Source: the human T2T-CHM13v2.0 reference genome, Homo sapiens. From it: 64,000 nucleotides of DNA. A model generated the notes under the pieces. That model saw nothing but the letters and a program-made list of their open reading frames with translations, did not search any database and had not been told where the DNA came from. Location: the NCBI RefSeq assembly GCF_009914755.1, contig NC_060927.1. One strand, written 5' to 3'. The position numbers and the translations under genes are program-made. Shown piece after piece: positions 1 through 64,000 of the stretch; the stretch's first letter is position 1, and each line of letters opens with the position of its first letter.

Positions 1-228
1 TGCCAGGGGATAAAGGAGGGGTGGGGTTAGTAATTCAAGACTGTCTTTCCAATCCTTTTCAGTGCCTGTTTCCTTAATATAATGTTAAAACCAGGTACTG
101 TGATCACTCACCTAATTTTTGGTTCTTATGAAAATGCTTTTTTGTGTGGATGGTTGTTCAATTTGGTGTTCCTGTGAGGGAGACGATTGCTGCAGGCTTC
201 TATTTGGTCATCTTGCTCTGCCTCTTCC
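1..228 (-). mobile_element. 5' end (5'UTR) of an older primate L1 (L1PA13-16/L1PREC2-like), continuing beyond the window
   Basis: Ends in ctatttggtcatcttgctc, the reverse complement of the L1 5' motif GAGCAAGATGGCCGAATAG. Confidence 0.6.
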
Positions 229-992
229 CTCTCATTGTGATTTTGACTTGCATTTCCCTGATGATTAGTGACATTGAGCATTGTTTATATACTTGAGACC
301 ATTTGTATATCTTCTTTGGGGAATGTTCGCTCAAATCTCTAGCCCATTTTTAAATTAGATTATTAGTTTTCTGTTATTCCCTTGTAGGAATTAAAAAAAT
401 ACTTTGGAGACTAATCCTTTACCAGATATATGGTTTACAAATACTTTCTTCCATTTAATAGGCTAACTTTTCACTCTGCTTATTGTCTTCTTTGTTGTGT
501 AGTAGCTTTTTAGTTTGATGTAATCTCATTAGTCTGTTTTTGCTTTTGTTGCCTGAGCTATCAATATCATATTCATGGAATTGTTGCCAAGATTAATGTC
601 ATGAAGTTTTTTCCCTGTGTTTACTTTGATAAATTTTACAATTTCAGATGTTACATTTATGTCATGAGTTTATTTTGAATTAATTTTTGTGTGTGGTATG
701 AGAACACAGTACAACTTTTTTGCATGTGGATGTCCAGGTATTTTTGCATGCATATATTCCCAACACCATTTGTTAAAGAAATGATCTTTCCCCATTATGT
801 ATTATTGGCATTCTTATTGACGATCAGTTGAGCCTATATGCATTAATTTGTTTCTGGGCTATTTTGTTTCAATGGTTTATGTGTTTGTCTTTATGCCAAT
901 ACTATACTGTTTTGATTACTTTAGCTTTATAACATATTTTGAAAATAGGAAGTGTGATGCCTCCAGTTTTTTTTTGAAAAAATCAATATTTA

Positions 993-1278
993 TTTGGTAT
1001 ACAAAGTTACAGTTAGACAGGAAGAGTAATTCCTGTTGTTTTATTACACAATATTGTGACTATAGCACATAACAACATAGTGTATATTTCAAGATCGTTA
1101 GAAGATTTTGAATCTTATCACAAAGATGTGAAAATGATTTAAAGTGATGAATATGGTAATTACTCCACTTTGATCATTGTACAATGTATGCATGCATTGA
1201 AACATCACATCGTACTCCATATATATGTGCAATTATTATGTGTCAATTATAAATTTAAAGGTTAATTTAAAAAAATAA
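993..1278 (+). mobile_element. L1MA-type 3' end nested in opposite orientation
   Basis: tacaaagttacagttagacagg...ttgatcattgtacaatgtatgcatgcattgaaacatcacatcgtactcc...A-rich end, typical of an L1MA 3'UTR. Confidence 0.75.
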
Positions 1279-2359
1279 AATGCCTTGGAAAATGAATACA
1301 GAGATAGAAAGCAAACACCACGTAAAGATGTTCTTAAAAAGTAAATGAATGAATGAATAAAGAAACAGAAACTGCATGAGAGAGAAAAGAGATATTTGGC
1401 TATTTCTAGTCTTTTGTGGTTTCATATAAATTTCAGAATTGTCTTTTCTATTTCTGTAAAAAAATGCCATAGGGATTTTGAGGAGGATTTCATTGAATTT
1501 GTAAATAATTTTGGAAAGTATGAACATTTTAACAATGCTAAGCCTTCCAATCAATGAACACAGAATGTCTTTCCATTTGTGTTTTCCTTAATTTCTCTCA
1601 TCAATGTTTTGTAGTTTTCTGCACATAAGTCTTTTGCTTTTTTAGTTGTTTTATTTTTAAGTGTTTTATTCATTATCATGCTACTGTAAATGGAATTGTT
1701 TTCTTAGTTCCCTTTCAGATAGTTTGTTCTTTGCGTGTAGAAATATTTCTGAGTTTTGTATGTTGACTTTGTATCCTAACTTTATTGAATTTCTTTATTA
1801 GGTCTAATAGTGTTTAAGTGGAGTTTTTAGGGTTTTCTATTTATGGTGTCATTTCATCTGCAAACAGAGATAATTCTACTTTTTCCTTTCAAAATTTGAT
1901 TTATTTTGTTCCTTCTTTTTGCTTACTTGCTCTGGCTAAGACTTTCAGTAATATGTTGAATAAAAGTGGAAAGAGTGGGAATAATTGACTTTCTCCTGAT
2001 TTTAGAGGAAAAGCTTTCAGTTTTTCACCAGAGTATGATGTTTATTACGGGCTTTTATCTATGGCCTTTGTTATATTGAGGTAGTTTTTACTATTCCTAG
2101 TTTGTTGAGGGTTTTAACAGTTTTAACAAATTGTTATTATTTAACAGTTTGTTAAATTTTGTCAAATGTTTTTTCTTCATCTGTTAAGACAATAATCTGT
2201 TTTTACCTTTTACTGTGTTAATGTGCTGCATTACATTGATTTTCATATGGTGAACCATCCTTGCATCCCAGGGATAATCCTACTTAGTCATAGTATATGA
2301 CCCTTTTAATGTACTGTTGAATTTTGTTTGCTAGTATTTTTTGAGAATTTTCGCACGTA

Positions 2360-3133
2360 CATTAGTCCTCCCTTACATGAGGTTTCACTTTCTGCGATTT
2401 CAGTTACCCATGGCCAACCATGGCCCAAAGATATTAATGGAAAATTCCAGATATAAGTAATTGATGAATTTTAACGTGTGTGTCATTCTGAGTAGTGTGA
2501 TACCTGTGCCGACCTGCTCCATCCTACCTGGGACATCCATCATTCCTGTTTTCAAGGTAACCATGCAGTGTATGCTACTTGCCTGTTAGTTATCAATATT
2601 ATCTGCTCCTGACATCCTAACATAAGGATCATCATGGCTCAGTGATCCAGGATCACCTCAATCAGATGTTCCTCCTTCTGACATATCATCAGAAGGTCAA
2701 TAGTAGCCTAACACTAAGTCACAATGCCTACACCATTCACCTTACTCATCTCATCATGGAGGCATTTTATCATCTCACATCATCATAAGAAGGGTGAGAA
2801 CAGAACAATAAGATGATTTGAGAGAGAGGCCACATTTATACAACGTTTAATATAGTACATTGTTATAACTGTTTTATTTTATTATTTGTTATTGTTGTTC
2901 ATCTTCACCTCTTACTATACCTAATTTATAATTTAAACTTTATCACAGGTATGTATGTACAGGAAAAAAAATTATATATAAAAAAGAACTCTCTCTGTAT
3001 AGTTCATTTATATATATAATGTCATACATAAAATGAACTGTATATATATATATATATGCATAGTCCAGAACTATCTGCAGTTTCACACAGGGACTCTTGG
3101 AATATATCCCTTGTGGATAAGGGGGAGGTACTA
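2360..3133. mobile_element. MER44 (Tigger7-derived) DNA transposon
   Basis: Decayed TIRs cattagtcctcccttac...ggataagggggaggtacta, flanked by TA; L1 sequence resumes on both sides. Confidence 0.8.
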
Positions 3134-3502
3134 TATATTGGTCAGGGATATCAGTCTGTAATTTTCTTTTGTTGTAGCGTTTTGTCTGGTTTAGTATCAG
3201 AACAATGCTGGTCTCACAAAATGAATTTGGAAGTGTTACCTCCTCTGTAATTCCTTTAAAGAATTTGAGAGGGCTTGGCATTAATTCTCTACATATTTGG
3301 TATAATTCACCGCTGAAGCCATCTGGTTCTGGGATTTTCTTTGCTGAAACGGTTTTGATTACTTATGTAACCTCCATGTTAGTTACAGGTCTGTCCAGAT
3401 TTTCTTTTTCTTCATGATTCAGTCTTAGTCAATTGTATGTTTCTAGAGAACATTTCATTTTTTCTAGGATTTCCAGCTTATTGGCTTATGATTGTTCCTA
3501 GT

Positions 3503-3695
3503 ACCTCTGCCTCCCTGTTATAAGAATGCTTGTGATAAAATTCAGGGCCCACTGAGGTAATACATGATAACCTCTTCATCATCAGATCCTTAGCTTAATC
3601 ACATCTGCGAAGCAACTTTGATTTATAAGGTAACATTCATAGGTTCCAGAGATTAGGACTTGAGTACTTCAGGAGCCAGTTTTAAGCCTAAATAC
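3503..3695 (-). mobile_element. MLT1-type MaLR LTR fragment
   Basis: cttagcttaatcacatctgc...taaggtaacattcataggttccagagattaggac motif. Confidence 0.65.
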
Positions 3696-5879
3696 TCTAC
3701 TATGCTTTTTGTTAAAAAAAAAGAAAAAAATTAAACTGAATGGAAGTGATAGAAATCCAGTTAGAGTTTTCTAAATCAAAAATGGAATTGATTACAAAGA
3801 GATGGGAAATGACAAATACTCACTGCCCTGGAAGGGACCTGGGGATAACTAGAATCAGAGAGATGAACAATGTCAGAGCACTTCATCTCTTCTTGTTTCT
3901 TTCTACACATCTTTATTTTTAAAAATAACCTCCCTCTCTGTCTCTCTCAACCACTGTCTCATCCTCTCTCTGTCACTATCTCTATCTCTAGCTCTCCGTA
4001 GAGTGGTTATCTCTGCTTCTCTGGCCCACAGGTTGCCAATTTTCCTGAGGTTTGCTCAATGGGGTAACGTGACTGCTGAGAAACTGACATACATGTCTAT
4101 CAATCCAAAGTTCAGAAATTGCAGGAAAGAAGCTATTGTTTAGCTTAATACAAGTGATATTTCTTGGACTAATCAATTCCAGCATTAAGGAAGGGTCCCA
4201 TTTAACAAAACTGGTCCTTCTTCAGCCATTTGGAAAGGCAAAGGAAGCATAAAGGGGCAGTAACTAGAAAAGTGGCAAGATAAGTTGCTGGGCAAACATT
4301 GTCATAGGTGTCCTCTGCAACTTTATTCCTGGGGAAAAAAAAGATCCTTTCTCATGCGGTTAGATGGGGTGGAGAAAATACTGTGCAATTGATAACAGGA
4401 TTTCACATAAAATTATTCTTCAACTATCTAGAAAATAATCAAAATTATTATTTTTAATAAATGAGGATAGTAAGGTTTAGAAATGTTATTATATATAGCT
4501 TGTAAAAGTTGGCTAACATGAATTATCCAGCTCTAAGATTATTATTCCTTCCTTCAAGTAACTGCATTACAGTTGAAATAGTACTAGACTAAGAGTTAGA
4601 AGACCTGGGCTTATGTCTTGCCTCTGCGATTTATTAGGAACCATCTTTAAAAAGTTATTTAAGTGTCCATAGCTCAGTTTCTTTCCTCTAAAATGGGGAT
4701 AAAAATTCCTAACCCAGAGGGTCATGTTTTCAAGTTTAAAAGGGATAATTTAAGTAAAAGTCCTTTCATAATTGCTATTTTATTTTTTTAAAACCTAAAT
4801 AAATGTCAGATAACCTTTCTCTGATTATTTGTTGTCATTTCTCTCATTTGAACTATTTTTAGAAAGGATTAAAGTAGAGTTTGTTACTAAGGCTAGTATT
4901 CACTAAGAATTGAAATCTGATGAAAAGTTTCAGTTTGACTGTCGATGATCAAGATATGTCCTCCTACTTATTGGATTATAAAAGATAACATTTTCCAGGA
5001 ATAGGAACCACTCCTAGAGGTTGAGGTGGCAGGGAACATTCTCAAAGATCCCAACTTCTGGATGAAATCCAGAAGAATCTCCTTGATTCGACCTGTGTAT
5101 ACTTTATACTATCCTTAAATGAAATTTTTTCAATGATTTTTTTCTTGCCAGAAGGGAAAATCAGCCTCTCTGTGTAATAGAACCATTGGCAGCAATGATT
5201 TGAGAGCAAAATGGTATGTGGGGAATAAGAAGGCAAGAGTCAGCATCTGAAGTATTATGATAAAAAGATAATGTAGGTAATGTTTTATTAACAATACCAA
5301 AATGCATGACTCTTCATTTAATGGAAATTTTAAACCAGCATGGGGATATTTCTCTACAAAATAAACATTAGCCACACTGCTTACTGAAGATACTTCCCTC
5401 TGCTCTCTTTGTAGCATGTGTACTTTGGATATATAAACTGAGAAGTTTAAGAATAACCTTGAATGTGGGACTAATTAATATACTTTAGGCTGGGTGTGCT
5501 TGTGGGAAATATTTTATAAAATTATAAAAGTTAAAATTACTGAAAGACATGAAAATTTATCCCCCAGGGTTGAAAGTAAGTACCACAACTAGTAGCTTTT
5601 AAAAAGCTTTTTGTTACATGTTTCCTTTGAATTCTCTCTATATATTCAAATAACATTATTATTATTATTATTATTTTTCTCATAAAGGCAACTATAATTG
5701 CTGTTTCATTAAACCTGCCAGCTATGTTTTCTTGTCCGGTGAAGTTGTGTCAGTTTAAATCACATGCATTCTTTCCACAGGAAAAAAATAAATAAAAGTT
5801 TAAAAGTTTTCTAAAGTGATTACTTAAATTGTTAAATAAAAGTAATAAGAAAAAAATCCAATCAATATTAATAAACGTA

Positions 5880-6580
5880 TGTATTAGTCAATTATAGCAC
5901 TGCTATAAAGAAATACTTGTGGCCAGGCATGGTGGCTCATGTCTGTAATCCAAACACTTTGGGAGGCCGATGCGGGCAGATCACTTGAGGTCAGGAGTTC
6001 AAGACCAGCTCGACCAACATGGCAAAACCCCGTCTCTACTAAAAATATGAAAAAGAAAAAATTAGGCTGGTGTGCTGGCACATGCCTGTAGTCTCAGCTA
6101 GGCTAAGGCATGAGAATTGCTTGAACCTGGGAGGTAGAGGTTGTAGTGAGCAGAGATCATGCCATTGTACTCCCTTCTGGGCGACAGAGTGAGATTGTGT
6201 CCAAAGAAGAAGGAGGAGAAGGAGAAGCCCAAGGAGAGAGAAGGGGAAGGGGAAGGGGAAGGGGAAGGGGACACTTGAAACTGGGTAATTTATAAAGAAA
6301 AGAGATTTAGTTGGCTTATGGTTGTGCAATCTATACAGGCCTCAGGAAACTTACAATCATTGTGGAAGGGGAAGCAGGCACATCTTACATGGCCACAGCA
6401 GGAGGAAGAGAGAGAAGGGGAGGTGCTACACACTTTTAAACAACCAGATCTTATGAGAACTCACTAACTAACAGGCGAACAGCAAAGGGGAAATCTGCCC
6501 CAATGATCCAATTACCTCCAACATTAGGGATTACAATTTGACATGAGATTTGGATGGGGACACAAATCCAAACCATATTA
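5880..6580 (-). mobile_element. MST (MaLR) solo LTR interrupted by an Alu
   Basis: tgtattagtc...gctataaagaaatac | Alu | ttgaaactgggtaatttataaag...ggggacacaaatccaaaccatat. Confidence 0.85.
5921..6270 (+). mobile_element. AluS with tail converted to a purine-rich (GGGAAG)n-like repeat
   Basis: ggccaggcatggtggctca start, dimeric Alu body, GA-rich tail 6203-6270. Confidence 0.92.
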
Positions 6581-8744
6581 ATGTATAAATTTTTAAAAGA
6601 CAAAACTTAAAATATTGAAGGTACTTAATAATTTTACAAACTCATAATATTGAGAAAAAGCTTGGGCTCATTTACACATTTTAAAATATCTGGCTGGAAA
6701 AAAATAAAATAAGTTAACATTTAAAATGTTAATTACCTCTATATTTGGCATCTTGAAAAATAGTATATTTAAACAACTGACTTGCTTATTCATTTTTCAT
6801 TCAATTGGTTTGTTCTGTTGTAGACACTAAATTTTTGTAAAAGAAAATATTTTAAAATATATTAATGCAATGAGGTAGCCCTCATATACTACTGATGGGA
6901 ATGTCGAATCCTTTGATTTATCATATCAACTTTTAAGAATCACTTGTGGAGCTTTTAATTCCAGACCAAATGAAAAAAGTGCATTCCACCGCATTCCTCT
7001 TGCTGACTGTGGCTAAAAATCTTGACAAAATACATAAGGCAAATCTGAGGAGACTCAAGGAGGTGAAGAGAAGGATGCCAACTGGCCTCAGGACTTGAGC
7101 AATTAGCAAGTAGTGAGTTTCCTGGGATTTTTTTTATGCCTCCAGTATATCTCAGTCTGGGTGCTAGAAAAGCTTGCCGCCCAGAAACCCTAAAGGATGT
7201 GCAGCCAGTGCAACAAGAAAAGTCTCCACTCTCTCACCAAGGATCAAAAAAAAAAAAAAAAAAGAGTAGAGCTGAAGAGCAGAACCTTTTGACTAAATCC
7301 ACCCTACTCCAGGCGAACACCAGAAAGAAAGCAATGGCCCTGCCCATTCACACAGTGGGTGCTGTAGAGACCATAGGGCAGAGCCTTATCAACAATCCCT
7401 GCCCTAGCCTTTCTGTACCATATTGAAGGAAACCTTTTTGCAGTTTCTCTGTCCTTATCTTAACTAGACTACTATTTATCCCATCCAATGAGAATTTCTT
7501 TTGATACCTATGTTTTTCATTGCTCTAAGTGTTTATTAAACAGACCTGGTCTTTTTAAATAATGTCTTTTAAAATGAACAATATTTATTTTTTTCTTTTT
7601 GAAATATCCTGTTAAATGAATGTTAGGTACTTTATAATTTTTGTCTGTGAGCTTGTCTTCAGCCAGAAGTAATCTTTTGTGTTTGTGTTCCTCATGGCTG
7701 GGGTATGAAAGCAAGCATACCTATGACATTCTCTCAGAATGTCATTTATTTTAGTTTTTATTTCCTGGCCATTAGAGTTCAGGCAGATCACCTGGATCTA
7801 ATAAAAATTTAGCTGATTTAAGATTGTTGGGTTTCATGGGAAACCCTGCAGCTTCTCCTTTGTGGCAGGCTCTGAAGTCTAGTATTTGTCTTCTCAGCAT
7901 GTTGAACTGCTGAAATTTTACCTTTGCTTTTAAATAGCTATTTTCTTCTGGTTTAGTTTTCTTTCTTCTTTTCTTTTCTTTTTGCTTTATGTTGGTGAAT
8001 ATTTGCATGAAATATATTTCTATCATATTGCTCTCAACCTTTCTGTGCATTTATATTGAAGGTGTTTCTCAGAAGCTGTATGGCTAGAGTTTTTTCTAGC
8101 ATAATATGGTATTTTTCTCTAATGCATAATATGATCATATTTATCTCCTTAGTTTTAATTTTACCATGCAATATTATCTTCAAATGCAAACTACATGTCA
8201 CATAATTATGTTATAAAGCAAAAATGAATACCTCTAAGCCCATCACACAATGAAGTACCAGAACATCACCTAATACATTTGAAACTATTTTTATGCCCTT
8301 TCCTGATCCCATCTCTTTGCCGCTCCTCACTCTTTTATTTCTTCAGTAATGGCATATATGGAATATTTAACTGAGTTATGGCACTAGACATCTCTTATAT
8401 TTAAAAGCAGTCTGAGAAATTTCAATTCTGTCTTAGCATATTAGTTAGGATAATGTTTCAAATTTTTACATGAAGGCTTTCCATGAGAAATTTCCAAAAA
8501 TTTCTCAAAATGGTTTTGTATTTCCCTTTACATTGTTAAGGTACCATCTACTTAGAAATTAAAAGGAAATAAATAATTTATAAATGTTTCCAAGGTACAC
8601 CACAAAAAGAAGTTTTTTATAAGCTCTTTAGATAGTATATTTTAAGCCATTCATGATATTAATATGAATAGAGCAATTTTTAAAAAGATACATATTCCAG
8701 CTTGGTTAAGACATGAGTAGTATTCTCTCAGCCATTTTTTTTAA

Positions 8745-9242
8745 ACTCTAGCAGTTGCCGTGGCAACCAGCTGCACTCAGGTATAACCTGACAGCACCAC
8801 CCCTAGCTGTATTTAGTATTTTTCTTGCTTTCTACCCTGGGTGTTTTCTATTGCTTCTTACAGTGATGTCAGTAAGAAAACCACTCAACTATTCTGAAGT
8901 GTTCAAAATCAGGCAGTATGAGGTAGTTAGTGCTCCCTGGGATAACTCTTGACCAATGGGGTCTAGAAACTAGTGGATAAATACTTTATTCCTTCCCTTG
9001 GATGGACAATTCTAAGGTGAATTTTAAATGAATCACCGAGGTATCTCCACTGGGAACGAGCCCGGTTGCACGCTGTAGTTCGATATGCAAACTTATATTG
9101 CCTCTCACTCATTCCCAGTTTTACTTTTCCATCTCCCCTGTCCTTTTCCTTGGGATCACTTCCCCAAACAAGCAATCATCACATGATCCCTTGTCTCTGG
9201 TTCTGCTTTTATGGGGACCATAGTGGAACTTAGGCCAAGACA
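8745..9242 (+). mobile_element. LTR16-family (ERVL) solo LTR
   Basis: ggacaattctaagg...cttgggatcacttcccc...tcccttgtctctggttctgctttt...aagaca, resembling the LTR16 3' half. Confidence 0.65.
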
Positions 9243-10811
9243 CAGCTCATATGAATCATTTTCATAGTCTCCTAAATATTTTAAATACAAGTACATTGCT
9301 TTGACAAATTTGAAAATGTATGGTTAGTAACTACCGGGGATGGCTTGAATCTTTATAATGAAATAAGTTGCTGTAGCAGTTGTCTAAATAGTAATTAATC
9401 TATTTGTGTATGTGTGTGTTCTAGCATTGTCTTAATGCAAGGTAGTCAATAAAACTATATCAAATTTGTAAAAGTGCAATATTTTCATTAAGCTAATATT
9501 TATTGAAAAATTACTCTCTGCTCTGCTGTGTCAAGTATGGAAGTTAAATATATCAAAGACATGGCCACCACCTTCGAATTTTATTACTTAATGGGAAACA
9601 CTTGCCAATCAGCCAGGGATTCTAATCCAGTGTGATAGGTATCCTCATGATGATATGGGATGTTATGGGATCACTGAGGAAACATACACATGGGTATTAG
9701 ACAGGGTTTATGAAAGAAAAGGATACTTTGGTGAAGTTATAAAAGGAAATGATAATAATAAGAGCACGTATTTATTCAGAGTTTGCTAAGTGCTGGTAGG
9801 TGATAATAATTTACCTGCATTATTTGGTTTACTAACAACAACCTGATATATGGCATCTATTAACATCCCCATTGGCAGGTGTAGAGAGACTTAGTTCAAA
9901 GGCTTTCCCAAATATGAGTAAGAATTAGCTGAGCAGAGAAAGAGGAATGGAATGACAAATACAGGAAGAGACTATAAAAAAGATATAAAAGCTTGAGAAA
10001 ACGTGCTACTGAGGGGAACCTAATGTAGTCTGTTCTTAAGGTTATACCCCGGGGGTATACCAGGAGTGGAGGAAGAGGGAAAACCAGGATCCAGATCATA
10101 AATGGTCATGTATATAATATTAAGTAGCTTGAAAGAAATGGAAATCTTCTGAAAGATATTGAGCAGGATATTACCTGATCTGATTTGTGTTTTAGGGGAA
10201 AAAAATCACCCTTTAATGAATTACAAAGACGCAAGACAAGATTCCATAAGACACAGTTATTTGTGTGTTTTTTTCCCATGTATTAACCTATTTTCGCTCA
10301 GTCCCAGACCTATACTCTATCTGTTTCTTTGTGATACTGGACTTAGGATGCTGAAAACTATAATTCTTTTTTTTTTTTTTCCAGCTGGTTCCCTGTTAGG
10401 TTTTCCAGTAGAGAAACAGAGTCTGACATGCAGGAAGAGTTAAAAGTGGCTTGTTACCTCCTGCTTTGTTCCTTTTAGTGTTGTCTTCTCAGCAATGGAC
10501 CTTCACCCTGGCAGAAACAGTTTGTTACAGTCTCTAGCTTGTGTCATTGCTTTCAGAAACCAGGCTTCTCATGATGAAGACTGAAATTAAGGCAGAGGCA
10601 GCAGATGCTCTATGTCAATTTTCTATGAAGAAATTATATAAATCTCTTTTCTTGTAAGTTATTAAGAAAGATAATTAAATTTTTAGAAATCCAATAGCCA
10701 GTAATGCAACCTGAATGAAGTTTATAACATCTTAGTCATTGGACATATAGGTAAGCTATTTTACAAATTCGTTTACTCACATATACATTCATTCATTTAA
10801 AATGATTTGTT

Positions 10812-11125
10812 GGCCGGGTGCAGTGGCTCACACCTGCAATCCCAGCACTTTGGGAGGCCAAGGCAGGTGGATCACCTGAGGTCAGGAGTTCAAAACCAGC
10901 CTGGCCAGTATGGTGAAACCCTGTCTCTACTAAAAATACAAAAATTAGCCAGGCGTGGTGGCAGGTGCCTGTAATCCCAGCTAATTGGGAAGCGCAGGCA
11001 GAGGAATCACTTCAACCTGGGAGGCGGAAGATGCGTTGAGCTGATATTGTGCCATTGCACTCCAGCCTGGGCAACAGAGTGAGACTCCATCTCAAAAAAA
11101 TAAAACAAATAAAATAAAATAAAAT
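10812..11125 (+). mobile_element. AluS with target-site duplication
   Basis: Full dimer with A/TAAAA tail; TSD aaaatgatttgtt on both sides; inserted in an L2 remnant. Confidence 0.95.
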
Positions 11126-14100
11126 AAAATGATTTGTTGCAGCCTTCAATGTGCCAGAGCACTTAGGTTGTGTGGATACAGCCGTTAATAGACAGAAAAT
11201 AGTCCTTCTCTTGTGCAGCTTATGTTTCAATGCACAGAAAGGCAAAGAAACCAATAAGCAAATTTATAAATAAAATAATATACTCCCATATAGGAAAAAA
11301 TGTTATGACAATAATGAAAGAGGGAAATAGGATAAACTGTGTATCAGATGGGAAAGTGTTTGGCTGCAAGCTACAAAATAAATGCAATTAAATCATAAGG
11401 ATATTTATGGTTTACTTTATAAGACATTGGTAGGTAATTAGCCTCGGGGATGTTCTGAGAGCTTAGCAATGCCATCAGATTCAAGCTATTGCTAACTTTT
11501 AGCTTCATCCTTTTTGTGTGTGTTAGCCACTGGTTCTCATACATGTTCACTTCTGGCTACACAATGGCTCCCATACCTGTAAACAACACATTCTCATGCA
11601 GGATGTAAAGAAGAAATAAAAAGGCAGAGGCAAAAATCTAGGTGAGAGTCTTTGCTTGGGTGGTTGAACCAACAGGACTGGTTGAAGGATAAGCTATATC
11701 TGTGTGTTTGTGTTTGTACTGTGTGTGTGTCTGTTTTGTTTAAAAATGAGTATACATAAATATATTCAGAATTCTTTCTTGATTTTCAGATGATTTTAAT
11801 AATTTTAGTGTATTTTTGCAAAAATAAAAAACAAAACAAAAAACAAAATAGCATTAGCCTGACACTTGATTCTTTTCCTCTAAAAGACTATGAAATAGCT
11901 GTTGAATCATAGAAGATTAAAGGTGTTAATAATCCTCCAAAGATATGATTACTATACTGCTAGTGGTGACATTCGACTTTATATGTGTGCTGAAGAAATT
12001 GGCAAAACCCCAAGTCTGACAATTCACTTCCATATGTGAGCTCTCCACTGTAAGAGGTATGGCTATCCCCAGCAAAATGACCTTTTGGTCCTGATTATCT
12101 GGATAACCTTGAGTTTGTAGATGAATAGTTTTTCAGCATACTGTCTTTCTGGAAATGGGTATAATTAAACTTGTCACTCAAGAGTACCGTATGATTTAAT
12201 CACTCAATATTAAGTAAAGCTCTTTGAGATCTTTAAGCAAAGGATCCTATGCAATTGCAGAATATCATTACAAAGATACAACTTTAGCATCTTGCTGATC
12301 TCTGAGAAATTATATACAGAGACCATTTCTAATAACCAGAGAAAGCGACCCTGTAAATTGTAGTATTTATAAAGCATTTCAATATACATTAAATAAATTT
12401 TAAGGGCATTTAATTAAGTTATAAATTGGGCCATTAATAAAAATACCATTTAACAATTTGTCTCTGGCAATGGATAGCATTAAAGCTCTTTAGATAGGTT
12501 GTTTATTTAGAAATAGCATCATATGCACATTTCATTTAATAGTGATTCATTCCACAATAATATTTGGAAAATTTGAAACATGTCAATCTTCTACATCTTT
12601 TGGAGTGAATTCATTGTCTTGTACCTCCAAATAAATCTCTATTTTTATTTATTGGTACACATATGTAGGGATTCTAAACATATATCTGTAAATCTCACAA
12701 TTGAAACATTTAAAGCCAAAGGCTATAGTTTATTTTAATAAAATATTAGAATAGTCTAGCAAATATTTATTTCTTGAAGTACTTGAGAGAAACCTCACCA
12801 GGGATAGAAAACCCTACCCAAGATCAAAGACTGTGGGGGAAAGGAAAGAAAACACTGGTGAATGGCAATGATTCCTTACTTCTTCCCTAAACCACATGGC
12901 TTCCCTGTATGCTAACAGCATTCATAATGATTTCCGCAGGCTTTGAAAGCTTAATAAGAGTACAACCATATTTTATGTCTATGGTGAGTAAGTAGCTTTA
13001 TGTACACAGATGATTACAAATGTATCATTTCTAACCTCTATTTCAAGAGAAAAATATAACTTTTTTCCTGGCAATTTGAAGAGCTGTGTTGTATAGTGAA
13101 TTACAATAAAAAGTTGAAGTACAAAAACATATCTCTTACTAATGCTTCCATGAACCATGCTGTTTCTCAGTGAGTGTTTGACATTTATGTATCTATGGTA
13201 CATAGATATTCTACAAGGCTAGACACTGGGGAAAAATATACTCAGTAGGTGTTGCACATATATTCTCTAGTCTGTTTATAAAGAGAAGTGACATAGTAAT
13301 ATTATATCTTGCTGTAGTAATAAAAACACATTTACACATTTACATCAGAACTGTTCAGGATAATGGTCATCACTTGTGTATATCAGCCCTGACACTTTTG
13401 TCAATTTATTTATATTGGAGACTTTGATAGATGGAATAGGGCATTAGTTCTCATTATTCATTCAATTTTTGCTCAAAGACATTTAAAATCACATCATGTG
13501 CCAGCAATATCTATGTCCTGAGGATTCTGAAAGTTATACACCTCAGCTCAGTGAGTTTGTAGTCATATGGAAAGAAAGGTAATTGATCAATTATGCCCCA
13601 TAATTTGAATAAATAATCAAGAAAATGAGAACAAAATATTAGAAATTTCAAAAAATTAAAAGGAAAAAATGCAGTCACATCTGTCCCTGTATTTTTCGAA
13701 AACAAGAATGTCTATTCAGCAAAAATAGGAAAAAAAATCAGCTATAATCTTATCACTAGACCAAAACTATGTTGACCTGAGTAGATATTTCAAAAAATAT
13801 AAAATCTTATCAAATTTGGGGCTATTTCTTATTCTTCATATCAAATCTTGCAAAATTCTAATTATTGGCTTGCATTTGGCACACGGACATATTTTGTTTC
13901 TTCCACACTTTGTTGAATAGCAATAAAATGTTTTTTAAAAATTCCTTGTCAACAAAATTCTCATAAAAGTTAAAACTTCTAACTATACTTCTCAGACAAT
14001 TCCAAACCTATATTTCCTATGGCAACAATCTGCTGGAGTTGATCAATATCCACAGCAGATTCCCACTGCCCCGCATGCCTCCCTGTTATCTCCCTAACCT

Positions 14101-14303
14101 GGTTCACTCCACTCACTGACATTCTCTATGTAGGCCTTGGAGATGCCTGTGTTTGGGACCTCCAGTTTATAGAAAACTGCCAGTTGTTTCCAGATGTTCT
14201 CTCTGTTGCACTCTATCTATGCTGGAGAATTATACATTTCAATTTTTATTCAGGTGTTTTGATGTCCTAACAATTGTTACCGTGTATTGGGCATTATCTA
14301 TGT

Positions 14304-14972
14304 CAGGGGGTCAATAAATGTTATCCATTAAGGAACAGATAGTAAACATTTTACTATCTGTTTTGGCTTTGTGGGTCATTGGGCCTCTGTCACAACTAGT
14401 CAACTCTGTGAAAGAAACTATAAACAAATCGTAAATGATGGGTGCAGTTGTGTTCCTAATTAAACTTTACTGAATGGATGCTGAAATTTGAATTTCATAT
14501 AATTTTCACATGTCACAAAAATCTCATCCTTTTATCTCTTTCCAATCATTTTCAAATGTAAAAGCCATTTTGTTATAGACTGAATGTGTCCTCCCAAAAT
14601 TCATATGTTGAATCCTTAACTCCCAATGTAACTGTATTGGGAGACAGGGCTTTTAGGAGTTAATTAAGATTAAATTAGGTCATAGGGTGTAGTGCTAATT
14701 TGATAGTATTGGTGGATTTGTAAGAAGAAAGAGAGAGATTCCTTTCTGTAAGCTAGGAAGAAAGACCTCACTAGGACCCAATCAGCTAGCAGCTTGATCT
14801 TCTCACCTCCAGAACTGTAAGAACATAATCATCTGTTGTTTAAGCCACCCAGTCTATGGTACTTTGTTATGGCAGTTAGCATGAGTGGACTAAGACATTC
14901 TTTGCTTGCAGACCATACAGAACAGGTGGTAGGCTGAATTTGGCCTGTGGGCTTTAGTTTCCCAAGCCCTTG
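14304..14972. mobile_element. MER58 (hAT-Charlie) interrupted by MLT1A
   Basis: caggggg...cagatagtaaacatttt...tgaaatttgaatttcatataatttt...tttggcctgtgggc...cccttg. Confidence 0.8.
14571..14897 (+). mobile_element. MLT1A-type MaLR LTR
   Basis: tgttatagactgaatgtgtcc...aattcatatgttgaa...tttaagccacccagtctatggtactttgttatggca...ctaagaca. Confidence 0.8.
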
Positions 14973-15535
14973 TCTAGGTGCCAGTATTCTATTTGCTATT
15001 CCTCATAATCTTAGTAATAATATATATATTTTTTTCATTTTACAGTGAGAAAGGTAGAACTTAACTAATACTGTAAATTTAGTCAATGTTGAGCCACATC
15101 TGAGAGAGAGAAACTGGGTCTTTTTTCTCCTGAAAACTGTGAGTTTTTAGGTCAGAACACAGTGGATACCTTTAAGAATAAATTATGCAGCCAGTTAAAT
15201 TGTTACATATCGGTTAAAAGATAGTATGAACTAAAAGTCCTTACTAATAATGTCTAAATCTCCATTCTCTTCCATTCTTTGCTTTCCAGGTAGCATTCTG
15301 ATGTGTTTAGTTGTTTCCCAGAAGCATAGAAAGAAAAGCTCTTTTAAATCAAGAGTTTTTCTATATTTCTTCTTGGCAAACTTGGCCATGGTAGAATGAC
15401 TTGCTAAAAAGATAGCCCAGGCATGCTGCTGGGTTTGAATTCTCTGTAGAAATGACTGCTTATTTTTAATTATTTCAGCCCATTTGTAATGTGTATGAGT
15501 GTGCATTGTTTACATATGGAGAACTTAATCCTTCA

Positions 15536-16276
15536 GAGGTAGTAGTTTTAACAGTGGGAGTAGGAACGGGAATTAGTGGACCTGCAACTTCCCTATCCTA
15601 TTACCAATACTTGTTCAAGGATTTTATGGAAACCTTGGAAGACATTGCCCAAGTATCATCAACATACAAAATCGGATTATTTGGCAGCAGTTGCTTTACA
15701 CAATAGAAGGGGACTGGATCTCCTACTAATGAAAAAAGTGGCTTATATCTTTTTCTAGAAACATTAAAATGCTCTTTTTTTTTGTTTGTTTTTTTGGTTT
15801 TTTTTTTTTTGTCAACCAATCCAGATTAGTAAGGAATGCCACCCAGAAATTAGATGTCTGGGCCTCCAAAATACAACAACAGCTGTCTGAGCCATGGGGC
15901 TCCTGGAGAAGGGCACTAATTTGGGTTTCATGGCTCCTTCCCTTGGCTGGCCCATTATTAATGATTATACTTGCCTTGGTTTTTGGACTGTTTGTTAAGT
16001 CTTACCCAAATTCATTTCCTCTTACCTAGAGACCATCAAGCTTCAGATGATTATGTGACATGGTTTCTAGCCAGTTCCAGGTGAAGACACCACCCCAGGC
16101 CATCAAGAAGCTACCCTGTCACCACTGGACAGAGCAAGGAGAGAGTTCCGTGAGCCCCAGTGGGTAGGGACTGCACCCCAAATTCAAGTCAGCATAAAGC
16201 AGTTACAGAAAAAAAGACCATCAGTCCCTATGCCTCCCATAAAGATATATGAGAATCTTGTCTCTCAGGGGGGACA
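15536..16276 (+). pseudogene. env: Decayed gammaretroviral env TM region plus polypurine tract (MER51/MER4-group internal remnant)
   Basis: Peptides GVGTGISGPATSLSYYQ (fusion peptide end), LAAVALHNRRGLDLL (immunosuppressive domain) and WLLPLAGPLLMIILALVFG (membrane anchor) lie in different frames; PPT agggggga precedes the LTR. Confidence 0.85.
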
Positions 16277-17103
16277 TGAGGCAGGACAAGAATGTCTGGA
16301 GGCAGGAAGCCTAAGGCCAATTCCCACTGACTTCCTGGAGCTCAATCCAAAGGAAAACCCCACTGGATTAGTCCATTTTCATGCTGCTGATAAAGACATA
16401 CCTGAGACTGGGCAATTTACAAAAGAAAGCGATTTAATGGACATACAGTTCCACGTGGCTGGGAAGGCCTCACAATCATGGTGGAAGGTGAAAGGCATTT
16501 CTCACATAGTGGCAGACAAGAGAAGAGAGCTTGTGCAGCGAAACTCCTGCTTTTAAAACCATCAGATCTTGTGAGACTCGTTCACTATCATGAGAACAGC
16601 ACAGGAGGGAACCACCTCCATAATTCAATCACCTTCCACCAGGATCCTCCTATGATGCATGGGAATTACAGGAGTTGCAATTCAAGTTGAGATTTGGGTG
16701 GGGACACAGCTAAACCACACCATCAATCTCTCCATAACAAAAGGATCAGAAACTACTCCTTTTATACTGCGTTGCAGATGAAAAATGGAAAGTACCTCTG
16801 AATGGTTCCCTCCCACAATCAGTCAGACTAGTCACAGGCCAAGTCTTCTTTTACATTGGGTGTAACCAAGTAACCAAAGGGAAACTTTTAGAGGGTATTG
16901 AAACCCCAGAAAATGTTTCAAGGGGTGCTCTTTGCCACTTGCTCAATCCTGCTCCCACTCTGTTGCAGTGTAATTTCATTTCAATAAATTTGTGCTTTCA
17001 TTGCTTTTTTCTTTCATTGCTTTGTTTGTTCATTTTGTCAAACTCTTTGTTCAAAACGCCAAGAACATGGATGACTCATCGTCAAGACCCTCCACCGGTT
17101 AAC
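16277..17103 (+). mobile_element. MER51-type ERV1 3' LTR (interrupted by THE1)
   Basis: Starts tgaggcagga...tctggaggcagg..cctaaggcc; AATAAA near 16983; ends gaccctccaccggttaac. Confidence 0.75.
16364..16724 (-). mobile_element. THE1 (THE1A-like) solo LTR nested in the MER51 LTR
   Basis: tggattagtccattttcatgctgctgataaagacatacctgagactggg...gagatttgggtggggacacagctaaacca, about 360 bp. Confidence 0.9.
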
Positions 17104-17892
17104 TGTCTTAGTCATAACCTTCATGATTCCTTCAATGCTGAAATCTTCCAATACAACTCAATTAAGAATCCATCTCACATGATGCTCAGGAAAAGCACTA
17201 AACAAAACCCATACTCTTTACTGTGGAGCCCATCACCAATATCATGACAAAGAAAACAATTGTTTCTAATATTCCTTTGTCCACAGTGTATCAGGAAAGG
17301 ATAATAGACATGAGCCAAGCTTTCTCACTTACTACTCCAGAGCCAACACCAAGTAACCACTGTTTGGAAGAAAAAAGTAGAATTATTTTTGAAGTTTTCT
17401 GTTTTATCATGAATCAAACCAGCTGGCCTGTTTATTTCTCATAGATAATCCAAAGAAATCAACAACCCACTTCAGCAGTGTCAGCTGTGCTTTTTTAACA
17501 GTTATAGAGGGTGGAGTTTCCCTTTTATCCCTTCTCCCTGAACACTGAACACCTCTGCTTCTCATGAAAGGGGAGAACTTTTGCTAATTGCCAAGTTGCC
17601 TGGATTAGCCAGTCCCCAAAAGGAGTCAATAGTTTTGCAACAAATGATTGTATTTCTTTTTTAAAAATATTCCTTTTTTTTAAAAATTATTATTATACTT
17701 TAAGTTTTAGGGAACATGTGCACATTGTGCAGGTTAGTTACATATGTATACATGTACCATGCTGGTGTGCTGCACCCACTAACTCGTCATCTAGCATTAG
17801 GTATATCTCCCAATGCTATCTCTCCCCCTGCCACCCCACAACAGTCCCCAGAGTGTGATGTTCCCCTTCCTGTGTCCATGTGATCTCATTGT

Positions 17893-21735
<3,843 letters not shown>

Positions 21736-21783
21736 TTATTTTGCTCATTAGTTGATGCAGTTTCTTTCTAGTCTCGATGGTCT

Positions 21784-22800
21784 TTACATTTTGGCATGAT
21801 TTTGCAGCGGCTGGTACCGGTTTTTCCTTTTCATGTTTAGCACTTCCTTCAGGAGCTCTTTTAGGCCAGGCCTGGTGGTGACAAAATCTCTCAGCATTTG
21901 CTTGTCTGTAAAGTATTTTATTTCTCCTTCACTTATGAAGCTTAGTTTGGCTGGATATGAAATTCTGGGTTGAAAATTCTTTTCTTTAAGAATGTTGAAT
22001 ATTGGCCCCCACTCTCTTCTGGCTTGTAGGGTTTCAACCGAGAGATCTGCTGTTAGTCTAATGGGCTTCCCTTTGAGGGTAACCCGACCTTTCTCTCTGG
22101 CTGCCCTTAACATTTTTTCCTTCATTTCAACTTTGGTGAATCTGACAATTATGTGTCTTGGAGTTGCTCTTCTCGAGGAGTACCTTTGTGGCATTCTCTG
22201 TATTTCCTGAATCTGAACGTTGGCCTGCCCTGCTAGATTGGTGAAATTCTCCTGGATAATATCCTGCAGAGTGTTTTCCAACTTGGTTCCATTCTCCCCA
22301 TCACTTTCAGGTACACCAATCAGACGTAGATTTGGTCTTTTCACATAGTCCCATATTTCTTGGAGGCTTTACTCATTTCTTTTTACTCTTTTTTCTCTAA
22401 ACTTTCCTTCTCACTTCATTTCATTCATTTCATCTTCTATTGCTGATACCCTTTCTTCCAGTTGATCGCATCAGCTCCTGAGGCTTCTGCATTCTTCATG
22501 TAGTTCTCTAGCCTTGGTTTTCAGCTCCATCAGCTCCTTTAAGCACTTCTCTGTATTGGTTATTCTAGTTATACATTCTTCTAAATTTTTTTCAAAGTTT
22601 TCAACTTCTTTGCCTTTGGTTTGAATGTCCTCCCATAGCTCAGAGTAATTTGATCGTCTGAAGCCTTCTTCTCTCAGCTCGTCAAAGTCATTCTCCATGC
22701 AGCTTTGTTCCATTGCTGGTGAGCAGCTGCATTCCTTTGGAGGAGGAGAGGTGCTCTGCGTTTTAGAGTTTCCAGTTTTTCTGTTCTGTTTTTTCCCCAT
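21784..22800 (-). pseudogene. ORF1: L1 ORF1 (RNA-binding chaperone), inactivated by two CGA>TGA stops
   Basis: MGKKQNRKTGNSKTQS...YQPLQNHAKM; 1017 nt; stops at 22471-22473 and 22411-22413. Confidence 0.97.
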
Positions 22801-23706
22801 CTTTGTGGTTTTATCTACTTTTGGTCTTTGATGATGGTGATGTACAGATGGGTTTTTGGTGTGGATGTCCTTTCTGTTTGTTAGTTTTCCTTCTAACAGC
22901 CAGGACCCTCAGCTGCAGGTCTGTTGGAATACCCCGCCTTGTGAGGTGTCAGTGTGCCCCTGCTGGAGGGTGCCTCCCAGTTAGGCTGCTCGGAGGTCAG
23001 GGGTCAGGGACCCACTTGAGGAGGCAGTCTGCCGGTTCTCAGATCTCCAGCTGCGTGCTGGGAGAACCACTGCTCTCTTCAAAGCTGTCAGACAGGGACA
23101 TTTAAGTCTGCAGAGGTTACTGCTGTCTTTTTGTTTTTCTGTGCCCTGACCCCAGAGGTGGAGCCTACAGTGGCAGGCAGGCCTCCTTGAGCTGTGGTGG
23201 GCTCCACCCAGTTCGAGCTTCCCAGCTGCTTTGTTTACCTAAGCAAGCCTGGGCAATGGCGGGCGCCCCTCCCCCAGCCTTGCTGCCACCTTGCAGTTTG
23301 ATCTCAGACTGCTGGGCTTGCAGTGAGCGAGATTCCGTGGGCGTAGGACCCTCCGAGCCAGGTGTGGGATATAGTCTCGTGGTGCGCCGTTTTTTAAGCC
23401 GGTCTGAAAAGCGCAATATTCGGGTGGGAGTGATCTGATTTTCCAGGTGCATCCGTCACCCCTTTCTTTGACTCGGAAAGGGAACTCCCTGACCCCTTGC
23501 GCTTCCCAGGTGAGGCAATGCCTCGCCCTGCTTCGACTTGCGCATGGTGCGCGCACCCACTGACCTGCGCCCACTGTCTGGCACTCCCTAGTGAGATGAA
23601 CCCAGTACCTCAGGAAGAAATGCAGAAATCACCCTTCTTCTGTGTCGCTCAGGCTGGGAGCTGTAGACCAGAGCTGTTCCTATTTGGCCATCTTGGCTCC
23701 TCCCCC
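22801..23706 (-). promoter_or_regulatory. L1 5'UTR bidirectional promoter (YY1 site retained)
   Basis: CAAGATGGCC YY1 motif near the 5' end; CpG-rich; short-form UTR. Confidence 0.85.
23256..23438 (+). pseudogene. ORF0: L1 antisense ORF0, truncated at 60 aa
   Basis: MAGAPPPALLPPCSLISDC...RSEKRNIRVGVI* matches ORF0 but has a premature TGA. Confidence 0.85.
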
Positions 23707-24464
23707 TAAAAAATATTCTTAAAATGCTTCATAAAGAATAATCGGATAGCCTCTTAAGAGTAGAACTCTATCTGTGGGTTCACGTCATTCTTGACTCAAA
23801 GAAGTAAATGGAAAAGCTGCTTTCAATAAGACACTTGAAATTTATTTACACTAAAGCTTCTCAGATTTATATTAAGTCAGGGTTTGAGTGATAGAAGGTG
23901 GTTTTCAATGTAAAGTGATTGAAAAATTGGTCAGAACTTGTAAATCATTTCATAGCAACATATCTGTGTTGTTAGGCAGAATGTTTGTCCAGGTTTGTGT
24001 AATGAGACTGCTTTTCCCGTAGCAAGTCTAACAATGTGTTGGAAAGGCCCAGAAAAGGAAAAGATTATTCTCAACCTGCCATAAGACTTTTATTTCCAAT
24101 AGGAGTTTAATAAACACTGGAAGCAGAAAAATCACTCACTAGCAGCTCAAGGATATCTACAGTGTCTGCCCTGATATTTGTACTCATAGCTGAATAACAG
24201 CTGGTAATGAAGTGGCAAGAAATGATGGCTAATGAGTTATAATATCAATGCCCAGTAATGCAAAGTTAAGCATAAGCTATGGTGCAATGAGGTCAGGAAA
24301 CACAGGTAGAGAATGGGGCCAAAATGGATGGATTTCCTAGATAGAGTGTTAATGAAAGTAAAATAATAAATACATAAAAACAAGATATAGTTGAGTGTGT
24401 ATGATAGAATCCCCCTTATATATAAATAATACACACAATATTTTGTTTCTATTTTATGCTAACA

Positions 24465-25691
24465 CAGTCATGCATCACACAATTACATTTCATTCAATGA
24501 TGAACCACATATACAATGCTTGTCCCACAAGATTATAATGGAACTGAAAAATGTCTATTGCCAAGTGACACTGTAGCTGTTGCAATGTCTTAGTGCAGTG
24601 CATTAATCATGTCTTTGTGGTGATACTGCTGTAAACAAATCCACTGCACTGCCAATCCTGTAAAAGTATACTGCATACAATTATGTACAGTACATAATAC
24701 TTGATAATAATAATGATACTATGTTTCTGGTTTATGTATTTACTATATCTTAAATACTATTGCATTTAGATTAATAGAGTTATTTTAGAATGTTTTCTCT
24801 CCATTTATTTAAAAAAAAAGTTAAATGAAAAACAACCCTAGGCAGATCCTTCAGGAGGTATTCCAAAGGAAGACATTGTTACCACAGATGACAACTCCAT
24901 AGGTGTTATTGACCTTAAAGACCTTCCAATGGGACCAGATGTGGCGGTGGAAGATGGTGATATTAACCATCTTGATTCTGTGTAGACCTAGGCTAATATG
25001 TGTCTTTATGTCTTGATTTATAACAAAAATGTTTAAAAAGTAAAAAAAAAAGTTTATGTAGGAGAAAGATTATAGAATAAGCATACAAAGAAAGAAAATA
25101 TTTTTGTGCAGCTCCACAATGTGTTTGGGTCTTTAGCTAAATGCTATTACAAAACCATCTAAAAGTTTAAAAAAATTTAAAGTTCAGAGATAAAAAAGTT
25201 ACAATAAGCTAAGATTAATTTATTATTTAAAAAAGACAATTAAAAATAAATTCAGTGTAGCCTAAGTGTACAGTATCTAGAAAGGCTATAATAGCGTATG
25301 ATAATGTCCTCCACCTCACATTCACTCCCTACTCACTGACTCACCCAGAGCAACTTATAGTACTGCAAGCTCCATTTGTAGTAAGTTCCCTATACAAGTG
25401 TGCTATATTTTAACTTTATATCATATTTTTACTGTACCTTTTCTATGTTAGATATGTTTAAAAACACAAATATTTACTATTATTTTGCAATTGCCTATAG
25501 TATTCAGTACAGTCACATGCTGTACAGGTTTGTTGCCTAGGAGCAATAGATTCTGCCGTATAGCCTAGGTGTGTAGTAGGCTATCCCACCTAGGTTTGTG
25601 TAAGTACACTCTATTATGTTCACATAATAATGAAATTGTCTAATGATGAGTTTCTCAGAATGTATCCTCATTGTTAAGTAACATATGACTG
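24465..25691. mobile_element. Tigger3b-like (Golem) DNA transposon
   Basis: TIRs cagtcatgcatcac...gtaacatatgactg followed by TA; about 1.2 kb. Confidence 0.85.
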
Positions 25692-28600
25692 TATATGTAA
25701 ATGAATTTATGTATATTTAATTATATGATATAATTATATATTTAATAAATATCTGTTCCATAATATAATTAATAAAATTAACATATTTAATTATATAAAA
25801 TGCATATTTACAATTTAATTATATGAATACTGTAGACTAGTTTTTATATATAGTATACATTGCAGTTTATTGTTATTTTTTGGATTTTTATTTTTCAGTT
25901 GATACATAATAATTGCACATACTTATTGGAAGCTGGTTTTTCTTTAGGAATGGGAATGGAGGAGTGTCTGTGTGAGTCTATAGGGGCTCTGCTTTGGGCA
26001 AGCAAGTTAGGATGGGATGGAGTGGAAAGAGTTGGAGGATTTTACTATTTTTATTTCATAGGTTTATGTATAATTTGATTTTTACCTCAAACATGGATTA
26101 ATTTTGTAATAAAAATCACTCAAAATATTTAAAAATACAAAAAAATAGTCACTGCTGATACGCAGTTCTTAACGTAATTACTAGGAGAAAGGGAAGCACC
26201 ACCTAAATCTAGGTAATCTTGGAGCATCAGCAGGAGACATTGAGAAGCACCATTTGTCCACATTCACACCAGTCTCAGAGAAATGCTCTCCATGCCCAGA
26301 AAACCACTGTTTCTAAACGATGGTTTGAGAAATGTGTTAAATAATCATTATGTACTTTTTAACCTGTATAAACATCTTGAAAATTATCTCCCTTTTCTAA
26401 CTGTACATTTCAAATGCTCTTGGATATATTGAGTTCTAAAAATGAAACTTAAATTCCTAACGTGTGAGAAAAAATGTTCAATGTGTTGGGAAAATGTTCA
26501 AGTTTGAATTAAGTAAAATTCCTGAGGTGTTTATTTTTATTGTTTTTATTTGCTGGATAATTGTCTTTTCCATTTTTATGCATGTGGGTATATAAGGATA
26601 AAAATGCATTCAAACTGTTAAATTTAAAATTAAATATTAATGACTTCAACAAAGGTAATGGCAAACTCTAGTGAAAAACATCCTTTGTGATTGTAGATTA
26701 GAGTGCCTTAAATTGACTATAAATTCTAAATCATAATCTCCCATTCCTATGGCTATAATCGGTATAGAGAATATTAAAGGGTCTCCCAGTGATTGTTGTT
26801 AAATTATTGAATCATAGTTTTTCTCAGCTTAATAATTAAAAATATTTCAAATTCAAACTTAGTTTTGTAGATACTAAGTATTAAACCATTTGGTGATAAC
26901 TAGACCTTGCTTAGCTACATTAAAAAAATTGACTTAGTCATTTTAGTTATGACGGTGAGGTGTAATTTATCAAAAGCACAATGAGAGGTTATCAAACTCT
27001 CATTTCAGTAAAAGATAGAGGAACATTACCCTCAAGAGATAAATCTTTCATTAAACTTTACAAAGACCTTAAGCAGTCTCTGCCCCATTTATCATTTCTA
27101 GTCTTTCAGAATGTACCAGCTGCCTGTGTTTAGACTGCAGCACAGGGCAGACAGCCAAAAGGGGGTTGATAGCTGGTGAACAGATGAAACTTCTGTTCCA
27201 TATTTTACATGTTCATTCACCTTAGAAAATTATTTTAAAACCAGCCATGTTTTGGGCTAAATTTTGGTATTGTACAAAACTATAGAGTACATGTTAGTAT
27301 TATTTTTTGAAATACGGTGAAAATTTCTTTATCATCAAAATATATTTTTTAGAAAAAATAAAATACAATTTCTCCTACATTTTCATAAAGTAATTATCTT
27401 GCTTGATGTTAGCATTCTGACTCATGTAAAATGTTATTTTCTTAAGAGTACTCTTAAGGACAATAATTATGTGATCATCTCAACATATGCACAAAAGGTG
27501 TTTGAAAAAAATTCAAGATGCTTTTATGATAAAACTTTCAAAATATTATGTATAGAAGGAATTTACCTCAACATAATAAATGATATACATGAAATGCCCA
27601 CAGCTAGCATCGTACTTGATAGTGAAAATCTTTCAGCTTTTCTCCTAAGATCAAGAACAGGACAAGGGTACCCACTTTTACCATTTCTATTCAACATTAT
27701 ACTGGACCTTCAAGCCAGAGCAATTAGATAAGAAAAAGAAACAAAAGACATTCAGATTGGAAAGGAAGAAGTAAAACAGTCTTTTTTTATAGATAACACT
27801 ATCTTATACACAGAATACCTTAAAGACTCTACCAAAAGCTGTTGCCTAATAAATGAATTCAGTAGAGTTGCAGGATGCAAAATCAACATATAAAAATCAG
27901 TGGGAATTTTATACTACAACAATGAACTATGTAACAAAGAATTAAGAAAACAATCCCATTTATGTTAGCATCAGAAATAACAAAATATTTAGGAATAAAT
28001 TTAACCAAGGAGATGAGCGATCTCTGTACTGAAAACTAGAAAATACTGATGAAAAAAATTGAAGACACAAACAAATGAAAAGATATCCTGTACTCATGGA
28101 TTGGGAGGCTTAATATTGGTGCAATGTTTGTACTTCCCAAAATAATTCAAAATTTAAGGCAATCCCTATGAAAATCTCAATGACTTTTTTACAGAAAAAA
28201 CAATTTTGAAATTAATATGGAATCGCAAAAGACCATAAATAGCCAAACCGATCATGAGAAAGCACAAAAATGAAGGCATCACAGTTCCTGATTTTAAAGT
28301 ATATTTCAAAGCTACAGTAATCAAAACTCTGTAACACTGGCATAAAGACAATATAGACCAATGGGATAGAGTTCAGAGCCCCAAAATAAATCTACATATC
28401 TATGGTTCACCAATTTAAAAAAATGTGCCACGAATACACAATGAGGAAAAGACAGTCTTTTCAATATATCATTCTGGAAAAACTAAGTATCTATATGGAG
28501 AAGAATTAAATCAAACCCTTATTTTACACCAAAATATATAAGAAACTCATACAACTAAATAGCGAAAACACAAATATACAATTAAAAAATGGACAAAAGA

Positions 28601-29099
28601 CCTGAAGAGGCATTTTTTTCAAAGAAGACATACAAATGGCCAATTTGTGTATGAAAAGATGTTTAACATCATAGTCAGCAGAAAAATGCAAGTCAAAACC
28701 ACAATGAGATATCATATCACAACTGTTAGCAATTATAAAATTATAATTTTATAAAAGATTATTTAAAAAGGCAAAAGATAACAAGCCTTGGCAAGGATGT
28801 AGAGAAAGGGAACCCTTATACACAGTTGGTGGGAATGTAAATTGGTACAAGCATCATGGGAAAAAATATGGAGTTTTATCGAAAAAAATAAGAATTAAAC
28901 TACCATATGACCCAGCAATACCACTTCTGGCTATATATCCAAAGAAAATAAAATCGCTATCTCAAAGAGATAGTTTCATTCTCATGTTGATTGCAACATT
29001 ATTCACAATAGCCAAGATATGATAATAAGCTAAGCGTCTGTCAACAGATGGCACACACACAAAATGGAATATTATTTAGTCTTAAAAAAAGAAAAAAAC

Positions 29100-29379
29100 G
29101 GCGCACCGTGCGCGAGCCGAAGCAGGGCGAGGCATTGCCTCACCTGGGAAGCGCAAGGGGTCAGGGAGTTCCCTTTCCGAGTCAAAGAAAGGGGTGACGG
29201 ACGCACCTGGAAAATCGGGTCACTCCCACCCGAATATTGCGCTTTTCAGACCGGCTTAAAAAACAGCTGCTGAATAAACTATTTATTGTTTCTTACTCCT
29301 TTGATTTGTATGTAATTAATTTTGGAGCTTATTTAATTTAATAAAGCGCCAAACATTTAATAATTAAAAAAAAAAAAAG
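29100..29379 (+). mobile_element. Young chimeric retro-insertion: 165-bp L1 5'UTR segment + 101-bp non-L1 tail + poly(A), with TSD
   Basis: Perfect 13-bp TSD AAAAGAAAAAAAC (29087-29099 and 29380-29392); CTT|AAAA endonuclease-type site; AATAAA at 29273 and 29340; poly(A) from 29366. Confidence 0.9.
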
Positions 29380-29703
29380 AAAAGAAAAAAACTTCTACTA
29401 TTTGTAACAACATGAATAAACCTGGAGGTCATTATGCTGGGTGAAATAAGCCAAACACAGAAAGAGAAATACTTTTTAATCTCCTCTGTGTGGAATCTAA
29501 AAAAAAAAGTTGAACTCACAGGAACAGAGAATAGAATGGTAGTTACCAAGGACTGTGGGGTAGGGGAAATGGGGAGATATTGGTAAAAGGGTACAAATTT
29601 TCAGTTATAAGGTAAATTCTGGAGACCTAAGTACAGCATGGGAACTACAGTTAATGCATTGAATACTTGAAATTTATGAAGAGAGATCTCAAGTGTTCCC
29701 ACT

Positions 29704-29713
29704 ACACACATAT

Positions 29714-29757
<44 letters not shown>
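29704..29757. repeat. (CA)n microsatellite
   Basis: About 20 uninterrupted CA units plus degenerate flank. Confidence 0.95.
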
Positions 29758-29760
<3 letters not shown>

Positions 29761-30116
29761 ACAACATGAGGTGGTGAATATCTTAATTAGCTTGACTGTG
29801 GTAATTATTTCATAATGTATACGTATATTAAAAAAATGATACTTCAATAAAGCTGGAGGGAGTAAAGAATAGAAATAAAACCACAACAAAACACAATAGA
29901 ATGGAAAATAAATTGTGGTAAATTCACCAATAAATTACATACTCATTGCACATAGCAATGAGAATGACCAAACTAGAACTACACCGCAAAATATCGATAA
30001 ATCCCACAAATACAATGTTGTGGGGAAAAATATAGACCAAAAAAAGAGTATTGTGATTCCATTTACACAATGTTGGAAACCAACAAGATTAACGTATGGT
30101 GTAAGAAGTAAGGATA

Positions 30117-30412
30117 GGCTGGGTGCGGTGACTCATGCCTGTAATCCCAGCACCTTGAGAGACTGAGGCAGACAGATCACTTGAGGCCAGGAGTTTGAGA
30201 CAAGCCTGGCCAACATGGTGAAACTCTATTTCTACTAAAAATACAAAAATTATCTGGATGTAGTGGCGCACGCCTTTAATCCTAGCTACTCAGGAGGCTG
30301 AGGCAGAAGATTCGCTTGAATCCGGGAGGCAGAGGTTTCAGTGAGCTGAGATTGCACCACTGCACTCTAGCCTGGGTGACAGAGTGAATGAGATTCTCTC
30401 TCAAAGAGAAAA
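30117..30412 (+). mobile_element. AluS with TSD, inside an L1ME-like remnant
   Basis: TSD aagaagtaaggata on both sides. Confidence 0.93.
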
Positions 30413-30975
30413 AAAGAAGTAAGGATATTGGTTACATTTGGTATAGGTAGTCCCTGAAAAAGGGCATCATGGGAATTTCTGGGTGCTGGTAATGATCTGT
30501 TTTTTAATTTGTTAGTTACATGGTGAATCCACTGTGTTGTGAAAATTCATCAAGATGTATACTAATAATTTAGGCACTTTTCTTTATGAAGGTATTATCT
30601 TCATTTTTAAAAAAACTTTAAGCACCACAAGAAAATGCTACTACATACCTAAAAGAGAAAGAAGGAAAATCGAAGGCACAAAAGGCTGACAAGATATTAA
30701 AGGATGCATTACATGTCCTTGTCTGACTCATATTCATTAGTTTAAGACTTCATTTCAAAAACCAGAGGGAGAAACTATAGATATTTCTTTAAGGGAGGTT
30801 TTTAACTCCTCTTAATCCAATTAATTTAAATAGTTAAATTTAATTTCAAGTGAAGGGACTTGCTTTAAAAAATAACCTCATGATCTGATAAAGAAAAAGT
30901 ATAATAAATAGCTAAATTCCTATTCCAGTAGAACTTTTTAAAATGGTTTCATTGGACATAGGGCTTCAGAAATCA

Positions 30976-31265
30976 GGCCAAGAGTGGTGGCTCATGCCTG
31001 TAATCCCAGCACTTTGGGTCCCAAGGAGGGAGAATCACTTGAAGCAAGGAGTTTGAGATCAGCCTGGGTGAGACAGTGAGACCTCATCTTTTCAAAAAAT
31101 AAAAACAGAAACATTAGCCAGGCGTGGTGGTGCACACCTGTAGTCTTAGCTACTTGGGAGACAGACAGGAGGTTGAGGCTGTAATTTGCCATCATCACAC
31201 CACTGTACTCCAGCCTGAGAAATAGAGCAAGACTCTGTCTCAAAACAAACAAACAATAAAAAAGA
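30976..31265 (+). mobile_element. AluJ
   Basis: Diverged Alu dimer (aggttgaggctg, gtgagacctcatct) with (AAAC)n tail. Confidence 0.85.
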
Positions 31266-32440
31266 AATAACTAAAAAATGCAAATAAAGTTACCTAAGTC
31301 TGTGAAGACTGTAATTGTTTTAACTTTGCCTGTATTTTTTTCCCAATAATTTAGGGATAAATAGTTGGGGTCGTATTTCTGTTTTAGTAATATCTGTACC
31401 ACTTTAAGTGTCACTTGCATTGTTTTTGTTTTGTCTCTTAACCATATCCTTTCAGCTGATCATTCTTGTTCCCCACCTCCTATTACAAAGCTGCCAATAA
31501 CCTGAGATAATAAAACAAATATTTAGTAGGAATTGATATGCGTGCACAGAGATGGCCCATAAATCTATACTTTGAAATTCAGCAGTAAACAACCCTCAGT
31601 GACACCACATTTTCAGTTGTATTTAACTGAAATCATTAAAATATTATTTAAATAATTTAAAAAACAAGAAATATTGCCCTGAGTGCAAAGGGGAGAATGG
31701 TGTGAAAACCCATAATGATGCTGTTCTAGAGATTTGGTAATAAACTAATGGAAGGATATTGAGGATGGTGAAAAGAAACTCCTGTGACTAGACCCAGTTG
31801 AATGTATTGTGACCAACTCATTCAGGTTTGTCCCCAGAGGTCCTCATTTTATCTGAAACTCATGTTTCAGGAAATCCTTTAGTCATGGTGATCAGTGAAG
31901 GGCTGACCACTTGAGCTGAATGTTGGCAAGGAAGAAGATGCTTTACTCTTTAGTATATGTCTTGAGAGACACGTTGAATGGCAATGGTATTTCATGAAAC
32001 AGCAGTAATAGGCACAGTAGCAAATATATGCAAGGGGTGGGTAACAGGTAGCCACATGTTTACGTTTTGGTAATATTAAATTGGAGATAACTATGAGACA
32101 TCCAACTGGAGATGGCCACTAGAGAGCTAGACATATGTGTCCAAAGGTCAAAAGAGTCCCTTAGTTGGAGGTCAGTTTAAAAAAACATCAAGAAGAGGGT
32201 TGTGGAAGCCATGGTGGTAGATTAGATCAATTAGTGGGAGTATAGAGAGAGTGGACTCAAGTAGAACCCTGGAAAATAACAAAAAACATATCTTTCTTTC
32301 CTTTTGTGATATAACTACAAGTTGGGAGGTTATATATTTCAGATATATGGTTCTCCTGCCTTATACTGTAGCATTAAATATAAACCAAAATATTATATTT
32401 TATTAGAGTTTGCATTATCTGTCATAATTTCTGTAATTAG

Positions 32441-32798
<358 letters not shown>

Positions 32799-32964
32799 GG
32801 AATCAGGGTTTTTAAAGCACAATAAATGTTATAATAATTCATAACCTACTTAATGTTTGGTGTATATGTAAAATATATACCAAATCTCTAAAACATGAGT
32901 GAGATTTTGGTATATATTTTAAGGTGATAAATTGTGTAGGAGGAACTAGTTAAAGGAAAAAGGT

Positions 32965-33272
32965 TTTGCTTTTCTAGGGCCGATAAGTTGTGGTAAAGTA
33001 ACTAGGAAATATATGGAGGGAAATAATAGAAGATAAGAATTATTTTAATAAGGTCTATTTATGAAGACTCATCCTGGCATCAGTTCCTTGTATGTGGTGA
33101 TAAGAGTGCTCTCCTCTTCCTAGTATGGGGAGGGGAACTTTGTCAAGGGAAATGCATGCCCTGGCTTAAGATAGTGGGAGGGTAGAAAGCTCTTCCTGTA
33201 TCTGCCGTTTCTCAATTGCTTTTGCAACTCAAAATAATCAATATGCCAAAGCAGCATATTTTGATCTCCTTG
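32965..33272. mobile_element. MER4-group ERV1 fragment
   Basis: ctcaaaataatcaatatgccaaagcagcatattttg motif typical of MER4-group elements. Confidence 0.45.
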
Positions 33273-34009
33273 AATAGCTTACTGCTCTTGCCCTGCTCTC
33301 AATCGTATTTAGAGTTAAAACCAAAGTGTAAAAATAGAACTTTTTAATACTCTACAGCCAAGGATTTTTTGGCTTTGTCTCATTTTCCAACATTTCTTTT
33401 TCCACGTTCTTTCCATGCCCACTGTTTTAGATCTTCTCTAAATAAAGTGAAGTCTACAGAAGGTAAGTGGCCCTTATGTGGTACTTATCTTTCTGCAAAT
33501 AAACACAGTGACTTACAAGTTTTTTAACATCACCAAACTTCAAAAAATTACAAATGCAGTAAAAGCTTGTGTTGTTAAACTAATAAGAAAATATGTAGGT
33601 CAACAATCTATCTCTCCCAACCCTACTCCTGGTCTGCTTCATTAGGTAACCAATATTAGCTGTTTCACACATTTAATTCTACCTGTCTCTATGTTTATAT
33701 ATATATGTTTATGTCTCTTTTTAAAATATATCTAAAATAAGATCACACTATATGCTTTATTCTAAAACATGCTTTTTTCACTAAACAATATATCATGAAA
33801 ATCCCCCCATTCAAAATATACAGATATAACCCATTCTTCTTATAGCTACATAATCTTCTACCACTTTTTATTCAACTATTTCCTATTAATAAGCTTTTAC
33901 ATTAGCTCTACATTTTTTGCTATATATATATATATATATAAATACTGTAATAATATGAACATGTCTTGATACTCTATTCTATTTCTGAAAGAGAGATTCT
34001 CTAAAATAA

Positions 34010-34414
34010 TGAGGAGATAGGCCACTTCTCCTACTGTCCCCTGTCTCCAAATAAAAGGAGGAAGTAAAAACAGAAAAATAACAGACTGATCAACGCCACT
34101 GGCCAGGCCTGTAGGTTAACGATTAACCCCACCCTAACCGCTTGTGCTATCTATAGATCACAGACAATGGTATGGAGAAATACTTGCCTTGCTCACCACC
34201 CCCACCTAGGCACATACCCTATGCTCGCTCAATCTATCATGACCCTTTCACGTGGACCCCTTAGAGTTGTAAGCCCTTAAAAGGGCCAGGAACTCTTTCT
34301 TCCGGGAGCTTGGTTCTTGAGAGGCAAGTCTTGCTGACACTCCCAGCTGAATAAAGCCTCTTCCTTCTTTAACCCAGTGTCTAAGAGGTTTTGTCTATGG
34401 TTTGTCCTGCTGCA
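34010..34414 (+). promoter_or_regulatory. HERV-E 5' LTR
   Basis: TG...CA ends; TATA-like CTTAAAA near 34276; AATAAA at 34350. Confidence 0.92.
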
Positions 34415-34419
34415 TTTCA

Positions 34420-34437
34420 TGGTTCCCTGACCAGGAA
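34420..34437 (+). other. Primer-binding site complementary to tRNA-Glu
   Basis: TGGTTCCCTGACCAGGAA versus the expected TGGTTCCCTGACCGGGAA (17/18). Confidence 0.9.
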
Positions 34438-35072
34438 GTGAGGTGATTAACAGTCGGTCGAGGCAGCCCCTTAGGCAGATTAGGCCTGCCCCATGGAGCA
34501 TCCCTGTGGGGGACCCCAGCTGGCTTGGGCAACGCAGATCCTGAGAGCGCTCCCGGGTGGACATTCGCCCTGGTAGAACTCCTTGTCAGAGTGGTGCACG
34601 GCAGGCCCCTGCTGAGGATCACTGCAGTGGCTGAACACCAGGATAGAACTGGTGCTTGGAGTCTGTACATCTGGAATACGGTAGGACCAGTCCACTCCAT
34701 TTGAGTGGAAGTGTGTCCTAATCACCCACGGTGTGCCATTATTGGCACTTTGGTCTCAGTTTTCATTTTGATTTGGCTTGGCTTGTTTAAAAAAAGGAAA
34801 GTGAAAGTGAGTGAATGCTTGTGTTTGAGACGGGCACCGGATGGACAGTGGTCACTGTCTGAAGTGTGTGTAGAGCCCCAAGCTGCAGTTCCATAGGATA
34901 CTCATACAGCTAAGTGGCAGTTCATGCTGCCACCTGGTACCAGCCTGCCTAAGCTAAGATGATCTGAGATTCCCGTGAGGGAAGTGGCCAGTGGCAGGCA
35001 GGGCGAGTGAGTGACTCCTTTACCCTTTCCCTTCTTGTGTCGTGAGCGTCGTTTTTGTCTCGGTGCGGGGAA

Positions 35073-36639
35073 ATGGATGAGATGCAAAGTAAGCCCACTC
35101 CATTATGGACTGTGTTAAAGAATTTCCAAAAACATTTTAATGGAGATTATGGGGTTACTATGACCCCAGGAAGACTTAGGACCTTGTGTGAGATAGATTG
35201 GCCACATTAGAAGTGGGTTGGCCATCAGAAGGAAGCCTACACAGTCCCTAGTCTCAAAGTTATGGCAGAAGGTAACTGGTAAGCCAGGACTCCCAGGCCA
35301 GTTTCCGTAGACACTTGGCTACAGCTGGTTTTAGACTCGCCACAGTGGTTAAGAGGACAGGCAGCAGCAGTACTAGTGGCAAAAGGACAGAGAGCCAAGG
35401 AAGAATCCCGCTCCACCCGCCGAGAGAAGTCGGCTCCTAAAGTCCTGTCCGACCCAACATTAGAGGATTCATGGCAACAAACAGCACCAGTGCCCACCCG
35501 CCCCTTCACCAAGAAGGAAGGCCTCCCACCCGAGCTTCCACAAGGCCTACATACCCCTAGACCACCCAGAGTAGAAAAGAAAGGATGCAAGACCTTGGAA
35601 GAAACCTCGCCCTTGGCAGCCCGTTTGAGGCCTAGAACTGGGATACAAAAGCCCCTGAAAGAGCAACAGTATACTGGGGTAGACGAGGATGGCCATATGG
35701 TGGAAATGTGTGCCTTTGTGTACCAACCCTTCACCTCTGCCAGTCTCCTCAATTGGAAAAACAATACGTCATCCTATACTGAAAAGCCTCAAGCTATAAT
35801 TGATTTGCTCCAAACTATTACCCAGACCCACAACCCTACTTGGGTTGATTGCCACCAGTTGCTCATGTACCTATTTAACTCAGATGAAAGGTGAAGGGTG
35901 CTCCAGGCAGCAACTAAGTGGCTAGAGGAACATGTTCTGGCTGATTACCCAAACCCCCAAGAGTATGTGAGGATCCAATTACCAGGAACAGACCCCCAGT
36001 GGGACCCAAATGAAAGACAGGGTATGCAAAGGCTAAACCGGTACAGGGAAGCCCTTCTGGAAGGCTTAAAAAAGAGACCTCAAAGGCCACAAATGTTAAC
36101 AAAGTCATTCAAGGAAAAGATAGAGTCTGGCACAATTCTATGAGAGACTATGTGAGGCCTATCGTACATATACTCCCTCTGATCCCGATAGCCCTGAAAA
36201 TCAGCGCATGATTAACATGACTTTGGTTAGTCAAAGTGCAGAACACATTAGAAGAAAACTACAGAAACAGGCTGGGTTTGCAGGTATGAATACTTCACAG
36301 TTATTGGAGATAGCCAACCAGGTGTTTGTGAATAGAGATGCGGTAAGCCACAGAGAGAACCACAGAGAGAGCAAATGCCAAGCCCAGTGAAACGCCGACC
36401 TGCTAGCTGCAGCTATTAGAGGGGTTCCCCCGAAGGAGCAAGAGAAGGGGGGCCTGGGGAAAAATACCCAGTCTGGCCATCCATGCTTGCAGCGTAACCA
36501 GTGTGCTTACTGTAAGGAAATAGGACATTGGAAGGACAAGTGCCCACAGTTGAAAGGGAAACAAGGTGGCTCTGAGCAGGAGGCCTCAGACAAGGACGAA
36601 GGGGCCTTGTTCAATCTGGCAGAAGGGTTACTGGACTGA
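35073..36639 (+). pseudogene. gag: HERV-E gag (frameshifted, with stops)
   Basis: MDEMQSKPTPL start; capsid YQPFTSASLLNWKNN and THNPTWVDCHQLL; intact CCHC knuckle CAYCKEIGHWKDKC at 36502-36543; TGA at 36637. Confidence 0.9.
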
Positions 36640-39600
36640 GGGGGACCGAGCTCATGTGACCCCAAAGAGCCCATGGTCAGGATGACAGTCGGGGGCAAGG
36701 ACATTGAGTTTCTTGTCAATACTGTTGCTGAACATTCAGTATTAACCATCCCGGTCACCCCCTTATCCAAAAAAACTATTGATATAATCGGAGCCCCAGG
36801 GGTTTCGGCAAAGCAAACTTTCTGTTTGCCCCAGACCTGCACTGTGTGGGGCATGAAGCGATTCACCAGTTCCTGTACATGGCTGACTGCCCCTTGCCTT
36901 TACTGGGCAAGGGACCTACTTAGCAAGCGGAGAGCCACTATCTCTTTTACAAAGCATGGCTCTTTACAGCTAAAGTTACCTGGAATGGGAGTCATTGTGT
37001 TTCTTACGGTTCCTTGGGAGGAGGAATGGAGACTCTTCTTAACTGAGCCAGGCCAAGAGATAGGACCAGCTCTGGCTAAGCGGTGGCCAAGGGTGTGGGT
37101 GGAAGACAACCCTCCAGGTTTGGCAATCAACCAGGCCCCTGTACTTAGAAGCTAAGCCTGGGGCCCAGCCATTCAGGCAAAAGCAGTACCAGGTCCCCAG
37201 AGAAACCATTGAGGGCATCCAGGTCCATCTCAAGCACCTGAGGGCCTTTGGAATTATAGTCCCATGTCAGTCCCCTCCTACCTGTTCCCAAGCCAGGGAC
37301 CAGGGACTACAGGCCAGTACAGGATTTGTGCTTGGTCAACCAAGCTACAGTGACTTTGCACCCAACGGTACCTAACCCATACACATTGTTGGGGTTGCTG
37401 CCAGCTGAGGACAGCTGGTTCACCTGCTTTGACCTAAAAGACTCTTTCTTTAGTATCAAACTAGCCCCTGAGAGCCAAAAACTGTTTGCCTTTCAGTGGG
37501 AGGATCTGGGGTCAGGTGTCACCACTCAGTACACTTGGACCCAGCTCCCCCAAGGGTTCAAGAACTCCCCCACCATCTTTGGGGAGGTGCTGGCTTGAGA
37601 CCTCCAGAAGTTTCCCACCAGAGACCTAGGCTGCGTGCTGCTCCATTAGGTCAACGACCTCTGCTGGGACACCCCACGGCAGTCGGGTGTGCCAAGGGAA
37701 TGAATACCCTGCTCCAGCACCTAGAAGACTGTGGGTATAAGGTGTCCAAGAAGAAAGCTCAGATTGCAGACAGCAGGTACGTTATCTGGGATTTACTATC
37801 CGACAGGGAGAGCGCAGCCTGGGATCAGAAAGAAAGCAAGTCATCTGCAACCTGTCAGAGCCTAAGACCAGAAGGCAGGTAAGAGAATTCTTAGGAGCTC
37901 CAGGGTTCTGCAAGTTGCAGATCTCAAAGTTTGCAGTATTGGCTAAGCCCCTGTACAGAGACACAAAGCGGGGAGACAAGGAACCTTTTGAATGGGAGTC
38001 CCAACAGCAATGAGCTTTTCATGAGTTAAAAGAGAAGCTCTTGTTGGCCTCAGCCCTGGGGCTACCTGACCTAACAAAACCTTTTACACTGTATGTGTCA
38101 GAAAGAGAAAAAATGGCAGTTGGAGTTTTAACCCAGATGATGGGGCTCTGGCCAAGACCGATAGCCTACCTCTCCAAACAGCTAGATGGAGTTTCTAAGG
38201 TTGGCCCCCATGCTTAAGAGCCTTGGCAGCAACTGCCCTGTTAGTACAAGAGGCAGATAAGCTAACTGTTGGGCAAAACCTAAACATAAAGGCCCCCCAT
38301 GCTGTGGTAACACTAATGAACATCAAAGGACATCATTGGTTAACGAATGCTAGACTAACTAGGAACCAAAGCTTGCTCTGTGACAATTCCCGCATAACCA
38401 TTGAAGTTTGCAACACCCTGAACCCTGTCACCTTGCTCCTGATATCAGAGAGCCCAGTTGAACATAACTGTGTAGAGGTATTGGACTCAGTTTATTCTAG
38501 CAGGCCCAACCTCCGAGACCATCCTTGGACATCACTAGACTGGGAGCTATACATGGAAGGGAGCAGCTTCGTCAACCCAAGGAGAGAGGTGTGCTGGATA
38601 TGCAGAGGTAACCCTGGACGGTGTCATTGAAGCCAAATTGTTGCCCCAGGGTACTTTAGCCCAGAAGGCAGAACTCATTGCTTTAATTCAGGCCTTAGAG
38701 CTAAGTGAAGGTAAGACTAAACATTTACACTGACTCTAGGTGTGCCTTTTTAACTCTTCAAGTGCATGGGGCATTATACAAGGAAAAAGGCCTATTGAAC
38801 TCTGGGGGACAAGATGTAAAGTATCAGCAAGAGATCCTGCAACTATTAGAGGCAGTGTGGAAGCCCCAAAAGGTGGCAGTCATGCACTGCAGTAGACACC
38901 AGTGAGATTCTACCTTGATTGCCTTGGGGAACTCCCAAGCTGACTCAGAGGCTCAAAAAGCAACATCCACACCCTACCGGGCATCAGTCACAGCATCCCC
39001 TGCTCCCTCAGGAACCTGACCTTGTACATACTTATTCTAAAGAAGAGAAGTACTTTCTCCAGGCAGAGGGAGGGCAGATGATAGAAGAGGGATGGATCCA
39101 GTAATTGGACAGAAGAATAGCTGTGCCACAACTGCTAGGAGCCACCGTCGTACTGGCTGTGCATGAGACCACCCTCCTAGGCCAAGAGTCACTTGAAAAG
39201 TTGTTAGGCCAGTATTTCTAAATCTCGCATCTGTCAGCCCTTGCCAAAACAGTGGCGCAGCCATATGTTACCTGCTGGCAGCACGATGCTAGGCAAGGTC
39301 CAACCATTCTGCCCATCATACAAGCTTATGGAGCAGCCCCCTTGGAAGATCTCCGAGTAGACTTCACCAAGATGCCCAAATGTGGAGGTAAAAAGTATTT
39401 GCTAGTTCTAGTGTGTACGTACTCTGGGTGGGTGGAGGCCTATCCAACATGAACTGAGAAAACTCGTGAAGTAACCCATGTGCTTCTCCAAGATCTCATG
39501 CCTAGGTTTGGACTGCACTTACGAATCAGCTTGGACAATGGGCCGGCGTTTGTGGCTGACTTGGTACAGAAGACAGCTAAGGTATTGGGGATCACATGGA

Positions 39601-40194
39601 AACTACATACCGCCTACCAACCACAAAGTTCCGGAAAGGGAGCAGATGAATCAGACTACCAAAACATAATTTAGTGAAAGTGTGTCAAGAAACAGGGTTA
39701 AGGTGGGTACAAGCTCTCCCTGTGGTATTGTTTAAGATTAGATGTACCCCTTCTAAAAGAACAGGCTATTCTCCTTATGAAATATTATATCATAGGCCCC
39801 CTCCCATACTATGGGGACTCCCAGGTACTCCTCGAGACCTAGGTGAAATTGAGTTACAGAGACAGCTACAGGCTTCAGGGAAAATTACACAAACAATTTC
39901 AGCCTGAGTAAATGAGAGATGCCCCATCAGCTTATTCTCCCCAGTTCACCCTTTCTCCCCAGGGTGTGGATCAAGGATTAGAACGTAACCCCCTTGTGGC
40001 CATGGTGGAAAGGACCCCAGACTGTCGTCTTGACCACAGCCATAAAGGTAGAGGGAATCCCAGCCTGGATCCACCACAGCCACGTTAAACCTGCAGCACC
40101 TGAGACCTGGGAGGTAAGACCAAGCCCGGACAACGCCTGCAAAGTGACTCTGAAGAAGACGACAAGCCCTGCTGCAGTCACACCCGGAAGCTGA
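36640..40194 (+). pseudogene. pol: HERV-E pro-pol (PR, RT, RNase H, IN), defective
   Basis: FLVNTVAEHSV (PR), [16 protein letters not shown] (RT), NIYTDSRCAF (RNase H), ISLDNGPAF and WKLHTAYQPQSSG (IN), WIHHSHVKPA. Confidence 0.92.
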
Positions 40195-40216
40195 CTGGTC
40201 CACACACGGCCGAAGC

Positions 40217-42278
40217 ATGAGGAAACTCATCTTGGGACTCCTTTTCCTTAAACTTTGGACTTATAGAGTAAGGACTTCAACTGACCTTCCTCAGACTGAG
40301 GACAATTCCCAGCATATATATCAAGTCACTGAGATAGGACAAAAGGTTGCTGTAGTCCATTATTTTATAGTTATTATGAGTGTACCGGGACTCTAAGAGG
40401 AACTTGTTTGTATAATGCTACTCTATACAAGGTATGTAGCCCAGGAAGTGACCAGCCTGATGTGTGCTCTAACCCATCTGAGCCTCCTATGACTACCATT
40501 TTTGAAATAAGATTGAGGACTGGGAGCTGGGGAAAAGCTGATATGAGTAGAGTAGTAACTAGAATAGAAGAGAAAGGAGTCCCCAAACAAATTTTCTTAA
40601 AATTTGATGCCTGTGCAGCAATCAACAGTGACCTGTATGGAAATAGAATAAGATGTAGCTCTCTAGATTGGGAAAGGGGCTATATAGTAGAAAATAAGTA
40701 TGTTTGTCATGAATTAGGACTATGTACTGATGAATGTAGTTACTGGTCCTGTGTTATTTAGGCCACCTGGAAAAAAATATGAGAAGGACCCTGTCCTCCT
40801 TCAAAAAGGAAAGAGTAACTCTTCATGCACTTGTGGTTACTGTAACCTATTAGAACTACTAATTACCAATCCCCTTGATCCCCATTGGAAAACAGGAGAG
40901 TATGTAAATTTAGGAATCAATGGAACTGGACTGGATCCCTGAGTAAATATTTTAGTCCAAGGGGAGGTCCACAGGCTCTCTCCCAAACCAGTGTTTCAGA
41001 CATTTTATGATGAGCTGAATCTGCCAGCACCAGAGCTTCCACAAAAAAGAAAAGAACTTGTTTCTCCATTTAGCAGAAAATGTAGCTCATTTCCTCAATG
41101 TTACTTCCTGTTACATATGTGGGGGAACCACTATGGGAGACCGATGGCCTTGGGAAGCCCGAGAATTGGTGCCTACTGATCCAGTTCCTGACATAATTCC
41201 AGTCCAGAAGACTTCTGGGTCTTGAAAACCTCTATTACTGAACAATACTGCATAGCTAGGGAATGAAAAGACTTCACCATCCCTGTAGGAAGGCTCAATT
41301 GTCTAGGACAGAGGTCTAGGACAGAGGCTGTATAACGGCACAACAGGGACAGTCACCTGGTGGGGTCTAAACCATACTGAAAAGTATGTAAATTTCCTTC
41401 ATTACATTCCTTCAGTAAATTTCCTAAATTACAGATTGCTTGGCCCATCCACAATCTCATCGAGACTGGACGGCTCCTACTGGACTATACTGGATATGTA
41501 GGCACAGAGTCTACACTCAGTTACCTGATCAATGGCCAGGTAGTTGTGTCATTGGCACCAGTAAGCCATCCGTTTTCCTACTGCCCGTTAGAACAGGTGA
41601 GCTCTTAGGTTTCCCTGTCTATGTCTCCCGAGAAAAGAGGAGCATAGCTATAGGAAATTGGAAAGGTGATGAGTGGCCCCCCCCCGAAAGGATCACACAG
41701 TACTATAGGCCTGCCACATGGGCACAAGATGGCTTGTGGGGATACTGAGCCCCTATCTACATGCTCAACTGGATCATACTGTTACAGGCCATCTTAGAAA
41801 TAATCACTAAAGAAACTGGCAGAGCTTTGACTCTTTTAGCCCAGCAGAAACCCCAAATGAGAAATGCCATCTAGCAGAATAGATTGGCCTTAGACTATTT
41901 GCTGGCAGCTGAAGGAGGAGTCTGTGGAAAATTCAACTTGACCAATTGCTGTCTGCAAATAGATGGTCAAGGACAAGTAGTCGAAAATATAGTTAGAGAC
42001 ATGACAAAGCTGGCACATGTACCCATGCAGGTTTGGCATGGGTTTGATCCTTGATCCCTGTTTGGAAAATAGTTTCCAGCTCTAGGAGGATTTAAAACTT
42101 TTATAATAGGAATAATAATAGTGTTAGGAACATGCATGTTACTCCCCTGTATGTTACCCATATTTCTACCACCTTAGTTCATCAAAAGACCTCAGCACAA
42201 GTATATTACATGAATCACTATCGATATGTCTCACAGGAAGATCTAGATAGTGAGGATGAGAATGAGAACTCCCACTAG
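40217..42278 (+). pseudogene. env: HERV-E env, defective
   Basis: MRKLILGLLFLK signal peptide; furin site REKR at 41629-41640; ISD (stop)[26 protein letters not shown]; several stops and a 13-bp tandem duplication at 41301-41326. Confidence 0.9.
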
Positions 42279-42303
42279 TGTGTGAGGTTCTCAAAGAGGG
42301 GTA

Positions 42304-42694
42304 TTAGGAGACAAGCCATTTCTCCTACTGTCCCCTGTATCCAAAGAAAAGGAGGAAGTAAAAACTGAAAAATAACAGACTGATCAGTGCCACTGGCCAG
42401 GCCTGTAGGTTAAAGATTAACCCCACCCTAACTGCTTGTGCTATCTATAGATCACAGATAATGGTATGGAGAAATACTTGCCTTGCTCACCACCCCCACC
42501 TAGTCATGTACCACATGCTTGCTCAATATATCGTGACCCTTTCACGTGAACCCCTTAGAGTTGTAAGCGGGAACTCTTTTTTTGGGGAGTTCAGTTCTTG
42601 AGACACAAGTCTGCCAACACTCCTGGCCAAATAAAGCCTCTTCCTTCTTTAACCCGGTGTCTGAGGGCATTTGTCTGTGGCTCGTCCTGCTACA
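42304..42694 (+). mobile_element. HERV-E 3' LTR (TATA-like box deleted)
   Basis: Direct repeat of 34010-34414; ends ctaca; AATAAA at 42630. Confidence 0.92.
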
Positions 42695-43815
42695 ATGGAC
42701 CTTCTGGTTTAGAGAGTCTGTATATGTTGAACTTTAATGGATTTTTCCAATTTTCTAGTAGGTTACTTTCCAATAAGATTGTATCAATTAATGCTCTCAT
42801 GAGCAATGTATGAATAAAGTGACCATTTCTTTTGAGAAGTTTAATTTCAAAGAAAGAAAGCCACAACACAATCATTTTTCTTAGCATTTGGAAACTCATG
42901 GTAAGGATGATTACTGCTTACTATCACCACCACTACTGTTTAACGCTAAAACCATTGATTCTAAAAAACTACTACTGTTACTGTATTGATACAAAATCAG
43001 GAGCTATCATTTATCGCACAACTTTTATGAAACAGCCATTCCTACAGTGTCTTTATTAGCAGTATTTTGTTTATTTCTAGATATTAATCTCTGTTAGGTT
43101 GGTGAAGAATCTGAGCGTTAGAATACTTGAATGGTACACATAAGATCACTCAGCCTGTAACTCCTGCCACTTCCAACTGAAGCCAAACACACTATTCTGA
43201 AATTCTTTGAAAGACAGGACATCAAGTTGACGGCTCCAGCCCAAAGCTGCACATACATACATGTGTGCATGGATGCACACACACAAAGAGCCGTCTAAAA
43301 CTTAATGATTGGAGGAAATTGTGTCTTTTGTTCTTCATTTAAAATCATTTACTAGTAAGTAGATAGGAAAGCCATTTTGCTTGTTCTACTTCGAATATTA
43401 TTCCCAGATTCATTGTCTTCCTTCTTTATATCATCATCACCTGATGCTTTAAGTTTAATGCTCCATGAATGACTTCTTCTATAAAGGCAAAAATAAATAC
43501 ATTTCTTTTTCTACAGATTACATATACTTTTCTATATGTAATCATATGAGCTTTGCAAGTTGTTAAACCTCAGGAATATACATGAGTGCCTGGTTGTTGA
43601 AATATCTGAATTAACACTTCTAGCATAGAAGCTTAAATTTAATAAAACCTAAACAAATACACTAGTTTGGACCAAATAATTATTTTGATGCAGAACAAAA
43701 ACGTTGAGCCAATATGTGACCTTCCTTAGTGAATCTAGGACAAGTGGAGGAACGTTGGAGCCAAATAATCAAGATTACCAAACAATCAAGATTATGTTGG
43801 GTAAGACAAAATTGT

Positions 43816-43846
43816 AAAAAGAAAGAAAAGAAAAGAAAGAAAGAAA

Positions 43847-43882
<36 letters not shown>

Positions 43883-43903
43883 AAAAGGAAGAAAGAAAAA
43901 AGA
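43816..43903. repeat. (GAAA)n simple repeat
   Basis: Imperfect AAAG tetranucleotide run. Confidence 0.9.
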
Positions 43904-44759
43904 ACCAAGGTAACTATTAAATTCTTCATGAGATGAAGTAAGATAGACACAAAAACCAAAACATGATGTATTCTTAAATATGAGAAGCAGGAAATCTTGT
44001 CTAAAGAATAGAATCTAAAACCCAGAAGAGACAGACAGGTAGCTCCCTAGACAGAGCTAAAAATTGCAGAGCTCTTTCCAAATTTGGACAAACTATGACT
44101 TGTTTCCAAGAGCTATATCAGTAGAAGATGGCCTGTCATTGTACTTGGGTGTTTCAATGCAGGGAAGTTTGTCTTGATTTTAATTCCATATCATATCAGA
44201 GGCAAGGATGACAGTATAGGGTTAGAGGCTTACCACTGACCAAGAAATTTCTGTATTTGGAATAACTAGAGACACCAAAACCTAAACAAAAGTTGATATC
44301 CCCAAGTCCTTGATAAAGTCCTTAAAAGGTTAGAATTTCTTAAATTTGTCATTTGATCAAGACCCTGAAAATATGTTTATGTAAAATGAATTGTAACACA
44401 GGTACTTGTCAACATAATCTCCCCCATGAAACTAAACTTTAAAGAATTCCTTCTTTTCTTGAGTACAAAAGTACTCAAAGTACTTTTGTAATTCTGTTTT
44501 GACATATCTTATTTTGCCACATTATAACACTATTTAAGATGCAAGAGATGCCACATTCTTTATTCTTCAAAATAGTGTTGTGTTTAGCTGTCAGGAGCCC
44601 TTCACTCTTTTCTATGCAAAATCCAATATGTGTCATTTTCCATGGTTCTCCACCTGTCCCATGCACACTTACATTGGACTCTGCATACCGCCTGAGCAAT
44701 TGTTACATGTAGACTGAAAATTTTGGCCTCTGGAAAGATTCTCATTCCTCCATGTCCTC

Positions 44760-45086
44760 ATTTCTTAGTCAGTTTGTGCTTCTAAACAGTATGCCATGAC
44801 TGGGTAGCTTTTAAACAACAGAAAAGTATTCCTCACAGTTCTGGAGGCTGGAAGTCCAAGATCAAGGTGGCATCATGATAGGGTCCTGGTGAGGAACCTC
44901 TTTCAGTTGCAGTCAGCTGATTTCTCATTGTAGCCTCATATGGTGGAAAGAGAGCTAGAGAGTTATCTGAAGTCACGTTTATAAGTGCTATTCATAAGGG
45001 TTGCATAATTATCTTCTAAAGGCCCTATCTTCTAATACTACCATATTGGAGCTTAGAATTTCAGCATATGAATTTTGTGGGGACAA
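44760..45086 (-). mobile_element. MLT1A/B-type MaLR LTR
   Basis: tcttagtcagttt...cctcacagttctggaggctggaagtccaagatcaagg...tatgaattttgtggggaca. Confidence 0.75.
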
Positions 45087-45525
45087 AGCTCCTTGTGATT
45101 GGAAAATCCAAGCATATACTGTGGTTTGATCTGTTCACAATTCTTACAATGATTGATTTCTACCCATATACTCTTATTGGATGATCTTTCTTGAATGTAC
45201 CATTAAAGGTCTATAGTTGAGAGGACATTGATCAGAGCAGCTTAACCCTACATAGCTAAAACGCAAAAGAATGATAACATTCCCCCAGGAACCAGTGATT
45301 TACAAATCCACAAAGGCAGTGCAACCTGGTTACCTTTCCTATGAGTAGAAAAAAGGAAAAAGCCCATGTAATTTTTCTGCTGCTGAGTCTGTTGCAGTAA
45401 AGAAACAAACCACAGAATTATTTCTGCATTAAATTATTATCATCCATGCTTGCCATAATTCAGGACTAACCCTATTGTTCTTTACAAAGATGGACTATCT
45501 GTGCTCACAGTAACTATCTAAACAG

Positions 45526-45689
<164 letters not shown>

Positions 45690-47627
45690 CTAAACATTTT
45701 TTAGAAAGTATCAACTGAGATGTTAACTTTTCCCTCAACATTTCCCCCTTATATTTGATGTTTGTGTACCACCCAAAATGCTTCTGATGGATGTGAATTA
45801 GGGATGTTTTGCTCTTTTATTCTTGATTATATTTTCCAGAGATCCACTTTTGTCAATTTATGGCTTAAGAAATAAAGTCTTAGATGTATGATTGCCACCT
45901 CTTTCTATTTTCATTATTTAAAAATGGTTTTTTGATGTTTATAGCTCTCTTTTGAAACCCTTTCTTTAATATCAGTTTAACCTTCTGTGGCAGAACTGAT
46001 AATGGAGTTTTTGAGATGATGATTTGGCCACTGCCTATATGTTTTAATCTATACTATTTCATTTTTTATTAAAATATTATTTAATTATTTACTACAATAT
46101 TGAGAAATATTCTGTTTTGATTAATGCAAATAGTCTGCTATGCTGAATGGAAATTTGTTTTGAAAAATTTATTTTAGTTATTAACATTTACAGTTTCTAT
46201 TTTTTTAATGTATTGAGAGTATCATTCTGGCTAAATATATAAAAATTATATAAATAGTTCAATGAAAATATAAATGGAGATTTTAAAAGATGAGTATCAG
46301 CTAAAGATTTCTATATGATTTGGCTCCATTATGCTGATCAGAATTCACCAAATCCTCTGTGTTTTAAAATTTATGTATTCTTGTATAAGGTAAACTAATG
46401 ATAATGTGTTAAAATGAGCCTATAAAATTAGACTTATGTTGGTTTGTCTTAAAATTTATTAATATGACTCCTTGCCATATAACCATGTAAATTAGCCTTG
46501 TTTAGTGGATTACCACTATCTAAGAGCAATGACTGTCAAATTCTAACATGACAAACCGTCAATATTTGTGCAGTGATTCAGCTTCGGTCCCTTTTGTCAA
46601 ATACAATTCATGGATCATATAACTTTTTTTCCATAGTTCCAATCACAGCCTTGCAATCCTTCTCATACACCCCTTCATGCAACTATAATCATTCAACTGG
46701 AGTTACTCAGGAAATAGATTCCATTTTCCATACTTGTTTCATTTGGTATCCTCTAATGTGCCCAACATGTTGCTTCCAACCTTGTGGATACACAGCCTTT
46801 GTTTAATAAATTGCACCGAAGTGAAACAAACAACATAAGCTCAATAAAATTGCACAAACATTATAATTTCAAAAGAATGTAGATGTTCAGTGTTCATATA
46901 TATATATATATTTAAATCAAATAATGAGAAGCTTATGCAGTTTAAATATAAATTCATCACTTGCAACCACATATAAATAAAATAAATTTTATTGCAAATA
47001 TCCCGTATAGCACCTGAACCAAGGAAAAAAGATCGAAGTGAGCTATGTAAAGTCTGTTACCCAGGGCATAGTCAAAGGTCTAGAAGAATGAGAAAAGAAT
47101 ATCAGTTACCCTGCCTGTGCGGTCCTTAATTTAATGTTCTATTCAGAACTTGAAACAGACTAGACTTAACACAAATTGAAATTCAAGCTTAAGGAAGCAT
47201 GGAACAGCAACAACTTCATTTCCTTTCTTCAAAAAAAAGAAAATTCAGTTCTCTTTCTCCATCGTTGCTGCCACTGACTTCTGTAGAATATCCCTCTCCA
47301 TCCCTTTTTGTGTATTGTATATATGTGCTTGAGTATTTTGAATAAATATATAATACTACATCTAAAAATTAAAGATTATCAGCATTACAAAATAACATGT
47401 CTATTGAACCTATAAAAATTAAAGTTTTTATAGGTTTATTTTATAGCATTTATGTTCTGCATACCACTCTTTTAAATTGCTGTGTTTAATTAAAACAGTA
47501 TTATTTATCTTTTGATTTTTATTCATTATTTTGTTTTTATTTAATATATATATTTATTTTTTATTAACGACCTCCATTGATTTAGTATGTTTCTTTGTGC
47601 CAAGCAATGCATTTAATATAAGAATTT

Positions 47628-50450
47628 TTTTCATTCATTTATTTACTAACTCATATATTAAATCAACAGATGTTTTATTAGTGGCAACTCTTTCAGACTT
47701 TTGTGATACAGTGGAGATTAAGATAGTGTAAGAGCTTTGCTCTTATAGCATTTATATTCTAGTGGGATAATAAAAATACATACTGGAATAATATCTGATA
47801 GAGAAGGGACTATGAGGAAACTGAGCAGGATAAAGTGTAGGTGGATGAGACGGGGGTGGGGGATGACCAGGTGGCCAGGAAAAGCCTCTCTGGACTCTAA
47901 GGGTAGGTGAGAGCATGTGATGAGCAGAAAAGCAAAGCATCTAAGCCTAGAGAACAGCAGCAGGAACTTGGCTTAGAGGTTGTAAGCAGCAGAGATCAGA
48001 CAATTGTGATAAAATGTGGTGACAGGGGACTGGATGTAGAATAAAATAAAGTTGGAGAATAAACAGGGGCAAAATAATCTGAGGCTATGAAGACCATGGT
48101 TACATGTTTCAATTTATATCCTTGTGCAGTGGGGAGCCATTTGAAGGGGAGTTGCGTAATTTGAATTTCATTTGAAAATGATCATTTAAGGGAACAAGGG
48201 CAGAAGGAGAGAGATCAAATAGGAGGCTATTGTTATGGTCTAGACCTAGGGTAATGCTTTTGACTAAGGTCAAAGGAATGAAGGTGATAAAATAAATCAA
48301 ATAACTTTTGGGTTATTTTAAAGGTAGAGTTAATAGTATTTGAGTGTGTTAGGGATAAAGAGAAATCAAAGAGCTGACAGGATTTAAATATGAACCATAG
48401 AGAGGAATTAAAGGCAACAACAAAGATTTTGGATTAGGCATTTGTAGGAACAGAAGTTGCCTTTTACTGAGATGAGAAAGACAGAAAAGAAAAAGTAGGC
48501 TTTGGGGGGATATCAAGAGTGTGTTTTTAGGAAGATAAACTTTGATATGTCAAGTTGGCTCTTGTGTATATGAGTCTTGAGTTGAAGGGAAAGGTCAGGG
48601 ATGGACTTATAAATTTGAGTATCAGTTTATTAATGTCACTTAGAACTTGGATGCTGGATGAGATCACCTGGCAAGCAGAGAAACAAAAGAGAGGAGGTCA
48701 GAGGACTAAGCCCTATAGCTCTACTGTTTTTAGAAGTTGGGAAAATGAGAATAGACAGCACAGGAAATAAAGAAGGATAAACTAGACAAAAAGGGAATTA
48801 ACCAAGAGAGACTGGGTCCCAAAACATAAGTGAAGAAGAGCGTGATCCCTGTCAAATGCTGCTAAGTGGTAGAGTAGGAGTAGGATGAGGTAGTCATTAG
48901 ATTTCACAATTTGCAGTTCTTGATGACCTTTAAAAAGGCTATTTCATTTGAATAATTACTGGAGTGATCCTAAAACAGACAGGACAAATGGAGTTGAAAA
49001 CTGTGGTACTGAGCATTATTTTGAAGATTTTTGCTACAAAGAACAGTATTGACGTTCTATGATTGGAGAAAGACATGGAGTGAAGAAAGGTCTGTTCTTA
49101 ACATTCAAGTAACTGCAGCATACTTAAACATTACTGTGAATTATTTTGTTCAACTGGGGTCAAAAACTGTGCTGTAAAGGGCAGATAGTAAATATTTTTA
49201 GCTTAACTGGCCCTATAGTCTCTGTGGCAACTACTTAACTCTGCTACTGCAGTGTGAAGGCAACCATAGATGAGTGAGCAAGGCTGTGCCCCAGTGAAAC
49301 TTTCTATGTGGATGCTAATTTTTGAATTTCATATTATTTTACATGCCATGAAATATAATTCGGTTTGACATTTTTTCAGCCATTGAAAAATGTTGGAATT
49401 ATTCTTAACTCAGGCATCTAGCCAAATTTGGCCTGTGAGCCATCCTCGGCTGATCCCTGCTGTAGAAGACAAAATCTGATGTTTGCCAGAAAGTGGGAGG
49501 ACGGAGCTAGGTACTTTCATGGGGATGAGAATAGGCAATCCAGAGAAAAAGTGGAGGGTTGACCTGAGATAAGCACTTCATGACAAGGGAGAAGAAGGTT
49601 GAGGATGTGGATACAGATGCAGATTAGTTGGTAGATTTGGTGCTGGAAGTGCATGGAAGTATTCTTCTGATCTTTTGTCTTCTCAGGGAAACGTTTAAGC
49701 AAATCTTTCAGCTGAGAGAAGCAAGTAGGTAGGAGATATTAAAAGTTGAAGGAGAGTAAAGGGTTTATAATAGGAACCATGTAGAAGCAGAAAGTGAATT
49801 AGCTAGGGAAAAGCTGTGAGACTGAGAGGCAAGCAGTAAGAGCCCACTTGAGATTTCTGCCATGAATTTAAAACGAGACCTGTCAGCATGGCTCCATATT
49901 TTTTTCAGGAGTCTTCATCTGCTTGGGTATGGGCCCTAAGTAGGGAAAAGCTTGAATTTAAACAAATTTGGTATTTTTCCAGGTGGAATGATGGAAAAAG
50001 AAAGGCCAAGGGAGTTAGTATTTGCAAAGGAGTGATGACTGTGACTGACCCTGTAATTTGAGCTGCATGAGAAGAGAAGTGAGGATATAATGGGAGTGAT
50101 GGAAAGTCAAAAAGGTGAAAAGGTAAATAAATTAGAAGTCCCAAGGAGAAAAAAGAAAAAAAAAGAAAAACTTTGGGAGACGGGATATGAGAGGGACAAA
50201 GTTGAAAGACAGGAGGTGGTGTTTGGAGAGTACAATGTTTGTAATACAGATCAAGGAGGTGGTGTGTTTTACATTGTTAGTGACCATGAAAGTGGGTGAC
50301 AAGTGTAGATCATTGGGGCTGTTGATGTTAGGGAAGAAAGACTTAGAAAGTAATGCACTGGAAGCCTCATCTATGAAAATGTTTAAATCACTAAGAGTCA
50401 TGACAAGAAGGCTAGGATGGGACATGGAGAGAACTATATTCTTCAAGAAT
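47628..50450 (-). mobile_element. Fragmented L2 LINE
   Basis: ttcattcatt tail motif at the left end; purine-rich L2-like body; L2-like peptide fragments (ITLGLDHNNSLLFDL; LSDLNIFIDE). Confidence 0.7.
49154..49459. mobile_element. MER58 DNA transposon
   Basis: ctggggtcaaaaact...taaagggcagatagtaaatattttt...tttggcctgtgagc...tccctg. Confidence 0.75.
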
Positions 50451-50461
50451 TGAAGGAGGCA

Positions 50462-50968
50462 GTTTTTAAAAATTGTATATTGAGGAGTACATGTGCAGGT
50501 TTGTTATAAGAGTATATTGCATAATGCTGGGATTTGGGCTTCTGTTGAACCCAACATCCAAATAGTGAACGTAGTACCTGATAGGTTGTTTTTCAGCCCA
50601 TTCCTCCCTCCCTCACTCTCCACTTTTGGAATATCTTCTTTATTGTTTCCATCTTTATGTCCACGTGTACCCATTGTTTAGCTCCCACTTACAAGTGAGA
50701 ACATGTGGTATCTGATTTTCTTTTGTGTGAATTCTTTTAAAATAATGGTCTCCAGCTGCATCCATGCTGCTGCAAAGGTCATATTTTTTTTGGCTGCATA
50801 GCATTCCATGGTGTATACGTACCATGTGTTCTTTGCCAATCCATCACTGATGGGCACTTAGTTTGATTCCATGACCTTGCTATTGTGAATAGTGCTGTGA
50901 TAAACATACACATGCTGGTATCTTTTTGATAGAACAATTTCTTTTCCTTTGGGGAGGTAACCAGTAAT
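50462..50968 (-). mobile_element. L1PB/L1PA16-like 3' end fragment
   Basis: gtacatgtgcaggtttgtta...gctcccacttacaagtgagaacatg; ORF2 C-terminal-like peptide MFITALFTIARSWNQTKCP. Confidence 0.8.
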
Positions 50969-52674
50969 GGTTTCCAAGACAATGCTTATCTCTCTAGCCA
51001 TTATAATATGCTGCTTCCTAGAAGGCTATACCTGTGTGATGTAGTTTGCAGTAAAAGGCAGGTTGAATCCCTTTAATAACAAACCTTGAATATTTTCAGT
51101 TAGACTTGCTACTTCTACTGTACTGCACATGCAGCTCCCCTGAAACCAAGGAGTCATCCTAATTCCTGACCACACCTCTTGCCTTCCGAATTTGTTCTTG
51201 GGATCAAACTGGAGTCCTGAAAATGTCCCCAAAGTCTCTTCCTGCTCCTTCTTCATCAAATCCAATGTATCTTATTCTTTTTCCTTCTCCTGCCTAACTC
51301 TTATGGCATCAAATATCTAGGAATGTTTTATTATTTTCTGAACGTATAAGTTACTTCTGTCTTCCCAACTGTCCTGTAAGTTCTGTAACGGTAAAACCAT
51401 GTTTTTTGCTTTCCATATCTCACTCAACCCCTACTAGGCTCTAAGTGCACAGTCAGAAGTGGAACTTTTTGATTGATTAAGCTCGTCATCATGCAATAGC
51501 AGAATAAAAGTTTTTCGATTATTCCTTGAATTCACTAAACTATAACTAACACCTAAAAATCTATTAAATCAATAAATAATAAATTTCAGAAGTGGCATAA
51601 AACAAGACAATATTAAAAAGGCTTCATAGCAGACATTTGGTATTTGGTAAAAATGAACTTATTCATAATTCTATGAATTCATATTGGATGCACTAACATA
51701 CTTGTAAAAAAGTGTTCATCCTGTTGTCTTTTTTATTATTTAAGGGGAAATCTTAAAGGCCAAAAAACTTGTGAAGTTCAATAATTAAAGTCAAGTAAAT
51801 GTTCTATCTTGTTATTAAGGTAATTGGAAATTGAAGGCAATTTTGTGAAATGGAACACTGGAGAGAAATATTCAGAAGCAGAATGCAGCAGTGGAGACGT
51901 AGTGACAAAAGACAAGTGCTCTTCTCAAATGGCTTATTTCCAACAGTTTTTGAAAGCATTGACATTTGGTTTGGTTCTTTCCTATTGGTCTATATCTTGT
52001 TTCATATCGTCTCTTGGCAAGGGCAACAGAGTATAGTTGAGTTAAGGGAAGTTAAAAAAAACACAAAGAAAATTCTGCCTTCATGGTCATTACAGACCAG
52101 TCCTTGGCTCATAGTTTTTTCTTCAGAGAGTGCAACAATAATTATGGACTGTTAAACGGATCTTTTTTCCTTTCTTTCCATAGGAAAGGTCTCAAATTGT
52201 AGTGATGTGATTAATTGACTCTGTCATAAGTTATATGGAATTATATTTCTTTTTCAGATTTTACTTTTTCTCTCCATTTAATAGTCTGATTTATTTTAAT
52301 GGCTATAATGTATTCTGGCAAAATCCATTTAATTTTGCATTATCTATATTGAATGCCTTTAATAAAAGTATTAATCCAAAAAGCATGGAAGAATATCCTG
52401 AAAATGATAAATGAGACTTAGTGTTTGTTTTATGAATCAGTGCCATCTTAATAATTTTGCAAATGTATATGGTTTATATAAGAAACCTGAGATAGCAGAA
52501 TGCCCTTCAATAAAATCACACTGGCTAAAATGTTTATGAGGAAAGAGATATATTTCTTTACATTTCTTGTATTTTCTATTCTTATGTTTGGATGTAGTAA
52601 GTGAACATTGGAGATGTTAACCTAGAAGTTTCTTGTAAACAGTAACTATTTAAATAAGAGTAGTTAAGTGTTAA

Positions 52675-52733
52675 ATTATATATAATATATATATATATAA
52701 AACAGATATATACATATATACACATATGTGTGT

Positions 52734-52768
<35 letters not shown>

Positions 52769-53033
52769 CGACACACAGTCTCACTCTACCACCCAGGCTG
52801 GAGTGCAGTGGCACAATCACAGCTCACTGCAACCTTGACTTCCCGGGCTCGAGCAATCCTCCCACTTCAGTATTTTGAGTAGCTGGGACTACAGGCGTGG
52901 AACACCACACCTGGCTAATTTTTTGTATTTTTAGTGGAGACAGGGTTTCGCCATGTTGCCTGGACTCAAGCGATCCACCTGCCTCGGCCTCCCAAAATGT
53001 TGGGATTATAGGCACAAGCCATTGCACCTGGCC
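52675..53033 (-). mobile_element. AluJ with internal deletion and (TA)n-rich tail
   Basis: Alu body at about 52775-53033; TA repeat at 52675-52770. Confidence 0.85.
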
Positions 53034-53460
53034 TAAATGATAAAATTTTTTAATGGGAGAAATTTTATTTTATATGTTTTATCAGGTTCACAACTGATAT
53101 CTACTGTGTACCTTGCTTGTTCTCTTTGCATCTGTTTTAGTTGATCTGGATATCCTATGGCAATTATAATAACAAAAACAGCGACATAAATAATTACTTA
53201 GTACTTACTATGTACCAGCCCTGTCCCAAGAACTTCACAGCTAATAAATGTTCACACTCAAACAAAATACCTTTGTAGGAACCAGAAAATGCTGTTAATA
53301 TGGAAAAAGACAAAACTGATAGTCTTCTCTAATGCTTCCAACATCATTCAGTATTGAGATTCTAACAGAGTCAAATGTTCTTATCTGTAAGGCTATCTTA
53401 CAATATCCAACATTATGAATTATAATTAGGGCAATGAGGTTTTCTTATTGTCTCTAAAAG

Positions 53461-53545
53461 TTTTTTCCTTCCATTATAATACTTAATTTTTTCCTTCCAT
53501 TATAATACTTAATTTTTTCCTTCCATTATAACACTTAATTTTTTT
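53461..53545. repeat. 26-bp tandem repeat, about 3 copies
   Basis: ttttttccttccattataatacttaa at 53461, 53487 and 53513 (one substitution in copy 3). Confidence 0.92.
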
Positions 53546-54807
53546 ACTACGCAGGAAGTTGTTAGTAGTGTCTATAATCATTTTGGTCATATATCAGATT
53601 AAAAATAACTTTAGTGACTGGGAGTATTTTCTTAAATATATATGCAACACACTTGGTATTTTTATCTCAGGGCTCAGAAAGACCTTAAAGTTTATGTAGC
53701 TAACTCATTGTAGAACATCCTCTTTTACCACTTTCTGGTTTACAATTGTATTCTTTATGTCTAGCATTTTATGCCAAACTTAAAATAATAGACCTACAAT
53801 AAACGCTTGTTGAATGAGTGAAAGCAGGGTCAGGCAAAGCACTTCCTCTTCTCTGATGATAGATAACCTGTTCTTTATGAAGAAACCATCTTTTATAATA
53901 AAGAGAGAGATGTCATGATATGAAGCTCCAGCTGCTCTTCAGATTTAGACCTGATTCGCTGCCTTGATTCCTTTATATATGTCTACAGGACACCAATAAC
54001 AGCAAGCACTTTTCAAAAAAATGATAAGTAAGGCATTTTCAAATGTCTTATTGATATTAGTCAAAAAAATAAACTTAGGTTTTATCTGAATTCCTTTTTA
54101 ATTTTGATATGTGATGTTAGGTAGATAGAATTTTAAAAAGCTTAATAGGAACCAGGAGCAGAGTGTGTCAACATACATCGTAGTACATGTTTCTCAGAAT
54201 CTTTAAAGAAACATACAGTACATTTTCTCTAAAGGAGAAAGTTTAGTGAAGGAATGCTTCATTCTTTATCAAAAATATAATTTTTTATCATTATACATGG
54301 ATTTTGACAAATTTTCCTGCTAATCATGATTAAACCTGTTGGCACAAACATTTTGCTCTTTCAAAACCAAACCAAAGTATTATATATTTACCATTTTTTC
54401 TTAATAAAATATATTCCCCTTGCACATTTTTTATTTTTCAGAGTCATCCTGTTGGGTTTAGGGAAAATTTTGCTTTCTTCATATTATAGTTGTTTGATTT
54501 TTCAGAGAAGCTTGGTAAGTGTTTCCCAGTTTCAGAAATATTTTTGTGGAAGTCATTTATACAGATTATAGCAAATGTATTAAGGAAAAAAAACACTAGG
54601 TCTGTATCTTTGATATATCAAACAATGATACTGCTTTGATTGATTCCGCTGAGCAATGAGTTAATTTGGTGAGATGTTAATGGAATAATTTGTTTGAGAT
54701 CCAATTACTATGTTTGAATCTCATAAGATTTTTATTCCCAGTTCAACCCACCGTTTATGGATGATCTTTAGACAAATCATTGTCAATTCAACAAACTCCA
54801 CGTTCGC

Positions 54808-55016
54808 CTGTCATTTTAACAACAAAGACTGATGTTGACCATAATTAAACTAATTGAACAGTAAGTAGGTGCTATATAATACAATTAGTGCAAAATAAGA
54901 GGAGATTTCCAACCGCTTTCATTTGCTTTCCTCTGGAATACGGTGGTCTGGAGCTTAGTTACAATTCACATTGATTTTACTATGTTTTCAGTGTGTTTGA
55001 AATTACTTTTCAAAAT
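54808..55016 (+). repeat. Copy 1 of a ~208-bp dispersed direct duplication
   Basis: About 90% identical (manual count) to 56360-56567. Confidence 0.9.
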
Positions 55017-55144
55017 GCCAGATACTACATTGGATTTTAGAGAAACAAAAATATTAATCAAGTCTTCTATCTGTGTTACGGAAACTTAAGTTCAAGTTTG
55101 AAATAAGTGGTCAATTTTTTCTTATTCTCTCCATCCCTTAGTCC

Positions 55145-55555
55145 AAAAGTCTCAAACTCACGTTTTTATTTCTACCAGAGTCAAAAAATAAGCTTCATGA
55201 CCATAGTGGACCTCATGCCACACTATAGGGGGTGGCAGGGACTCTAGCATCAGGGAATCATGAGATTCATGTAATAACAACAGTCATTCAAATTCAGGGC
55301 ACCATTGCCTTCAGGGACTGTGCACCCAAGGCTGATACACTGGATTTTTCAAGAGAAACCAGAATAAAGGACTTTAGGTGAAAATATCTTGATTTTTAAA
55401 AAAATACTGGTAACTAAATTTGAGACTACCAAAATATTGTGCAGACCAAGGAAAATATTTCTGGAACTAACTGTGTCCAGTAGCTCCCAGTTTATTGCAA
55501 GGAAAGTATTTCTGGAATTAACTGTGTCCAGGAGCTCCCAGTTTATCGCATCTCA
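55145..55555. mobile_element. MER45-like hAT-Tip100 element with a terminal 51-bp tandem duplication (55447-55548)
   Basis: ggatttttcaagagaaaccag...gtgaaaatatcttgattttt motif; caaggaaaatatttctgg...tttattg repeated twice. Confidence 0.6.
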
Positions 55556-56359
55556 CAGATACTCTTGGACAAGAGTGTCCAGTGGGATTTACTCCATCAT
55601 CTTGCTTTGTGGAGTTCCCTCAGAGCTGGAATAGTAAAATCAGAATGACTCTCCCTTAATCTGTATCTTATTTTCTTAGTTCTGTGCATAACTTCCAGTG
55701 ACTTGGTTACAAATTGTTGTCTTATGCACCAATTTATTTTATGAGCCTACCCTAAATATGTAAATAACAAATGTTTGCTTAAATTGTAGAAAATTTAGGC
55801 TGCTTGCTCTACTGGGAATACTTAAAGTGTTTGAAGTAAATTTCTTGTTGCTACCTAATAGTTAAGTTCCTGGGTTTTACAAACTTTAACGGTGAGTTTT
55901 CAGACTGCACATGAAATACACACATGCATATACACACATACAGTAGCTTAAACTCTATATGAAGATTAAATTACACATTTAATTTAATGAGCTGCTTAAT
56001 TCTCAAGATTTTTTTTCATTGTCAAATTAATTATTTTTGCTACTTAGAGCATGTTCAAGTTTGCGGTTGTTTGAGTTCATTCTATAACTGTAAGGATACC
56101 TTGAATTTATTTTTGTTGGATAAAGAAACAAAAATATCATAAAATCATGCAACATTCAGTCAACTATGGAGGTACATATACAAATGACCACAAGAAATAA
56201 AAATCCAAGTGATATTTATACAAAATTTATTTTAATTTTAATCACTTCAACTGTATAGAATGACTGAAAATGGATGGTAATTATCTATGTTATGCACAAC
56301 ATCTATTTATTATCCATCTGGCAAGGCTGGTCCTAAAACAGTAGCAGAATCATATTCTT

Positions 56360-56567
56360 CTGTCATTTTAACAACAAAGACTGATGTTGACCATAATTAG
56401 ACTAATTGAACAGTGAGTGGGTGCTATATAATTCTGTTAGTGCATAAAATAGGAGATTTCCAACTGCTTTCATTTGCTTTCCTCTAGAACATGGTGATCT
56501 GGAACTTAATTACAATTCGCATAGGTTTTACTGTGTTTTCATTGTGTTTGAAATTACTTTTCAAAAT
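56360..56567 (+). repeat. Copy 2 of the ~208-bp duplication
   Basis: ctgtcattttaacaacaaagactgatgttgaccataatta...gaaattacttttcaaaat. Confidence 0.9.
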
Positions 56568-56984
56568 TACTTTTCTTAGCAGGCAAATTGAAAGATAAAC
56601 ATGGAAAAAAGTTGCAATTATTTTAGGAATGTAATCTCTACAGCTGAAATTCTCATCTTTCAGCTTGCATGGGTACTCATTCAGTGACTGACCACACACA
56701 CTCTAGAGTTAGAGAACCTGAATTCAAATATCACTTATAACTCCATTGTCTCCTGTAAATATTTCCCTAAGCCTTGGTTCCTATATTAAAAACGTGATAA
56801 TAACAACCTCTTCCTTAGAGGGTTGTCATGAGAATTAAATGAGATAATGTGTGTAAAGCACCAAACACTATAGCTAGCATATAGTAAATGTGCAACATTT
56901 GTCTATCTTATCTATCATCTATCTAGATTATTAAGAAACAAATGAATCTATCTATCCATCCATTCTCCTCTTTACCATTTGTGA

Positions 56985-57328
<344 letters not shown>

Positions 57329-57887
57329 CATTATGATTCTTATTATCACAACTTGCCTGCATTATTTAGTGTTTCTGGTACATAAAGATTTGTATTCAAT
57401 ATTTTTCAACTGGAAAAAAATACCCATATATCTTAATTTAATAAATTTAACCAGATATTTCCAAATAGGTTGGATTTGAGCTATTTTCTTCAAGAAGATA
57501 GTTATTTTAAGCCTAACAAAATGTTATCTGTTCTGAACATCTTAAAGAATATGTGCTTGAGGAGTTTTGGAATCATTAATTTCATTTATTCCAATCAATG
57601 AAGATTTATTAAGTACACACTATACACAGAATAGTATGCTTGCTGGAGAAAAAAAAAAGGAGAGTCATGATACCTCCAGTTACTAGAGGGGTCTTTTAAG
57701 TTTACTGAATTCTGAAACTGAATAGATTAAGGGACATATTTAAGAAACAAATGAACCAAGCTCTCTACCTCTGGACTCTGACTCTGACCTCAATTAAAGT
57801 AGGATGTTCCTTTGAGAACTTCTGAGTATACAGCAAAATTGTAGTTAGTAAGTTCATATAAGTTTGACAATTACAGAGAACCTACTA

Positions 57888-58394
57888 TTGTTGTATAAAT
57901 AGCCAAAGTTGGCTTCTGTGTACTGGCCTCTAGGTTGTGTATAAGCCAGGCAAAAGCCTGCTGGCACCAAATTTAAATTTTTATACATCCAGTTATTTTT
58001 TATAACGGCCCAAACAAGTAGTTTTAGCCACTTAGAGCTCACCTGTCTTGCATACTACATGAAACTTCACCTTGCAGCTGATACCCATTGACTAGATAGA
58101 GCCCTGCAGTTAGAAAGTCCCAAGTTGTACTTTGGAGCTTTCTGACCCAGGGACTTTCAAATGCTGCTAAGCACCATCAGTGGACCCCTCTTCAATCCCT
58201 GTCTCCAGTCCTTCAATCCCCTTGCCCTCCTTTTTCGCTGGATGGCAGCCTCGGGACTGTCTTATGTTATGAGGGACTTCTCTTCTCATGCAACCCTGTT
58301 GAAGCACTGCCCAATAAAGCTTATGGTGTGTTACTGCCCCTTGTGTTAATATCTTTTTCCTTAATCAGTTCCCAAAGCCTTCAAACCCTCTATA
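57888..58394 (+). mobile_element. Probable ERVL solo LTR (MER73/74/54 group)
   Basis: TG start, about 500 bp, gcccaataaagct poly(A) region and pyrimidine-rich U5. Confidence 0.5.
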
Positions 58395-60049
58395 ACTGTG
58401 TGCCAATTACTGTGCAAGGCACTGAGGATAAAGAGGTAATAAGATACAGTCTTTGACTTTAAGGAACTTATATTCTGACTGGGGAGATATTTATGAATCA
58501 TTTCAATGAAATGAAGTTTCTCTTCTACGAAGATATGCAGAAATATGAAAACATGAAGCACTTTGCTCAGTCTGGGGCAGGTAAGGAAAGAGCTCTTGAA
58601 GAAGATGAAGGCTGAGTTGTACCTTGAAGAGTAATTAAATTTTCAGTTATAATGTAAGAAAAAAGTGTGTTTTTTAAATTATTATTATTATACTGAAAAA
58701 AGTGTTTTTTAGGCAGAGGGAATAACAAAGAAAACCTTATTAGTGAGAAATATGTTGATGTATTATTATCCTCTTCTTCATTGTTTTTATTAGCATCATT
58801 GCTAAACTACTATTGGTTGAAAAACTACATAAGCACTTTATAAATACTATCTCATTTAATTCTCATAATAAGCCACATAAGCTGAAAATTATCAGTCCTG
58901 TTTTAGATACGACGGAACATGCTTAGAAAGTTAACTAACTTGCAAAGTTCACAAATATCTACCACAGTGAGTGGTAAAGACTACACAAGCTCATAGCTGT
59001 CTCCACTGAAAATGCACATAAATTGTTTCTAGGGTTGGTTTTGTTCTGGTATCATGGTTCTTAGTTATTTTATAGTCATAGTGTTCTTTCATTATTTTCC
59101 AGAAATGTTATTCACAATGTACATATGTCATAGCTTGTATTGTCCAAAGATTGTTGTATCCCCAGTTACAAGTTACTGCTTTGCCATAAAGTATGATGTA
59201 GGAAGTGATGAGAGGTTAAATTGAAAGAACACATAAGGACTAGAGTCTTGCCTATGTTTAGTTAAGTCTTTCCTACAGGATAAGAAAAGACTGACATGGT
59301 AAGATATTTTTGTGTGTATTTGTGTGTGTGAGTGGGCATAAGTTGTACTTGTAAAGAAAAAGAGAGCAGAGAGAAGACCTGTTAGGAGTTCAATGTAGGA
59401 GATACAAATGAAAGTATGAGGGTTTTATTAATAACAGTATTAAAAATATAGAGAAGATGTATTCATGCACAAAAAAGTGAAACCACGCTAAAGGTGGCTG
59501 ATTGAATGGGTTGAAAGTGAGTCAAGAAGGGGAGAAGTCATGTTTATGTCAAGACTTTGAGTTAAAGTCACCGGATGGAATATCTGAGATTGGGAATATG
59601 GAAAGAGGTTACAGCTTCATTAGAGAATGGACTGACACATGAGAGAAGCACATAAAGTGAGTAAGTAGAATGGAGACCAAAAGCTTGAGACTTCAGTAGT
59701 TAACAATTGCTGTGAATCACTCAATGCCTATTAATTATTTTTGATTTCTCCTGCCATTCTCAACAGTATCTCTATTTGACAATAAAGTATATCATCTTTT
59801 TACAAATCATTAAAATTTAGCAAAGCCCTACATCTAAGTAGTGGATGTAGAGGTAGGAGACCATGAAAAAATTGGAGAAAAAACATTTCTCCAATATAGG
59901 AGTTGAAAACTCTACTACCTCAAGTGATCCTTCATAACCAAGGATCACTGGTGCAAGGAAAAGTTTCTTTAAAATGGAGATGAGTATGTCATGAAAATTC
60001 TGGAAATATGCTATTAGCATGTTATCTTAAAAACTGAAGTTAATATGAA

Positions 60050-60322
60050 AATAATTATTTACTTTCATATTTATTCTATTTATAGATAATATATTTTAAA
60101 TATTTCACATATACATATTTACTTTATATTATTTATGAGTTTTATTTTATGTTTTCATTTTATTATTTTATATATTATATATATAATTTATGTATATAAA
60201 TTATGTTTGTTTATATATTTAACTTATAGTATAAATTACATATTTATTTATATATTATATAATATATATTATATATTATTTATAAAATATTTATTTTATA
60301 TTCTATATATTTTATTTCATAA
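60050..60322. repeat. AT-rich low-complexity tract
   Basis: Nearly all A/T with degenerate TA repeats. Confidence 0.9.
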
Positions 60323-62834
60323 AATGTTGATAGAAATTGTAACAAAAAGCCAGCACCTATAGTAAGCAATATGAGTTATGTCTATGTTTTTCTAGAATGC
60401 TTTCTGTGAGAAAATTTTCTGATGGTGTGAAAGAATATTCTTCCTTTCATTTTTGATTTTTACACAAATGATATATGACATCATATTTTCTTCAGCACCT
60501 CCTGAGCTTTCCCATGGGTCTCTTTTACTCTTTATATTTAAATCATTATTTTTTGAAATGATGATTGTGCCATTATCCCTGATAATAATTACATATTTAA
60601 TCATTAACTGTTCTTTCTCTGTTAAAAATCTATTTATTAATGGCTTGAAGTTTAAAGAAACCCTTCAATATCACTTTCATTAACTTCAAGAAATCTGGCA
60701 TTAGTTGGAAGATTTGTAATTGCACTTTAGAGTTTTTTTTGTACTGCATTTAGTTTGGATAGTAGAATCAGCAAATATATAAACTAGTGTTAAGTGGGAA
60801 GGCTGTTTTAATAGAGATTAATTTTATATAATCAGTTAGATAGCCAGCATCTTGTCTTATAGCAATGCTCATTTTACAGCCTCATAACTGCATATTGAAT
60901 CTGCAGATAAATATGACTGCTTGATATTTTTCCAGTTTATTTCAGGCAACTGCGAGTTTAGAGATTGCTGAAAGAACTATAACTGTTGTCTTTACATTAA
61001 ACTTTTGCTGGAGAATATGATACACTTGCTATGATCAGAAGTGGTTATATTCTTTTAGCAGTTCCTCTTCTCATATATCTCTTCTTATTAGTGTAGTACA
61101 TTAGTATTATTCATCACCACTATTTAGAATTAATAGCCTGGATTCTATTGGTCTTATAGGTTATAACCTACTTTTAGGCTACATGTCTTTCTGATAAGGA
61201 AATCTATTATCATCTGATTCATCAATTCAATGCCTAAATATTCTTCTTAGTGCACAAGTTTCTCTTTCTTGCTCATGCTGAAATATCACCACCTGAGAAG
61301 GGTGACATCTTTTCCAGGAACAATTAGCCATGTGAGAGATCTCACTAGAATCTGCCTCTTGCCAAAGAAACAGAAAATATATGCACGGTATCTGGAAATA
61401 TATTTATGCTGTAGCTTTTGATTTTGTGTCTGACACCAGCATGCATTCTAGGACCTAACTGTAAGGGCAGCAATGAGGATTATAATGAAAGGGGAGAGCG
61501 GGCTGTTCATCTTTTGGAATCAGGATTGAAAATAAGCTTTCCATGGTTTTGAAAGAAGACTTTTCTTTGTGTTTTCCTCTGCTTTTAAATACATGTGGTG
61601 GTTTTTTTTTTTTTTTCCTTTTTTGCAGTAACCAGCATGTGAGACTTAAAATGAATGCTGTGGTTTGAAAGCCTACCCTCTGCATCTAATGAGTTTTCAT
61701 TCCAGAGGAGCCTTCATTTCCTCCCCATCTCTATTCTTTCTTCACCCAAAGGTGGACTGTTTGGGTCTCAGAAATATGATTATCATATTTGTAATAAATG
61801 TGTGCAGAATGCATTATAAAAAGTTACGGAAAAAGTGGAGAGAAATATCTTCCTAGTTGTTAAGGCACAAATTTGCCTCCCTTCAAGGTCTACCACATAC
61901 ATTTCAGGTACTTATTTACTTATTGAATAATTATTTATTGTGTGCTAACTGAATGGCAGGCACAGTACGCATCCAGGTCCATAAAACATGCCTAAAGTGC
62001 TTGGCAGTCTCATGAGGGAAACAGACATTAACTAAGTATTCAAATATGTAAAAAAAAAGTTGCATTTATAAATAAATATATAAAGACTATATTTTTATTT
62101 CAAAATAAATATATAAATGCATGCAAAGAAGAGGAAATACTGGGAACCTAAAACAACAAATCTATGTCTGGGAATCAGGAAATCTTACTAGAAATACTGG
62201 CTTTTGGGCTGAAGTAAAATGTATAATTAATATTTGGGAAGGTGAAAGTTGGAGACAGTCAGTACAAACTCCTTAAGAACAGGGAGGAACTATTTTATTC
62301 TTTGTATTTTTTTTTTGAGAGTCTTTCCACAATGTCTTCAATTTAGGTTGAAGTTACACAAGATGCAAAAACAGAGTTTGCAAAGTCTAAAATATTTAAA
62401 TATTTTGATTTCCCATTTAAAATATATTTAAATGTTTTTTCAATATTAATAAGGATGGATAGGTGCTTTATTTTCAATTTCTACTCATTCAGGACTGATG
62501 TCTTCATTTTCAAGAATTTATATTTTGCCATTTATTTAAAAAGACTCTTGTGGAAAACTGAGTTCAGAAGTCAAATGTTTCAGATTTATTACAGTGATAT
62601 TTTAGCTTTAGTTGTAGATTGGTACCTTGAGTAGCTGCCCCTGGCCTGCCACTTAATACAGTTCAATTTAACCTAATATATACCTGGCAAATGCTTTTTG
62701 AATTGGTCTTAGACCTACAGACATCTTTAGAAGGAAATAGAATAATACTGCTAACACAGTTTTAGGAAGCTTCCATGTGTTTCTTGAAGATGTTCTGGAC
62801 TTTCAAACAAAATGACAGAACAAATCCTCTTAAT

Positions 62835-63110
62835 CAGAGGTTATAGCCCACAGGCCAAATCCAGTCTGCCACATGTTTTTGTATGGGCTATGAGCTGGTT
62901 TTTACAATTTGTTTAAATGGTTAAACAAACAAAAATGAAATAATACTTTCAACATATGAAAATCAAATGAAATTCAAATTTCAGTATCTATAAATGAAGT
63001 TTTGCTAGAATGCAGCCATGTTCATTTATCACATCCCATCTTTGGCTGCTTTAACACTACAGTGGTAGAGGTGAATAGCTGCGACAGAGCCCACAAAGGC
63101 TAACATACTG
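62835..63110. mobile_element. MER58B-like DNA transposon
   Basis: gcccacaggccaaatccagtctgcc...aaattcaaatttcagt...cagccatgttcattta. Confidence 0.7.
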
Positions 63111-63189
63111 ATGACCCACATGTACTTACGGAGCACATCTGGAAAGTCAGGAATTAAAAACAAACAAACAAACAAAAACAACACAATCT

Positions 63190-64000
63190 CTCTGCCCTCG
63201 TGGATTTTACTTTCTACTGGGGGAGTTATATAAACTCATAAATCGATAAGTTTACTTCAATTAATGTGATAAGTACTAGAAGGAAAATATAACAAGTTAT
63301 GGCATAGGAAACACCTGAGGGCAGAGGTTGGGGCTGCGTTATTGAAGGTGTAAGCAGGAGGAGATGCTTAGTAGGACTCTAGGATGGGGCGAAGAAACAG
63401 CCATGAAGAGGAGGGGCATTCCAAATAGACAGTAAAACAAAAGCAAAAGTCCTGAGACTGGAAAGAGCTTGATGATTTCTGGATAGGGAAGAGAAGCTAT
63501 GTGTGATCGAAGTGTCATGGGTGAACAGGATAGGGATATAAAACAAAGAAGTTGAAAGATGGGGAATGTTCAGTGTGGAATCTACTGAGCCTCTCACCTC
63601 TGATGAGGTTGATTAGATGAGTCTAACGTGTGGTCTCAAGCTCTGTATATTTTTCATCTCTCCAGGTGCTTCTATTATGGCCAGGTTTTGGAAACCACAA
63701 ATATTTTCATCTTAGTCTAAGTGCCATGAGAAGCCACTGGAGAATTCTTGGCAGAATTATATATTTTAAAGTTCCGCTTGATTGTTGTGAAGAAATAGGT
63801 CTGCAGGAGGAAAGAGGAGAGACAGGAAGCTGGAGGGGGATGTTTCTGGAGTTGTCCAACCAAGAGACTTGTATTAGGGTAGCAGTAATGGCAGTGAAAA
63901 GGGGACAGATGTGGGCCACATCACAGAGGTAGAGCCAAAATAACTTGCTGATTGGAAGTGGGAGTAAGGAAAAGAGGAATCAGTGTCACTGAATAACTGG
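63190..64000 (-). mobile_element. L2 LINE fragments
   Basis: Minus-strand peptide ITATLIQVSWLDNSRNIP resembles L2; purine-rich L2-like sequence. Confidence 0.6.

What the first reader, a model, noticed from the sequence alone, without database searches (positions are those of the whole stretch)
29087..29392. Young ~280-bp chimeric retro-insertion (L1 5'UTR segment + orphan tail + poly(A)): candidate non-autonomous L1-mobilised element
Seen: an ancient L1M 3'UTR (...tagtcttaaaaaaagaaaaaaac | ttctactatttgtaacaacatg...) is split by an insert. The insert has a perfect 13-bp TSD (AAAAGAAAAAAAC), a TT|AAAA site and a poly(A), which are the hallmarks of L1 target-primed reverse transcription. Bases 29100-29264 are sense L1PA2/L1HS-type 5'UTR (roughly L1 nt 150-315) with 14 intact CpGs, followed directly by 101 bp of non-L1 AT-rich sequence. 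Established: ordinary 5'-truncated L1 copies keep the 3' end and lose the 5'UTR. This insert does the opposite, with no ORF or 3'UTR sequence. Inference: it was copied in trans from a short polyadenylated RNA made by a source locus in which an L1 promoter fragment is fused to a genomic terminator, i.e. a Pol II SINE-like 'mini-L1' that may have sibling copies.
Basis: partly seen in the sequence, partly recalled or inferred. Interest (0 to 1): 0.88.

Follow-up and report, generated by a model that had tools for sequence, protein, structure and literature searches.

The report
One-off L1–ARPC5L chimeric retrocopy
The 280-bp insert is a single retro-insertion that joins the last 98 bases of the ARPC5L messenger RNA to an internal piece of a young L1 5'UTR, so it is a rare by-product of L1 reverse transcription and not the founder or member of a new mobile-element family.

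Summary
Window 29100-29379 is a 280-bp insert with a perfect 13-bp target-site duplication, an A-rich nick site and a 13-A tail, and it splits an ancient L1.

Bases 29101-29267 are sense L1 5'UTR, about nt 155-321. They are 100% identical to two genomic L1s and 99% to 37 more, and all 14 CpGs are intact.

The "orphan tail" (29268-29365) is not orphan. It is the last 98 nt of the 3'UTR of the chr9 ARPC5 paralogue (ARPC5L; name recalled). It ends at that gene's distal AATAAA/cleavage site, where the genome has no A-run.

The junction 29-mer occurs once in the genome at up to 3 mismatches. The tail occurs only here and at the parent gene. No L1 5' sequence lies within 30 kb of that gene.

Best reading: one target-primed reverse transcription event started on ARPC5L mRNA and switched template to L1 RNA. 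This is an atypical member of the known chimeric-retrocopy class.

One curiosity: the captured L1 piece coincides with a predicted self-contained folding domain of the 5'UTR.

Interest is low.

The parts
29087..29099 (+). 5' copy of the target-site duplication (AAAAGAAAAAAAC)
   Evidence: Perfect 13-nt repeat of 29380-29392; 16 nt at 94% (D1). Present once in 8 of 8 collinear relatives of the old L1.
29100..29100 (+). One extra G at the 5' junction, from neither the target nor L1
   Evidence: Genomic L1 copies have C, not G, before GCGCACCG. The one search matches start at query base 2.
29101..29267 (+). Sense fragment of a young L1 5'UTR, about nt 155-321, truncated at both ends
   Evidence: 100% identical to 2 genomic L1s and 99% to 37 others, out of 40 scored from 2239 candidates. 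A 5'-end motif lies 142 nt upstream in 32 of 46 locus records. 14 CpG.
29268..29365 (+). Last 98 nt of the ARPC5L mRNA 3'UTR (distal poly(A) isoform)
   Evidence: 94% identity (2 substitutions plus a 4-nt indel) to G000:C9:137075943-137076044 +, its only other copy in the genome. The parent locus is identified by the last coding exon and a P16-Arc exon 2.5 kb upstream on the same strand.
29340..29345 (+). AATAAA poly(A) signal, 20 nt before the tail
   Evidence: Read. The same signal lies at the same distance from the end of homology in the chr9 gene.
29366..29379 (+). Poly(A) tail (13 A plus G), not encoded at the parent gene
   Evidence: At chr9 the homology is followed by GATCTAGG, not by A's.
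29380..29392 (+). 3' copy of the target-site duplication
28800..29086 (+). Left part of the interrupted ancient L1 (ORF2 C-terminal remnant; only this portion was examined)
   Evidence: 77-83% identical to many old L1 copies. Relative L066 aligns to ORF2p 1133-1275.
29393..29700 (+). Right part of the same ancient L1 (end of ORF2 and 3' region; only this portion was examined)
   Evidence: Collinear with the left flank in 8 of 11 relatives.

Best explanation
A single L1-driven retro-insertion produced a two-part chimera.

Proposed sequence of events:
1. L1 endonuclease nicked an A-rich site inside an ancient L1.
2. Reverse transcription was primed on the poly(A) tail of an ARPC5L mRNA (distal poly(A) isoform), recruited in trans.
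3. After copying 98 nt, the reverse transcriptase left that template and continued on an L1 RNA at about nt 321 of its 5'UTR.
4. It copied back to about nt 155 and stopped.
5. The cDNA was joined to the target with one extra G and a 13-16-bp target-site duplication.

Shown: the two parental origins, the RNA origin of the tail, the single TSD pair, the uniqueness of the junction and the absence of any fused source locus in this genome.

Inferred: that the join was made by template switching during reverse transcription, and the order of the templates, which follows from RT polarity.

The element has no evident function and is not a family. The donor L1 was of the youngest primate type: a short ~907-nt 5'UTR, and nearest copies about 2% apart pairwise. 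The event is therefore probably a few million years old, within wide limits.
For: - TSD, A-rich site and poly(A).
- Insertion into a contiguous old L1: 8 of 11 relatives are collinear and 0 of 11 carry the insert; the target is single-copy in 8 of 8.
- L1 part: 100% identical to 2 genomic L1s and 99% to 37 more of the 40 scored. All 46 other L1 locus records (43 places) holding the 30-nt seed continue as L1 past the breakpoint.
- Tail: the only other copy in the genome is chr9:137075943-137076044 + (2 of 2 candidates scored at E<=10). It lies 791 nt downstream of a stop codon ending ALAVGGLGSIIRVLTARKTV*. A PF04699 P16-Arc exon lies on the same strand at 80.1 bits; the only other genomic hit is on chr1.
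- RNA origin of the tail: homology ends 20 nt after AATAAA and the genome there has no A-run.
- Junction: unique at up to 3 mismatches (1 forward, 0 reverse; reversed-pattern control 0/0).
- No L1 5'UTR or ORF1 sequence in chr9:137056000-137085999.
- The junction reads ...ACAGC|TGCTGAAT..., with 0 nt of shared microhomology, no GT on the L1 side and no AG on the ARPC5L side, so it is not a splice.
- Both parts are in the same orientation and joined directly, as in published L1 chimeras (passages of PMC2104539; PMC4476161).
Against: - One locus cannot separate a switch of template during reverse transcription from a chimeric RNA made beforehand.
- The published defining list for such chimeras says the 5' part is a full-length RNA copy (PMC2104539). 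Here it is an internal piece cut at both ends.
- Doucet et al. conclude that template switching is largely restricted to U6/U6atac acceptors (PMC4476161).
- There is no microhomology at the junction.
- The ARPC5L 3'UTR end shows no unusual predicted structure that could explain a pause at the switch point (z -0.09).
- Only one human assembly was searched. A fused source allele elsewhere in the population, or one since lost, is not excluded.
Confidence: 0.62

Rival explanations
1. The chimeric RNA existed before reverse transcription. An L1 5'UTR RNA fragment ending near nt 321 was joined to a 5'-cleaved ARPC5L 3' fragment, by RNA ligation (as shown for U6/L1 by RtcB) or by end-to-end template jumping between two RNA fragments. 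L1 then copied it in one pass.
For: - The RNA-ligation route is published for U6/L1 chimeras (PMC6789731, abstract in the listing; cited in PMC13174262).
- The L1 piece matches a predicted autonomous folding domain. Folded alone it gives -69.6 kcal/mol, z -3.45, with 0 of 200 shuffles folding as well.
- In the 906-nt 5'UTR of 12 L1 copies it ranks 1st to 7th of 740 same-length windows for fewest boundary-crossing pairs. Only 0.02-0.8% of all 100-300-nt windows do as well. This is what a structure-protected RNA fragment would look like.
- There is one extra G at the 5' end.
- Terai et al. proposed truncated mRNAs as templates for short pseudogenes (PMC2831318, abstract).
Against: - No other locus breaks at L1 nt 321 (1 match, self).
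- No other locus starts at nt 155 (2 matches, self and a full-length L1 variant), so there is no sign of a recurrent fragment. These patterns need exact flanking matches and catch only about a quarter of possible breaks.
- The structure is predicted only.
- The described LINE-1 ribozyme belongs to L1PA7-9 5'UTRs, not this type (PMC11620745 passages).
- Rfam finds nothing here.
Confidence: 0.22
2. One reading: a source locus with an L1 promoter fragment fused to a terminator makes a short polyadenylated RNA that L1 mobilises repeatedly (a mini-L1 family).
For: The architecture (promoter-side L1 sequence plus a poly(A) signal) could in principle be transcribed if it were full length at the 5' end. 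Only one assembly was searched.
Against: - The junction is unique.
- The tail's only other copy is the ARPC5L 3'UTR end, with unique non-L1 sequence upstream.
- There is no L1 5' sequence within 30 kb.
- This copy lacks L1 nt 1-154.
- A 3'-truncated L1 inside a 3'UTR would need an extra deletion, because L1 copies are truncated at the 5' end (established knowledge).
Confidence: 0.04
3. DNA-level joining at the insertion site. A short ARPC5L cDNA and an unrelated L1 cDNA or DNA fragment were ligated during repair of the TPRT intermediate (filler-DNA capture). Alternatively, two nested insertions occurred.
For: There is no microhomology and one extra base at the 5' end, as end-joining can give.
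Against: - A single TSD pair encloses both parts.
- The L1 part has no poly(A) or TSD of its own.
- Both parts are in the same orientation and abut without filler.
Confidence: 0.08
4. Spliced or read-through fusion transcript between an L1 and ARPC5L (cis- or trans-splicing), later retrotransposed.
For: Splice-mediated mRNA/L1 chimeras are described (PMC13174262 passages).
Against: - The L1 side continues GCACC and the ARPC5L side is preceded by GTGTT, so there is no GT...AG.
- The break lies in the middle of the terminal exon's 3'UTR.
- No L1 lies in or near the gene.
Confidence: 0.03

Closest known systems
L1-mediated bipartite chimeric retrocopies made by RT template switching (Buzdin/Gogvadze 'chimeric retrogenes'; U6/L1, U3/L1, U5/L1, U6/pseudogene chimeras)
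   Same: - Two different transcripts are fused directly in the same orientation.
- The 3' part is a 5'-truncated, polyadenylated RNA copy.
- One TSD pair and an L1 endonuclease-type site.
- A trans-mobilised mRNA can be the first template.
(Passages of PMC2104539, and PMC4476161.)
   Different: - The second template is L1 itself, entered inside its 5'UTR. The usual case is a small nuclear RNA copied to its 5' end, with L1's 3' end as the first template.
- The 5' part is truncated at both ends.
- The recent catalogue by Law & Burns looks only upstream of L1 3' fragments (PMC13174262, Introduction and passages), so it could not list this type.
- Buzdin et al. 2003 could not be opened, so I cannot say whether an L1-5'UTR/mRNA chimera is listed there.
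Short processed pseudogenes from mRNA 3' ends (Terai et al. 2010, PMC2831318; abstract seen)
   Same: The ARPC5L part is a <=300-bp copy of the mRNA 3' end with poly(A) and TSD.
   Different: An L1 5'UTR piece sits between the 5' TSD and the mRNA fragment.
Composite non-autonomous retrotransposons (SVA) and L1 5'-transduction or spliced L1 chimeras
   Same: Mosaic of L1-mobilised sequence parts.
   Different: - Those are families, or carry the L1 body and 3' end.
- This is a single copy with no L1 ORF or 3' end, no sibling and no splice junction.

Membership tests
L1 target-primed retro-insertion | Target-site duplication flanking the whole insert | tested here: met
   13-nt perfect repeat (16 nt at 94%) at 29087-29099 / 29380-29392. 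The target is single-copy in 8 of 8 relatives.
L1 target-primed retro-insertion | 3' poly(A) not encoded at the parent locus | tested here: met
   13 A after 29365. The chr9 gene continues GATCTAGG.
L1 target-primed retro-insertion | Endonuclease site of TT/AAAA type | tested here: inconclusive
   The site is CTT-AAAAAAA-G. The exact nick is ambiguous because the tail merges with the target's A-run. It is TT|AAAA only if the TSD is read as 16 nt.
Bipartite chimeric retrocopy (template-switch class; features as listed in PMC2104539) | 5' part is a full-length copy of a cellular RNA | tested here: not met
   The L1 part is nt ~155-321 of a ~6-kb RNA, cut at both ends. Doucet et al. report 3'-truncated U5/U3 parts, so the rule is not absolute.
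Bipartite chimeric retrocopy (template-switch class) | 3' part is a 5'-truncated copy of a polyadenylated RNA | tested here: met
   Last 98 nt of the ARPC5L 3'UTR plus poly(A).
Bipartite chimeric retrocopy (template-switch class) | Parts joined directly, in the same transcriptional orientation, inside one pair of direct repeats | tested here: met
   Alignment A1.
   The junction 29-mer gives 1 match at up to 3 mismatches. The tail occurs in 2 places, self and the parent gene. The break-at-321 pattern gives 1 match. One assembly only.
   The parent of the tail has unique sequence upstream and no L1 5' sequence in 30 kb.
Spliced L1 chimera (cis/trans-splicing) | Junction at splice donor and acceptor sites | tested here: not met
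   No GT after L1 nt 321 and no AG before the ARPC5L breakpoint.
ARPC5L (chr9 ARPC5 paralogue) as parent gene of the tail | The tail lies at the 3' end of that gene's terminal exon, in the same strand | tested here: met
   A PF04699 exon at chr9:137073285-137073473 + (80.1 bits; cut-off 21.9) and the terminal coding exon lie upstream on the same strand. The gene symbol is recalled, not returned by any tool.

The most novel reading that the evidence does not exclude
The L1 piece (nt ~155-321) is not an arbitrary stretch. It is a discrete, structure-bounded sub-RNA of the L1 5'UTR, such as a nuclease- or Microprocessor-trimmed domain, present in germline cells. It was captured by end-to-end template jumping or ligation onto a degraded mRNA 3' fragment. 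This would make the locus a fossil record of an L1 5'UTR processing product. It would also be the first example of a 'reverse-polarity' chimera class (cellular mRNA first, L1 5'UTR second) that existing catalogues cannot see by design.
Probability: 0.1. Interest if true: 0.5.

Novelty: new member of a known kind. Interest (0 to 1): 0.22.

Why it matters
It removes a high-scoring candidate for a new mobile-element family: the "orphan" tail has a parent gene and the junction is unique.

Its remaining value is as a natural example of two points:
- L1 reverse transcriptase working in trans on a cellular mRNA can still pick up L1's own RNA, and can do so inside the 5'UTR.
- Catalogues that look only upstream of L1 3' ends will miss such events.

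The match between the captured segment and a predicted folding domain gives a concrete, cheap hypothesis about what sets switch and stop points. It rests on one locus and on predicted structure only.

Tried and rejected
- Rfam scan of 28500-30000 at E<=1: only two weak chance-level hits outside the insert (mir-6130 at 21.9 bits against a gathering score of 117; SCARNA7 at 20.2 against 65).
- Pfam on the old-L1 flank peptide (37 aa) and on a 152-aa open relative: 0 families each. The PDB sequence search then identified ORF2p.
- RNA fold of the ARPC5L 3'UTR end, looking for an RT pause structure at the switch point: z -0.09, nothing special.
- LINE-1 self-cleaving ribozyme as the source of the nt-321 end: it belongs to L1PA7-9-type 5'UTRs (PMC11620745 passages), so rejected.
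- Microprocessor cleavage of the L1 5'UTR: the review I could read gives no coordinates (PMC4203495 passages), so it remains a lead only.
- Recurrent breakpoints at L1 nt 321 or nt 155: none beyond this locus.
- Splicing: rejected on the junction sequence.
- Literature search for ARPC5L + retrotransposition + chimeric: 0 papers.
- Buzdin et al. 2003 is not held.
- Earlier findings of this scan were not open to the session.
- Another ARPC5L retrocopy (chr17:6254587-6255052, 88%) uses the proximal poly(A) site and does not contain the tail. It is not a sibling.

Full report
**What is in the sequence**

Window 29087-29099 and 29380-29392 are the same 13 bases, AAAAGAAAAAAAC. The repeat finder extends the pair to 16 nt at 94%. 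Between them lie 280 bases:
- one G (29100);
- 167 bases of GC-rich sequence (29101-29267);
- 98 bases of AT-rich sequence (29268-29365);
- 13 A plus a G (29366-29379).

The upstream flank ends CTT-AAAAAAA-G. The A-run merges with the tail, so the endonuclease nick can be placed anywhere between TT|AAAAAAA and three bases further in. Every position is of the A-rich L1 type.

**The insert interrupts an older element**

I searched the genome with the left flank and fetched 11 related old-L1 copies. I then compared both flanks and the insert with them.
- 8 of 11 carry the left and right flanks on the same strand, in order, and 22-90 nt apart.
- One (L056) has them on opposite strands.
- Two (L061, L064) lack the right flank.
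- None of the 11 has any match to the insert.

In the 8 collinear copies the target sequence is present once.

One relative with a 152-aa open frame across the site aligns to residues 1133-1275 of the 1275-residue human L1 ORF2 protein at E 2.3e-52. The target is therefore the C-terminal coding remnant of ORF2, about 35-40 codons before the stop. Pfam found nothing for these peptides.

**The L1 part**

A search with window 29100-29267 scored 40 of 2239 candidates. Besides the locus itself, two L1 copies match bases 2-168 at 100% (chr3:89427669-89427835 and chr3:82390551-82390717) and 37 match at 99%.

All 46 non-self locus records that hold a 30-nt seed from the fragment (43 distinct places) continue past window position 29267 as L1 (...AAAAC[A/G]GC GCACCACGAG...). 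The window turns into TGCTGAATAAAC. One record, L013, lacked the exact seed and was not examined.

A short motif near the L1 5' end (recalled) gave these distances from the fragment start:
- 142 nt upstream in 32 of 46 records;
- 128-141 nt in 3 records;
- no exact motif in 11 records.

This places the fragment at about L1 nt 155-321.

The ORF1 start motif (recalled) lies 575-586 nt after the breakpoint in 26 of 29 copies, and at exactly 585 nt in 19. That gives a 5'UTR of about 907 nt.

Over the next 1,400 nt, which played no part in the search, these 29 copies differ pairwise by a median 2.15% (1.50% outside CpG). By recalled subfamily ages this is the youngest primate L1 tier (L1PA2-like).

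The fragment keeps 14 CpG, with observed/expected 0.96. It differs from the majority of its nearest relatives at one CpG position at most.

**The tail is not orphan**

A 105-base query covering the tail found two places in the 3.1-Gb assembly at E<=10: itself, and chr9:137075943-137076044 on the plus strand at 94% identity.

At chr9 the homology starts after ...GAGAGGTGTT and ends 20 nt after an AATAAA. The genome there continues GATCTAGG, with no A-run. The 13 A in the window were therefore added to an RNA.

Upstream on the same strand lie:
- a terminal coding exon reading ALAVGGLGSIIRVLTARKTV-stop, 791 nt before the end of homology;
- an exon matching Pfam P16-Arc (PF04699) at 80.1 bits.

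The only other genomic P16-Arc match is on chr1. The gene is thus the chr9 paralogue of ARPC5, which I recall as ARPC5L. No tool returned the name.

The tail differs from the gene by two C/T differences and a 4-nt indel in a TTAA repeat. At one of the two differences the insert holds a CpG and the gene a TpG.

A second, older ARPC5L retrocopy on chr17 (88% identity) ends at the proximal poly(A) signal and lacks this tail.

**Uniqueness and source locus**

- The junction 29-mer occurs once at up to 3 mismatches (1 forward, 0 reverse; reversed-pattern control 0/0).
- A degenerate pattern for any L1 copy that stops being L1 exactly at this position also finds only this locus.
- The 30 kb around the parent gene (chr9:137056000-137085999, five overlapping loci) has no match to the L1 fragment or to 1.8 kb of L1 5' sequence.

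This genome therefore holds no fused source locus and no sibling. Other human haplotypes and ape genomes could not be searched with the tools at hand.

**The junction**

The junction reads L1 ...AAAACAGC | TGCTGAATAAAC... ARPC5L.
- The two parents share no base across the break.
- L1 continues GCACC (no GT).
- ARPC5L is preceded by GTGTT (no AG).

Splicing is therefore rejected. Both parts are sense to each other and abut without filler, and only one pair of duplications encloses them. A single event is much more likely than nested insertions.

**Mechanism**

RT copies from the 3' end, so the ARPC5L mRNA was the first template and L1 RNA the second. The best-supported model is a template switch during target-primed reverse transcription.

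This class of event is described for L1. It is said to give direct, same-sense fusions inside one pair of repeats, with either L1 RNA or a trans-mobilised mRNA as the first template (passages of PMC2104539; PMC4476161; Introduction of PMC13174262).

This locus departs from the usual picture in three ways:
- the acceptor is L1's own 5'UTR, not U6;
- it was entered internally;
- it was not copied to its 5' end.

These depart from the rule "5' part full length" listed in PMC2104539. Doucet et al. state that switching is largely restricted to U6/U6atac, although they report internally initiated U5 and U3 parts.

A chimeric RNA made beforehand, by ligation as shown for U6/L1 (PMC6789731, abstract only), cannot be excluded from one locus.

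**A structural coincidence**

- Folded alone, the 167-nt L1 piece gives -69.6 kcal/mol against -55.4 +/- 4.1 for 200 shuffles (z -3.45; none folds as well).
- In the minimum-energy fold of the 906-nt 5'UTR of a genomic copy identical in this stretch, 56 pairs lie inside nt 155-321 and only 2 cross its borders. Only 6 of 740 windows of that length do as well.
- With ensemble pair probabilities in 12 copies, the fragment ranks 1st to 7th of 740 windows. It lies in the lowest 0.02-0.8% of all 100-300-nt windows.

The predicted domain is closed by a helix between about nt 147-154 and 320-328, so the entry and exit points of the RT lie at the two sides of one helix.

This suggests that RNA structure set both ends. 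Either it guided the switch and the stop, or the acceptor was a structure-protected fragment.

The evidence is limited:
- it is prediction only, and was tested after I had seen the first fold;
- no other locus shares either end;
- the ARPC5L side shows no special structure (z -0.09);
- the known LINE-1 ribozyme belongs to older 5'UTR types;
- the Microprocessor review I could read gives no cleavage coordinates.

**Age**

The L1 part differs from the majority of its relatives by at most one CpG change in 167 nt. The tail differs from the gene by two substitutions in 98 nt, and changes on the gene's side count too. That is about 1% over 265 nt, with a wide error. Together with the L1 type, it suggests an age of a few million years. 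It cannot show whether the insert is human-specific or polymorphic.

**Comparison with what is known, and verdict**

It works like the published L1 chimeric retrocopies and like a short processed pseudogene of ARPC5L. It fails one listed feature of the former (a full-length 5' part) and both tested defining features of a mobile family.

I file it as a new, atypical member of a known kind. The catalogue of Law & Burns (Cell Genomics 2026; abstract, Introduction and passages seen) looks only upstream of L1 3' fragments, so it would not list it. Buzdin et al. 2003 could not be opened, so prior description of this partner combination is not excluded. A search for ARPC5L with retrotransposition and chimeric returned 0 papers.

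Interest is low. The finding is real and neatly explained, and the exciting reading (a new SINE-like family) is not supported.

Noticed in passing
window 29101-29267 (and L026 etc., L1 nt ~155-321): The captured L1 5'UTR segment coincides with a predicted autonomous RNA folding domain. Folded alone it has z -3.45. It ranks 1st-7th of 740 same-length windows for fewest boundary-crossing pairs in 12 L1 copies. The domain is closed by a predicted helix at nt ~147-154 / 320-328.
   Followed up: partly
L068 1500-1975 (G000:C17:6254587-6255052): An older (88%) 5'-truncated ARPC5L retrocopy ends at the proximal poly(A) signal, followed by a 9-A run. It sits directly after the A-rich 3' end of an L1, so ARPC5L has at least two poly(A) sites recorded by retrocopies.
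   Followed up: partly
window 29347-29348 vs L002 1584-1585: At one of the two tail differences the retrocopy holds CpG where the present ARPC5L 3'UTR holds TpG. The gene, not the copy, probably changed after the event, or the donor allele differed.
   Followed up: no
window 29716-29757: A (CA)n microsatellite of about 21 units lies near the 3' end of the interrupted ancient L1. The weak SCARNA7 Rfam hit (20.2 bits against a gathering score of 65) overlaps it and is a low-complexity artefact.
   Followed up: no
window 29268-29325: This is the only stretch of the insert left unmasked in NCBI's repeat file (hub note). It corresponds to the first 58 nt of the ARPC5L-derived tail, which fits its being unique gene sequence and not a repeat.
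   Followed up: yes
L074 (G000:C11:25097320-25097347, minus strand): A full-length L1 with a variant just before nt 155 (…GGATGCA|GCGCACC…) mimics a truncation at that point in the pattern search. It is an ordinary full-length copy.
   Followed up: yes
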